Shown: one piece after another, positions 1 through 64,000 of the stretch
Numbering within the stretch: the stretch's first letter is position 1
Layout of the letters: every line of letters begins with the position of its first letter
Source of the DNA: Pseudovirgaria hyperparasitica
Lineage: Eukaryota
Length of the DNA stretch: 64,000 nucleotides
NCBI GenBank assembly: GCA_010093815.1
Contig: ML996577.1
Direction: 5' to 3' (one strand)
The notes under the pieces: generated by a model
Told to the model about the DNA's origin: nothing
The model's database searches: none
The model's input: the letters and a program-made list of their open reading frames with translations, nothing else
Translations under genes and position numbers: made by a program

Positions 1-343
1 GCGAAGCTTTGCTCACGAGCTAGTGGCAAAAGTACGGTTGCAGGGCGTGAAGGAGTGATCCTGATAGAGAGAGCCCAGCTAGCGAGATATATTAACGAGG
101 TGAAGAGGATTAGAATGGGATGGGACAGGGTGGCTGAAATAAAATCGAGATGAAGGGTTTGTACAGGACCGCGAAAGTAGGTGTACAAGGAAAGCGCGAC
201 GAGCCGGCTGGGGCTACACGTGACCCTGAAACAGTGGATACCTCCATCCCTCTCTAGGTCGTCACCACCACCTCTGAAGTGTCAAAGCCATCGTTGAAGC
301 CATTGACCTTTCCACGGTGTCTCTCCGATCGTATACAGCTACC

Positions 344-1268
344 ATGGCTCTCCGACTATCTACAGCGAGGCCACTCGCATCAGCTGTGCGCTCTGCCTCG
401 ACGCGGACAGCCGCGAGGGCGTTTACGGCGTCGGCCTCACAATCTAAAGAACTCGCTGCCAACGCCAAAGACCTTGAAAACATGAGGGTACGCCTCCGTA
501 CCCCCTCCCAAACCTCAAAGATCAGCTAACCCTTCCATCTCCCAGTTCGCCCCTCGACCCGCGACAACCCAACTCAAAGTCCCAGTCCTCAACCCGGTCG
601 ACAAATACGCCTCCACCAACGCCCAGCTCCACACGTACGGCCAATATCTTCTCTCCTGCCTGCCCGCCTACATTCAACAATTTAGCGTGTGGAAAGACGA
701 GCTGACGCTCTACATCCCGCCGCAAGCTGTCATTCCGACATTTCAATTTCTCAAGAACCATACCCAGTGCGAGTATACCCAGATCAGCGACATCACGGCC
801 GTGGACTACCCTACCAAAGACCAGCGCTTTGAAGTCGTCTACAACATGCTATCTGTGCGACACAACAGCCGCATCCGCGTCAAGACGTACGCGGACGAAT
901 CGACCCCGGTACCCTCACTCTGTGGCTTGTACGATGGCGCGAACTGGTATGAGCGCGAGGTCTACGATCTCTTTGGCGTTTTCTTCTCGGGGCACCCGGA
1001 TCTGCGGCGTATCATGACGGATTACGGTTTCGATGGGCATCCGCTGCGCAAAGACTTCCCGATGACTGGATATACGGAAATTCGCTGGGATGAGGAGAAG
1101 AAGAGGATAGTAGTTGAACCGCTCGAAATGACACAGGCGTACCGCAACTTCCGTGGTGGTTCAACGGCTTGGGAACCTGTAGGGCCGGGCGAGGACAGGA
1201 AACCCGATGCATTCAAGCTGCCTACGCCTAAGCCGGAGCCCCCCAAGGAAGAAGAGAAGAAGAAGTAG
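344..1268 (+). CDS. NDUFS3: Mitochondrial NADH:ubiquinone oxidoreductase 30 kDa subunit (NDUFS3/NuoC family); join(344..487,546..1268)
   Basis: Arg/Ala/Ser-rich presequence MALRLSTARP. Intron GTACGC..GCTAAC..CAG splices in frame. Signature WYEREVYDLFGVFFSGHPDLRRIMTDYGFDGHPLRKDFP. Confidence 0.97.
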
Positions 1269-1810
1269 ATTGGCACATGTAAGACAGGGGTTGTATATAA
1301 ATGTATACCAGATTCAACGTGCATTTCATATGTCTAAGGTTCGCTTCTTACTGCTCTAAAATCTATCGTGAAGCCTTTGTACGTTTCAACTCGCGCAGCG
1401 GCGCAGTAGATAGACACGCATATCCCACCAGTATACCTCTGTGCAAGACTTCTCTCATTCCGACGGCCTCTGTCCTTGTCAGTGCAATTTGACATTGATC
1501 CCTGTGCCTGAGAGCCCATTCCGGTACGCCATCTACGCAAAATACATAAATCTGTGCGAAAAGCAAAACCAAGATACTGCGTGCGAGGCCAGAAGCATTT
1601 TAAGCTCTCTGGCTGTGCTACGTTGATGCAGAACGCTGAGAACAGACAGCAAAAAGTGCGAAGAATCGTGAATTTGAAAATGTTTCGTTTGCGTTTTGTT
1701 TTGTGGTATGCACGGCCCTTCGATGCGCGATTCTTTGAAGATTCTTGATCGTCTTTTAAGCCCAATATATAGTCCTCGTTCGACCAGAGAACTCTTGACC
1801 CCCATCACAT

Positions 1811-4608
1811 TTATAGCCATGGCGATCTCGTCGTTGACCCCCCACGTCTTCGATCAAGTCCCGCAGTGCCACTAGCTGTACCACCTCTTCCTTCTTCAAC
1901 ACTTCTCCTCGTCGCGTTCCCGATTTCACTCATGTCGAACAACAACGGCTCGTCGTCATCCAACGCATGCCCGGCACGTGAACTGAAGCTGTAACGACTA
2001 CTCCGTGTTGTAACTCCACGCGTGTAGCTTCCCCTACTGCGTAGCGCTGGACCGGTACGATGCTCGGTTTCGCCGTCTTGACTCGTAGGTAGAACGACGT
2101 TACGTGGGACTGTGCGTTCGTCACTCGCGTCAGCGCTTGCTTGGTGCGCTGCCGCCGGGCTGGATTCATGATGTTGGAGAAGTTCGCTGAGGCTGAGATG
2201 AGGCCCTTCTTCAGCGGGCACGCTGGCGCTGCGTAGGCCGTAAATGTCCGCGTCGTCTTCGAGCGTGCGCTGTTGTTGAGCTGCAGAGCTAGAGCGGCGT
2301 ATATAGGGCCAAGCGCGAGGCGAAGTTGGGATGTCGATGGCTTCGGACGCACCAGGCGGCGGATCAGCTTCCTCTTCTGGTCGGGATGTAGATGGATTGA
2401 TTGGTCGGGGGATGACACGGCCTCGTGAGCGGGAGCGGTGGGGCTGGTCGTAGTCGGCGACACTGTTAGCAGATAATCGAGAGGGTATGGCGGGTGTATG
2501 AGGGGTGTGCGGCGAGATCGGTTTCCCAGGTGATGAGGAAGTTGACACGGAGGTACCTGCGATCATTGGAGGGACAGAAGACAGTTGTCGGCTTGACGAT
2601 GATGATGACCTGTGAAGGAGGAGTGACGAGGACATTGAGTCCGAGAGCACAGCATTCGAGTCGCGCATTTTCTGATAGGTTGACAATGCGGCAGTGGTCC
2701 TACGCATTGCTGCGTCGCGAGATGCCGAGTCACGACGATTGAAGCTTCGTAGGTCTTTCTTGGAATCAAGAAGTTTGAGAAAATCGGATATGTTCTCATC
2801 ATCTGTTTGCATGGACCCAGAGCTTCCACCTTCACCCTCATTCATCATACTGGATCCAGGCTGGGCGGACGAAACACTGGCTTTCCCGCTGCTGATGTTA
2901 TCATCTTCAGTCTTCGAGCCGCCGCCAGATGAGAACTTGCTTCTTCGATGTCCGAAACTGCTACTATATCTGTTTATTGGTGCTGGTTTTGGGGATCCTG
3001 ATGCTGACGATGCGATGGCGGTTTCATTTGGTAGTGACGGCGTTCTAAGCGCGGTCTGGGGCAACGCAGTGAGGGATGTCCTGTTTCTTGGTTGAGTGTA
3101 CGGCGCAGCACTCGTCCCTCGACCTACTGAACTGCTAGGCGAATGGAGCACAGGGGTACCGATGGCAGGCGAGGACGATAGAGATCCTGCCTTGAAGGCC
3201 TGGAATGATACTGAGGGTCGGCGAGTTCCAACCCCGCCCGCCCGTAGGGATGATCTCCGCTCTGGACCTGGATGGAGGGTTGTGGGTTCTCTCGGTGAAG
3301 CCTCTACGGGCGACCTCGAAGGCTGATCTCTAACAGCCCGAAGAGCGGATATTGGGCTTGAGCCAGCAGGACCAACCTGATGGAACGTGGACATGCTTCC
3401 ATAAGCCTGGCTGCGATCTGGCTGATCTTGTTGATTAGCTCGGTTCACAGGTAAAGAGCCAGGTACGGCGCTTTGCTCGTTGCCGGCGTGTCCCAGTGAA
3501 GGCTTGAAGTAGTTATCGTCCAGACCCATGAACTGTGAGCTCAGGAGTGATTCCTGATCGTCAACACGTAAATCGCAGTCCACCCTAAATACCACGGAAA
3601 TGCTCAAGGGTCCAATAGGGGAGTTTGAGGGCGCGAATGTTTGTGTCTCAACAACAGGCTCAGATGTTTCATAAAGAGGGATATGCAGAGTGTCTCGCCT
3701 CGGATGCTTAAAGATATCGTTGGATATCCGGTACCGTAGCTTGAGCCCGCCATGAGCACCAGCTTGTCTCTTAAAATATTTGTATGCCGGAAGCATATGT
3801 GTCACCGTGAACAATGATCTGAACAAGACAACTGCCTTTTTGTAGACATTCGGCAAAGGATCCCTGAGAGATGCTGGGGACGCAGTCTCCTTATCCTTTA
3901 CCTCAACGATCCATCGCTCCAAGAGAAGCTGTGTCACTCTTTCGTTCCGTTTAGGCAACGGTGAATGCGGAGACATGGGTTGATTGAGCATCTCTCCTAC
4001 GTTCCATCGTTTTCCTCGATCATCATTTGCTACGAGTATTTGTTTGTTGCCAAGGTCTTTCAAATCGACATAGGTCTCGATGCAAAGCCGAGGAGGGAGC
4101 TCGTTTAGGATGTCCAGGCCTTTCCAGTCTGCCAGACTCTCAGAAAGAGCGTCAGTGTCATCGACAACGATGTTGAACTACGCAGATGTTAGATTTAAGT
4201 ACTCGATGGACTTAAATAGAGCGCACTGACCCATTTGTTCTGTTTTACGTTGCCATCCTGGTTCATACTCTGGGGTAGCACTGCTCTAGCAGACACTATT
4301 AGTAAGGCTGCTTTATTAAAGAACTGCTGTATGCAAGTTAGTTAAAGGTCAGTCATGGACAGCATGGCATAGTCTACCTGGATGACTTGTCTGACCCTGG
4401 TGAGATCCTTCTTTTCATTCTCCGAGAGTCTATCACCAGTCTCGTCTGAGCGTATATCTTCATCATCGTCTCTATTTGGGTATGGTGAATGTTCGGTAGG
4501 AGACATGTTATGATTTGTATCCCTTGGATTGTTGGTCCTGGTAGGGTTGGTTTGTGGATTGGTCGCAGCCGAAGCTGACCTCGGTGGATGTCGAGGTTGC
4601 TGATGCAT
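1811..4608 (-). CDS. ATG13: Autophagy-related protein 13; complement(join(1811..4177,4231..4326,4378..4608))
   Basis: Spliced N-terminal HORMA-like region (QFFNKAALLIVSAR..KW/FNIVVDDTD..LLLERW..LPNVYKKAVVLFRSL), followed by a long Ser-rich disordered tail with DDENISDFLKLLD and DDDEPLLFDMSE motifs typical of fungal Atg13. Both introns are canonical; the first acceptor is a NAGNAG. Confidence 0.93.
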
Positions 4609-6012
4609 GGTGGGACGATAACAATGAAGTTGTATGGCAGAGCTATCGAACCGGTGTGAAATGATATGTCTCGTTGTGTATTGTGAATGGTTATGGTCGT
4701 AGTATCAAATAAGCGATAGGCAAACGTCCAGACACTCCATGACGAGCTGCGAGGACGAGTGGAGGACACAAGAAGGTATGCAATCAGCACAGGTACTGTG
4801 GAGGAGTAGCAGAAGATGCAAATATGGCAGAGCTGGCGATTACGAGCTCAGGCAGCAGCAACGACAGGCGTCTGATGAAGCTGTAGGGATGCCTCAGGAC
4901 TCGGAGATAAGGGTGGAGCTATGGCAGAGAGGCGGGTAGAAGAGGGCAGTCGAACAGGACAAGCTGCCTAGATGAGAGTCAGTGATGAAAGTTGAGTGAG
5001 TAGAGAGGAGTGAAAGAGCATACAAGGTGGAGTGAGCAAGCGTGGAGATTAGGAGGTAGACATGGTGGTGGTGGTGGTGGTGTTGGTAGTGAGGATGGTG
5101 GTGTGCGCCGGGCAGGTGACTCTAAGAATGACGCTGGTGGATGGGAGCTCACGCGGAAGATGTCCAGATGGTGATGGCGACGGCGACGCAGCACGAGCTT
5201 CGAGGTGAAGACGGCTACTACAACATACCCACGGCGGCGAAAGGGAGTAGGATGCGGAGGCACTGCAAGCCCGACGAGATGGCGATGCAGTCGGAGGAGG
5301 CGAAGGAGGCTTTGTTGATGTTAAGAGTTGCTACCCATGGCTAATCAATGGATGGATGGTTGATGGTCCATGGATGGATGAATGGATCCGTGCATTGGGT
5401 CCATGCACTGTTTTTGACCGGAAGCTTGTAAAACGAGCTTAATACCTAATAGTATTAGTGCCACCAACCCATCACTTAGTCGAGGCTGGAACTGCTGCAC
5501 CGGCACTACTAATCCCTCAGTTCAGTGGATATTAGTCTTATGTATTATATACACAGTTGCAGTCCATCATTCCATGGCCATTCCAATGGATATGATATAT
5601 ACAGCAACACTCCTTCTTTAGATCTGGCCATTTGCCAACCTTATCTTGTTTATTGCTTCCACGGAGCCCCTACCAAGCCCCTACTCATTGTGTCTTCCGA
5701 TACAATTTACTGGTCGTTAGCAAGATAGTAGAGCCCATCATCAGTCTACCATGTGCCGTCCTTAATTAGCACGCGTCATGTTCTGATCAACAGAGAACTT
5801 GAGTGTAGATAACCTAAATGTACGTAATCTTAGAGCGTGCTAGATTTAGATACTAAAGAGAGAACATTTAGCTCTAACATGTATATGAATAATATTAACA
5901 TAATCCAAGTATCTGTTCTTATATATAAGCTTTTACCTAATTTCATATAGTTCTAAGCGATATCTACAGTATCTCTTATCTAGTAGAGCCATATGGACCA
6001 ACTAGTTACGTG

Positions 6013-6057
6013 CCAGTAGCAAGTAGCAGTACCAGTAGCAGTACCAGTAGCAGTACC
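6013..6057. repeat. Short tandem repeat, ~12-bp unit (CCAGTAGCAGTA), 3-4 copies
   Basis: ccagtagcaagtagcagtaccagtagcagtaccagtagcagtacc read directly. Confidence 0.8.
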
Positions 6058-6637
6058 CGTGTCACTCTCACTCGCAGATTAGGAGCATTGGGTAAACATC
6101 CCGGGCCAAGCCGGAAGCGCATACCACCGTTTGGTAGATGTTTCTATCCTCGCCCTCGGTCCCACGAGCTTGAGTCGCGCATCGGACGCGTCCTAGCCAT
6201 GCATTTTGAATATAGTAATGTCAGACGCGTCGCTCTCATTGATGTCGTGACATAAGCTCTGTCTATACAGCATAGAGCATCGTGGCTAGACCCGCCACTC
6301 TCGCTGGCCCAGAAGACGGGCAGAAGAGGGGGTGAAGAGGGGTCAGCAGATAATGAGGCTCGACGTCGGTGGAGGGAATGGTGCAAATTGAAGCCTCTCT
6401 TCATAGCAATGCTGCGAACGCCCCGAGACCCTGACGTCTGATTGGCTACAGTCTCGTAATTGAAGCCACCTCACCTATCAACCCAGGCATCATTCACTGT
6501 GATTCATCTGCTCACTATAACATTGTCTCTATCCCCCTCTTCACTCTCTGTGCTGTACTTAGCAATTGCAAACCTCGCACCCATTGCAACCATCGCGCAC
6601 ACAGCTAAGGAAGCACACATATCCCACTTGCCCCGCT

Positions 6638-6651
6638 TGACTCATGAGTCA
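6638..6651. promoter_or_regulatory. Back-to-back AP-1/Gcn4(CpcA)-type sites, perfect palindrome TGACTCATGAGTCA
   Basis: Two TGACTCA/TGAGTCA heptamers abut in the divergent ATG13/BTB-gene intergenic region. Confidence 0.5.
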
Positions 6652-7029
6652 CTCAAGCCGAGAGCTCTGCGTCATCGACATCCACGCGTCTGCAAACATC
6701 TTCTCTGCAAAATATCATATTCTCAATATTACCTAACTCCTGTTGACATTTGTCTGCTACAGTGTCCCATCTTCCGCTTCTCCAGTCCCAACGTCCTCGA
6801 AACCTATCCTCTCCGCTTGCGCTCCATCTCTTTTGCGACCCCTCCTTCCTCTGCGCACACGTTCGCCACCCTACAATTCCCTCGGCGTCCGCGCTTGTGC
6901 GGTTGCGCATTTCTACCAGGGGCGCTCGTAGGCTTCACTCATCGCCTTTGAACAAGCTTTGGCCCCGTGCGTGGTCATAGCGAGGCGTACTTGTGAAGCT
7001 CTTCGTATCTCTCTGATCCAACTCTGCAT

Positions 7030-10000
7030 ATGAGCGGCTATCTGTGGAAGTATTACTTCGAAGACAACGTCGATGCATTTCGGCAATTGCTGGAAGTATC
7101 CAGCTATAATGTGCGGGCCAACACATCGAAAGCATCTCCGCTCGCGCAGGGTCATGCCCTAGGAAGTCCTGGGAGTCTAGGGACTTCCCCAACTTTGCTC
7201 TCCAAGCTGAGAAGAGTGGTACCATCTGGAACAACCTCGTTGACACGAGCCGACATCAATTCCAAAGATTCTCTAGGTCTTACAATTCTCCACTATGCTG
7301 CCTCATCTCCATCCCCGAACGCGCCGAACTTCGCGCTCGCCTTACTGGAACACCCCCTAACAGACTTGTACAGTCAAGATCTTGAGAATGGTTGGACAGC
7401 GCTGCACCGCGCTTTCTACTTCGGCAACGTGGCAATCGCACGATTGATACTGGAACGAGAGAGACGACAGCTGTTAGGCCACGGCGGACATAGCTCTCAA
7501 GCCAGAGGCCTTATCAAGATAAAAGACAAGGAGGGAAATGGCCCGTTTGACCTTTTTGCATTATCCATCCAAGACCGCTTGATACATCATGAGGAGCTAG
7601 AGAAGGATGATGCTGGAAGTGGAAACGAGGCCGAAGATTACGATTCCAAAGGAGGTGATGACGATGATGCTGATGATGGGTTTCGCAAGGCTCGTGTACG
7701 GCCACAGATCAACATCGGCGGCGATGGCGTCTTCACTTTTGGCAGTAACAAAAACGTGACACTTGGCTTCGGAGACGAGGATGACCGTCAGTATCCCGAG
7801 AGGATCAATATTCGGAGACCCGACCACCTCTTGCAGCGCTTCCACCGCGAACACCTAGAAAAGAACCTCAACCGCAGGGATGGGATACACAGTAGCGCCA
7901 CCGATGCGGATTATTCCGCACAGTTGAATGCTCTTCCGATTACCTCCTTACCTACTACTGTACGGGCAACCCCATTGACTATACTGGACGTTCAAATGTC
8001 AAAATTACATACTGCTGTTCTGACGACAGATCCGGAATCGAACTTGTACATGTGTGGGCATGGTCCTGGAGGTCGTTTGGGCACTGGTTCTGAAACTACA
8101 AGGTTTCAATTTGCTTGTATCGAAGGAGGTGCACTTGCTGGTAAACGTGTTGTCACTGTCGCATTGGGCCAGAACCATTCTCTTGCGCTTTCATCAGATG
8201 GCGAGATGTTTTCTTGGGGTAGCAATTTACATGGCCAGCTCGGCTACTCGCTTCCAAAATCAACTGTTAAGGATGAAGAGCCGATTCAGTCATTGCCGCG
8301 ACAAATATTTGGTATATTGAAAAAAGAGTTGATCATCGGGACAGCAGCTTCCAGAATCCATTCGGTAGCACACACATCTACGTCTCTGTATACTTGGGGC
8401 AAGAATGAAGGTCAGCTGGGAATAATCGATTCTGATGCCCGTTCATTGGAGACGCAGACAACGCCAAGGAAGATTGCGGCCTCGCTGTTCGCTGCCAATA
8501 TTAATTCCGTGACCGCTCACGATAAAGCAACCGTGGTGCTCCTGGAGAACCATGATGTTTGGGTGTTTGCAAATTATGGATACTCTAAAATCCTATTTCC
8601 ACTCGATGGCTTTGCAAATTATTTTTTGAAGGCTAGTTTTCTGACCACAAAGTACGAGAAGACCCCAAACAGGATTGTTAAAATCACCGCAGCTGGTGAC
8701 TCAATTTGCGCCCTTTCAAGTTCTGGAGAAATATTCACAGTCGTTGTGAAATCGGACCCTGCTCAGGATACAGGCACTTCGACCACGAACCCAATGAAAA
8801 TTCGGAGTTCTTTGTCAATGCCGATATGCGTATGGTCCGCAAAGAAGAAACACATGGCTGCAAGAGATGTAGCTGTTGATCAAGATGGATCGATCATTCT
8901 GACAACGGAGGCCGGTGGTGTTTGGAGACGAAGCAAGAGAGCGAAGATCAAGGACGCTACAGCATCTGGCACGGGAGAATACAAGCCCAAAGATTACAAA
9001 TTCGCACGTATACCCGGACTGACACGTGTATATGCGGTGCGTGCTTCTTCACATGGTGCCTATGCGGCCATTCGCAGAGATCCAGATGTCACACGCTGTC
9101 AGATCGAAGTTGCAGACCCAACTCTATGGAATGATATGAGCTCTCTTCTGGTCTTCTATAGTCTGGCTACGAAGGAGGAGGACTCAGATGAGGAATTGCC
9201 TATGCCCCGGTTTTGGAGGCGGCCAAATCATTCCGACATGCTGCAACGAAGGGCGTTGGTATCAGAGGATCTGGAAAACGATATTGCGCAACTTTCTGAA
9301 ATTAGGTCTGCCAGTGAAAACCTGCTATATGACGCCAAAATATCGAGCTCTACATCGGATATTGTGATACCTGTACATCAATTCATCCTTGCTGGTCGCA
9401 GCAAAGTGTTGCGTGATGCATTATCAGGGCTTACCGCCGATACTCCGTTTTCAATCTCAGATATGCTGAGCATGACAAAGGCTGCAGATGGCCGTGTTAC
9501 ACTCCAGTTACTGTCTGTGGAGTTTCTCACTCTGTTCAACCTCACTCTCTACCTGTATACTGACACGATTGTGAGCTTTTGGCAATTTGCACGACAATAC
9601 CCAAAGCAAGCATTCCGCTATCGTCAGGTACGGGTGGAGCTCATGAAAGTTGCATCTCGACTTGAACTTCGACAACTCGAGCCAGCTGTCCGTCTGCAGG
9701 TATCGCCTAGGCCGATTATGAACTTCGACTTTGAGCTTGCGCTCAAACAGCCATCTTTCTTCGACAATGGTGATGTCGCCATCCAACTATCAGACGGCGA
9801 GATCCTAGTGCATAGCGCATTGCTATGCCAGAGATGTCCCTTCTTTGAAGCCATGTTCAATGGTCGTGCTGGCGGCATGTGGCTGGCAGACAGAAGAGGA
9901 CCGTCAGCAACCATCGATGTGGATCTGAAACATGTTAGCAAGAGTGTCTTTCAGCTCGTTTTGCGCCATATCTACGCTGATTCAGAAGAAGAGATCTTTA

Positions 10001-11950
10001 ATCACATCACAAGCGATGACTACAGCGATTACTTTGCCCTTGACGAGATGCTTGACCTTGCAATCGAGGTTATGGGTGTAGCTAATGAGTTAATGCTGAC
10101 TCGTCTGTCGCAAATCTGCCAAAAAGTAGTGGGTCGATATGGTATGAAAATCTTGTCTTCGATCAACAGTAATGCTAACAGAGTCAAAGTACACGTGAGA
10201 AATGTATGCTCGTTGCTCAACGCTATCGCCCCCTGTAGTGTGACGGGCTTCAAAAATGCCTCGCTTGAGTATATATGTCTTAATCTTGAGGCTATCCTAC
10301 AAAGCGGGTAAGCAAAGAATCTTACACATCAAAGTGTACAATCGCTTATGATTACTCAGGCTACTCGATGAACTTGAAGAAGACCTCATTCTCGAACTGG
10401 ATCAGGTTGTTCGTGACAACCAATTAGACTGCTTGCCTGTGGCACGGAGTGGTCGCGCGGATGCCCTGCTCATTGAGAGATATCCGGAACTAGCAGAACG
10501 CATTGACAAAGGAAAGCGAGCAAAGGTTGATGCAATTGTGCTGTCGAACAAGTTTGCCGACAATGAGGGGCGTTCGTCTCATTCGTTCCGGTCTCAGAGC
10601 CTGGAAGAGATTTCCACGACTCCCATGAAAAGCAAGTCCAGAAGAAAGTCGCACAGAGATGTACGAGCAGACGATGACTCTCCAGCCAACAGTCCAATGC
10701 TCAAAGGCAAACCATCGACAGAAATGTTCTTCGCTATGGATGATGAGGAAGCGGGCAATGGCGGTGCTACATCTTCCACTTCTCAGCGTGTGTCGCAACA
10801 TCAGAGCCCGGATCTTGGGGCGATACCGTTTTCTCTATCGCAGTCAAAATTGAGTATTGGCAGCCCTAGCCTTGATCTTGATAAGTCGCCCACGTTCACA
10901 CCAACTGTCCACCCTTCCGGCCGGCCTTGGGGTGCGGCACCGTTGGCATCTAAGAAGCTTGACATGAAAGATATCATGGCGCAGACTTCTTCATCCATGC
11001 AGTCTGGTATCTCGCTTGCATTGTCAAGTCAAGGTCGCCAAGACGACCGCCCAATTCGATCCTCGAATGCAAAGATGTCGCAAAAAGAAAGAAAGCGAAT
11101 GCAACAGAACTCTAAGCAGCAATTTTCGCCTGATATAGCAGCTACAACGAACTCTCCCACTCCGGACGCTGCGGCGTCACCTTGGTCAAATCCTAGAAAG
11201 GTATCGGCCTCGCAGCCTGATGTCCCTCGTCGCGTTAGCACGCCTCATCTCACGATGCGCCAAACTATTGCCAACCCTGGGCCTTCGTCCAAGATGCAGA
11301 CTTACGATACACCGCATACCAAGCGAAGTGTCTCAGGTTCCATTCAACCAAACACAAATATGCCTCAGCATCCAAAGCCAAATCCACCAACACCCTCATC
11401 ATCCACCCAACCAGTACTCACCCCACACTCCATCCGCCACACGCCACTCCCAGACCGCTCTAGCACGGCCCAGCCCCAGGCATCCATGCTCTCCATCCTC
11501 TCCCAACAGCAAGCCGAAAAAGACTACATCAATACACCCGAAAAGCGCAGCCTCCAAGAAATTCAACAAGAGCAAGAATTTCAAGCCTGGTGGGACGCGG
11601 AAAGTAAACGCGTCATTCAGGAAGAGAAGGACAGGGCGAGGAGAGAAAAGAGCAACGGCGCGAGGAGAGGCAGACCGAAAGTCAGGGGCGGCAAAGCGAA
11701 GAATGTAGTGCCAGACAGTAATGTCACGCAAGGCGAGACTTCTGCTCAGGCCGTAGCTGCAAAGCCGTCTGAGAAGGTGGTGCCAAAGAGCGCACGGGCG
11801 AAGGATGGGCAGAGCGTGAGAGGTGGTAGGGGTGCCCACCGGGGAAGAGGAGGCGGGAGACATACCGACTCGGACAGGGCCAAGGTGACCAAAGAGCGTG
11901 CGCGCCCTATAACGCAGCAGGATCATCCTCAGACGCCAAGCCGCACCTGA
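7030..11950 (+). CDS. Ankyrin-RCC1-BTB/POZ domain protein (S. pombe Btb1 / IBTK-like Cul3 adaptor); join(7030..10141,10190..10307,10360..11950)
   Basis: Ankyrin repeats (DSLGLTILHYAA, ENGWTALHRAFYFGN), RCC1 repeats (FTFGSNKNVTLG, FSWGSNLHGQLG), two BTB domains (IPVHQFILAGRS, VHSALLCQRCPFF) and C-terminal SLQEIQQEQEFQAWWD. Confidence 0.93.
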
Positions 11951-12470
11951 GCGTGTACACTATGCATTTGTATATATTGAAGAATACGAGCACATATGAT
12001 ACAAACACGAAGCTGCGCGGGGTAGCGGATATGTATTGATAGACACTAGAACTTGACTATAAAATAAGATACGTGTTTACTATATGCGTGATAATGAAAA
12101 CATAGCTGCTTTTAGTATTACTTTGAGAATCATAAGGATTAGCTCTACTTAATAGTGATATATACCATATTCTCTAATAGTTGATTAATAATAGATCGCA
12201 TAGTACATTTATACTGAAAAATATATAAAACCAGGAGACTGACTAACCCATCAATGATGATATTCCTGGTAGTGACATGTGTAGAATTTCATGTAGTGTT
12301 TAGGAAGAAATGACTGGGACAGAGTAGATAGAGTGATCGTGTTCTCCTAGTCTCTCATAGTCTATCTTTCATATATTATGTAAGTCACTTTGCAACTCTA
12401 CATACGAGATATGTTGTGCTAGCTCACACCCTCCTCATATCACCTTACCCCGAGTCTCTCGAGACTTCGC

Positions 12471-13997
12471 TCAATAATTCGTGCCCGGTCCGCTCGGATT
12501 ATACTTGTACCCAGGAAACTGGTTAAACAGACCCGCAGACTGACTCCCCAACTCGGGACAGCTCAGCCCGCCCAGCAAATTCGGCTTTACCTTATCCACA
12601 ACAAACCCAAGAATGCGATTCACCCCATTCAGCAACGGATTCGCAAAATTCGGAATCCCTTGCTGCAGCACCGAGTACGAGAAGCAGGCCAGATTATTCC
12701 CGACAAACAGATCCCGTGCGTTGAACACCCCGCCGCTCAGATCTGCGACGTTCAGGCCGGTGAAGGTGTTTGGTTTCCCGGTGTTTCCGCCGAATTTGAG
12801 CGTGTTGGGGTATGCGGCGTAGCCGATGGCGACGTCTTCGAAGACGTCGGCGGCGGTGTAGGGGTTGGTGGAGGGCCGTCGGTACCAGTCTGGTGGCACG
12901 CGCTCCTGGCCGCGCTCCCAGACGAAGTTGCCAGGCGTGCCGCTGACGCCGAAGAAGGTCTTGAAGTTGTAGCCGTCGAGGTAGCCCGAGGGTTCGGCGG
13001 CGCTGTGGTTAGACATGAAGTTGATGACGAAGTTGTACGCCTGTGTGTGCAGCTAGTCAGCGTATTTCTGGCTGTTTAGGGTCTGATATGTTATCAGACC
13101 ATGAGATTTTTCGGGGAGGTAATGCTTACGGCTGGGACAACAACGACGGTGGAGAAGGCGCCGGTGAAGTAGTACGGGTTGGTAGCGATGGATTCGTTCT
13201 GGACTCCTTCGAAGCGCGCGCGGAACTTGTCGAGCGTGTAGCGGTCCTCGGCGCCGCCGAGCGCGTAGACGTGCTCAAACTTGGTGATGTTGAGGGAGTG
13301 CGCGTCGCCGTTGTTGGTGTAGGCGTCATTGCGGCCGATGGAGGCGTCGCCTTCGTATGCGTTGTGGCTGTAGGAGAGGCCCTGGCCTGTGCCGAGCAGG
13401 CCTCCTGCGAGCTCGTCGGCGGGGAGGGGACCGCCGATGGACCATACGCCCTCGAGGATGTTGCCGTCTGTAGCAATCGCATATGCTTCATCGTTGTTAG
13501 TGTGCGAAGGAACAGAGGCGAATGAGAGGTATGGTCACTTACCTGATAGGGCAATGGCCAGCTCTGGGGACATGTTGTATAGCGCGCCCAGCCCGGCCAC
13601 AGTCTCCTCGATGGAGACGATGCCGCTTCGAGGAAGATAGCCATGGTTGGCTGCTGCGTTCAGGCCTGGACAGGGACCGCGGATATCGCCAGGGGCAGGA
13701 GAGGCGTAGGCATGGTCGCCGGTGATGGAGACTAGCTGATCCTTCTCGTCGAAGGTCAGGCAAGGTGTTGGACTGTACAGGAGTCAATGGGGAGGTGTCA
13801 TCAGGTAGTGGACTCTGGGTTCTTCCTTACCCGCAGTTCGTCTGACTCTTGCTGAGTGCAAGAGCGTCTTGTCCTAGGGGATCAGGGACTTGACGCTTGA
13901 TGAACTGACGAGACAATTCGACAGTCTCCGGGTTATCCATGACAGGGAAGGCCGTGATGGCACCAGCGATGGTGGCAGCCAGAGCGAGATGCCTCAT
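12471..13997 (-). CDS. Secreted heme-thiolate peroxidase (chloroperoxidase/peroxygenase family), 440 aa; complement(join(12471..13040,13130..13485,13543..13772,13831..13997))
   Basis: Signal peptide MRHLALAATIAGAITA, KR propeptide site, RGPCPGLNAAANHGYLPRSG (PCP heme ligand), SHNAYEGDASIGRND. Three canonical introns keep the frame. Confidence 0.92.
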
Positions 13998-16900
13998 ATT
14001 GAATGATGTCTGTGCAGTAGAGGAGTTATGGATGGAAGATTCCTGGGTTATGAGAGCCATATTTATATTTTCTACGAGCTTTCCTGTTGCTTCTTTCGTG
14101 GAGGTATTCCAACAAGCCTCGGTCTATCATTCTGTTGCCAGTTCTTACCATTATTGCGAATCGAACTGTGTCTGCATGATTTGTTTTCAAAAGCTTCTGT
14201 TGTTGGAGGAAAGTAAGGCGATAGATCTCTTCAAGCAATGATCGACACATTTGGAATATTTCTTCTCTGTAGATACTAGTGGTAGGCTAAAAAGGTATGA
14301 TCTAGCGAGGAGACGAATGCTGTGGTGGGTATCCTGGTTCGTGAGCGACAAACATGTCGGGATTCGACTGTCAAATCGTCCCGAATAAGGCAAACGCTGG
14401 TGTGGACTGTGGGGTGTGGGAATACATGCGATCGCCTCAAGAGACCAAGGTCAATAATCTAGCAAATGAGAGAAGTTTGATTATCGAATCTGGGCTTAGG
14501 AGAAACAGCCTTGCGACGGGCGGGAGATCGGTCTATGTTGAGCAGCGGATGATCGACATGTGTGTACACGCTAAAATGAACGTGCTCCACGTCCTCTATG
14601 GCGACAGATGACGGTATCGATCTGCGCAAAAAAAGACGATATGCTGACCACAATAAAGCGCTTAATTGGACATTGGTCATTGATGAGAACGGAAGATGGA
14701 CCAACCTTGTGATGATCAGCGAATAAGCAATATATCTGCTTGCCGAGTCAGCCCAGTGGCTTCGAGAATGGTTGCAAAGATGGTAAGATGAAGTTCTGTC
14801 AACCAGATATGAGATGATGCCTAGATCTTTTAGCATACTGCTGGCTACTACGGTGAGCTTGCAGTCTGGAGGCATGTTAAGCAGCAGAATGATGTGAATA
14901 TCCAGTGTCTTCAGTCTTGTTTTGGCGCCTTTGCTCAACCCCACGAACCATTCTAGTAGGCTTTAAGCCGATGATCAGTTCTTTGCTCGATATATGAGGC
15001 TGTTTGAGAGAATTATGCTTTTTTAGGTCTGGAACTCTGGCATGGAGCCATGTCAGTGGCTTGAGACCGTTCGTATCGAAGTTGCAGTGGACAGGAAGCC
15101 GCCATTGAGCTGCAGCCTTTTAGCATATCCTATTTACCGGAGGCTATCGTCACTCATGCATGAATATCCCTCATGATATCAGTCACAACGGATTGTCGAG
15201 TTCCCGGATGGCGTCATGGGCATTATACGTTGCTGTGTGGGTGAGAAGTCCCTCGGTCTTACTCCTTGAGGTGAGGTCCATGAAACCTAATCTATACCGG
15301 CATCATTAGAGTTGTGCGTGTAACTTGTTGGTAGTGAGAAGAGTTTGAGAGTAACCATGCTGATCTCTCATTCTTTAGTACCGGTGTGGCGGTGATTTAG
15401 AGAGATGCTGTACTTCTTGGAGTGGTAATGCAACCGATTGGAATTTTTTACGTCGGCGGACGGACGGCTGTCGCATTTGCCCATTGCTATAGGCAATCGG
15501 CATTACGTTGAGCATAGAAAAATCTCCAAAAGCATGTATGCTTTGAGCGGTGTTCCTCCTTTTTCTAAATTCAGTTCATCTACATGGAATGGATGATATC
15601 AAAAGTAAGAGCAGAGTCCTCAACTTCCGGATTCGAAAGTCTTCTTTCTCGAACTTGGTAATTGAAACTTGAAGTGGGTCAGCATTTTAAATTGTGAGTA
15701 TGAGGTGTTTCTGTTCTCGTCGGGACGCTGTGATCGGGTGCTCAAGTTGTAACATGCTTTTGGCCCTAGCTAACTCGTCACTACGAGAAGTGACTACCAG
15801 GATTAAACGAAGCCTCTTCTCTCGCTCGTCCTATTTTAACATAAGTATAGAACTGTTCATGCATTTGCCATTGTCAGACGGTAAGCAAACTTACATCCTC
15901 CACTTCACATAGGCATGTGCGAACAAGCCCTATCAATGGCTACACTCGCTACAGGATGCTGCATAGAGATGCGATAGGAGAGCATACAGCTTCCGGCTAT
16001 CGAGAGTCCGTATATTAGAAGGTCACAGATGGCCAGATGCTGATTATCAAGAGTCGAGTTCCGAATTCTCAAATGTTACGAAAGTTGGCACGTCGCGCTC
16101 GATACCTCAGTCCTTCGGAGATTTCCTCGACTTTCTGTGTACCACCGGCCTCTCAATCCGTAGCAAGAGATGCTCTAGCACTTAGCCAATTGCACAGAAC
16201 GGTGAGTTCAGAGTCAAAGGTCTCGCAGTCTACTGAGATGGCGTCACAAATGCCAGACTAGAATGTGGGCATCTTACTAGCTTGCTTGAGCTCATCTATC
16301 CTGCATGTATCATCTCCGAACTTACCGCAGCTGACCGATGGACCATGTCGCTGGATATTGTCCATAGTCCTGCATGCAACGACGAGATCGAGAAGCCTTT
16401 GCTATTACAAGTCTTCTAGGCTATTTCTAGAATCATTCGATGCCGCCACAGCAGGGTTGATAGTCACATGTAAACGCTTATAACCTGGTAAACTTGTGAC
16501 TACTGTCGCACTGCGAGCGGAGCAAGACCTCTTTCTCGACACGACCACAGCGGAGAAGGAATGCTTAGTATCGTACCCGTAGGCATATGGCCGTAGTCAG
16601 AAGTCAGCGACCAGGTTCCCCACCATATTCGAGACGTCTATCCTTGCTGTCGATGGCATGGGAAAGACGATGATAGGGGACAGCATAGTTTTGGCCGAAA
16701 GTAAATGTGGATTGAGGAGACTGGACTGCGGAGAGAGAGCAGCTGATGAGGTTGACAAAGGACGGGCTACACCAATCACCGGCGTGAACGCGTCGAAAGA
16801 CTGTCCGTAAGGGGGTGCACGGGCCTACGAGTCCTACCCAGATGCCTGATGCGGTAATATTCTGGAAAACTGCCAGAATACACCTTTCTGCTTTCATCCC

Positions 16901-17101
16901 TCTCTCCAGATTTCTTCCCGTAAGTCTTTTTCGCTTCTTCATCCATCAAACACTTCATTGGACACCCGTCGGCGTTGTCCCTCAATCTTGACGACGTTTC
17001 CGACTCGACGACTTTGTAAATTGCACAGCAGCAAAGCCATAGCCTCCATTCGGCGCCTCTACAGCAATGAACCAACGAGATGTCGTATCGGGTTGAACGA
17101 T

Positions 17102-17224
17102 CCTCCACATCAGCTTCAAAAAGACTCACATTGCATCATTGGCGTAGAGCCAGCTAAGAGATGTGGGTATCCTGGGGTGTCACGCTGCCTCTGGTGGCCT
17201 CCACATTGACTTTCTTCTATATAA
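17102..17224 (+). promoter_or_regulatory. Glucoamylase proximal promoter: three CreA/Mig1-consensus (SYGGRG) sites and a TATA box
   Basis: CTCCAC at 17103 and 17199 (within a repeated CCTCCACAT), CTGGGG at 17172, TATATAA at 17218. Consistent with carbon catabolite repression of an amylolytic gene, but the motifs are short. Confidence 0.4.
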
Positions 17225-17286
17225 TAAGCTCTTGTTGCTCTGAGTACCACGCAGCTTGCTTTGTTGAAATCTATCATAACGCCACT

Positions 17287-19395
<2,109 letters not shown>

Positions 19396-20693
19396 GGATC
19401 GTAATGGCAGGGACGGATTAAACCAATGTCGACCTAGGAACCAACGATCCCTTATGATTTGGTAACTAGAGTATATATCGATCCTGCGGTAGTAGACATA
19501 TTTCACGACAATTCATTCCATTACCTCTTCTTGGGAACTGACCAAGTGAGTAACAAGTGTTGGTGGCTCAAACCATGCCACCTCGATCACACTGGGGAAC
19601 GGCATATCCTGGTATGCATGTTTGCTCCTTTAGTTGTCGATGGTGATCCTTTGCATTAGGCCGTGTCTTGCTTAAATGTTCGATTGCGACCTAAGTGTGA
19701 ACGAGAAGTAACGACAGTCGTTTAAATTGTCCTAAACCGGACTAGCAGCTAGACTGCTCAGTTACCACATTCCTCTAGACTCTCTCTCTCTCTTGTGGTA
19801 CGTCTTGTAACAACGATTATATATTGGATCTACCATCGTATGAATCGCAAAAGCGCGATCACCACAACAAGAAACCCAACAACCTAATGATCTCCTGACA
19901 GTGCCCCTGACCATGTTATGCACATATATTCTAAATAGACAAGCAGGCAGAGCGGACAGTAAGAGTGGAGATTATGTATGTACATATCTATGTATATACA
20001 ACTGCGCGTCTAATCGCACGAGCGAGGACTGCGGCCCCGTACTAGTACTGCGCCATCTTCAATCTATACATGTATGCATGCATGCGAATATCTAACGCCG
20101 AACAAACCATGCCGCAAGGGTCGAGATGCCGCAGCCATATCTCCCGTACCTCTATTATGGCCATACTTATCTTTTAAAATAAAACATACTATCGCCGAAA
20201 CGTTACCTGTCGAGACCCGGAAGACCCCCGGACCTCGCCAAATTTCCCGATGCGGTATAGCTCTCTTCTCCCCACTGCGCGCGGGCCCCCGGTCTTGCCG
20301 GGACTGGGGAGCAGGATGAATCATAGCACACTAGTCCCAAGATAGAGATGATTTACGTCTTGGCGCTATGAATCATTCTGATGGTGCCCCGCTTTGAGAG
20401 ACGCTAGGAGGGGTCTGACGTTCCGGACCAGAGTATCAGAACTTGAGAGCGAAATCGTGGAATGAAAGAGGGCATGGTGGTAGACGTGATTCAGAATGAG
20501 ACTGGATTTGTCGATGTATATAGAAATGTAAGTATATGTAGCATCTGATGATTGTACATATGATGTAGTATATCGACTAGGCAAATATCGGGGCGCTGGA
20601 TGTGTACATATCACGAACATACAACATAACAGGTGTAGTGAGTTGTACATGTATATTGTATATTTTGGTAGTTTTCACGATGCTATAGACCCC

Positions 20694-21183
20694 TTAGCCC
20701 TTGCGACCAATGACCTCTCTAAGTGTCTTGTTCTCGCTGTCTTTGCGCGCAAGTTCCACCTTCAAGTCATCCCGCTCGCGCTGCATGGCGGCCAGCTGCT
20801 CCTCAAGCTCGGTGATGCGGTCGATGCGCTTCTGGCGGTACTTGCGCGCCGCGATATTGTTGCGCTCGCGCTTGACGATGAGATCCGGGGATACCTTGGT
20901 GCTCTTAGCGCGAGTTCCGGATGGGGTTGAGTGGCTGGTGGACACGGATGCTTGCGGGTCGGGCGGTGGTGAAGCCTCTTTGGACGAGGCGGACATTGAC
21001 CAAGAGAGGGCTTGGCTGTTGAAGTTTAACGGGTCCGATACGGGAAGTTGAGGAAGAGAGGCGTCGGAAGCTGACGTGACTGGGTGGAACATGGTGGATT
21101 GGGCTATGGACCGTTAGTGGTAAGTTATATATTGAGACGAAAGGCAACGTACGCATATGCCCCGTCCAGTCAGCTGGTGGCAT
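20694..21183 (-). CDS. bZIP transcription factor, JlbA/IDI-4-like; AUG-based model complement(join(20694..21103,21153..21183)); the true N-terminus may extend toward 21678
   Basis: Basic region KRERNNIAARKYRQKRIDRITELE plus leucine zipper. A 49-nt intron (GTACGT..CTAAC..TAG) joins the two ORF-track frames in phase. Confidence 0.85.
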
Positions 21184-21287
21184 AAACGAATCAAGATTAA
21201 AGTCAAAGAAATTGTTTGATTGCTGAGAAGTAGTGGTAAAGTCGAAAGTGTCGCTCAAGGCAAGATCGTTGTTGACGTTCTCGGGGC

Positions 21288-21598
21288 TTAAGGAAAGGGG
21301 CGAAGTATTGACAGAGCTGTTGGGTGGCGTAAGGAATGAAGATGTAGCAGTAGCAAAGCCCAGACCAATGTCATCAAAAGCACAGCTTTGAAGAGCGTCG
21401 GCTGGAGGAAGAGTAGAGACAAGCGAGGCGGTAAGAGGATTTACAAGGTCGTAAGCTTCGTGTTCGGAGCCTAGTACATTCGATGACTCCCAGGACGAAC
21501 TATGGTGGTTCGGTTCGTGCTCTTGTCTGGTGTGGCTGGAAGTATGGTCGTGCCAGCATGCTGGCTGGGTACTCTCCTGATGTTCGTTGGGTCTCCAT
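21288..21598 (-). promoter_or_regulatory. Three upstream ORFs in the bZIP leader: 21598..21500 (32 aa), 21479..21471 (MY*), 21374..21288 (28 aa)
   Basis: Manual translation of the minus strand. All three are out of frame with the bZIP CDS and lie downstream of a TATA-like TTAAAAAG near 21770. Confidence 0.6.
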
Positions 21599-22309
21599 TC
21601 CGATATGTTAGATGGCCTCTGAGTGAGGCCGGACTGTAAATTCTCGAATTCTAAAGGTGAAATAGATCCGGCCGCGGCCTACGTCTTGGCCGCGAGGGCT
21701 CAAAGGGTTTGAAGGGGGTAAAGGTTGTGGTTGAAGAAAGGGTCAGGACGTGTGGGAGCGGTTGGCTTTTTAAGTGTTGGTAGATCCATCCATGCACGTA
21801 AGCGGCCTGAGGCGTGTCACTGCCTGAATAGCTTGACCAATCAAATGACGTTAGTGTTCGGCGGGGCCAAGAATGCGCCTTTGCTTTCGCTGAATACAAC
21901 CTTATGCTGCGCCTTACCGCGGTTCGCTATCGAAGTGTACCATGAACATAAAGGGGGTTTGGAGTAAAACGATGTCAACACCGAGGAGTTGGGTACGAGA
22001 TGAAGACGTAGTGTGAACAATGTCGCTGTCAAAATGTCTCAAAAGAATTGGCAAGCGACCTCGACCTGGGTCGCTCTTCATTATCAGCTTTCATGTGTGT
22101 AGATTATTCTTGCCCTCGTCGTACGTGAGTTCATGCGTGATATCATTTTTTTACTGTGTTCAAGCATCCTACACTGTCATACTAGCATTCTTCTAGCTTG
22201 CCCGCTCAAACGGAGTCAGACATGACTGTCGTATAGCGCTACTCCATGACAACGATGTCTTTCAGGCCAATTAAATTGTGCCATCAAGCAGTGAGTCCTT
22301 GAGAGCGTC

Positions 22310-22660
22310 TCACGCTACCATAGCCTCCATCTCCTTCGCAGAGACATTTTCTTTCACGCTCTTGACTGCATCCAGAGAGACCTTGTCGTAGCAATGTGGA
22401 AACAATTGTCCTCCTCTGCTCTCTTCCCATCTGATATCGTCAACCTTTGCAAGGTCCACTTCCACAAGTACAGTGCCTGTTGCGTTCTTGAAGTATTTTT
22501 CGAACGTGTCGACAGCTTGCTGTCGGGTAGACATGTGAATATATCCATCTCCTTTATCAAGCGGTGTAGTAGCCGTGGTCAGGGCGCCTAGATCACGGAA
22601 GGAATGCCATTGCTCGGTTGTAAGGAGCTTATAGGCTGTTTGGGGGTGTTCGGACGGCAT
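22310..22660 (-). CDS. DUF952 family protein
   Basis: AYKLLT..W, DKGDGYIHMST..Q and IRWEESRGGQLFPHCY match the family pattern. Intronless, 116 aa. Confidence 0.88.
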   Translation of the reverse strand: MPSEHPQTAYKLLTTEQWHSFRDLGALTTATTPLDKGDGYIHMSTRQQAVDTFEKYFKNATGTVLVEVDLAKVDDIRWEESRGGQLFPHCYDKVSLDAVKSVKENVSAKEMEAMVA

Positions 22661-24489
22661 GATATTGTTCAGTCTGGGGTGAGGTGGACGAAGCGCGTTC
22701 AGAGCCAGAAGAGACAGAAAACTAGAGGAAATGAGTGCCTGAATTTATGCCTGGCCTAATCTAGCGCCATATGCAACATTCTCTTCAGAACTTTGTCAAT
22801 TAATTTTTCCATCATATAGATAGATCCTGTGGAAGCCAGCAGCAAACTACTCGCCTGTGTTGCGATTTTGGCTATCGTGCGTATCGTGATGTGTTGGCAT
22901 CGAAGTCTCTTTCGCCTGAAACTCAACCATCAGGGAGGTAATTTGGCTCTGCGATCTCCATTGTGTGGATATATGATGGTCAGGTACTATGACTTATGGA
23001 TATCAGGAGCCTGTTCCGGCTCTGTGGCTCAGGAATTGCAGCTTATGTGATCGAGGCTTCTAACCTCCGCATTTCAGAGCGCTGTTGCACAGCCAGTGAA
23101 TGGGCCCCCAATCCGGTCGAATGAAATGCCTCTCAAGCATCAGTATATGTGGCCCTTAACATTTGTATCTCATGCCTAATACTTCGCATGATGAAACTAC
23201 ACTTTTTACTAACACGGCCACTACAGTCTCATATGGGCTGCTTCTCTATTAGTTCTTCCCTCTCTTTCACTCCGCCATCCGGATCATTTCAATGTAAAAG
23301 GTGTGATTCTACTTGCACTTTCTGTTCCAGTCCTGTCAATGCCACGCAATGAAGCGATGATTCTGGCAATAGCGCTGGCTAGCCGGAGTAATATATACGA
23401 TGTCTTTTACTACAGTAGTCGCTTTATAAGATTCAATGAGAGCTTCCTAAGCAAGAAAAATCTACAGAATAGACTATATAAATCATCAAGGTCACTCTCT
23501 CTTCTCTCTTCGTTTTCAGATTCGACCCTCTTACTATAAAGTTGAAAACATATCTCAGAGCTTACAAGTTATGAAGATCTAATGATTTCAATCTATTCGA
23601 TATCTCTACGTAGAAATTAAGAGAATGAGAATGTGTGCAGCATGATGCCTAAAATAAGTGCCAAGAGTGACGGCTGTTTCAAAACGGACAGATCCGGATG
23701 CCTGACGCCAATTGATCCATGGATTAACCTGACGCCTCTTCCGATAGATCTCGCCACGACTTCGACGCGTCTCTTTCTAATCAGCTTCATCCCATCAAAA
23801 CGATATCTCTACAACTACTTGTTTTCACTTACTGCGGCACCGGAGGTCCACTAAGCGCTTGCACAAACCCAACCTGAGTTGATTGTCTTTGAAATGTCGT
23901 GTTTCAGCCCTGCTTTACGCCTTATCTTCCAATTTCAGGCGAAGTTATGCCATGGATCATTCAATCTGCGGTTCCTGATTATAATCAACTCGACCCATGA
24001 ATTTAGCCTCATCAAATGCAGTCATGCGGCGTCTTTCAGCGGCTATGTTGGCTCTGCAGTTGAGCGGCCATAACCCGGCATTTCGGCCATGTACCAACTC
24101 CTGCGCCACATGTTTACACGCTCAACGTTTATTTTTGTAATCCTGATCTGGTAAGTATTCGCCGCAAGCAAGCTTGCGCGAGCCCCTGGTCGAGTTCGTG
24201 CTTCAAATGAATACACTCATGTTTAGATTACAACATGATCAGGCTGAGACTTGCTCGAGACATACATTCGAGCTGCATCCGGAATGAAGCAGCGTCTAAA
24301 TTTACCACTATATGGAAGTTAAATAGAACGAGCTATCAAGATGCGATCGCTATCTTCCAAGAGACGCATTCTCCGTTGCGTTGCTCACAAGCTCCTTCTA
24401 TCCTTTCTTTCTCTTGAACGATATCACCTTTTGTCCTCTCTGGATGTGACACGACTCATATTCCACTATATTATCACTTTATTTTCATA

Positions 24490-26945
24490 ATGAAAAAGCA
24501 TTTGTTCCTCTTAGCGTTGTCCTTTCAGTTGCGACTCAGCACACAGTATCAAACCAAAGAAGAATATGACCAAGACACCGCCGGGCTCAAGAAGATTGGC
24601 ATGTGTCGCAACTGGCACAAGGCCAATAAGCATACATTCGTTGAGGAGTGCCAGCCTACATGTGGCGATGCGAAAGAGCACTCCGTCTTATGCTTTGACA
24701 TCTCAAGTGACGGTAGCACTAAGGATTGGCACACAAGCTATGACGGCGAGAAGTACACACTCGGGCACTGTAAATGCGATGTAGCGATCGCCGAAAAGAT
24801 TGTCGGACAATACGTATTGTGGTTGCCCGTGGTGGCCGAAATCGGCTGCTTCATCTTTCTCAAAACTCTTTCATGGATAGGAGAACTGGTTGTAAATGCC
24901 GCAATTGATGCGATTCCGGGTGGCGCTGCGGTCAACGGAGCATTGAAGATGGTCATACAGGCTGCTAAGACGTTCGCTTCCAACGGATTGCCAGCCGATC
25001 CATTCAAGGCGTGGATTCTGGATACGTGCGACGTAGATCCGAACGAAAAATGGGTCAAAGATATTGGAGGTATCTTCGACGCGCTGTCAGGAAGTGTTGT
25101 CCCTGGCATTGAGGGTGTCCCATGCAAAAAATGCCCTGGGGGTAAGAACGACAATCACGACATCGACAAAGACAAAGACAAAGACAGGGGTAAACCGACT
25201 GGAGGCCCTAAAGATCCTAAGCCGACACATAATGACCATGGCCAAACCTCGAGGAAGGATGAACAGCACAAACCGACACCTACGTCAGACGAACATAAGA
25301 GCGTCGCCCAGACATCGAAGGGTTCTCCCCAAAGTACTGCGAGATCCAGTAATCCCCCGAAGTCTTCGGCTGTAAGCACCGCTCAGACACCGAAGAGTTC
25401 TCTCCAAAGTACTGCGAGATCTAGTGATCCCCCGAAGTCTTCGGCTGCAAGCGATAAAATACCCTCAGATCAAGCTCGCACCAAGACCGACACCCCAGCA
25501 AGCATGACTGCTACACCAACTTCTGCTTCTGCTTGTGCACTGGGAAAGCGTGATGGGCAGAATGTCCGAGACCAGAATGTTCGTTATTTTGAAGATGGTC
25601 GTAACACGTTCTTCGACGGCTGCACACTTCATGTGACAACCACTACAAAGAAGGATTGGGGCGCCCTAACGACACCTGCGGTGACCTGTTCTGCCAGGTG
25701 GAGCCAGGCATGCTACCATTACAGATCTGTGATGAGTGTGCAAGGAGCCCTTGGTAAGACTGATTACGTGCGGTGGACTTGTGGTGCGACGGCTAGCAGC
25801 TTTGACGGAAGAGCTACTCGGTTGTATTCGACCAGCTCACTAGTAGTGAAAAAGAACGAAAATGGCGGCGTGCCCTTCTTCTCGGTCCCTGATAAACTAA
25901 ACCAGCACCACTTCGGCTGGATTGATCGCTGGGTCGAGGCTGGGTATACCACCACCAATTACGTCGGCGGCTGCGATCGCGACGAGTGGCCACCAAGAAA
26001 TTTTTGGCCAGAGAGCAAGAAGGCAAAGGAAGGTCAGTTCATTAGACTTCTCCCAGCAGGTGAAAATAGAGGTGCAGGATCAATGTGGAACGGATTTTGT
26101 AAGATGAATAGTGATTGGAAACATTGGCTTCGGAAAGATCATTTGTCGAACGAAAAGGATAACGACCGAATACGTACGACTAATTCAATGGTTGTCGAAA
26201 ATATCAAAGATGGCAGAACCAGTAAGTACTTAACACTGAATCCGCGCCGCTGCAAGGTCTAACAATCAGATCAGCAATCACTACATCGGTTGGCGTTATC
26301 GTTCCTCAACCTGTCTTTGAGATAAAACACTGGGACGGTCTCCCAGATGGCGACGGCCTCGAAAAGAATAAATGCGTACCATCTGTACTCCTCGATGACT
26401 ACGGATTTGTACTCTTAACGAATGACCCCTGGTATGACCGTCCAGAAAATGCGCATCATAAAGCTACAGTCGGCATATATGCACGACCGCCTCCTGAAAT
26501 GTTGATGGCAGGACTACAGCCGCTGAGGGATAGGATAGGAGAGAAAGAATATTGCCAAGTCAAATACGCGCAATTGCGAGACCCAACGAAACCTCAGAAG
26601 AACTGGCCAAAGGCATGCTATTATTTTGGCATTGGTCCTCCACGTCCACAAGTCAGACGAGTACACGCACGTGACATACTGCCATGGCGAAATAGTACCG
26701 ATGACATGCAAAATTTTGATGACATCTATTCCTCCGACGAAGATGAATGGGAAGATCCAGATCAATTTGAAGAGCTAGATGCAGGAGCTTGGGACTCCTA
26801 CGCGGAAGAAGAGTATCCTTATGCAAGTTCACCCGCAAGCGCACCAGCAGAAGCGACAGTTGCACCTCAGTCTTCGACTGAACTGGAGACCAAAGTCATG
26901 GCGCGGAGCCCAATCAGTCCTGGGATGCCCCAGACAACCAGCTAG
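24490..26945 (+). CDS. Secreted multidomain protein, 800 aa, with a NucA/NucB-like (betabetaalpha-Me) nuclease domain; join(24490..26221,26275..26945)
   Basis: Signal-like N-terminus, Cys-rich/hydrophobic domain, S/T/P linker, LGKR site, then RWSQACYH, DRDEWP and ENRGAGS motifs. Intron GTAAGT..CTAAC..CAG joins the 590-aa and 148-aa ORFs in frame via DGLEKNKCVP..GFVLLTNDPWY. Confidence 0.8.
25306..25452 (+). repeat. 75-bp (25-aa) in-frame tandem duplication in the linker of the secreted nuclease-like protein
   Basis: AQTSKGSPQSTARSSNPPKSSAVST / AQTPKSSLQSTARSSDPPKSSAASD; units start at 25306 and 25381. Confidence 0.9.
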
Positions 26946-27473
26946 CCATGCTTGGATAAGTTCCTCTCCTCCCATGTAACATTCGTGTTGTATTTACTAT
27001 AGTACTACTATCATATATCAATGAAACCCAATAGCACAATCGAAGGGGATACCATTGTCAAATTGTCTTTCATACTGACGCTGAATTAGACGATGAAAGA
27101 GTAAAGCCCTTTAGAACACTTCATTGCCACTAAATATAGAAAGAAAATGAATGGACCTAACTATGAGTGAAGACCCATGCCATCCCCTGAGGCGAACTTG
27201 CGCGGCGTGTTGTAAGTGATGTTCGCCTTGTGATGATACAAAATTAGTAGTGGGGCTGCGGCGCAGCGCGCTACTAACGTGATCGCCTTGAATGATATTG
27301 TTTCAAGTCGGCGCTTCAGCAAGGCAACACTTTGCTACGCCGCGGGTATTTTAAAAGAAGTAGAGCGACGTGTTATATACCAAACATTGAACGTATATAT
27401 TGAAATCCCCCTTCCAACCCCGGCTCGCTCACTTTCACTTACTCAGACTTCTCGCGAGCTTCACAAGTACATC

Positions 27474-28388
27474 ATGGAACCATCCAGTCAAGTTTATTCA
27501 CGCGCCAAAACAATCGCCGCCATAACATCGTACTATGAGTTTCTCGCCAATGTCTACCTTTTCCCAGAGTATATCAAGTACCCCCCACCCGGAGGCTGGC
27601 CTGGGATTGACCAGGACTCTCTGGGCAACCTTCACAAGACCGACGAAGTCATCGAGCTGCTTCGACACATCCCCTATATGCATGGTCGGTTGATGTACAA
27701 TACAGACTGCGTGCGCTACGACACCAAGTGGCAGCAGGACGATATCAAACGAGGCAATCTGTTCCCCGTTACACCAGACTTTCCTCTGCCAGCACATGTT
27801 GTCAGCATCATACAGGGGAACATTGGCGATTCGTACTACGTCCTATTGGACACCGAGAAAGGTGTCATCATCTGGGGTGTTCATGGCTGCCACAACCTAT
27901 CAGCTGGTCTTGACGCGCCAGTATTCAGATACGAGGATGTCACAGCTGCCGAAGAGGATCAATGGAAGCGAGAAACAATCTCCTCGCGATGTGCCTTCGA
28001 CGTCGAAGTATTTTTCGATATGCTCAAGGACAAGTTCCGCTCCTGCGAGTGGCTGCCGTTCCCGCCTTATGAAGAGGGATATCTGGAGTATGAGACTGAC
28101 GATCATAGATTTGGAGATGAGCTGAAGGAAATTTTCATAGCGGCGGGTTGGCCGGGTGATGAGAACGGCCAGGGGTGGGATAGAGATCAGGCGATGGGAG
28201 AGATCGCAGATAGACATGGAGGTGACTGGGAGAGGTTTTCTGAAGATGAGAGGGACTGGGCGGATAGTGATGACGACGACGATACCGATGACCACGAGGA
28301 GAAGGAAGAGAAGGAAGAGAAGGAAGAAAAGGAGGAGAAGGAGGAGAAGGAGGAGAAGGAGGAGAAGGAGGATGACAGAACGGCCTGA
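27474..28388 (+). CDS. Hypothetical cytosolic acidic protein (fungal YYEFL..YPPPGGWP..VIELLRHIPY family), 304 aa
   Basis: Single-exon ORF with an ATG in good context at 27474, no signal peptide, and a D/E-rich tail. Confidence 0.8.
   Translation: MEPSSQVYSRAKTIAAITSYYEFLANVYLFPEYIKYPPPGGWPGIDQDSLGNLHKTDEVIELLRHIPYMHGRLMYNTDCVRYDTKWQQDDIKRGNLFPVTPDFPLPAHVVSIIQGNIGDSYYVLLDTEKGVIIWGVHGCHNLSAGLDAPVFRYEDVTAAEEDQWKRETISSRCAFDVEVFFDMLKDKFRSCEWLPFPPYEEGYLEYETDDHRFGDELKEIFIAAGWPGDENGQGWDRDQAMGEIADRHGGDWERFSEDERDWADSDDDDDTDDHEEKEEKEEKEEKEEKEEKEEKEEKEDDRTA
28296..28370 (+). repeat. Coding 9-bp repeat (GARGARAAG)x8 encoding (EEK)8
   Basis: Read directly from the sequence. Confidence 0.95.
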
Positions 28389-28875
28389 AGGGTTGAAAGT
28401 TCTTCTATCTTCACGATGTATAATTTCTGTTCATTATGCATCGAATAAAACCATGAGGCCTGTCATGAACGAAGTGATAAGAACAAAAGGACACTGAAGA
28501 GTCAGGCAACAGACAATGACAAATAATATGCTCACAACATAAAAAGCACAGTTTAATGAGACCAAGTCTAGCAGGAATCATCATAGACTCTAGCTATGCA
28601 GCTATATAAACGGAGCGATCGAAAATATAAGCCCGCATGTATGGTATGAAACGAATGCACACTCCATTGAAATGGCACGAGGCCTAGAGGTGCACCTTGA
28701 AGCCCCATATTTCGATCTTGGAGCATAAATAGAGGAGAGAATCCATGACTTGGAAATCCTCCGAAGCAAGATGCTAGACCAAGCTTGTATGCGTATGCTC
28801 CGTGTCATCATTGTCACCATCCACACAACTGCAATAGGCTAAACATTTTTGTAATGAAGTCATATCTTCTACCTT

Positions 28876-30780
28876 TCAAGCATTACCCGCTGCCTTCAAT
28901 CGCGCAGCCTTGAATCTACTGACCGGCTTCAATGTGCCATCTTCCTTTTCTTCCACTAAGGTGCTTAAGTCGTCTTCCTCGCCGTCTGCTGGGAGAAAAC
29001 CACCCTGCCGCTGAATCATGTGGTTTCGCATCTTGTGAAACTCTGCCTCCGCTTCGCGACGTATGAGTTCAGGGTCGAGCTCATCCGGGCTAGTGATGCT
29101 AGGATTTATTGCGTCGCGCTCGATCACGGCTGCGGAAAGAATTTGTCCCTTGGGACCAGTGGGAACAGAACGCTGGCGAATTTGTTCAGATGCTTGGAAG
29201 GAGCGCCCAACTTTGATATCCTGAGATATGTCGGATCTAGGTACAGAGGGCTCTAGTTTGGCGCTGCCGCGTTCCGACTTGAAACGGGACACTCTCTTGG
29301 TTTTCGGAGGTTCGACGGTAGATACTGCTCGAGGCGCTTGACGTTCGGTAATGGCTTCGCTGAAGGTTGCTGGTATATGCTTCTTCGGTGACTGCGAGGT
29401 GATTGTAGGTGTCGGTGTGTTGTCGGTTTTCAAAGAGATATCAAGTTCTTGCGCAAATCTGACACCTTTCTTCCTAGCATCTGTTCTTGTTTCACCCATG
29501 GATGGAACGCTTGTCAGATTTTCCTTGTTTCGCACTACTAGCCTGTGTGCGGACTGATTAAGTTCCTTGTCGACCTCCAGCTCTTTCATCTCATCGTCTT
29601 GTTTAGGTCCAACGTTTTCTATCATGCGCGCATTAAGCTTTCGCTCAAGCTCTAGCATCTTTTCTCGATAGGCGTCGGTAATTACTGGTTGCGTTGTCAT
29701 CCCAAATTCATTTTCATCTTCATCCTCGGTGTCTGGCTCAAACTCATCATCATAGGATTCATCATAGGATTCATCATCGTCTTCGTCCTCGTCCTCGTAG
29801 TCGCTGCCGTTTTCTTCGAGATTAATCTCCGCCACGACGGAACCGACTTCATGAACGTACTCTAGCATCTCGCGTCTGATGGTGGCTTCATCGCGCGTGT
29901 CTGCCTGGAGCTGAATAGGCATAGAGCCGATAGGCAGGTCTTCGTCATCGAGTTCTATGATGCGGGAGGGTCCACTTGGATCGGTCATGAAAAAGCCTCG
30001 AGCAATATCAGGGTTCAATCGTCTGTTCGAAGAAGCTGATGTGGCTTCCTTAGAAGATTCAATGGTAGCAGCTTTGGTGTCCTCCGAAAATGACACGGAT
30101 TTCTTGACCGGAGCAGGTGGGTCTCCACCACTCTGATCGGCTATGGTGGGATCAGTCTCTTCAGGCTCCGTGTCTGTTGACGTCGGCGGTGGCGGACTGC
30201 TCGTATTAGTCGATTCGGTATTGGGAGCATCGTTGGCGCCTAGATTAATCCCGGCTTTATCTAAAGCTTCGACTATTTTGGAGGCCGCTTGGCTCGGAGC
30301 AGCAACGCTGCCTGAAATTACATTGCCATCATCGTCAAGCTCCTCAACAATGTCCATGATTGGTAGTCCATGCTCGTCCTGGAACTCTTGTTTGACTCCG
30401 AGAAGGCTCTGCAGTTTTTCTTCGGAGGCGCTGAGCTGTTTCGACACACTATCAACATTCTTGCGCACGTAGTCTTGCCTTCTAGTAATGATATCAGCGA
30501 TCTGACTGGAAGTCCTCTGCAGACCTTTAGCGACACCACTAAGTTCCTTGATTTCGGTTTGGTCAACTAGATCACCTCCGAACGTAACAAACACTTGCAG
30601 GATTTGCTCCTGCGAAGGATTCTTGAGAGCCTGAAACTCTTCCTTGAGAGCTTCATACTCAAAATCCCATGCCTGCCAGTGGTTCAAGGCGGTTCGGAGC
30701 TTCAAAATGCCATCTTCTAGCCGTGACCGCAGCTTCTCTAGATTCGCTAGGTCATCGCCTGGATCGATTTGCGCACTCAT
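28876..30780 (-). CDS. BUD27: Unconventional prefoldin Bud27/URI-like protein (prefoldin N-terminus, DUF3835-like C-terminus)
   Basis: LEDGILKLRTALNHWQAWDFEYEALKEE..RRQDYVRKN, an acidic middle, repeated VSRFK motifs and terminal SRFKAAR. First ATG at 30780. Confidence 0.8.
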   Translation of the reverse strand: MSAQIDPGDDLANLEKLRSRLEDGILKLRTALNHWQAWDFEYEALKEEFQALKNPSQEQILQVFVTFGGDLVDQTEIKELSGVAKGLQRTSSQIADIITRRQDYVRKNVDSVSKQLSASEEKLQSLLGVKQEFQDEHGLPIMDIVEELDDDGNVISGSVAAPSQAASKIVEALDKAGINLGANDAPNTESTNTSSPPPPTSTDTEPEETDPTIADQSGGDPPAPVKKSVSFSEDTKAATIESSKEATSASSNRRLNPDIARGFFMTDPSGPSRIIELDDEDLPIGSMPIQLQADTRDEATIRREMLEYVHEVGSVVAEINLEENGSDYEDEDEDDDESYDESYDDEFEPDTEDEDENEFGMTTQPVITDAYREKMLELERKLNARMIENVGPKQDDEMKELEVDKELNQSAHRLVVRNKENLTSVPSMGETRTDARKKGVRFAQELDISLKTDNTPTPTITSQSPKKHIPATFSEAITERQAPRAVSTVEPPKTKRVSRFKSERGSAKLEPSVPRSDISQDIKVGRSFQASEQIRQRSVPTGPKGQILSAAVIERDAINPSITSPDELDPELIRREAEAEFHKMRNHMIQRQGGFLPADGEEDDLSTLVEEKEDGTLKPVSRFKAARLKAAGNA

Positions 30781-31008
30781 TTCTCGGAACTGTTGTGCGA
30801 AGCATCCGACCAGACGAAGGTTGAAGAGTGGCGCAGAAAACTTGCGGACGCGACGGGGCACAACTGTAATGACAAAGCGCGTCAGGTCGCGGTCCAAGCT
30901 CCGAGTCTGGATCCATTAATTACTAGGTAGGTAATAGCTACCTCACTGCACACATACACATACCTAGGTAGCTGCCACTTTATCTGCTTTACAACGCACT
31001 TTGGCGCC

Positions 31009-32222
31009 ATGTCGAGGGCAGTGCAGCGCCCTGGGGGAGCAGCGCCAAAGCGCACTGAGATAACAGATGACGGTGGTGAGTTTCATTCCTACTTCGACTC
31101 CCCCGAGCTTCGAAATGTACACAAAACTGACAAGACCTCAGACATTTGTCCTGTCTGCAAATCCTCACGGTACCTTAATCCTCAGATGAAGTTTTTGGTA
31201 AACCCAGAATGCTATCACAAGATGTGCGAGTCCTGCGTGGACCGTATCTTTTCCTCTGGACCCGCCCCGTGTCCTATAGCAGGGTGCAGACGGACACTGC
31301 GCAAGGCGAAGTTTCGAGCTCAGACGTTTGAAGACGTTTTTGTTGAAAGAGAAGTTGATATAAGACGAAGGGTCGCCAAAGTGTGAGTCTGACAACTCGA
31401 CCCCGAAGAGACTACGCCCGCTAATCATGCACAACCAGATTCAACCGCTGCGAAGAAGACTTTGAAACCCTGCTCGATTATAACGACTACCTAAATGATG
31501 TTGAAGATATCACTTACAACCTGATCAATGGGATAGATGTGGAGGCATCTGAGAAAAAGTTACAGGGCTATGCGGAGGCGAACAGGCAGCTTATCGATGA
31601 TAACGAAAACAGGGCTAGAAAGGCGGCAACAACATATGCAGCCCGCCAAGCTCAGGTGAAGGAGCAATCACGCCTCAGACGAGAGGCGAATATGCGCGAA
31701 GAAGAGCGTGAACGGCAGGAAAGGCTGGAGGGTCAACGAAATATCATCAACCAGCTGGCGTCGCGCGATGGTGATGCTGAGCAGATTGTACGGGAAGGCC
31801 AAATTGGCCTCAAGAGACGGCACAAAACGGCCATCCCAGATCGTCGAAAACCGTCCGCCTCGGCCACGAAAGCGGAAGATGGAAAACTACTCTACAGGGG
31901 CCTCAAGAAGAAGACAGAAGTCGAACCAGAAAGGCCATTTTCGCCCTACGCTGGACTTAGGATTGCGAATGAATATTCCGTGGTTCAAGACCATTATGAC
32001 GCCCCGTGGCTCAGTTTCGCTTGGCAAGACGAACGATACCTGGCTGGCGGCTTCAAGATTGGAGACTTTTACAGCAGAGTGTTCAGCGAAGCGTTTGCTG
32101 GGCTGAGTGTATTCGTCGATGAGGAAGTCGCTGGTCGTAATCTCACCGGGTCGTTTTCAGCTACAGAAGGTGCAGTAGCGGCAGCTGATCAGGATGTGAA
32201 CATGAGTGATGATATATTTTGA
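31009..32222 (+). CDS. TFB3: TFIIH/CAK assembly factor Tfb3/MAT1; join(31009..31075,31142..31382,31439..32222)
   Basis: RING CPVCKSSRYLNP..ECYHKMCESCVDRIF..CPIAGC, then EREVDIRRRV..FNR.EEDF.TLLDYNDYL. Confidence 0.95.
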
Positions 32223-33350
32223 GGTATAACATTTGCGAGTTACGACTGTATAGCAACGGCTTCCCGCATTCATGATTACCAACTGCCTTGAAAAGCGCAC
32301 TCCGCGGCGTATTTGGACAAGCACAAAGAAGATAAGCGACCTGAGCGATCAAACAATGGAAAAACGGGCCTAAGGTTACAATGGAACACCCGATATGATC
32401 ATCGGTAGACTCCGAATAGTAGCCAATCTGCAAACTGGGATCTGAAATATAGGAGCTACGTTGCTTCGATATATATGATGATGAACCCTGAAACACTCCC
32501 GACGGTACCTCCAAGGGCCTTATCCGACCTGGCTAGTAACTGAGAAGGAAATACGGATGCTTATAATGCACGACGCCTCTACATGACATGGACAGAAGAA
32601 TTACTTCCTCCACCATCGCACGAGTACTGAAGTACCTTCGAATGCGGTTCTCAAGGCTCCGTATTTTACCTTGCCAATGTCGCTGCTGGTCTCAGGACTC
32701 CTTGTGTCGAGATGCAGTGATCAAATTTTACCAATTCCAGACCAGGTACTCAGCACGATATCTGGCACCACTTGGAACCCATAGCAATGAACTCATACTA
32801 TAGTCCTGTAGTGCGATCGAGCAACCAGATATTCCTCATGCTCGTTGTCCTAATACGCGACTCGAACACGGCTCCATTCTCAAGTATCAGCGAGCAGCCT
32901 TCGGAGTCTAGGTTGCTCCTTCACAAAATTTTAGTTCAGGTAGCGACGGTGGGAGTCCCACCTAAGCAACCGACTTAAAAGACGAACATGATAGCAAAAT
33001 GTTGGGACGTTCATGGCATTGTTTGAGGCTCGTCAGGAAGTCAGACAAAGTAATGCAAACAGGAACCGCCACACTTGCACCGCCCCATCACTCACTTTAA
33101 GCCATATGCAGCCCGGGACGCCACAATCTGTAGCCTTGAACTGCGGGTCATCAGAAATGACATCACCTCTTACAGCCAGTCACAGCCACAATGGTCACAA
33201 TCAATGATTAAAAGTTGGAAACTGGGAATTACCATGATATGAGCATCCGATGAGGCGGCCTAGCTGCGCTCACTGGATACTTATCCCAGCGAAAAAAGCA
33301 CTCGTTCTTTATATCTTCAATCTTTCTCCAAGTGTGGTGAAACTGTAACT

Positions 33351-34779
33351 ATGTCTGAAGTCCAGATGCTCCCGAATCGTCTTGTCAAGCGTAGACCCGT
33401 GCCTACGTATCCGGGCGGCAGCGAAGCTCCTGCTGACGCCCCTGCTGACGCCCCGGTATATCATGGGGCTGACGAGGCCATCCCGGAGCTGGAGAAGGGA
33501 AAACATTCGAAATGGCGGATGTCAAACCCCTTTGACAAGAAGACCAAGAGCAAAGAGAAGAGCAAGCGAGACTCCGTACCGACACTCCAGAGGAACCCTC
33601 ATGATTCAGCGTATTTTAGTGCCAATGACCCAGGTAGCTCTGTCTCTGAGATTGGTTCAACACCGAACCAGCAACCCGTTGGACGCATGGCGTCCCGAGA
33701 CCACCTCGTGCCTCCGAACAGGCAAAACGATGGCATATCCATCGATCGTTATGCTGACCGTTCTACATCCGATAAGTCACCATCTGAGACAGCAACTTCG
33801 GAGCCCCCACGAGCAACACAGCGCGGCACCACCAACGACCAACGTGTCCAAACGACAACCACAACCACAACCGTGACCGAAACTCGCGTTCTTGGCGGCG
33901 AAAATGCTGTAACAAATCCCGTCGTCAGCAGCGCAGACCAAGGCACGTCCAACACCACCGACATCCAGCATACCGAAACCGCACCTGTACATGTCCCCAA
34001 CCCGAATTCTCAATCCCGCCCAACATATCCCCGCGCACCGTCAGGTCCAACAATCCCATACCGCAGCCCAAATCGCGAACGAGCAGAGCTCAATGCCGTC
34101 TCAACGCCTCAGCCCCAGCTCTCAGAGACGCAGCCACAATATCCAGTCCCTCGATACTCTCAGCAGAACCAACATGGCGAAGCGCCAATCGCACCACCCG
34201 TGTCACCCTCTCGCACAAACTTCTCCTACCCGCGCCATCAAGCCACAACCTCTGGCGGTGCAAGCACCGGCATACCTGCTGGCAACCCACACCCAGCCCC
34301 TTTAACCCCGGCCTACGTCCCAGACAACAGTAAATCCGAGACGGGCTCCCGCATTGGCACTATCGCCGATCTCAAAGCAGCAGCTAGCACTCTGCATGTA
34401 TGTTCTACCCCCTAACCCCCCTTGTCCTGTCCTACGAATTTATACTGAACCCCCAACGCAGGGTGCAGGCGAGGCTCTCCGCGGCACACTGTCCAGCGCC
34501 ACCGACCGCGCGTTTCACGGGCATGACCCCGCCGTACTGGCGCAGCACGAGCAGATTATACGTGATGGGCAGCGACAGATGGCGACGGGCAGGGTCGGCA
34601 GTCAGGGCGAGGCACGCACCGGGGGTCGGATCACGGAGCGGATCAGCGGTGGTATTGGGAAGGTTGGATTGCGGGGAAGTGGAAGAGAGGGTGGACTGAC
34701 GGGGAATCCGGTGGATGCGGCTGGCGTTGGGACTGGGGATCAGGGTGGACTCGGGAGGGTTATGGAAGAGAGGCGGTAA
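33351..34779 (+). CDS. Hypothetical low-complexity protein; join(33351..34397,34462..34779)
   Basis: Long P/S/T-rich ORF. Intron GTATGT..CTGAA..CAG joins LKAAASTLH to GAGEALRGTL in frame. Confidence 0.75.
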
Positions 34780-34997
34780 ACGGGATTGAACACTTCGCAG
34801 CCAGACGGTAGCTTCGTTGTGCGATCTGGAGTCTGTGACCACTAGGAAGGCACGACGAATGACCATACACGTCGCAATCAGAGATTATCTTGAAAGAAAA
34901 GGTCATTGTTATCATTTTAAACGCCGTATAATGCCCATGTCGGATGTATATACAATACCGATCGCCAAATGCATGGCACACCATCATTTCGTTTCTT

Positions 34998-36703
34998 TCA
35001 AAATATGCTACTCTTCTTCTTCGCCACCTTCGAATTTACATTCTCCCCACTCGTTCGGAGCCCAAAGAAACTTCTCTTCGGTTGCTTCAGCGTCTGGCCC
35101 AGGTCTGGCCTTAATAGGCCTCCACCACCAAAATATGCGTTTTGTTGTGGCGGCCGTGCAGGTGCATGCCATCCCCCTTGCTGTATTGGTCTCGGAGGAG
35201 GCGCTTGAGCGACGCGGCCCTGTGGAACAGAGAATAGATTGCTCGTCCTATGCTGTTGAGGCTGCGGCCTGTGCTGCTGTTGCTGTGAATGCGGTCTGAA
35301 AGGTACAGCTTGCGGCTGTTGAGGGCGTTGGTGGGGTCTTTGAGGCTGCGCAGGCGGTGGGATAACCTGTCCCTGAGTGCCGTATTTTCGGCGTAGACGC
35401 TCGGTCTCTTTGTCGACTTCAGCCTGCTTACGACGCTTCTCTTTCTCTTCTGCTTCTTGTTGCTTGCGCAACCGTTTAGCTTCAGCTTCTGAGGCTTTCT
35501 GCTGTTGCCGCTGTTGTTCGAGTTGTGCGCGGCGCTCGTTGTCGACTTGGGCGCGGAGGTGTGCGGCTTCTTGTTCAATTTCCCAGCGTGCTCTTGGATC
35601 ATCAACAGAAGCCTGTTGTTTCTGAGGGACGGTAGTTTGGAGCGGAGGGAGAGATTGACGTCTGTGATCGTTGCGGGAGCTGGGTGCGACTGGGCGTTGA
35701 TGATGATGTTGAATTGGTCTCTGGGCTGGTAGAACGTGTGATGGCTGGAGTTGCTGAGGAGATTGTATTATTAGCGGTCCTGTAGCTGGTGCTATGTATC
35801 CACCGGTCGGAGTAAGTGGAGGTGAGTTCTTCCTTCCGATCTTCCCTCCACTGCTGTTCTTGCGGCCGTAGTCATCAATATGGAAGGCATCTTGAATCCT
35901 GCCAAAGAACACATCCTTGATGACTGCAGCACTCAGAAGTAGCACGAGTTCGAGACCTTTGTAGTCCTCGATCTCCACACGATATAGATTCGATTCGTAT
36001 ACTGTAAGGTCCTTGAGACCGCTGAAAAGTGCAACTGCAATATCTGCTTCCTTATTTTTCTTCTTCTTGCTGTCCGGATCTGTTGATTTTCCGGTCAGAA
36101 AGCATGTCATATCCTTACTCAGTTTGCTATCTCTCCTCCAAACAAAGTTGAGCTTCGGTATGGTCGCGTCAGCGGCCGGATCGTTCCGCGCCCGGTCAAG
36201 TGCCGAAGCACTGGGTGCTCTGAACGTTTGCTGGGGCAGACTGAACTCGTACCAATTGGTATTACTCCAATTTGAAGTCTTCTGTACGACCTCGACCTGC
36301 TGATCCGGCTCATATAGTTGCACGGTGAAGGACGTTGGTAGTATAGGCTGTGGTGGCGGTGCTACTCCTCCATTCTTTCTTATCTCCTCCTGGTTCAGTG
36401 TAGGATGTGTCCAGCCAGGCCTTAATAGTACCTCGCCAAACAAGACGTCTAGGTTGTGCGCGTCAAATAGAGCTACGGCGTATGTATTTTTAGCGTCCGG
36501 GCTGGCAGGATCTAGATGATGTAGGTCGTACGAAGGCGCCGGATCGCTACCGTGCTGTGAGAAGTAGTATGCTTGGTGATGTTTGACGCCATCTGTGTTT
36601 GCTTTGAGGAAGAAGTCTGCTTGTCGGTCAGCTTGTGCTCGTACACTTGAACAGCTTCTAAGAAGCAGAGTAAGCACATACTGGGTAGGTTTTCGTCCAA
36701 CAT
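34998..36703 (-). CDS. Conserved fungal hypothetical protein (MLDENLP.FFLK N-terminus, Q/P-rich C-terminus); complement(join(34998..36616,36682..36703))
   Basis: A 22-nt first exon and a 65-nt canonical intron lead into a 559-aa ORF containing YESNLYRVEIEDYKGLELVLLLSA. Confidence 0.85.
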
Positions 36704-37635
36704 GATGGGACGGGCCGAACCAAGATTCAAAGTGTCTGTTGCTAGATCACGAGCTGCAGCCAAGGTCTTGTGGTGGTGGGCGACAAGAACATTATGAAGA
36801 GACGAAGGACATCAGCATCGTCGAGGCAGAACGGTATCAGTATGGCCTTATAGGAGGCCAAGCGGGCTGTGTGAACGCTTGAGCAGAGCAACAGAGCACA
36901 AACCACCTGCAACAACAATTGGTCAGACCCGACTGCGGCCCGCTGTCTCCCAAAACGATGACGCTGCAGGTGCCAAGGTACTACTAACCTGGAATAGATC
37001 ACAAAATACGCCTTGCCGCTTTTGGCCTCGCCCTCCTTCGGCCCACGTGAGTCTGTGAAATTTAGTTATCTTCTTCTACTCAGTATCCTTTACTCTCTTT
37101 CCTTCATCCAAGCATCACACAACAATACGACTGCTGTTAATCTACTCTCGTCTGATCCCCACTGGGCGTATCTTGATTCACCTGCTCGAAACTTAATATT
37201 TCATCGCATGTTCTGAATATGCCCTCAGCTCACCGTCATATAATTGACCCGGCCCCACGACACAGCCTCGAAGCTGCAGCGGCCTAAGGACGCGTAAGTG
37301 CAACGTTCTCGCCAAGCCGCGGACTCGCTTGGCCCAGCTTATGTTGGCTGCTTGGTAGCAGAGGTCAAGAGATGCACCAAGGGACCCTGGCCAGCGATTT
37401 CTATCGCCAGGGAGCGACATTCATCCGACCAATCACTACGACTTGATGCTACGCGAAGGCATCACTGATATGTAATGCCCGTAGAATGTTTCATGCTACG
37501 CAGTGGTGTCGAATCTCCCGATGCTCTCTCGGTACTACTGAGTTACGTACCCCTTGGTATATCGCAAGCTCGACTTCTTGGGACAATCAGGTGTCATAGT
37601 CAGAAGAAGGGAACAATGACATCTCGCCAGCTTAG

Positions 37636-38448
37636 TCATGTAACCATGTACGGCTTGCTAGCTAAAATGATGGAAATGTACTTCTGGATGGGCAGAATAG
37701 TTAGGTGAGGCCTCATTCTCTCTACCTGTGCAACGATGTCTTGCACGCACGACACCAGCACGCCGCTATGCAGTCTCATTGCTTCAGCAACCACATACGA
37801 CCAATTCCTGTAGCTCGTCAATCTCTGGGTGTCAAAAGAAGAGAGCGCAACCGCGGTATCTTCTGTGTCCGCCCTCATAATAAAGATGGTTCGATCACAC
37901 CTGTCGCTCCACAACGCGAGCATAAAGCTCGGTCCGGCGATGTCAATCAAGCGCAAAGACACGCGTCTTACTATTATGACGACCATCGAGATTAGTCTCG
38001 GCGACAACTTGCTTATAACTAGATATCTCCTATCGTGCAATAATGTGCCCATCGGGTACGATGATAATGGAGTTAGCGATAAGCCTTCCATCGTCTTTAA
38101 CTCAAGCTCTCGCAATATTGTCACTGAGGTACGCGTCTGGTGAATTTCTGCCTAGCATGGCAGGCGATTGTGGACGACTGTCAGTTTTCACTGCTCTACA
38201 CTGTCTCCGGTAATTAGCTGCTTTACCGATGCTGCCGTATCGAAGCCTTGTAGAACCAATTCGACGTCCCTAAAGCCTTTACCATTGTCGTGTTGCTGAA
38301 CAGCGCCGATTGTTACATGGAAGCATGCCTAGGACCATTTCTCCCACATCTGCTGAGCTTTGTGAAATACCATTGGGACTGATTCCTGGTGCTCTAAAGG
38401 CCTTAGGGTCAGATCCCCAATGTGAAGTACATTTTCGAGCTGTTCGTC
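37636..38448 (-). pseudogene. Possible decayed gene: one frame of ~270 codons with three internal stops
   Basis: The frame of ORF 37636..38124 continues upstream through TAG/TGA/TAG with protein-like composition. Intron-like GTAGAG..CTAAC..CAG near 37725..37684. No family recognised. Confidence 0.3.
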
Positions 38449-38746
38449 TCACTCAGGTCTATTGTAGGTGCATATTACCAAGTGAATGCACTTCTCGAGG
38501 TTTGCTAAGAATGGTCCTCATTGAAGCAGAGTAGTAGACCGACGTGTTGTAATTGGTCACGCGATTCCTGGTTTAGGACAACGTCGCAAACTATCAAGGT
38601 TCGCCTCCACCGAGTATCCTTTTGATAAAACTGCTCGCGGTAGGTGCTGTTGACGGGGAGATCTGGTATGAAGCGGATACATCACACGTTCTCAGTTGTT
38701 ACGGTAGTAAACCAAGATTGATCCAATCGTTCTTCCTAGAGATCGT

Positions 38747-38776
38747 ACGGGACCGAATGTAGGGACGGGACCGAAT
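38747..38776. promoter_or_regulatory. Direct repeat ACGGGACCGAAT x2 (CGG-N2-CCG cores) upstream of D-amino-acid oxidase
   Basis: Exact 12-mers at 38747 and 38765, about 300 bp before the ATG. Confidence 0.4.
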
Positions 38777-39071
38777 AATACTTAGAATATGTTGAGGAGT
38801 CATCGGTGCTTTTTCAAGGATTATTCTGTATTGTCTGTCCAGTTATACCAAGCTCAATCTCTCCTGCGCTTTGCAATGATTGACGCAGCTTATAGGAAAT
38901 CGGTGATATTGCTTGTTACAGTCATGTATCATACGCTGCAGCTCTGATTACGATCGAGTGCTCTTGCCGATCGGCCCGCGGCGAGTATGACTCTAGCTAC
39001 GAACCGTGAGGTACTAAATCGACGCATCTTGCAACACCAATGTTTGGTAAGCCTGTCAGAAGTGTATCACG

Positions 39072-40343
39072 ATGGCGTCTATTACCTATGCTGTCCTCGG
39101 CGCTGGTGTGATCGGCTTGTCCACCGCCATCGAGCTCAAAACTCGATTTCCAGACGCCAAGGTTATCATCGCAGCGAAATATTTCCCTGGGGATCGAAGC
39201 ATTAAGTATTGCTCGCCATGGGCTGGAGCAAACTGGCTATCGATAGCGACAGAGGACCAGGTTTTGCATGAGTGGGAAGCAGAGACTTATCGTCGCCTCC
39301 AAACCATTGCGACATCTGTGCCTGAGGCAGCCGTTACAAAGATGGACATACATGCCTTCTACGACAGCCCACCAGAGCAAGCAGGCATTTTCGCTCCTGG
39401 ATCTAAGAAACTATGGTATGAAGACTTGGTCGGGGGTGTCAGCCAGATCGCCAATGCGGATCTAGCAACAGGTGCTCAATTTGGCTATGTGATACCTACG
39501 TTTATGATTAACACACAAGGCTATCTCGCGTGGTATGAATCCTTGAAGATATCGTAACCACATAGCTTTATGCACTAACTAGCTCTCAGGCTGAACACAG
39601 AATGTTTGAGACTAGGCATCGAAATGCGCCGCAGCTCTTTCGACGACATCCGTGACTTCTTCCATGCCGTTCCTGCCAATGCATACTTTAATTGCACCGG
39701 ACTTGGCTCTTACCATCTCAAAGGTGTCGAAGACAAAGCGCTATACCCTACAAAAGCATGTTTCCAAGAGTCAATCACTAGAATGAATTTAACGTGGCTC
39801 AGGGTCAAATAATGCTCGTCGAAAGCCCCAAAGTTCAACTTGAGCACATGTATCTTCGTTCACCAAAGCGCGTTGACAGCGATACGACCTACGTATTTCC
39901 GAGAAACCCCTCTGGAGGTGTCATTCTTGGTGGATGCAGAATTGACAACGACTGGAGTGACAAGATTGATATTGACCTGGCCGAAGATATCAAGCGGCGG
40001 TGTTGTGCTCTAGCCCCGGAACTGGGCAAACCGGAAGATCTGAAGGTAGTCTATCATTGCGTAGGGCTCAGACGTCAGTATTTGAGGATATCTAATATGT
40101 GCGCTAGTGACTGATGGCTATAGCGGGACGCGAGGGAGGACCTAGAATGGAATCGGAAGTCATGGGTGGCCATCTTGTTATCCACAACTATGGTGCGAGC
40201 GGAGCTGGGTACCAGGCATCGTGGTAAGTGATCTGTCCCTAGTGTTCAGGGCAAAACAGGCGTTTTTCTAATAAGTGACTGGTAGGGGAATGGCTCAGAA
40301 GGCTGTTGACATTATGCAGCAAATATCACAGTCGAACCTCTGA
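39072..40343 (+). CDS. DAO: Peroxisomal D-amino-acid oxidase; join(39072..39532,39590..39755,39803..40073,40124..40223,40286..40343)
   Basis: VLGAGVIGLSTA FAD motif, SPWAGANW, FNCTGLGS, PTK/GQ, VGLR/PGR, IHNYGASGAGYQASWG, and C-terminal SNL (PTS1-like). Intron 2 is GC-AG. Confidence 0.95.
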
Positions 40344-41622
40344 AGTAGCCCGAATCGAAACAGACTTGGAAGCTCTGAATATTCATACATATATCTCCAA
40401 GTCACAAGTATGGATCTGTCCTACAACATTCATACTGTCATACTCTTATCCACTGTCTTGATTCCTCGCTACCGAAGGCTACGCTAAAATCTTAGGCACG
40501 TTAGGTACTTCACCTCCTCCGAGCCGCTTTGGAAGGATCACATCTTTAAGTTTCTTGACCTGCCTCAAAGAGCCGCAACCCCGAGCTCTATGAAACAGAA
40601 CGGATCTGCCTTGATCTACTCTAGTATTACTTGTAGAACTCCCCGACGGGTATCCTAATAAAACCGCCGTGCGCATCTCCGTCACAGTACTTTTTCTATC
40701 GGTTAGAAAAGAGCTCGAGCACGCCGATCGACTGAGAAAGAGCCTATCGGCAGAGTATCAGCCGTGATTATTCTCAACCCTCCATGCTACCTAAGCAGAC
40801 CCTAGCTACGTTTTCGGCGTTTGCAGGCCATTCATAACAAGTAAATGTTCAAGAACAACGACAATCAATGGGTCTAGAAGTAGCCGACGGATCAAGAACG
40901 TAACAAAAACTTTCCCCGATTGATCTGCTAATAACTTTCAGCAATTCGACGAGGGTTATTACACACGACCTCCTTGTTCATTGCCATGGTGCTACTTAAC
41001 GTTATACTATTCGCTACCTCCACATCGCAGTGACAAATGTTTAAAGATCTTTGTTTATGCTTCACATGAGGTAAGATTATATTGTGATACACAGGCGGTT
41101 TCAACGATTACGCCGCCACTGATCAAGTTGAAGATACGACTGTGAACGTTTTGAGGCCCCAAATCTCCTTTGACCCCTAGCCTATCGGTGGGTGTTTGAC
41201 TAAAACCCCACAAAGGATTCTATAGCCGTTGATCACTGGATCATTTCGTCTCGTTATACTGTCTGTACCTTGGTTAAAACATGCGACCACTTTCGGCTGT
41301 ACAGCCGTCACCAATGTGTCACACGCCATCTTTCGGCCCAAAGACCAACTTGTTTCCTAAAGTCTCAATGAAGTCGCTTAAACGCATTTGCCTTCCAAAA
41401 GGTAGTCATAATAAGTACATGCCTACAGCGGCTAGTTGTCCAGAATGATGATCAATCGCAAGACTGAGGCTGAACTCTTACTTATGATTACATACCTTTG
41501 GGTCGTAGGCTTGGTACCACGAATATGGATATAAGAAGAGGAGGATGTTCATAACAATTGATCCAATCTTCAGTCATTCCCTCACACGCCCTTCACAGTT
41601 GAATAGGGTGATATCTTTCGAT

Positions 41623-43104
41623 ATGTCTTCACGATTGATCACTGCTTTTGTTTCTATCTTACCTCTGGCTTCTGCATGGCTACCAGGACACCATTCAAGC
41701 ATTGAGCTCTCAGCCTTTGGCGTTACGAATCGCTCGATTGCTGGTCGTCAGACTATAGTGGTACCTGATAAAATTCGTGGTGTCAATGTCGGCAGCTTGT
41801 TCATCATAGAACCTTGGATGGTCGGTGAATCCTGGAACAGGATTGGATGCTCAAATCAACCTTCAGAATTTGCGTGTGTCCAGCAGCTTGGTCAGGAGGC
41901 TGCTAATTCCGCCTTCAGGCAGCATTGGGACACTTGGATCACACAGGCAAGATAGCATAGAATTGGTCTGCTAGAAATTGAACAAGGCTAACAGTAATCT
42001 ATAGGGCGAGATTCAACTCATGAAAGATTACGGCCTAAACACAATCCGTATCCCTATCGGCTACTGGATGGCCGAAGACCTCGTCCGTGGAGACGAACAC
42101 TATCCCAAAGGCGGCCTCCAATTCCTCGACCGCTTCGTCGGCTGGGCAGCCGATGCCGGTATGTATGTGATCCTCGATCTCCACGGCGGACCTGGGGTAC
42201 AAGCCGCAAATCAAGGCTTCACCGGAAACGTAAGTCCCCAACACTCTCACACTCCCTAGACGATATACACTCACGCTACAAAAGACCGTTAGCGAGCCTC
42301 AATTCTTCAACAGCTACAACTTTGACCGTGCCTATGGCTTCCTCGAATTCATGACTTCGCGCATCCATAACCCCAGCACCGCGCAGCAATACCGCAGCGT
42401 CGGCATGCTCCAAGTCATGAACGAGCCAGATCGCGGCTACGGCAACCTCGTCTCCGAATTCTACCCCAACACCCTGCGCCGTATCCGCGACCGCGAGACT
42501 CAACTCAACGTCGCCGATGCCGCACGTCTGCACGTGCAATTCATGAATACGAACTGGGGCGCGGGACGCCCTGCGCAGAATCTGCCGGCGGACGATATGC
42601 TATTCTTTGACTCGCACACGTACTTCTCCTTTGAGAACAGCAAGGAACAGAGCCAACAGAGCTATCTCACGTCGTCGTGCGCCGCACAGCCGGGCAGTGA
42701 TGGAGACGCGCCTGTCGTTGTTGGCGAGTGGAGTGTTGGTATCAACGCCAACGCTGGTGGGAATGGCGAGTTTGAAGTCAATAGTGATAACAATCTTGGT
42801 AAGTATGCTGTGATGTCGGCTAGATACCTGCATCCTGCGTCGAAATTTACAAATGAACATCGAGCTAATAGGCTGTAGAGTTTTACAGACAGTACTACGG
42901 CGTGAGTATGACTGTAAGCTCTGAAGACAAAAAATTTACTCTTTACAGCGTCAGGTCGGCAATTTCGAGAAGCTCGCGGGCTGGATCTTCTGGAGTTGGA
43001 AAACGGAGGCTGGCAACGACTTCAGATGGTCATACAAGACGGCCGTGGAGAGGGGGATATTTGACAAGGATCCAGGCAATGCTGCTGCAAACTATGGATG
43101 TTGA
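41623..43104 (+). CDS. Secreted GH5 glucanase, probably endo-beta-1,6-glucanase (ExgB-like); join(41623..41946,42005..42229,42285..42798,42879..42901,42949..43104)
   Basis: Signal peptide, IRGVNVGSLFIIEPWM, GLNTIRIPIGYW, ILDLHGGPG, NEP acid/base, VGEWS nucleophile, GWIFWSWK. Intron 1 is GC-AG. Confidence 0.93.
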
Positions 43105-44750
43105 TTGATTACTTTTCTTGATCTGTTTCGATACCTATGTATGGGTTCTATTCGATGTATATATGACTAGGTCTGTCAAGACTACTCGATCAACTATAGG
43201 TATTCATAGCGTTATCTATGAAGAATATGACTAACTTACATCTATACTTAGTACCATACATGTTGTCTTACTATCTATAGCTCTCGAAGCCTACTGTAAT
43301 ATCTCTTGACTAAAACTAGTTTAGAGCTAAGAGGGGATATGTCCAGAGAAATATAGTAGAATTTTAGATCCTAATAGCTACTATTAATATAATCTTCTTC
43401 CATACTAACAATTAATTAGTATAGTGTTTATTGATACTTACTATACAAGGTTGAAAGACACTGGATGTATTAGAACTATTTCAGTGTGAATTAGTACTAT
43501 ATATTCTATATAAAATATAGGATTATAATATAAGAGATTTTATGAAGTACTAGTATAAGGGATTAAAATAGAGACAAAAATCTTAGTTTTAGAACTAAAG
43601 TAATGAATAATTAAATTTTATGGAGAACTAGCAAGAGAAAAGCGCGCCAGTCCATAACAAAGCCAATGCGGACTTTATGCAAAGATAGTACTATTACAGA
43701 TGGCCAGAGAATGGTGACTTAGTACTTCAATTGCAATAGCTCTTATAATAAGTACTAGCACAAAGGATATACATCTAAGTGATCTCATGAAAGGAGAATA
43801 CTTTGGCGTTGAAAAAACTGAGCGAACAAGCTCCACTCCACTGTTCAAACAATTCTCTTTGAGTCTTTGGACATTGCTGTGTGATAGACTGATTAATTCT
43901 TTGTGCGTCAAGACCAAAACAAGCGCAAGTAATAATCTGCACCTTCTGTCCATTGCAGACGAAGTATTGCACCACGAGTCAGAGCAGTATGTCGGCTTGA
44001 TTACACACGCCATGGTGATTTATGGTATACGAGGGCTTGCATACTAACACACGGCCGTCAACAAAAACCTCAAAGTACGCTCTAGCTCGCCTATGTCTGT
44101 CTTTACTGAATTTCACGATAATTACCCAACGTTCCGGCCATTCTGGATTCAAGGGCATCCGAGTCTCGACTAATTAGCACATGTGAGAGCGAGACTCTTA
44201 TTGGCGAGTCTCACTGGTGCTTCACGTAAGGAGAATTTTGCAAGCGAGCGTCCAGTGGCTATCCCGCCGCCGGTTGCTCCCCCCTGGAGTGTGGGGAATC
44301 TTCTAACGGCTTTGCGTTAGTCGTACGCCATGCCGCCCGGCGCGCCCACGCGATTCGTGACGCGAAAGAAGACATTAAAGGGGCTATGAGTTGGAGTTGG
44401 GGGATGAATTGTATGTTAGGTAGATATTTGTATTGGATGGAACTTTCTGCAGTGTGATTGTGATAAGAAGGCTCGACCTGATCTATATTTTGTTGAACTG
44501 TAGAGTACCGTGGTTGCACTGCAGGTGCAGGACCCTTTATTTCCCGCTGCGCTCTCCGGCTGAACGCTTCGACCTCTGCAGGCTTCAAGCCCCCTCTGCT
44601 CATATTTGTTATCCTCAACACCACTCGTCCTCACATCTACGCCGCGCTTCACACGACGTGAGAGCTCGTGTGCAAGGAGTACTTTGTTGTTGAATTGCCT
44701 CTCTCGCCGCTGCCCTGCCATTGTCGACTGACGCCCCTTTCTGTACCATC

Positions 44751-47700
44751 ATGGCGGACGCGGGACCATCGTCCAGAGGTGACGAGAACCCTGCAACCGA
44801 CAAAACACCATCTTCTGCAGCTGCCAGGAAGCCCTCAATTGCTTTAGATCAGTCGAAGTTGAAACAAACACCATCGCTGAAACCGTCCACAGCTTCCAAG
44901 GTTGAAAATGTACCTCCGCGTCGTCCCGGTATTGCTACAGCTGCCGCAAAGCGACCTACTACGACTTCGACCGCAACATCTGGTACAACCTCGCGCCTGA
45001 CAGCAAGTACCACGAAGCCACTGACCTCGACAACTACCTCAAGGCCCTCTACTACTAGCAGCTTGAGCAAGCCCCCAACGCGTCCTCCTCCGGGCTCATA
45101 TGTGCGCCGTTCGACAAAATCTACCGCTGACAACGACACGGCTTCTGTCACATCTGGTGATGAGAAGAGGTCTACAATATCAGCCGGCACATCGGCAGCG
45201 AAAAAAATGTCCACCGTAGGGGTTGCTTCGACGCGATCATCGCCATCAAAGCCAGGCATCGCTGCGGATCGGCGTTCGACAATCACTCCAGCTTCGAGTA
45301 TGGCCCCTAAACGCCCATCTCCTGCGACAAAGACAGCGACTGATCGAGCTCCATCGAGATCGACTACTAGACCTTCAGCGAGCTCAGCGGCCAGGCCTTC
45401 AGCCCCACCGGTCCCTCGCACTGGGATCTCCTCGCGTCCTTCGACAGCTACTTCCACCGCGACCAAGTCTGTGACGGCCTCGCCGAAGAAGCCAACTTCA
45501 ACTTCATTCAAGGTTCAGGAAGAAGAGTGGGTTTGATCAGAAGCTGCTGCCCTGATATAATCAAACTGACGTTCTCACAGACAAGTTACCTCACCTTCGC
45601 TAGAGTCTCATCCCACTGTACTCTCAACCACTGATGAATCTCAACGTCCAGAGACTGTGTCAAGCCCTGGTGATGCTAGTGATCACAAGCGTGGGCGATC
45701 TCAACAAGATATCATGACTGATTTCTTCGAAGAGGCTCGCGCCAGAGATGAACTGAGAGACAAATTGAAAGAGACCCAAGAAGAGCTCGAAGAGGCAATC
45801 TCTGAGCGTGATGCGGCCAGAGCTGACGTTGAGAAGTTCAAGGATGAAGCCGAGAAAGCCGCGGAACAGTTGGCTGATCTTGAGAGTTCGCACCAGCAAG
45901 ATAAGGCGAAACTAGGTGACAATCGGTCCCTGCACGCCGAGCTTGAGGACACCAAGGAGAGGTTGAAGACGCTTCAAGAGCAGAAAGCGGAAGAGGAGGC
46001 CGAAAAAGACGAATTGCGCCGCATACTACAGGCTCTGGAAAAGGAGCACGAACGTGTCGAACAAGAAATCGATACGAAGGATGCGGAGCGAGAGGAAGCC
46101 ACAAAGACTCTGGAAGACAGGATCTCAACTCTGATGGACGAGCTTTCTCATGCTCAGGGCGAGCTTACCACTGTTCAGCAGAACATTACTGATGACGATT
46201 CAAAATCAAAGATCGCCTCGTTGACGGAAGAGCTTGCTAAGGCTAGAAAGGAAATGGCAACGGAGCAATCCAGCTCCCGGGATCAACTCGAGTACCACGA
46301 GAAGGTTCATCAGAACACCATCAAGGATCATCAGACCCGTCACGCAGCAAGCGAAACTCGTATCGAGGAATTAGAAACCAAACTCGAGAACCTGCATGAG
46401 CAGCTAACCGAGAAAGAGTCTGACTATCAATCCAAGATTCAAGATCTGCAGGAAGAACTCCAAAGTAAAACCCAACAGCTTGAAACCTCAAAAATGATTG
46501 GCAACGAAAGGGCTCAGCAACTTGTTGACGAACACGACAAAGCGACTGAACTTTTGCAAGCCGAGCTCAAGGGTCTGCGAGATGCCCAAGCCGACCGCTC
46601 CCGCGAGCAGGCTGACAGTGAAACCAAGGCACGCGAAGCTGGTGCCGAACATTCAAAGGCACTTGAACTTCTCCAGGCAGAACTCAGTAAGGCTAAGGAT
46701 GAACATTTGTTATACGTGAAGGAAAAAGATGATGAGCTGTCGGGTTCTGTGAACGCGAAGGGGGAATTGCAGAGCAAAATTGCAGAACTTCAGAGCAAGC
46801 ACGACGATGCCGTCGAAAAGAAAGATGCCGAGCTCGCTACGGCAGCAAAGCAAGTTGATGAACTCCGAGAGGAATTGGCCCAACTCAAGACTAATCATGA
46901 TAATGAGTTGCGTGCACAGAAGGATGAATTGTTTAATTCTGGAAATGCTCTCGAAGAGCTTCAGCTCAAACTGAATAATGTACAGAGTGCACAGTCAGGC
47001 GACGCCGAAAAGCAGGAAGCTGCACTTGCCGAATCAAGTATTCAGATTGAAGAGCTTCGAAGCGCGCTTGAAGCGTTGAAGAACTCGCACGTTGAGGACC
47101 TGCGTTCCAAAGAGGCAGAGATATACAAGACTGGCAATGCCCTTGAGCAGTTGCAGGATGCTCTTCGTGATGCGCAAAGCTCACATATTGATGATCTTCG
47201 ACAGAAAGAGGAGGAGATATCAAAGTCGGCTCAAGTGATTGAAACACTTCAAGACGAGCTCATTAAGCTTGATAGTCGACATGGTGACGAGATTCGAGCT
47301 AAGGAAGAAGAACTCTCTGGAACTCAGACTGCACTCGAAAGATTGCAAGCGCACATTATGACGTTGGAGCAAAATCTAGCCGACAAGTCTGCCAATGATG
47401 AGGGAGCACTTATAAAGTCCTCCGAGGTCATTGAAAGACTTCAAGACGAAGTGCGTCAGCTTCATGAGCAACGCGCCGACGCCAATCGTCAAAAAGATGA
47501 AGAGATGTCCAAGTCGTCCGAGGTCATCGAAGCGCTGCAAGCAAAAGTGACCGAGCTGCAAAGCAACGAAGCTGAGGAGAGCAGAGAGTCTAAAGATCTC
47601 CGTTCGCAACTAGATGAACTAAAGAAAGTTCATGAAGAACTACTCAAGACCAAAGAGGAAGAGGTCAATGGACTAAAGGAGACCATCCGGAACCTAGGTG

Positions 47701-50047
47701 AGAGTAGTGACAAACTGAATACTGAAATCGAGGGATCCAAGCGTGCGACTTCCGAGGAACTACTGGCCTTGCGAGACCAAATTGAGCGCCTGGAGCTCGA
47801 AAAGAAAGAACTCTCTGCGACTTTGACGCTTCTCAAAGAAGACGAGTCAGAACACGCGAGACACCTGGAAGCGGAAAAGTTCAAGCTCGAAGCTCTTGTC
47901 GCAGACCGCGAGGAAGAGATCCGCACGATGGAAACCGAACGCGCCGACTTAAAGGAGCTTCAAGCAAAGATTGGGGCCCTCGAACTTGAGCTGTCTGCCA
48001 AGGATCATGCTGTTGATGATGCTCGAAAGAAGCATCAGGATACCGTTCAAAAACAAGAGGCTGATACCAAAGGCTTCGTCGATACCATCAATCAACTCCA
48101 GCAGGAGATTCGCAATCTTGAAGCGGACAAGAGCAGCAGATCACAAGCTGAAGATGAACTTCGTCCCGCGCTAGAGAAGGCCGAGGCTGATCGCGATCAA
48201 GCCACCCAGAAACTCAATGACATTGGAAGCCAGCTCTCTGATCGGCATCTAGAAATCGAATCGCTGACTGCTAAAATGCAGCTAGCTCGCGAGGAGCACG
48301 AGACAGCTCTGTCTTCAAAAAAGGCCGATCTTGTGCGTCAGCAGGAGAAACATACCAAGACCATTGGAGCGTTAGTTGATGAGCATACGGACTCCATGGC
48401 TAGCATGAATTCCAACCTCAAACGATCCCAGGAGAGGTACGACGATTCATTACGCGATCTTCAAGCCGAGCACGAACAAGCGTTGCAATTAGCTCAGGAT
48501 GAGCTCGCCGCCACCCAGAAAAAGCATGAGAACGAAATTCGCTCTCTCAGTGACGTGCATACACAGGAGATTGAGAATATTGAATCCTCGCTCAAGTTAT
48601 CCCATGGGAAAGCGATCGAAGCTATAAATGCGAAACTCTTGTCGGTGCAGGAAGACCGAAGCATCTCAGTCGATGCGCACAAGGCCGAGATGGACAAGAT
48701 AGTATCTGATATGAATGACAGACATTCTCAACTGACCGCACATATGAACAGACTGGTCTCCGAAAACGACGAGAAGCAAGAACAATTCCTTGCTGACTTG
48801 GACACCAAGGTTGCCGAAAAGGCCCTGGAGATACAAAGACTCCAGCAAAAGCTTGCACATGTGACTGGGGAGCTGTCCACGGCCAGAGATGTCGCTACTC
48901 AGTCGTCGTCACAGCATGAGCTTGTTCAATCCCAACTGGCCGTGGTCAACAGAGAGCTTGCTGACGCTCAAGACACAATCACTTCATTAAAGGGCGAGAA
49001 CGAAAATATCGATCGAAAATGGAAGATGTTGACCGAAGAATGGGAAAAGCTTGAGCTCGAGCATAGACAGACCGAGATAGACATAAAAAAAGTCAAGGAG
49101 GAATATGAAAATGCCTGCCGCGTCATCGATCAGCTTCAAGAGGAGCAAAAGGCCATCCGTGATGTTTTCGAAAAGGTCCAGCCAGCGAATTCAGACTTAG
49201 AGCTGTTTAGCCAGGCTGATCTCGACAGTCGCCCGCTAGAGACTCTGGTGCATGAGCTACTATTGCTTGTTCACCATGAACACGAGCGTATGTTGGCTAG
49301 CGAAGACCAAAAGGCATTGGCAGACGTCGCACGCATGCACACAGAGGAAGAGCTTGCGAAGGCTAATCAATTGAGCGTCAAAATGGTCGAAGATATCAAC
49401 GAGATGCGTGCTGAGCGAGGTCTATCGCATCTCAAACCTGATTATGCTGCGGGACAGGAGCATCTCGAGAATGACGGAGATGCAAACATGCCTCCTCTTC
49501 CAAACCGACCGAATGGTGCCACGTATGGTGCAAACAACAACAACAACGTACCAGTGTCAAACCCCATAGCTGTGGCCACGAATGCTCACGCCGAGCACCA
49601 CGGGAAGGTGCGTGAAGAACCAGAACCGAGGGATATCCTCGCAGGAACTGTTAGCCTCACTCACCCCTTGTAATCTCGTTGCTTTCTTTCTCTTGTCACA
49701 TCTTCACCATTTCCTTCTTCCCTTGTATCCTTCCTTGCGATCGCGTCGCTCTTCCGGCTTATTGCTGACTGTGAATAGTTGGCTTCCATACAGGAGTCGG
49801 TGAGGCATTTGGGCGACTTGAATGATGACTTTTTGAACGAGTCGAAGCGGTATGCCACTTTCCTCCACTGTTGAAGATTGTTATGTGACTGACGTCGACT
49901 AGTATGACTGCTGCTCTCGAGACCGCTTCTGTTGGTTCCCTAGCCAGCTCCCGGGTCACGAGCTCTGCGGGTGCTGTTCCGGCTCATGCGCCTAATTCTG
50001 CCAGGGAAGACGTCGACGAGGATCTAGACGTTAGGGACCGGGGATGA
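44751..50047 (+). CDS. Large coiled-coil protein with a basic S/T/P-rich N-terminus; join(44751..45526,45581..49649,49779..49850,49903..50047)
   Basis: The 271-aa and 1338-aa ORFs are joined in frame by a 54-nt intron (45527..45580). Two further short 3' exons (LASIQESVRHLGDLNDDFLNESKR; MTAALET..RDRG*); the 3' exon boundaries are approximate. Confidence 0.8.
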
Positions 50048-53000
50048 TACCCAACCACACTTGCATATGAATGAGCGATGGCGTTTCCGTGAGGCTGGCA
50101 TCTACTTCTTCAGCGCTGAAAAGATACCCCTTCCATAAGCGGTTTGTTTGTTTCTTTTTCGTCTTGGACTTACAATGAGAGAGGAGAGTATGAACTGCCA
50201 CGAGTCTAGACGGCGAATAATATCAAGCTTATTAGCTGAAATATACGAGATCTCACCAAGCCCTTGTTCTTATGTCGTGTGAGGTGAATGTGACTAACGC
50301 GCCGCGAGGACACCTGGTGGCGGAGAGTGAGAGGGCAAGTCGAGCGGCGCGAAGTTATGGGAATGGTTTGGAGTATCAGGCACGGTTTATTGCTCGCCTG
50401 CCTAGTGCGTGCCTGCACCAAAACTTTAATATCCCTGGAGCACTTGACCCTTGTATTCAGTCAAACATATTGTCTCACACTTTATTACTCTTTCTAAAGG
50501 AAATGGCCTCGTCAAAATCAGAGTCCCTTTGATTCGGACCGCAAAACCTAAGTCCATTCGTGACCAACAATCCCGATCCGAGGACGTAGAAGTATTGAAC
50601 ATTGAGAAGACCAAGACGGAGAAGGAGATCAAGGTATCCAATTGAGAATCGTCATGAAGCTCCCAGTACAGGCCTTCTTTGGGAAAAGATGACCCGCCTG
50701 TTCTCGAGGACGACGATTCGTCTCTACCGATGGTAGTTGTGTCAGCGTCCGAGCCATGATCGAAGTGGTTCGAATACGATGACGGTATAATTGAACTGCA
50801 TTTCGGATGGTCTAGAAACTTCGCTTGTCTCTTGGGGCATACTACACGGTTGGCAGCTTGGACATGCCGGAAGCCATCGAGCGTTGGGAGAAGTGGCCCT
50901 GGCCATACCATCACCTCTCCACCATCGCCATCGGAACCCTTCCTTACAAATCTGAGCAGGCAGAGATAATCCTTCAGCCTTTGCATCAACAGCGAGCTTC
51001 TTCCCTCTCAACTGACTCCTTCTTCGTCGTCAGCCCCGGCCATAACCCCTTTGACGATCGAGCCTTGGACTTGAGTACAGATCACGAATCATATACCTAT
51101 ATATCACTAGCTAAACTCACTGATAGTTTCATTTCTCACTTTCCGAAGCCCATGTCCACGATGGCTGTCCTTGTCTTCTTTCGTCGCGATTCGCCACGAG
51201 CAGCCGCAGAAAGACCCGGCTGATGCTACAACCCCCTATCATGTCAAAATCACAGTAGCATCGAGCATGCCGCACAACAGAATGTTCAGTTCCATTGACC
51301 CGATATATTCGAAATTGATCTTAGTGAGTCAACATCTCTGCGAGAGCGCGCCGTGCCCGCCGCCCGTTTTAGACTTGGAAAAACACAATACAACCAGTGG
51401 TACATACCATCGCCTTCCTCCTCTGTTCCTCCACTTTTATAGACCGCCGGCTATATATAAGACCTCGCACTCACCTCCTACAATCTTCCGAACCCTGGGT
51501 CAAGGAAATACATCCGCAATAATACAGCTTAGCATCGCAACGTCCTGTGACAAGCAAGAATAAGGAGAAATCACACTACCATACCCACTTCGCGCATGCC
51601 AGGAACATGTTACCTCTGCTAGAAGGCGTACTTCGGGTCGGCTTCTGTCGTTGTGTCGGCCTTGTCAAGGATCAGTTGCGAGGTCTATGCGCAAATATAC
51701 TACAGCTCGCCATACGTGAAAGCAGCTACAGTGTGTATTGAAAAGGAAGTGAACGTCAAGAAATCACCGACGACAGTGGACTAGTACAGGCTCACCATGG
51801 TGCTTGTCCCGCCACCGTACAATTTAGACGCTTTTCAGGGGCTTGATTGTTTGGTACGGGCACGGCGAAGTATACAGGGAGCTATGATCCGAAGTGGACG
51901 AAAGAGCCCGTCGGCCTGTTACTAGATCACCGTCGCGCAGTTTCCGGAGACGAGAACAGGGCGCGGAGGCAGTATCTTCAGATCGTCTTTGGAGAAGGCG
52001 ACCGCGAGAATAGTAATAAGGATTGACAGGCAGGCGTTGGATATAGAGACATAACAGATCGTCTGATCTTACATTATAGAAGTCTTACGACTAGGCGTTT
52101 TTGAGAAACCAGTTTCACATATACTAATATGCTAATATGCTGATTTCAAATCCCGCGACGTGGCCGTTCTACCTGCTTTCCATGTCCGTGATTATCTGCA
52201 CCGTCACTTCTATGCTAAAGTCTCAGAAACATAGCGCCATATGCGCTGTCCTAGGCCTGAGAGCCTAAACCCAGGATGGCTATTGCCGTGATGGGAAAAG
52301 CTTGGGTGACACTACGATGCATGAGGTCTTGAGAGGTATACACGGTAGTGTTATTCTCTACAGATCTGTCTGTACATATATGAAATATATGGCTGCTCTC
52401 TTTTTCTGGATTCTCATTTAAGTCCTATTTGATTTTCTCTGTGATACCTGCGCGCTCTTGATCTGTAGCGCCTGTTCACCCCTCTGGATACTCGTGATGG
52501 CTCACCATGGATGGGCTGATGACGCCGTGGTGGCATTGTGTAATACTTCGCGTTGGTGGTGGCATACTGTCTTATGCCATGCTTTATCTGTGTTACCGAG
52601 TGTTCCACGGAGGAATTGCAGTTGTTGAAGTAAATTTAAGATGCTCTAGCCGAAGTTCAACCTGAATTTTCATGATCCGTTCAGTGGTGGCATAAGCAGC
52701 CGATGGCGCATCATTTGACTCTCCAGAGCTCACTATGGTGTATATTGACACCAGGAAACTAGGATACATTCGAGGGGAGTATGGGCGATCTGCTCCCGTC
52801 ATTGGCCACTCGTCAGGTGGTAAATCGTATGAAGGATGAGGAAGAGGCGCGTGAGTGGCTGCTGGGGAAGATCAAGGACATGGGAGTCTGCTGTTGGTCC
52901 GGATTGTGCTGGTGTTTTGTTAGCGAAGATCTTGAGATTCTATATTTCATCACGACTGAGCTCTTGAGTGTCGGCTGAGAGTGTGATTGTAAGCTTCCCA

Positions 53001-53456
53001 TGTTGGAGTACACAGGGTGTGTGTGTGTTCAGGAGTAAAGGTGTGGTTGGAGGGCTTTGTGTTTGCCTCTGTCTCATCTCACTACCAGTGTACTTTAGTG
53101 TGTGAGACAGGGCATCTGGCTCGAGTGCTCTCATTAAGGAATGGCATAGGTGGGTGTGGTTCATAGGGGTCTTACGTGTGCTAAAGATGATCCTTTTGTT
53201 ATGCTGTTTCGAGATGACAAAGAAGAGGCTCTCTCGTCGAACCAGCCTGTTATATTAGCACCTCAGGTAGCATTGCGTCATGCACCAAGCCGCAAATTCC
53301 AGATATTACAGGGTAGGTTTCGAAGCTAGTGTGTAAGGCTAGGCGGAAGTGAACGCTATGGCCTTTCACACCCACCCTCCGTGCCTTCAGGGTCCACACC
53401 ACCCACCAAGAACCTTGAATCTACGATATATATTTTCGTCGAGTTGTATGCTCTTC

Positions 53457-53557
53457 GCCTTCGGGCAATTGGTCAATATGAAACGATACAGAGAAGATTA
53501 GCTCGGCCCCTGCACTAAGGATGACGATCTTAATCAAAGAGATTACTACATTTTTTT
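53457..53557 (+). ncRNA. U6: U6 spliceosomal snRNA (divergent sequence)
   Basis: 5' GCC-UUCG-GGC hairpin, GAAACGATACAGAGAAGATTAGC (ACAGAGA box and AGC triad), ISL CCCCTGCACTAAGGATGAC, U2-pairing TCAAAGAGAT, and a T7 terminator. Confidence 0.95.
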
Positions 53558-53567
53558 GACGTTTTTT
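53551..53567 (+). terminator. Pol III oligo-T terminators (T7 and backup T6)
   Basis: TTTTTTT at 53551-53557 and TTTTTT at 53562-53567. Confidence 0.85.
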
Positions 53568-55129
53568 GGGACCCGGTTCGACTCTCTTTCATGGACTTCT
53601 TACTTTTATTTTGCTTCTTGTTTTGCGGTGGTGGGGAAAGATTGGTGGCACAGTCACTCAGCTTCGATGGAAGGTTTTTTTTCAGCATCTTCCACTAGCT
53701 ACATGGCAAATCAGTGATGACCTTCATGAGATACACCTGATGTGTACGGCGACTTGGGCTCTTTATTTCTGAGTTACAATAGGTCACAGAGTCCTGCAGA
53801 GATGTACCGAGAGGATTATGGCGGACAGTCATCTTGCCATTAAACACGACGACATTGACTATAGGCACTGACAGGAGCACATTGCGAAGATACCTAACCT
53901 TCCCTAATAGTGATACTGATGTCTTAATGGTATTGGAGTTGAGGCAACGAACAGAGTTGAGTCTTTGTGTCGGTGTCTCTTAGCCTGTCTTGCTACATTT
54001 CCCCAAGCAGCTGCAGACGGCAGTGGACTTGTCGGTCTACTTAATGAGCTTTGCTACCGTTAATACTCAACATTGCAAGATAAATTTGCGCTCAAATGCT
54101 GCATTCGTAAATTGGTGAGGCGGAAGTTGGTTGGAGGTGTTACAAATCGTGCTTGCAGGTCGCAGTTTTGGCATCCAGTAATCTACACTCTAAATTGGTA
54201 GACAGTAACTTAAGTTTGGAAAATTCTCATTCAAACTGCATATTGAGTCTCGAGACTTGCCATTTATATTACCCTATCACGTTTCTGAGGGGGGTCTGAG
54301 GGGGCTTTTGGCGAAATTCGACGTGCGCTCTAATTGAGGTGAGCTGGCGTCAATGAATGCTTTCTTTACTTTCATGGCGGCGGTGTCGATTTCGCTTGTT
54401 GTACACTGGCGAGAGTGACGTGTTCCTCGGAAGAACTTCCAATATGTCTTGATGTTGCTGCCTGAAGATGCTCCTAGACGGATGTTGTGTCCGCCCTATG
54501 GATGTTAACAACAGATTGATGAGCTATGATGCCATCGAAAACTCGCTACTGCACAATGCCAACCAGAACTATCCTTACTCGGGTGCTGATTGAATGATGT
54601 AGTGTAGAACAACGCTTCGACCTAATCTCGCTACTTGAGCTTGTCAAACTATTGGTTATCATTGGCACGTGTAGAACATCATCACGGAACCGATACGCTG
54701 AGAATCCTATGGAAGGTTTCCATTACTGTTCTGTCTGTTCAGATAATCACAAATACTATTAGCCAGCAGACTGTTTAGCTACTCATATCTAGCAAAGGAG
54801 ACAAAAATTATGCTATCCAGTTCACACAGAACCTCAGTGAGCAGGCTTCTTTATTAAATTCATACTTACGTTCATCATGGGAGGAGTTTATTTGCTTTAC
54901 CTGGTAGACCATCCGAGAATGTAGAAAATAGCCCGAACCAGTAGGTATGAAGCCTAACACAGCGAACCCCTGGCCCATAGGCAGAAAGACCACGTATAAA
55001 ACCGCTTAGGATGAGGTATAATATTATCACAAAGCACTTAAAGTCGCTAGATTGGAGTGTGTATTTTGATAGTCACGAACTCTATTACGGAATGGGTGCT
55101 TTAGAGGTTGTATTTGGGATATTAGAAGT

Positions 55130-55716
55130 CTAGGCCCTTTTTCGTAGCTCTGTCAAAGCGTCCTCTGCCCGCTTCATCGCCTGCTCTGCCATATCCAGGA
55201 ATCTGATGGCGCTTCTCATTTCATCGATCCCCTGGCCAGCCTCCTCCGACAGATTAGCGCTTCTGTTTGCCGTGTCGCGCCACTGGCACGTGAGTGTGTA
55301 CTCGCGAGCCATACGTTGTCGGAGATCGACAATATCTGCGTTGTCTGACCTTCTCTGGTCACTAGGAACCGCATTAGGCTACACGATCTAAAAGTATTAC
55401 TTTGTGGACTAACACTTCATCCGCCAGGTACCCATTGTGATCCCTTTGTTCAATGTCGACTTCGGTGGCGAATGCGTTCATCCGGGCAACAAGGTCGGTG
55501 CATTTAGTTCGCCAGATCAGGCGTTCTGGCATCGGTGGTGGTGGATCGCTGGAAGCCGCACGGCTGGGGATGGTAGGCTCATCTACTGACTATTATTAGT
55601 ATGTCGACATCGAGCTTCAAAGCGAAGATCTATAAACAATGATAACCTTTGGAGAAGAACCTTGACCTCAGTCGGCGGAGACCCTGGCGTATATTGGTAG
55701 ATTGGTGGGACACCAT
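55130..55716 (-). CDS. Putative 156-aa orphan protein; complement(join(55130..55361,55414..55582,55647..55716))
   Basis: Two introns (GTTATC..CTAAT..TAG, 64 nt; GTTAGT..CTAAT..TAG, 52 nt) give one open frame MVSHQSTNIRQGLRRLRSRFFSK..ELRKRA*. The first donor is weak. Confidence 0.55.
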
Positions 55717-58536
55717 GTTGGAGAGAATTGGAAAGATTTTTAGTTGGGACTGGAAGATCTATGAACCCAGTAGTTGCAGGAGAAAAGACAGAAAAGGAAA
55801 GGGAATTTCTAATCTTGTGGTGCGGCTACATTCGTCTCGTGGTGACTCGGATTCTGTTAACAATCAAAGCATAAAACAATGGCAGCGTATGGACAGGGGT
55901 ACGTGATCTGTGACTGACTTGCTAGGAGCCCTAGTGCAAACGACATTCTTCACAACACCAACCAGCTGCCCAAGTTCGACCTTGGAAATGTCATCAATTG
56001 CACTTTGAACTGAAGCTAACAACTCACTAGTAATTGCCAACGCTCTCTACATCACCTAGCTACTCTACACATTACCTGGGTACCTCGTGAAGCTCCCAAG
56101 TACTCAAAAAAAAACCGGTAAGTCTCAAGGTCAACCTGTACTTGGCTTGGGCCGACAACACAACTCCCTGATAAACTTACATCTCAGGTAGGCATAGAAT
56201 GAGACAAAAGCAGATGCAGAGATGTACGGTTCCTCATCATATACTCAACAGGTTTAATATGCTGTACAAGACGCATAAGTTTCCACCTTAAAACAATTCA
56301 CTGTCTTATCCACGGTGAGTAACATCTACAAATGGATCAATCGAAGCAGTATTTAAGAGTGGGTACAAAATATAATGTGGATTCGCCGAATCGCCAATGC
56401 TGTGGTACGGACATCTTTGAAAATGTGTTCTCATGAGCACTTCGAATTCAGAGTGACGATACAATGACTGCTGTAGAAATTGGCCTGACGCCCATAGCTG
56501 TCTGGCTCATGGCCATATCTCATGGCATTCAGTTGTGCAAAGGACCAGAAAGAACAAATACATCATTATGGATGTGTGAGCTTCATGGAATTATAAAGCA
56601 AGAGATTAATAGCATTTTTAGGGTGCGCAATCAGACTCAGCAAGCAATAAGGCAGTAAACACCAACCATATCGTCCGGTCTCGCAGACAGTACTTTCTCA
56701 AGAACTTTCGGAGCCTTTGAAATAGTGGCCATGGTAGATTCACACACATACAAATAATGGTTAATTAGTGTTAATCGAGTTCTAATCTGGCGACTTTGTT
56801 ACCAGAAAACAGCTAAAAAGTATAGTGGCATGGGACAAGGATAAATACTAATATCTCGTCAACCAGCCTCCAATCTCAAGACAGAAGAGCCATGATGGCC
56901 TAGCTATCTCTCACTTCAAGCCCAACGATAACCTCTCCTCCTACAATTGCGCCTCGGATCCACAGTAGTCGCAGAATATAGCAGCAAGAGACGGTCAAGT
57001 ACTGGAAGGTTTGCTGAAAATAGCATAGTCCGGACACATAAGACATCAAAGATCTTATTTCTTTCCAAGAGATACGAGGCAAGGAGGCTTCTGTCTCATA
57101 CATTCTTGTGTGGAGATAGGTATCACCGGAGTGGGTTCTAAACTACAGCTGTCCGCCATTAATCGGCGCATTCTCGCATGTGTTTTTGGTCCCTAGGTGC
57201 GTAAGTCCCACGGCAAAGGATTTCTGGCTGATTGTAACAAATACCTATTCTTCCAATGGATCTTATCTTTCACGCTGCACGGATGCTAGCGCTCGAAAAG
57301 ACAGCTCTCTCTTGTTCCGCTCACTCGATCGTTTCTTTCCAGTACTCGCTAATACACAAATTCATCTCTCGCTATCTGCCGATCGCAAGGCTTTGGAACA
57401 ACTCGTACGCAAATTGAACACAGATTGAAATGACTCGGCTCGATGGTATGGCTCGCTCTGCACCATTGTACACTTGTATCAGACGTTCTGGTCTGAGGAC
57501 TTCCTTGCACCATAATGGCAGTGGCTATGACATTGGCCTGCTCACAATAGGTATGTATGTAAGACTACAATACCATAGTTCTCGAAGCTAATGCGATTGA
57601 TAGACGACGCCATTATCCCATCTCTCTATTCTTGACCAAAAGCTTGCTACCGAAGCGCTCATCATCAGACACCTATGCATCATGTTACATACACAAGCAT
57701 GCGAACCTGGAAGTTAGAAAGAGCAGACGCTTTTGCATATCAAGGATGATGGAATAATCAGTTCCGTATGGAAGGACAATTCACAGGCCACAGATATCCC
57801 TTCATAATCAACCTACAAAGGAACGTTGGAGCTAGCTGAGGCCAACAGGGACCGGCAGCAGATTTGCGAGGGCGGACCTCGATGAAGGAGCGACAACGCG
57901 AAAGAAGCAGAGCGGAGTGCTACCAGCTATCAAGATTTGGACCGTGTGTGTGATGGGAAAAGTACAAGGACGATTCATTATGTATGCATCTGACAAGGGT
58001 GGATTGTTCATCTCCATGCAGAAGCGGCAATGAAAGTAGCTGTTGTTTTCCCACCACCGCTCTAAACAAAATTATGATGTAATAAGCATCTTCAATTGAT
58101 CTTTGGTCTTCAAATACTGGGATATTAAACGCCTGTACACCTGCGATTTTGCTTCCACTATTTGCCACATCGTCAGCGGTGCGCAGATATATAGTAACTG
58201 AACAAAAGTCTGGCAGTTCTTCCAGCAGATTTCCTAAGTAATGCCCAATTATTGTATAATACAGCCATTTATTTCCAGCTGATTCTGAATACTCACGGAA
58301 AAACGTACGCTTAAACTCTTCAGAGCCATTTAAGCAGGTTCTTATCAGAACCGGAGTTGAATATCGGAGTTAGCACCATGGAGCTCAGCTAAGGTCGACA
58401 GAAATGATTTCATTGATATACATAAGAGTCATTGGCTCTTCGAGTTTGGTTTAGGAAATTAGTAACAGCTGCCTAGAGCGTCGGAGGTCTTGGGTATCCC
58501 TGTCATACCAGGCCTCTGCGATTGTCAGTCATGCGG

Positions 58537-58575
58537 GTAGTTTGCCAAGATCAGAGTAGTTTGCCAAGATCAGAG
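58537..58575. repeat. Exact 19-bp tandem duplication GTAGTTTGCCAAGATCAGA
   Basis: Copies start at 58537 and 58556. Confidence 0.9.
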
Positions 58576-60230
58576 GATGATTTCAAGACTGATTGGCTTC
58601 AGGTTCGTGATCGAAGGAGGAATTGGGCGGACTCTTTAACGTAGAACTTCTGACTACCCCTGTCATCTCACCAGTGGGATCGTAATCGCCGAGTCTAGAT
58701 CGGATTTTCGAAACTGATTGGGTGGATGTTATTCATTCAGGAAAGAACTTATATATCGTGGGACTCCGTGCCCACCCCTGTCGAAGCTAATATACGTGGC
58801 ATTTTCTCTGAATTGAGTTTGGTGCGCCCGTCCAGGGCGACCATTAGCTTAGTTTTGATAATCATTCCTGCAAGGGAGTTCACGGTGGGGCACAAGAACT
58901 GCCTATTGAACAAGGATGTATGTAGTCACCTAAATCGAAGTAGGCTTTTATTCCTATTGGCTTAACCGCGACCTGGTTTGGAAGTTGTGCCTCCAGCGTT
59001 GAATCTCTTAAATTTTAGCGTGGAACCGTTGAACCTTGACTTAGTGTCGTGGAAACTGCAGGTACTTGGCCATTGTATAATCCATCATTACCATAATAGT
59101 GTACCTAGGTTCGGTTCTTTCTTTTTTAAATGGAACTAACACTTCACAAATTGAACTTATCGATTGTAGATAAAGCACGAGCATACATTTTTTGTTTCTA
59201 TTTCTTAGAAATTTGGGATTCTAATACAGAAGATAGCTACTAATTTTGAGAACAAGAGGAAGGCATGAAAGCCGGCTTCACGACGCAAGGCATGTGGAAA
59301 CCATCTCCTAAGCTTATCTGGCGAATCCTCTCTGAAGTTTCAGAGTGTTCGTTGTCTGTTATCACATCGTCTCGAGCATGCTGCCTATTTTTGGAGGGGA
59401 AATTCTTCAAGGTTTGGTTACTTCTACTATGCTTCCTCTACTAGTAAGGTAAGAGCTTCATGTTTAATACGCGAAGCCATGACTAAAAGTGCTTGCGCAT
59501 ATTCTACTTGTATTTCTTGCTGATTCATAACTTTACTACCATAGGTCTACCGAGTCTGCGACTTGCACATGGTTTATCTTGGTAGCTTTGAATCACTGAA
59601 CGACCCCATATACAAATTGAAGACTAGATATCGCACGATCAGAATGGCTGTTGGGAATGTCAGCCAGTAACAGGAGACTGAAATCACCACAATGTCGGAT
59701 GTGTTCTTAGTTTTTTCACAAAATTCAAAAGCCCTGCTGGACCAACCACTGCAACCCTTCCATAAACGATACTATCATAGCACCCCCTTCTTGATTGGTG
59801 TACTTAGGAATTAGTATTCGATCTTGTGTCATGGAATCGATGGATATTTACACTACATGCGATGAATACAGATTCCACACGCGTATTCAGTGCTTCTACA
59901 TAAAAAAACTTAATCCTCAGGGAGAAAGTGGGCTTGTACAACTTGAAAATGTCGTGCGAACCCTATAACGACACTCCTTATAGTAGCGGCAGAAGCTGCC
60001 GGGTACGAGAAGACACCAGGAGATATGGTTTACAGATGTACAGAAACGATGGAAATATCTAGATCCACGTAGGTCAAAATATAATATTTTTCTATCTGTA
60101 ATGCTAATATGATGCGAGAAGCTACTCCACGACAGCATCAATTTTTACTTAGGATACCAATTTCAAACTCCTTGCCAGCTGCCTCAACATCCACAGCAGA
60201 CACCTCAGCTGCTACTTGTCTGTTGGGTAC

Positions 60231-61990
60231 TTACTTTCTCTCCAGGGTAGCGTGCAATTTATGTTCCCTCATGAACGCACTACTTACCATGCCTAAGACC
60301 GCTAACCCGGCACACGTCCACCACACACTGCGAAACGCCGTAACATAGCTATCCAAAACACCCGGGTACCATCCTATTGGCAAACTTTTGATCTCGTCCA
60401 CACTATCCCGAATCCTCCCGATCTCGTCCGCAGCGCCCGGCTGGTCGCCGAACGTGCGCCAAAGCTCACTTTTGAGGATATTCTGAAACACCGCTGACGC
60501 GATTGTGATTCCGATAGTCGAGCCTGTTGCACGACAGGCGTAGGACGCGGATGTGATTACCGCTTGATGCTCGTGGTCGACGGCGGCGATAAGGGCGAGG
60601 AGGGTAATAACAAGCATGACGGTGTAGCTCGTGCCGGTTATGAATAGATATATGAACGGTGGCCACATTGGTGACCCAGGCACAAGGGTGACCGCAATAA
60701 GAATAAGCGCCATAAGTCTGGATGCTTCGGAGCTCATCATAAGCGCGTAATAGCGACCGGTAATGCGCATACCGTATCCGGCGAGCATGCCTCCGATTGC
60801 GGTGCCGAAGGCTTGGGGGACAAGACGTGCGCCGGCTCGTGTTGCGCTCATCCCGTTGACCTGAAAGTAGATTGGGACGTAATATAAGATGCCGTACTGC
60901 GCCATTGATTGGAACCAGTTCGTCAGGCAGGCAGCAGCGACGGTGCGGTTGAGGAGGAGACGCACAGGGATGATTGGCTCCGGAGCTACTTGGTCTTCGA
61001 CGTAAACAAAGATGCAGAGCGTGACAACCGATGCGATGATGCTGGAGATGACAAGCGGGTGTGACCAAGGGACCGTGTTACCGCCTGAATTGAGGCCCAT
61101 GAGAAGTAGAACGAGGGACGCGACGAGAAGGAAGGATCCGAGGAAGTCGACACGTTTGATGCGAGACACGTCCTTCTCTTTGACGGGTATATGCACATTG
61201 AAGAAGACGAGGACGGCAGATATGGCGATGCAAGGACATTGGATGAGGAATGCCCAACGCCAGCCCATCAGGTCGTTGATCCATCCGCCATACACGCCAC
61301 CTAGACCGGAACCGAGACCCCAGCATAGGTTACCAATTCCTTGCCATAGACCACGTTGGCGTAATGGGATCAGATCGCTGGCTATGAACGTTGAGATAGA
61401 GTTGATTCCACTATAGAAGGTCAGTAAATTGACTGTCCGCAACGACCATTATGAAGAGGCTTACCCTCCACCCAAGCCTTGTATCACGCGGCCAAAGATC
61501 ATGACTTCTGGAGTCTTGGCCAAGCCGCATATCAGATTTCCTGTGAAGAATAGCGCATTGCAGGATATCAGACCAGCGCGGCGCCCAAAGATATCTGTCA
61601 GTTTTCCGCTCAAAGGAGTGAAAGCTGCATTTGCTATCAAGTACGAAGCGGCAATCCACGAAAGAAGCGTGAAAGACTGGAACGACGTGGCAATTGGAGC
61701 CCCTAGCGTTGCTACGATAGTGGAATCTGATCGTTGTCAGAATAAAAGTATACACATACGATGAAATTCAAAGTACCCAAAGCAGCCAGGAAACATCCAA
61801 ACCAGCAGCTGCTCATGATCAATAATAGCTTCAGTGTCCCCGGCGATTGGGCCAGAGTCACGTCTGAATGGTTCCTTGGAATACGAGTCTCAACATCTTC
61901 AATGACATTGGAGCTCTCATGGTCCAATAAAGGACTGCGCTCAGTCGCGTGCGGGGTTGATGAAGGATGTAGAGTGCTAGGCGCCGCCAT
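60231..61990 (-). CDS. MFS transporter, 14-TMS DHA2/Vba-like; complement(join(60231..61410,61465..61726,61777..61990))
   Basis: N-terminal ERSPLL dileucine-like signal, LAALDSTIVAT, PLSGKLTDIFGRR, GRVIQGLGGGG, SDLIPLRQRGLWQG, GWRWAFLIQ. Confidence 0.93.
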
Positions 61991-63294
61991 GAGTAGCGTC
62001 CTGAGTTGTCAAGAAGACGTCGGCAAGTCTGGTTCGTGATGATGAGCAGCTTTGCAAGATATATACGTGCAGGCGTGCGTGACAAGGAAATCTAGCACTC
62101 ATGAGCTCCCACGAGTCGATTTTCGGGTTTAAATTTCAACACTACCATTGCCCTAACCCTGGCCCCTGTCGCCGATCTCGATACACCAGATGTCACTAAA
62201 CTATATTTGCTGTAGCGCACAATCCTGCGCCTCCTCCCGTCCCGAGGGTTCCAAAGATGAGGTCGATTCCAGCTGTTTGTTTTGACCTCTTGTAGGATAT
62301 CGAGGGCTGTTAGATGCTCTCATCACGTTCGCTGAACAACAATCCAGACAATCATGCCCCATACGTATCTCGCTGTCGCGTGCTCATGATACCCATGGAG
62401 ATCCGCGGAACCAGCGCTTGAGAGGGGTCGTTCAGACTCGTTCAGTCGTTCTGACTCGATAGGCTCCTGTCGTGCGAGGCTCAAGCTGGGCGTAAGAGTG
62501 GTGGCGTGCATAGCTGAACCTGCGAGGCCGTAGCGATCTGCGGATGGAGGCCATGCGGACTGTTAGCTGGCTACGAGACGAAGGTCACCTCAAATTCAGA
62601 CGACCAGAACCATGTTTTGCTACATTCGAGCGCCATCGGGCAACATTCATGCTACAAGAGAAAAATGAGGACGAGGATTTGTGCGAGTATTAATGTTTCC
62701 TAGGTTAGATCGGAGGGTTATAAGACGGCCAATCGGACCGGATGTTTGTGTTTGTTCGTCGTACTGTTGTTCTGTCTTACATAGGGGCGAGGGGGCAGGG
62801 GTAGATAGAAGTGGAGCGGTTCTGTATTTTACGCACCAAGGGCCCCCGATGCTCCTTTGATGCCAGTAGCTTCCATTCGAGGCTGCACGGGCCACAAAGA
62901 AAAGATTGATACCATGAAGTAATACCATTCCTCGACCCTAAGCCCATCAGTGCACTCTACGAAGTCCTGAAAACTTGCGCTCATTGCAGTCCTCGCATGG
63001 TCGGCACCTTAGTGTCTCCTTTCTATACGCTCATGGAACCACAACATCTGCGCAATGTAGCTGGGACTCGCTACCGCGTCGCTCTTCGAATGGTTGGAAT
63101 GCAGATGATACCCCAAATAATGCTCCGCACCCCTGATCGGACACCGGACAATGCCAAAATCGATCTGTTTGAGCATTATACGATGCGTTGTTCAAATGTG
63201 AAGTGGTTGAAGAACCATCTCGGTCCCTTTAATTCGACCGGCACTCTTGTGACGCCAAAACTCCCCAGACGCTCCCAGACTCGCTGAACTCGCC

Positions 63295-64000
63295 ATGTCG
63301 TATCTCAAGAGAAAAGGGCTCTCCAGACGATCTTTAAGACATATAATTCTGACATCGCTACTGCTGTGTACGTTGTGGAAACTACATAGCTTCCACAATG
63401 CCGTGGCACGCATCACCCGTCTCGAGCGAGACGCGACATGCGATCATTTTCGGCACATCACTTCAGACATCTTTGTCATGGTTAAGACAGGCTCGTGCGA
63501 GATTAATCATAAGCTACCCATTCACCTCCATACTTCCTTGCGATGCATACCTTCTTATGCCATCTTCTCCGACCATCAGGACGAGTTTCACGGCATCGAG
63601 GTCCACGATGCTTTTGAGGGCCAAGTAAGTCAGAAGATCATGTATGAGTACGAGGAGTTCCACATGTACAGGAAGATGAAAGACGTTGGCGGCTGTTCTG
63701 GTCTCAATGCAACAGACGTTGTGTCCAAAGGTATCGCCAATATCAACGGCAACTCTCAAAATCGCGGTTGGATGCTCGACAGATTCAAGTTTCTGCCTAT
63801 ACTCCGCCAGGCATATCAGTATCGTCCAGAAGCGAAGTGGTACGTACTTATTGAAACGGATGCAACATTTGTTTGGCCCAATTTGCACGATTGGCTTCAA
63901 CACCTGGATCCGAATCTGCCATATTATCTTGGATCGCAGACTCAAATCGGAACTCAGCAGTTTGCCCAAGGCGGAGCTGGGACCATAATTTCGAACGCGG
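63295..64000 (+). CDS. Glycosyltransferase family 31 (Fringe/core-1 beta-1,3-GalT-like), type II membrane protein, 3'-partial
   Basis: Absent from the ORF track because there is no stop in the window. Manual translation: MSYLKRK..TM segment, VMVKTG, GWMLDRFKF, AKWYVLIETDATFVWPNL, LDPNLPYYLGS, FAQGGAG. Confidence 0.9.
   Translation, partial: MSYLKRKGLSRRSLRHIILTSLLLCTLWKLHSFHNAVARITRLERDATCDHFRHITSDIFVMVKTGSCEINHKLPIHLHTSLRCIPSYAIFSDHQDEFHGIEVHDAFEGQVSQKIMYEYEEFHMYRKMKDVGGCSGLNATDVVSKGIANINGNSQNRGWMLDRFKFLPILRQAYQYRPEAKWYVLIETDATFVWPNLHDWLQHLDPNLPYYLGSQTQIGTQQFAQGGAGTIISNA

Follow-up and report, generated by a model that had tools for sequence, protein, structure and literature searches.

A CUG start codon has been proposed for the fungal bZIP factors IDI-4 of Podospora anserina and ZIP-1 of Neurospora (Ivanov et al. 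2017, PMC5487733), and a further published passage ascribes a 'poor CUG start codon' to ZIP-1 (NCU08055) (Castillo et al. 2022, PMC10241597). The non-AUG start of idi-4, to which the initial annotation of the present locus had pointed, is thus in print. According to the passages on Neurospora crassa cpc-1, position-conserved near-cognate codons switch identity between branches of that gene, AUA included (PMC5487733). The Discussion of the same paper also considers the LAP and LIP isoforms of C/EBP alpha and beta, which are produced from alternative starts around a short uORF (PMC5487733). In the published outline of START, or structure-assisted non-AUG initiation, a hairpin lies downstream of a weak start (PMC11165317).

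Here we describe a bZIP gene on the minus strand of a 64-kb window, by which we mean the whole 64,000-nucleotide stretch of Pseudovirgaria hyperparasitica DNA that was analysed. Like IDI-4 and ZIP-1, this gene encodes a fungal bZIP protein with no usable AUG before its N-terminal region, and it contains a near-cognate codon that is conserved in position and whose use as a start we infer. Unlike those two genes, the window has AUA rather than CUG at the homologous position, a codon that also occurs there in the related loci L001 and L008/L010. A hairpin is not mentioned in the passages of the two papers that deal with IDI-4 and ZIP-1. The locus resembles cpc-1 in encoding a bZIP protein, in having uORFs in a long leader, in the overlap of its extension with a uORF and in a near-cognate codon kept in position. 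In contrast to the window gene, cpc-1 probably belongs to a different family, has an annotated AUG form with an activation domain of its own and contains several near-cognate codons, and the passages on it in PMC5487733 describe neither a hairpin nor an AUG placed 8 nt from a near-cognate codon. The initial annotation had stated that the leader mirrors the non-AUG extension of cpc-1. This parallel holds for the mechanism and probably not for orthology; the nearest relatives of our gene are a separate bZIP set and its leader module differs from the layout given in PMC5487733. A literature search of titles and the starts of abstracts for idi-4, jlbA, zip-1 and NCU08055 identified no report of a uORF or hairpin in the IDI-4 family beyond Ivanov 2017, and a search for FGSG_07863 found none either. 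Both the hairpin and the AUA form of the putative start are possibly undescribed so far.

The bZIP gene and its transcript

The gene consists of two exons, and the following features define its 3′ part and the transcript:

20715..20876, minus strand: bZIP domain, composed of a basic region and a leucine zipper, residues 76-129 of P0001
20694..21103, minus strand: exon 2, including the stop codon at 20696-20694
21104..21152, minus strand: intron of 49 nt (GTACGT..CTAAC..TAG, a GT..AG intron), skipped exactly by contigs in both runs
21181..21183, minus strand: first in-frame AUG, in the weak context uuuAUGc, which would begin a 146-aa short form
20643-21662 (X1) and 20688-21662 (X2), minus strand: spliced transcript contigs, one per run

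Residues 76-129 of P0001 matched Pfam bZIP_1 with 27.7 bits (cut-off 27.6) and bZIP_2 with 26.5 bits (cut-off 22.3). The C-terminal basic region, which is followed by the leucine zipper, contains 16 invariant columns common to 41 relatives. Sordariomycete bZIPs were the nearest database relatives (41 matches, with generic names), the best protein match being P0004 with 72% identity, and the bZIP clusters in the atlas also carried generic bZIP names only. The best explanation of the gene's identity, given the label in the initial annotation and the leader architecture in common, is that it encodes an IDI-4/ZIP-1/JlbA-type fungal bZIP factor. As the annotation had anticipated, the AUG-only product would be little more than a bZIP domain, as most of its 146 aa are bZIP. 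Position −3 relative to its AUG at 21183 is T, and position +4 is C.

The intron at 21152-21104 is the only one in the bZIP gene. Both contigs join 21103 to 21153 and then continue from 21153 to 21662 without another joint, difference or indel. Because they skip the intron and cover the leader continuously, the leader is unspliced within a spliced transcript, and thus no upstream AUG exon is joined in up to 21662. X1 and X2 are derived from one sample of one study whose run kind is unrecorded, and their shared end at 21662 is no evidence of a transcription start. The in-frame stop at 21681 falls outside the part that the contigs cover.

The open AUG-less frame and the uORFs

Upstream of AUG 21183 the leader contains the following elements:

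21184..21603, minus strand: AUG-less N-terminal extension, 140 codons following AUA, periodic and acidic/hydrophobic in 21471-21184
21604..21606, minus strand: AUA in the bZIP frame, proposed non-AUG start, context aacAUAu with A at −3
21614..21630, minus strand: conserved leader hairpin with a 6-bp stem (GGCCUC/GAGGCC) and a 5-nt loop, 7 nt before AUA
21500..21598, minus strand: uORF1, 32 codons in another frame, AUG 21598 with G at −3 and +4, stop at 21502-21500
21471..21479, minus strand: uORF2, AUG-UAC-UAG, in weak context
21288..21374, minus strand: uORF3, 28 codons within the extension, beginning at the out-of-frame AUG 21374, whose context is weak (T at −3)

We confirmed that the bZIP frame is open on the minus strand from the stop codon TAG at 21681-21679 to the ATG at 21183-21181, with 165 sense codons (21678-21184) and no AUG among them. 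The main frame of the leader has 0 stops, whereas the other two frames have 5 and 7. Simulations under a first-order Markov model (50,000 each) gave a probability of 0.0028-0.0039 for an open frame and of 0.0008-0.0009 for a frame both open and free of ATG. Base composition in 21471-21184 was periodic by codon position in the manner of coding sequence (chi-square p = 6e-6), and the share of third-position pyrimidines was 0.82 and 0.79 in the two halves of this segment, as opposed to 0.43-0.52 upstream. The codon log-likelihood of the main frame ran at +5 to +12 per 30 codons from ~21530 onward, similar to the bZIP exon, while it was negative in nearly all windows of the other two frames. No periodicity was found in the first 45 codons after AUA 21606, which is expected from the overlap with uORF1, yet untranslated sequence would look alike. 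Residues 46-141 of the extension comprise 12 D/E, 0 K/R and 27 bulky hydrophobic residues. The label activation-domain-like, given to the extension in the initial annotation, is one of composition.

All four in-frame near-cognate codons named in the initial annotation were found: ATT 21663, ATA 21606, CTG 21363 (G at −3 and +4) and TTG 21258. The first of these lies one base past the last contig-covered base. Further in-frame near-cognate codons are AGG 21618, ATT 21369 and ACG 21330, whereas the stretch from 21605 to 21370 is free of them.

The AUG of uORF1 is the only one in the leader with a strong context. Its peptide contains the family motif YFQPHQ at residue 19 and ends in ..EPP. Of the 847 small ATG ORFs of the window, only uORF1, which has two nested starts, and one further ORF contained the relaxed motif. 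A profile HMM of 15 relatives' uORF peptides scored uORF1 at 2.3 bits, within the background of these 847 ORFs, and the putative kinship of uORF1 with the relatives' uORFs rests on the short motif, the register, the length and the position. The AUG of uORF3 probably arises incidentally from the codons TTT GAT G (Phe-Asp-Asp); ttgATG in the matching frame was also present in L002, L005, L008 and L013. A CTG 8 nt ahead of AUG 21374 was considered as a counterpart of the family CUG and rejected, as it is outside the bZIP frame.

A leader module in related loci

The relatives used for comparison were 36 fungal loci from metagenomes, none of them close to the window's own species. In 27 of the 36, a GC-rich hairpin (core GGCCUC/GAGGCC) precedes a near-cognate codon that is in frame with the bZIP region. 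The codon at this position was GTG in 12 loci, CTG in 7, TTG in 3, ATA in 3 and ATC in 2, and a codon that is not near-cognate was seen in none of the 27. Many relatives also have an out-of-frame AUG 8 nt past the near-cognate codon, which opens a uORF of ~32 codons with a common peptide motif; the motif lies 56-65 nt after the start codon, and in ten lineages the uORF stop lies 101-107 nt after it. The window has the same arrangement. Its AUA 21606, the positional counterpart of the CUG, UUG, GUG, AUC or AUA of the 27 loci, lies shortly downstream of a GC-rich hairpin, 7 nt past its end, and 8 nt ahead of the uORF1 AUG at 21598, which opens 32 codons with the motif [FY][FY]xPx[QR] (YFQPHQ) near residue 19. 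The three ATA loci belong to two lineages (L001; L008/L010), and the frame that follows is open for 162-170 codons. The module was absent from nine loci, of which five are cut at the 5′ end, one (L014) has an AUG start and three (L020-L022) have neither the module nor a Met.

The spacer between the hairpin and the near-cognate codon is 7-15 nt in the relatives, mostly 7-10 nt. The window hairpin has a predicted free energy of −11.8 kcal/mol, and 1 of 200 shuffled sequences folded equally well. Covariance model R2 had a single match in the 64-kb window, at the hairpin (21630-21614); no Rfam family matched within 21100-21800 at E ≤ 1. In MAFFT alignments A2 and A3 the 5′ hairpin arms were out of register, so we used covariance-model alignments, which lean towards structure. 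A block in the clade L023-L036, GGCCTCG-TATAAA-CGAGGCC, was considered as a TATA box; this reading was dropped because all other clades have the identical stem with different loops.

From the near-cognate codon to the bZIP region, the frame is open in 21 of the 27 loci and interrupted in 6, probably by an intron; for L010 this is proven by its spliced twin, L008. Ten loci have an in-frame stop only 1-14 codons before the near-cognate codon (L002, L005, L007, L008, L009, L013, L019, L023, L025 and L031), which bounds the position of the start in these loci. Three loci (L019, L030 and L035) contain no Met at all before the leucine zipper.

In two clades, the AUG-less extension changes in the manner of coding sequence. 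L002 and L005 differ at 8/4/22 sites in codon positions 1/2/3, L023 and L027 at 18/10/33 and L024 and L028 at 21/12/44, and none of these pairs had a frame-0 stop. Codon-level conservation, which the initial annotation had put forward as a check, was thus seen among relatives in three pairs from two clades, as an excess of third-position changes and a lack of stops, but the 36-codon extension piece compared between L007 and L009 had no third-position excess. At the amino acid level the extension in the window does not significantly resemble relatives. Against their open frames and proteins, phmmer scored it at 7.3 bits at best, whereas 50 shuffles reached 11.5; an HMM of 27 relatives' N-terminal regions gave 1.8 bits, with 58 of 500 shuffles scoring at least as high. 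The 175-aa translation of exon 1 had no match among proteins of 308-2000 aa or of 96-307 aa, and a HMMER scan of 1.84 billion representatives returned 2 matches, both repetitive animal-type proteins that we judged spurious.

Start-site choice and its implications

Initiator tRNA probably begins a full-length product of 287 aa at the near-cognate AUA 21606, the likeliest start because the window carries every part of the module: the hairpin, the AUA and the uORF1 AUG. The earlier proposal that the N-terminal extension is a candidate for non-AUG initiation is likewise supported by the open frame, its periodicity, the contigs and the module of the relatives. It is unlikely that the extension is instead translated from CUG 21363 or AUU 21369 by ribosomes that arrive through leaky scanning or that reinitiate once past uORF1 and uORF2. 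Such a start would yield a product of ~206 aa and could coexist with the AUA start. By identity and context together CUG 21363, with G at −3 and +4, is the best near-cognate codon of the leader (AUU 21369 also has G at both positions), and its location beyond uORF1 and uORF2 suits a reinitiation target. However, the 34 codons upstream of it (21471-21370) are equally periodic (third-position pyrimidines 0.82, p = 0.0006), and the out-of-frame AUG 21374 sits 11 nt ahead of it. Coding-type periodicity begins ~100 nt upstream of CUG 21363 and UUG 21258, and neither codon has a positional counterpart in relatives. Among the four candidates of the initial annotation the comparison with relatives singled out AUA 21606.

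Exclusive use of AUG 21183, with the 146-aa form as the sole product and the upstream frame as an ancestral coding relic or a chance occurrence in a uORF-regulated leader, would be the most economical annotation, and numerous database models for relatives begin at the first AUG (77-150 aa). AUA is also a weaker start codon than CUG in reporter studies; Wei 2013 reportedly compared the start strength of the two in Neurospora. The extension, moreover, has no detected amino acid homology. We nevertheless regard this reading as quite unlikely: the probability of the open frame by chance is ~0.003 and its periodicity has p = 6e-6, the context of AUG 21183 is weak, most relatives likewise have an AUG-less frame, which in two clades evolves like coding sequence, and the three loci without a Met before the zipper would have no such start. 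The 146-aa form would also miss the acidic/hydrophobic region. It is very unlikely that a long protein begins at the uORF1 AUG 21598 and enters the bZIP frame through programmed frameshifting or a minor alternative splice, even though this AUG is the sole strong start in the leader, the Xylariaceae database protein P0017 opens with the uORF peptide fused to main-frame sequence, and frame-restoring GT..AG pairs 37 and 73 nt apart can be read by eye inside uORF1. Against it, neither run has a contig with a joint in the leader, and no slippery site was seen. The potential 5′ splice site (GTACCC) is poor, as is the branch region, and a fungal intron has to be longer than 37 nt. An in-frame near-cognate codon that is conserved 8 nt ahead of uORF1 is a simpler account.

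With initiation at AUA 21606, 43S complexes would scan the leader, which the transcript contains from at least 21662 onward, and unwind the conserved hairpin (21630-21614). Of these complexes, a minority would initiate at AUA 21606 (A at −3), 7 nt past the hairpin, and these ribosomes would pass through the uORF1 overlap, the acidic/hydrophobic N-terminal region and finally the bZIP domain. The majority would skip the AUA, start 8 nt further on at the strong-context uORF1 AUG and be diverted, and some of these may reinitiate at the weak AUG 21183 to give the 146-aa form, which is mostly bZIP. The use of AUA 21606, the ratio of the two products and the roles of the hairpin and uORF peptide are read here from the anatomy of the leader.

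A tentative and rather doubtful extension of this model is that the hairpin, the near-cognate codon, the 8-nt spacer, the AUG and the conserved-peptide uORF constitute one ancient translational switch of IDI-4-type mRNAs in the Pezizomycotina. Such a switch would set the ratio of the full-length activator to a truncated, mostly bZIP form or to no product. The uORF peptide would stall ribosomes, forming a queue that extends back to the near-cognate codon, and the hairpin, which would refold only after the scanning complex had reached the AUG, could serve either as a back-stop or as a gate that depends on a helicase. The clade of the window would run this switch with AUA, which is among the weaker start codons.

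This arrangement is similar to that of C/EBP, where a weak upstream start leads to the long activator and reinitiation after a short ORF leads to a truncated DNA-binding form. The two differ in that the short form of the window is only a possible product, and L019, L030 and L035 lack an internal AUG. The uCC of AZIN1 operates by ribosome queuing. As in START and AZIN1, RNA structure or a stalling conserved-peptide uORF may tune the use of a near-cognate codon, stalling and queuing being hypothetical here. Unlike START, in which the hairpin is ~14 nt downstream of the start, the hairpin is upstream and ends 7-10 nt before the start in most loci.

Gene callers that accept only AUG reduce this IDI-4-type family to little beyond the DNA-binding domain (models of 77-150 aa), and one database model fuses the uORF peptide to the bZIP protein. 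As a result of AUG-truncated models, functional studies of IDI-4/JlbA-type regulators of stress and cell death may be working with an incorrect protein. The leader also offers a small natural system for studying how start codons are chosen, in which a near-cognate codon and a strong AUG, 8 nt apart, compete right behind a conserved hairpin. In evolution the near-cognate codon was replaced five ways while its position was kept. If AUA is truly used, a weak start codon can persist over the long term with its position set by the RNA around it.

The AUG-less frame of the bZIP gene and its transcript

The bZIP gene lies on the minus strand, and its second exon scored 27.7 bits against Pfam bZIP_1 (cut-off 27.6) and 26.5 bits against bZIP_2 (cut-off 22.3). 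The initial annotation had proposed non-AUG initiation within a 165-codon ATG-free frame upstream of the first in-frame ATG. We confirmed this frame on the sequence, and its coordinates and near-cognate codons were all correct.

Structure of the bZIP gene
21681-21679, minus strand: in-frame TAG bounding the open frame (165 ATG-free codons down to ATG 21183)
21183, minus strand: first in-frame ATG; the AUG-only product has 146 residues
21153, minus strand: 3′ end of exon 1
21152-21104, minus strand: 49-nt intron (5′ splice site GTACGT, branch sequence CTAAC, 3′ end TAG)
21103 to stop codon 20696-20694, minus strand: exon 2

The leader contained no stop in the bZIP frame, and five and seven stops in the other two frames. 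First-order Markov simulations (50,000 trials each) using the composition of either the leader or the promoter yielded equally long open frames in 0.28% and 0.39% of cases, and ones that were also ATG-free in 0.08-0.09%. Contigs from two runs (kind not on record) of one sample connected 21103 to 21153, omitting exactly the intron, and then covered 21153-21662 with no further joint, difference or indel. Thus, the leader with all of its upstream ORFs (uORFs) is part of the spliced transcript, and in the transcript form represented by these contigs no upstream AUG-bearing exon is spliced to it. Because both contigs came from one sample, their shared end at 21662 does not fix the mRNA start. Separate contigs from the same runs at 22147/22185-22400, opposite in orientation to the bZIP contigs and separated from them by ~480 nt without cover, probably belong to a neighbouring minus-strand ORF (22310-22744).

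Base composition varied strongly by codon position in 21471-21184 (chi-square p = 6e-6), with third-position pyrimidines at 82% and 79% in its two halves; the three segments of 21678-21472 had 43-52% and no periodicity. A codon log-likelihood trained on the window's long ORFs was positive in the bZIP frame from ~21530 onward, reaching the level of the bZIP exon (+5 to +12 per 30 codons), and was negative in nearly all scoring windows of the other frames. The non-periodic first ~35 codons after the ATA at 21606 would be explained by overlap with uORF1, the frame of which carries a conserved peptide motif. The 96 residues of the periodic part include 12 Asp/Glu, no Lys/Arg and 27 bulky hydrophobic residues. 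The initial description of the extension as activation-domain-like is one of this acidic and hydrophobic composition, which would fit an acidic activation region.

AUG-less frames in related genes

With exon 2 as query we found 41 fungal bZIPs, chiefly from Xylariales plus Fusarium FGSG_07863, with 72% identity for the best match and 39-64% for named genomes. Protein searches with the extension alone found no annotated protein. Several ORFs from transcript-like contigs (P0011, P0021, P0029 and P0042) were open at the 5′ end and Met-free for >100 residues. JGI metagenome contigs were then scanned with an alignment of the relatives' proteins, yielding 46 loci. Of these, L001-L036 are fungal loci encoding a bZIP of the window type, and L037-L046, encoding a different, animal-like bZIP, were left out. 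Most relatives had a long AUG-less open frame upstream of the first Met.

AUG-less codons upstream of the first Met
L002, 113; L005, 110
L008, 163; L013, 147; L016, 107; L018, 99
Six loci of clade L023-L034, ~146-150

L019, L030 and L035 lacked any Met before the zipper. In many loci the start is bounded by an in-frame stop 1-14 codons upstream of the near-cognate codon. L010 retains a 112-nt GTGAGT..TAG intron (651-762) missing from the otherwise near-identical L008, indicating that L008 is its spliced form, that some metagenome contigs are cDNA-like, and that one sample set holds this gene both unspliced (or genomic) and spliced.

Among database models, P0033, P0036, P0039 and P0040 have only 77-82 aa, versus 222 aa for the 5′-open P0029, whose frame extends 154 residues further N-terminally than the initial Met of its close relative P0039. 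In this family, taking the first AUG as the start has left many database models with little more than a bZIP domain. In P0017, from a Xylariaceae species, the N-terminus is the conserved uORF peptide (~24 residues; compare L001:2228-2320) fused to the main bZIP frame. Gene prediction seems to have introduced a spurious intron so that the protein could begin with AUG; the fusion is apparently an annotation artefact to which the non-AUG start gave rise.

We compared the AUG-less parts of related loci by codon position. L002 and L005 differed at 8/4/22 first, second and third positions (16 synonymous and 11 non-synonymous codon changes), resembling the 10/8/19 found downstream of the AUG. The values were 18/10/33 for L023 and L027, and 21/12/44 for L024 and L028. 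Substitutions in these three pairs are therefore concentrated at third positions of the bZIP frame. This frame was stop-free in all three; the other frames each had several stops in the latter two pairs, and frame 1 was stop-free in the L002/L005 piece. L007 and L009 differed at 7/10/5 positions across just 36 codons.

The window extension had no significant amino-acid similarity to the N-terminal region of any relative. An out-of-frame ttgATG recurred in the same relative frame within the extension (window 21374, minus strand; L002:284, L005:285, L008:392 and L013:253). It arises from the codons TTT GAT G (Phe-Asp-Asp/Ala), a hint that N-terminal regions that otherwise do not align share a Phe-Asp motif. 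By eye, we had the impression of a recurrent Phe-Asp-Asp/Ala motif in these same five sequences, and of an acidic/hydrophobic stretch that, in several relatives, spans a conserved Met-(Ile/Val/Pro)-Pro.

A hairpin, a near-cognate codon and a uORF in the leader

For each locus we tabulated small ATG ORFs with the codon 8 nt upstream and inspected the flanks. A recurring arrangement began with a GC-rich hairpin whose arms are usually GGCCUC and GAGGCC and whose 3-9-nt loop is unconserved. A near-cognate codon, in frame with the bZIP ORF, followed 7-15 nt downstream (7-10 nt in most loci).

Near-cognate codon at the conserved position
CTG: L003, L007, L009, L012, L013, L015, L018
TTG: L002, L005, L016
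GTG: L019, L031 and ten loci of clade L023-L036
ATC: L006, L025
ATA: L001, L008, L010

Most loci outside clade L023-L036 also had an out-of-frame ATG 8 nt after this codon, opening a uORF of exactly 32 codons in seven lineages, with the motif [FY][FY]xP[STC][QR] at about residue 19 and often a C-terminal ..(E/K/G)P(T/P). In that clade and L031 the first AUG came 43-46 nt after the GTG and opened a mere 3-10 codons. The hairpin and near-cognate codon were present in 27 of the 36 fungal loci, with only the 3′ arm in L009, where the contig begins. Of the nine loci without the module, five are cut inside the ORF (L004, L011, L017, L026 and L029) and L014 has an AUG start. The related loci L020-L022 encode a window-type bZIP in a Met-free open frame of 181-187 codons, and hairpin, near-cognate codon and uORF are all missing there; their start may lie in an upstream exon or depend on another mechanism. 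The window contains every element.

Module elements in the window
21630-21614, minus strand: hairpin, 7-nt spacer to ATA
21606, minus strand: near-cognate codon ATA, A at -3
21598, minus strand: ATG of uORF1, G at -3 and +4
uORF1, minus strand: 32 codons, YFQPHQ at residue 19, C-terminal ..EPP

The score of uORF1 against an HMM built from uORF peptides of the relatives was within background, and the relaxed motif occurred in uORF1 and one other of the window's 847 small ORFs. The six-residue motif, register, length and position would make uORF1 a relative of these uORFs.

Folded singly, 16 of 16 hairpins gave the expected stem (-11.3 to -18.2 kcal/mol; z-scores -1.95 to -5.7), and the window hairpin dominated the centroid fold of the leader's first 103 nt. 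A covariance model, seeded with four sequences and then rebuilt from eleven hits, matched the module once in the 64-kb window and in 23 loci at E ≤ 0.5, weakly (E ~0.2) in clade L023-L036. Rfam had no match at the window leader. In the model-fitted alignment, which is biased towards structure and includes four rows that are reverse-strand or secondary matches, 95.4% of cells paired, versus 90.6% in shuffles (0/500 as high) and at most 51% with the partners slid. In the same alignment, two-sided changes occurred in 3 of 7 pairs (1/500 shuffles), and the covariation score was 0.085 versus 0.017 (0/500).

Covariation was thin because the core stem is nearly invariant, and the hairpin sequence could instead be a sequence-specific binding site. 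The clearest compensations were GGGCUC/GAGCCC in L018 and GCCGUC/GACGGC in L008/L010, with an extra pair in L025 and an outer pair that is C-G or A-U. The few sense-strand G-U pairs (L002 and L018) favour RNA structure over DNA structure. In clade L023-L036 (e.g. L023:1120-1139) the element, with UAUAAA as its loop, is GGCCUCG-UAUAAA-CGAGGCC in ten of ten loci. It resembles a TATA box, but its stem is that of the hairpin in other clades; it might also serve as a promoter element.

Start codon, mechanism and known systems

It is likely that the extension is translated from some non-AUG codon. The analysis supports the initial reading and narrows it to AUA 21606, the positional counterpart of the family's near-cognate codon; judged from sequence, translation of the full-length protein from this AUA would be the simplest account, one that we somewhat favour. 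The loci with the greatest similarity to Xylariales proteins, L001 and L008/L010, likewise have ATA here, and their frame stays open for 162-170 codons past it; this argues that AUA is a maintained state rather than a recent loss.

Most scanning complexes would probably bypass the AUA and initiate at the strong uORF1 AUG, after which they may be released or may reinitiate at uORF2 (21471-21479), uORF3 (21288-21374) or the weak AUG 21183, the last of which would yield the 146-aa form. Spacers of 7 and 15 nt separate the 3′ end of the hairpin from the AUA and the uORF1 AUG, respectively, so the structure must be at least partly melted when the AUA occupies the P site. It could refold with a complex on the uORF1 AUG; gate, back-stop and recruiter are candidate roles.

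Non-AUG initiation in this bZIP family is already in print as a proposal. A CUG start is proposed for Podospora anserina IDI-4 and for Neurospora crassa ZIP-1 (Ivanov 2017, PMC5487733; Castillo 2022, PMC10241597), whereas the window has AUA 21606 at the corresponding position. Ivanov 2017 (PMC5487733) describes for cpc-1 a near-cognate codon conserved in position and varying in identity by branch, AUA included, as in the relatives of the window gene. Our literature search, which did not extend to the original 2004 paper, found no description of a hairpin or uORF in idi-4, jlbA or zip-1 leaders. Three features may be new: the AUA variant in the window's clade, the conserved upstream hairpin, and the replacement of one near-cognate codon by another, five in all, at a fixed position.

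Follow-up and report, generated by a model that had tools for sequence, protein, structure and literature searches.

The beta subunit of zymocin, the killer toxin of Kluyveromyces lactis, is hydrophobic. According to a recent preprint, zymocin alpha and beta derive from one chitinase precursor, a disulfide joins the gamma subunit to a Cys in the C-terminal part of the chitinase, and C-II chitinases are the nuclear relatives of this precursor (10.1101/2024.10.25.620242). Mycoparasitic and soil fungi have expanded sets of such killer-toxin-like (C-II) chitinases, which have recently been tied to separate zymocin-like RNase genes; many of them, as well as the 'cryptic' yeast plasmids, come without an identifiable toxin gene. 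For the Leotiomycetes, the same work by Heneghan, Salzberg and Wolfe reports no clusters (10.1101/2024.10.25.620242). A protein that joins carrier and nuclease in one chain is a kind already known, since a comparable one was described in silico in 2021: ORF2p of the Debaryomyces hansenii linear plasmid pDH5A has chitin-binding and GH18 domains, followed in order by one predicted transmembrane region, two KEX2 motifs and a fragment of a NucA/NucB DNase domain; its authors state that no linear-plasmid protein has yet been found to act as a DNase (Polomska et al. 2021, PMC8472843).

On the nuclease side, Bacillus NucB and NucA (PF14040; PDB 5OMT, 6EJS, 9FJ7) are sporulation-specific extracellular DNases. 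NucB is described as a Glu-base variant of the His-Me finger with the motifs DRDE and DNRG, and mutating its Asp, Glu and Asn abolishes activity (PMC5758888). Bacterial polymorphic toxins and colicins, with their HNH/EndoVII tips, place a conserved toxic nuclease tip on varied delivery heads, and many of the HNH-fold toxins are listed with Imm-SUKH as their immunity family (Zhang, Iyer and Aravind 2011, PMC3113570; Zhang et al. 2012, PMC3482391). The 'Tox-NucA' of these two papers is of the Anabaena/Serratia type, not Bacillus NucA/NucB.

The gene described here lies in a 64,000-nucleotide stretch of contig ML996577.1 of Pseudovirgaria hyperparasitica, which was analysed as a whole (the window). 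With a probability of about 50%, we read its product as a zymocin-like killer toxin with a DNase payload fused in cis, from an unannotated Pezizomycotina family. The protein is probably a weapon, a nuclease aimed at rival fungi, because the same cassette, which is absent from Pfam and places a hydrophobic module and a processing site ahead of a NucB-type nuclease, ends killer-toxin-like cell-wall hydrolases in other fungi. The features of the locus are as follows.

24490-26945, + strand: secreted-precursor gene with two exons, a 53-nt intron and an 800-aa spliced product
24490..24546, + strand: start codon and signal-peptide-like N-terminus, aa 1-19 MKKHLFLLALSFQLRLSTQ (translation)
24547..25140, + strand: N-terminal Cys-rich module (N-module), aa 20-217, with 10 Cys; putative beta-subunit-like delivery module, conserved (alignment A1 and HMM)
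24781..24909, + strand: hydrophobic helices inside the N-module, aa 98-140 (Kyte-Doolittle)
25141..25545, + strand: low-complexity linker, K/D-rich and then S/T/P-rich, aa 218-352 (composition)
25534..25551, + strand: junction CALGKR, with Cys349 and then a Kex2-type KR353-354 (KR 25546-25551); family conservation, cleavage predicted
25552..26124, + strand: predicted divergent NucB-type beta-beta-alpha-metal nuclease domain, aa 355-545 (AF2 model, VIA-align, PDB sequence matches)
25717..25719, + strand: His410 in RWSQACYH, candidate equivalent of NucB His53 (column conservation and VIA ranges)
25975..25992, + strand: DRDEWP (D496-R497-D498-E499; alignment to NucB GFDRDEWP)
26062..26082, + strand: ENRGAGS (E525-N526-R527-G528; alignment to NucB DNRGAGS)
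26222..26274, + strand: intron, 53 nt, phase 1, GTAAGT..CTAAC..CAG (sequence signals and homologue match)
26283..26435, + strand: conserved C-terminal subdomain, aa 581-631, ..VFEIKHWDGLP..GLEKNKCVPS..GFVLLTNDPWY (P0019 BLASTP, alignment)
26655..26660, + strand: second dibasic site RR705-706 (VRR; family conservation)
26661..26945, + strand: acidic C-terminal tail, aa 707-800, and stop codon (composition)
27474..28388, + strand: downstream gene, 304 aa, with an acidic E/K-repeat tail (open reading frame; no signal peptide seen)

In translation, the exon-1 reading frame (24490-26262) begins MKKHLFLLALSF, and the hydrophobic stretch YVLWLPVVAEIGCFIFLKTLSWIGELVVNAAIDAIPGGAAVNGAL comes after the Cys-rich part of the precursor; the full-length homologues P0006, P0008 and P0010 likewise open with hydrophobic signal-like segments. 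The initial annotation had extended the gene to 26945, a span that requires an intron, and the one found at 26222-26274 is backed by two homologues. Specifically, the chitinase P0021 aligns on either side of it in different frames (tblastn, residues 1320-1447 to 25675-26121 and residues 1481-1565 to 26283-26528), and the exon-2 product shares 46% identity with P0019 (BLASTP, E 1e-15). The signal-like start, Cys-rich part, helices, linker, KR and motifs that had been read from the letters are all present at the positions listed above. Within the 800-aa product, [KR]R occurs only at 353-354 (KR) and 705-706 (VRR), and scans against Pfam, NCBIfam and PADLOC return no family for any part of the precursor.

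The sequence link to NucB is weak, with an identity of ~21%. The precursor has no Pfam match even at E 10. NucB chains are the sole matches in the PDB sequence search, both for the domain query (E 0.18) and for a domain-only profile (E 0.021). PF14040 is the commonest weak Pfam match among the relatives, seen in 9 of 104 at E 1 or better and always below threshold; the best score of 20.2 bits stays under the gathering cutoff of 23.8, and the domain is therefore assigned to a sister family and not to the Pfam-defined one. The AF2 model of the nuclease domain (m9d8117c4c76e, mean pLDDT 70.7), which leaves out the part encoded by exon 2, has a core of two strands (model residues 121-126 and 143-148) that lead into a helix (149-157). 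The fold comparison suggested at the outset turned out in favour of NucB: in VIA-align this beta-beta-alpha-metal core superposes with Z of 7.0, 7.0 and 6.2, a range in which best scores frequently fall, at an rmsd of 2.7-2.9 and with 94-96 of 109-110 NucB residues aligned, which means that the predicted fold covers almost the whole NucB chain. The next-best chain scores Z 2.5, other beta-beta-alpha-metal nucleases fill three of the five remaining structural matches listed, and among 48,161 chains NucB alone reaches a Z of at least 5 (6.2). NucB also occupies the top three Foldseek matches, at non-significant E-values of 0.48-2.3. The resemblance exceeds chance, because NucB is the sole PDB sequence match and the sole structure at Z of at least 5. 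The model thereby supports, for the C-terminal domain, a divergent NucB-type beta-beta-alpha-metal fold with conserved catalytic Asp/Glu/Asn. The domain measures ~190 aa vs 110 in NucB, has an insert of ~60 aa, and keeps five to six Cys across the family.

The putative active site follows NucB closely. Arg497, Asp498 and Glu499 align with NucB Arg92, Asp93 and Glu94 and are kept in 75, 103 and 102 of 104 relatives, respectively, and Asn526, which aligns with NucB Asn117 at the start of the model helix 149-157, is kept in 101 of 103. NucB's catalytic trio Asp/Glu/Asn thus marks the most conserved positions of the family; by transfer from NucB mutagenesis, Asp498 and Asn526 would be metal ligands and Glu499 the general base. 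That Bacillus NucB itself has DRDEWP and DNRGAGS, as the initial annotation stated, can be seen in the PDB alignments, and PMC5758888 gives DRDE and DNRG; RYPETGAH, the third motif of that annotation, did not turn up. His410, kept in 69 of the 76 relatives with a filled column, may correspond to NucB His53: provided that this stretch has no gaps, the VIA ranges (model 17..167, chain 34..132) pair model residue 36 with chain residue 53. His473, kept in 94 of 98, is the alternative.

Upstream of the nuclease-like domain, the N-module is conserved across 10 homologues (alignment A1), and its HMM finds it ahead of that domain in 50 of 139 collected proteins, including GH18, GH55-like and GH71 enzymes; in the Hypoxylon GH18 chitinase P0023 it aligns with residues 1018-1253. 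The module has no match in Pfam or NCBIfam, and an Atlas search with it gave no lead (best score 0.78). Long proteins carrying the N-module alone were not found at E 1e-3, which we counted against a toxin, as weak evidence because P0023, P0044 and P0056 do contain the module. The Kyte-Doolittle mean over 19 residues peaks at 1.88 at aa 109, and the hydrophobic helix is conserved, with a median maximum of 1.75 over 33 N-modules and at least 1.6 in 20 of the 33. The linker that follows, 54 of whose 135 residues are S, T or P and which includes two imperfect ~23-aa repeats (..QSTARSS.PPKSSA..), differs in length and sequence between homologues. At its end, Cys349, four residues ahead of KR, is invariant in alignment A1. 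In 27 of the 60 relatives whose sequence extends for 45 aa or more ahead of the nuclease-like domain, the junction has [KR]R, in 19 of these with a Cys no more than 12 aa before it, and the junction also occurs behind other heads (P0025, ..ACKLPKR..). Ten of the precursor's 20 Cys lie within the N-module, and if all Cys are paired, Cys349 must therefore have its partner beyond the KR site. The precursor would be cut by a Kex2-type protease at KR353-354, and Cys349 may form a disulfide.

Beyond the nuclease-like core, the C-terminal subdomain shows up in the A4 consensus and is conserved across the 22 relatives aligned. The likeness of its DGL..N.C.P..GF.LLT.DPWY segment to killer-toxin-like GH18 chitinases, noticed earlier from the letters, is supported: segment, nuclease-like domain and N-module all recur at the C-termini of these enzymes. 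A [KR]R falls in the same narrow column window as RR705-706 in 16 of the 22 aligned relatives, and five of the six misses lie just outside it by eye. Both dibasic sites of the initial annotation occupy family-conserved positions, with cleavage at either one predicted. The tail behind the second site has 21 D+E vs 3 K+R and holds the precursor's sole N-x-S/T sequon (N717); tails in close relatives are also net acidic. We speculate that it could act as a pro-peptide or cis-inhibitor.

The family comprises 109 representatives, and all named sources are Pezizomycotina, Leotiomycetes among them, except for one mislabelled record. The same headless layout is seen in homologues of 640-810 aa from Colletotrichum, Leptodontidium, Oculimacula and Hypoxylon. 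In other members, the cassette lies C-terminal to LysM/CBM18/GH18 chitinases (P0021-P0024, P0044, P0116), behind a Pect-lyase_RHGA_epim protein (P0056, GH55-like, source name 'Glucan 1,3-beta-glucosidase') or behind a GH71 enzyme (P0131); among the chitinase carriers, P0088 is labelled 'killer toxin subunits alpha/beta' by its source. The precursor studied here is itself headless, with its own signal-like N-terminus and without GH18, LysM or chitin-binding domains (Pfam, tblastn); in agreement with the GH18 absence stated at the outset, GH18 carriers used in tblastn hit only the N-module, nuclease domain and exon 2. A survey for N-modules fused to other domains, suggested along with the first description, found one protein, P0011, with the same N-module ahead of a different C-terminal domain. 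An assignment of that domain as deaminase-like (H-S-E ... P-C...C) was dropped, given non-canonical Cys spacing and no Pfam or PDB support. Viral contigs scanned with the chitinase-type relative P0116 gave nothing. Our literature search found no report of a NucB-like domain in filamentous-fungal chitinases, although supplementary Tables S1-S4 of 10.1101/2024.10.25.620242, outside the text covered, might list some; the yeast plasmid paper PMC8472843 is the sole related report found.

These data are compatible with a model in which the signal peptide would direct the precursor into the secretory pathway. There, judging from site conservation, a Kex2-type cut at KR353-354 would free the nuclease part from the Cys-rich hydrophobic N-module, and a cut at RR705-706 would take off the acidic tail. 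The N-module, which would correspond to the beta-subunit region of killer-toxin-like chitinases, may remain tethered to the nuclease chain via Cys349, like zymocin beta and gamma, and by analogy its hydrophobic part may aid the passage of the nuclease across a competitor's membrane. Once inside, the NucB-type domain would cut nucleic acid, most likely DNA, with Asp498 and Asn526 holding the metal and Glu499 as base. In relatives, the GH18, GH55-like beta-1,3-glucanase and GH71 alpha-1,3-glucanase heads would bring the cassette to fungal cell walls.

Set against the described systems, the protein resembles each in part. With NucB it shares DRDEWP and (D/E)NRGAGS, Asp/Glu on a strand, Asn at a helix start and secretion (here predicted), but it is eukaryotic, and its nuclease is one part of an 800-aa precursor that also comprises a delivery-type module, processing sites, a further C-terminal subdomain and the acidic tail. 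With zymocin and the C-II chitinases, likened by layout, it would share a secreted precursor cleaved by a Kex-type protease, a hydrophobic region (which follows the chitinase part in those proteins) and a Cys that holds the toxic subunit, located close to where the carrier ends; relatives of the precursor are LysM/CBM18/GH18 chitinases. In contrast, its predicted payload is a NucB-type (probably DNA) nuclease in cis, whereas that of zymocin is a separate small anticodon RNase; the precursor has no GH18, LysM or chitin-binding domains; and, unlike the C-II clusters of 10.1101/2024.10.25.620242, the cassette family reaches the Leotiomycetes. The order of hydrophobic module, KR site and NucB-like domain is the same in the published description of pDH5A ORF2p. 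That protein, in contrast, is encoded on a cytoplasmic plasmid in a budding yeast, and it has a chitinase head.

The same NucB-type fold and catalytic residues would also suit the main rival, an extracellular DNase that stays outside cells. Its substrate would be DNA from the environment, from biofilms or from host extracellular traps, broken down as a nutrient or to aid colonisation, with the N-module as no more than an anchor or stabiliser. This is possible, if on balance rather unlikely. NucB is secreted and acts on eDNA and biofilms (PMC5758888), secreted DNases are described as virulence factors in a plant-pathogenic bacterium (PMC6960344), and the present precursor has no cell-wall hydrolase head. 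Such a role, however, leaves unexplained the conserved hydrophobic helix, the Cys and dibasic junction, the second processing site and the acidic tail, as well as the repeated fusion to hydrolases of chitin, beta-1,3-glucan and alpha-1,3-glucan. These features match the layout of zymocin-type toxins, and the domain architecture favours a toxin over an extracellular-DNA-degrading protein. Against a killer toxin, in turn, it can be held that NucB itself degrades eDNA and is not a toxin, that the headless precursor lacks a cell-wall-binding part and that a DNase would also need access to the target cell's nucleus.

We consider it decidedly unlikely that the NucB-like domain is not a nuclease and serves binding or structure, or is an enzyme for another substrate that has only the scaffold in common with NucB. 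A common fold does not prove function, and the missing Pfam match, the marginal sequence E-values and the mean pLDDT of 70.7 would all fit this idea. Yet the conservation of NucB's catalytic trio (101-103 of 103-104) speaks against it, because an inactive scaffold would not be expected to retain exactly these residues. Relatives that carry the cassette after GH18 and other enzyme heads could also point to a killer-toxin-like chitinase gene in decay, left without its GH18 head and without an independent function, which we regard as very improbable: the 800-aa frame is unbroken, its intron is canonical, the gene has a start codon and a signal-like peptide of its own, headless proteins of the same layout (640-810 aa) exist in four other genera, and every catalytic and Cys position is retained.

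An extension of the killer-toxin reading concerns the downstream gene, which starts 529 bp past the precursor gene. In an Atlas structure search, its product reaches TM 0.54-0.68 to Ascomycota clusters, one of them named Knr4/Smi1-like, and TM 0.30-0.35 by query (0.24-0.59 by row) to bacterial SMI1_KNR4/SUKH clusters, all under the threshold of the search. Pfam, PDB, NCBIfam and PADLOC give no support beyond chance matches to the acidic tail, the AF2 single-sequence model has a pLDDT of 36.2, a metagenome scan found no relatives, and the window contains no paralogue; a complex prediction of nuclease domain and downstream protein, run without an alignment, scored 0.00 and counts neither way. 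A SUKH/Smi1-Knr4-like protein is thus a weak lead, which could mean an immunity protein. It is unlikely, in our estimate, that the two genes form a toxin-immunity module with the logic of bacterial polymorphic toxins, namely an exchangeable tip and a SUKH-like protector 529 bp downstream. In such a module, which we hold doubtful to the same degree, the tip would be a NucB-type DNase here and another domain in P0011, and a cytosolic SUKH/Smi1-Knr4-like protein would shield the producer. The nuclease tip, the different tip of P0011 on the same N-module and the weak SUKH-like lead recall the polymorphic toxins; in contrast to these, the system is eukaryotic with predicted secretory-pathway processing, and the neighbour has no sequence-level SUKH signal. 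If true, the cassette would be the missing toxin of killer-toxin-like chitinases that lack a gamma gene and of 'cryptic' killer plasmids.

As a killer toxin with a fused DNase, the cassette could represent another type of payload, one that is integral to its carrier; it is found on three kinds of fungal-wall hydrolase as well as headless. It supplies concrete residues and cleavage sites and extends the killer-toxin theme into the Leotiomycetes. The small NucB family, in which the chemistry of the Glu base still awaits explanation, would gain a eukaryotic branch; if antifungal, the protein would also be a candidate for biocontrol.

Around the gene, no GH18 or LysM gene was found by Pfam of six ORFs in 14-36 kb or by tblastn with seven carrier proteins over the whole window, and Pfam of the same ORFs (at least 150 aa) revealed no gamma-toxin or Imm-type gene. 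Three of the six, including 27279-28388, have no Pfam match; the other three are a glucoamylase, a URI-type prefoldin and MAT1.

The DNA of the window is eukaryotic, of fungal type, and the gene under study is predicted to comprise two exons.

24490-26262 (+): exon-1 open reading frame from ATG 24490 (translation)
26222-26274 (+): predicted intron of 53 nt with canonical signals, GTAAGT...CTAAC...CAG
26275-26945 (+): exon 2, joined in frame to exon 1, for a total product of 800 aa

Sequence comparison supports the predicted intron, since the chitinase homologue P0021 matches either side of it in different frames (tblastn on the window; residues 1320-1447 to 25675-26121 and residues 1481-1565 to 26283-26528) and the exon-2 product matches the relative P0019 (46% identity, E 1e-15). 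The initial annotation had read the gene as a secreted precursor carrying a NucB-type active site, and all the features that it listed for 24490-26945 are found in the translation at their coordinates. Specifically, a signal-like N-terminus leads into a Cys-rich part with a long hydrophobic stretch (the N-module, aa 20-217), followed by a K/D-rich and S/T/P-rich linker, a KR pair at 25546-25551 (aa 353-354), a nuclease-like domain (aa 355-545) with His410 at 25717, DRDEWP at 25975-25992 and ENRGAGS at 26062-26082, and finally VRR (aa 704-706) upstream of an acidic tail (21 D+E, 3 K+R). The linker also holds, at 25300-25440 (+), two imperfect repeats of ~23 aa, ..SPQSTARSSNPPKSSA.. and ..SLQSTARSSDPPKSSA...

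In the proposed check against NucA/NucB profiles, Pfam returned no family in any part of the window protein, even at E 10. A phmmer search of all PDB chains with aa 355-577 as query returned only NucB entries (5omt, E 0.18; 6ejs, E 0.22), in an alignment that pairs GCDRDEWP...ENRGAGS with GFDRDEWP...DNRGAGS of NucB. A whole-protein profile of ten homologues reached NucB at E 0.045, ranked below one unrelated low-complexity match, and with a profile of the domain itself (25 sequences) NucB, the sole PDB match, improved to E 0.021. When 104 relatives were scanned singly, PF14040 (DNase_NucA_NucB) was the commonest Pfam family, with nine matches at E <=1, the best at 9e-4 and all nine under the gathering score; other families unrelated to the enzyme domains, or heads, that precede the shared parts in some relatives each occurred in at most two of the 104. 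Taken by sequence alone, the NucB link is no more than suggestive.

The predicted structure adds weight to this link. An AlphaFold2 model of aa 375-577, made from an alignment of 104 sequences, has a mean pLDDT of 70.7 and a confident core, in which strand 121-126 (CDRDEW), strand 143-148 and helix 149-157 (..ENRGAGS..) form a beta-beta-alpha unit. In the Foldseek comparison that had been suggested, NucB entries did take the top three rows, but with E-values of 0.48-2.3, which are not significant. Against 48,161 representative chains, VIA-align found NucB 6ejs alone at Z >=5 (Z 6.2, rmsd 2.8, 94/109 residues; runner-up chain Z 2.5), and three of the five remaining rows were beta-beta-alpha-metal nucleases, namely Serratia endonuclease, EXOG and S. 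agalactiae NucA; a second look gave Z 7.0 for 9fj7 and Z 7.0 for 5omt, in a method for which a best score of Z ~7 is common. The superposition on NucB covers nearly the whole target, lies far above those on other chains and coincides with the motif identities. A NucB-type fold of the window domain is, in our judgement, highly probable, and fold and active site together are well supported.

According to PMC5758888, NucB activity requires His53, Asp93, Glu94 and Asn117, with the metal held by Asp93 and Asn117 and with Glu94 in place of the usual His base, and DRDE and DNRG are motifs shared across the NucB family. In the fungal family, the columns of Asp498 (kept in 103/104 relatives), Glu499 (102/104) and Asn526 (101/103) are among the most conserved, and Arg497, equivalent to the phosphate-contacting Arg92 of NucB, is kept in 75/104. 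His410 (69/76) matches NucB His53 provided that the N-terminal helix aligns ungapped, and His473 (94/98 relatives) is an alternative candidate for this position. We place the window domain as a divergent sister of PF14040, outside the family as Pfam defines it, and regard it as probably catalytically active.

In the 800 aa, [KR]R occurs at two places only, KR353-354 and RR705-706. Upstream sequence was sufficient in 60 relatives; 27 of these carry [KR]R in the zone matching KR353-354, 19 of them with a Cys no more than 12 residues ahead of it. In several others, the junction has one Arg only and reads C-x(2-6)-R-A. The junction also lies behind a different head in P0025 (..ACKLPKR..). Cys349, four residues ahead of KR353-354, is invariant in the alignment of ten homologues, and since the 20 Cys fall into the N-module (10), Cys349 itself, the nuclease domain (6) and the part further on (3), it would, if all are paired, form a disulfide spanning the KR site. 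The column window of RR705-706 contains [KR]R in 16/22 aligned relatives, and five of the six others have the pair, by eye, just outside it. Conservation extends to the hydrophobic helix in the N-module, with a Kyte-Doolittle 19-residue maximum of 1.88 in the window protein and a median of 1.75 over 33 N-modules (>=1.6 in 20/33). After the second dibasic site, the tail is simply acidic in proteins close to the window protein, and a second subfamily (P0040, P0063, P0064, P0069, P0070, P0078 and P0089) has another conserved segment with two Cys, ..LEDG..N.S/T-R.L-T/S-DEE..C.D..CS.E...

N-module, putative processing junction and NucB-like domain form a cassette that the window protein has in common with killer-toxin-like enzymes. 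In a word-indexed search, 19 relatives (317-1010 aa) came up, all lacking Pfam domains (named sources Colletotrichum, Leptodontidium, Oculimacula, Hypoxylon, Nemania, Cadophora, Cercophora and Plectosphaerella), and a search of longer proteins placed the domain at the C-termini of four LysM/CBM18/GH18 chitinases. In P0023, from Hypoxylon, GH18 is followed by the N-module (residues 1018-1253, aligned with query 26-255) and then by the nuclease-like domain (residues 1299-1420, aligned with query 394-537). At E <=1e-3, a phmmer search of 1.84 billion representatives with the domain as query yielded 109 proteins (22 at <=1e-10); in the Pfam scan of 101 of these, 92 had no family, four had GH18, two had DUF7029 + DUF7223, and one each had a subtilase, a sub-threshold PF14040 and a pectate-lyase-like match, the last named glucan 1,3-beta-glucosidase in its source. 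A cluster mate of the subtilase relative, P0131, consists of GH71, N-module, nuclease and subtilase. The heads are enzymes cutting chitin, beta-1,3-glucan and alpha-1,3-glucan, all polymers of the fungal wall. With HMMs built for this analysis, the nuclease domain was detected in 130/139 collected proteins and the N-module 100-200 aa upstream of it in 50 of the 130, which are not unbiased frequencies, the set having been gathered with the query itself. No such head is present in the window by tblastn with seven carriers of the cassette, whose matches are confined to N-module, nuclease domain and exon 2, in agreement with the earlier remark that GH18 is missing.

P0131, P0110 and P0132 stem from Apiospora kogelbergensis, where the model of GH71, N-module, NucB-like domain and subtilase S8 measures 1472 aa and where a second assembly has that region split between two adjacent gene models; the protease fused to the cassette may be linked to processing. 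P0088, a GH18 protein named 'killer toxin subunits alpha/beta [Quercus suber]' in its source, is a suspected fungal contaminant of the oak assembly and has two identical NucB-like domains in tandem, either a true duplication or an assembly artefact. The suggested survey for other domains on the same N-module produced a single example, P0011 (524 aa), with the N-module at residues 103-228, a Cys-KKR junction and a different C-terminal domain without a Pfam or PDB match, a sign that the cassette's tip may be exchangeable.

The preprint 10.1101/2024.10.25.620242 describes the alpha and beta subunits of zymocin as proteolysis products of one chitinase precursor, gamma as bound by a disulfide to a C-terminal Cys of the chitinase, and the C-II chitinases of Pezizomycotina as its nuclear relatives, which often adjoin a separate gamma-toxin gene, sometimes an immunity gene and in some cases neither; it reports no such clusters in Leotiomycetes. 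'Cryptic' yeast plasmids, according to PMC13348850, often keep the chitinase gene without a recognisable gamma-toxin. A comparable cassette has been noted in a yeast plasmid protein close in layout: in Polomska et al. (PMC8472843), an in silico analysis of D. hansenii pDH5A ORF2p places a chitin-binding domain and GH18 first, followed by one predicted transmembrane region, two KEX2 motifs and a NucA/NucB DNase fragment, and the authors note that DNase activity is so far unreported for any linear-plasmid protein. The order of parts is alike in the window gene, which has no chitinase head, is nuclear and bears an intron. As far as our searches show, the cassette is new to Pfam and apparently undescribed in filamentous fungi; the literature search, which found no such report, did not extend to the supplements of 10.1101/2024.10.25.620242.

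These features are compatible with a model in which the protein would be secreted and cleaved by a Kex2-type protease at KR353-354 and RR705-706 to give a two-chain toxin. In this toxin, the hydrophobic, beta-like module would stay attached to the NucB-type nuclease and let it into a competitor cell, where the nuclease would cleave nucleic acid; the acidic tail may play an inhibitory role. We give this reading, the best fit to the architecture, a probability of roughly 0.5. Its main rival, an extracellular DNase that works outside cells like NucB, accounts for the catalytic domain but leaves unexplained both the conserved delivery-like and processing features and the wall-hydrolase heads. A NucB-like scaffold devoid of nuclease activity is less likely. 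So is a decaying chitinase remnant, against which speak the intact reading frame of the window gene, its own signal-like peptide and the conservation of headless homologues.

The next gene downstream is on the same strand.

27474-28388 (+): gene for 304 aa with an E/K-rich acidic (E/K-repeat) tail, starting 529 bp past the stop codon

Its protein has no match in Pfam, PDB, NCBIfam or PADLOC, and neither a metagenome scan nor a paralogue search within the window gathered homologues. An ESM Atlas model of the exact sequence is similar to Ascomycota clusters at TM 0.54-0.68, including one with the name Knr4/Smi1-like. Its similarity to bacterial SMI1_KNR4/SUKH-4/5/6 clusters is lower (TM 0.30-0.35 by query and 0.24-0.59 by row), and the rows of both kinds all lie beneath the tool's naming bar. 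The resulting lead, a candidate SUKH/Smi1-Knr4-like immunity protein, is weak; it is attractive because SUKH proteins are, according to PMC3113570 and PMC3482391, the classic immunity proteins for bacterial nuclease toxins, HNH-fold included. The adjacency of the two genes may be due to chance, as the downstream gene's family is large in Ascomycota. Three other genes nearby were identified by Pfam.

18211-19395 (+): GH15 glucoamylase (C-terminal part, including a CBM20 starch-binding domain)
28876-30897 (-): URI-type prefoldin (Prefoldin_3 + DUF3835)
31539-32222 (+): MAT1

Among six nearby ORFs of at least 150 aa (14-36 kb), Pfam identified neither a chitinase nor a LysM or other toxin-cluster gene, and those with a Pfam identity are all housekeeping or ordinary genes.
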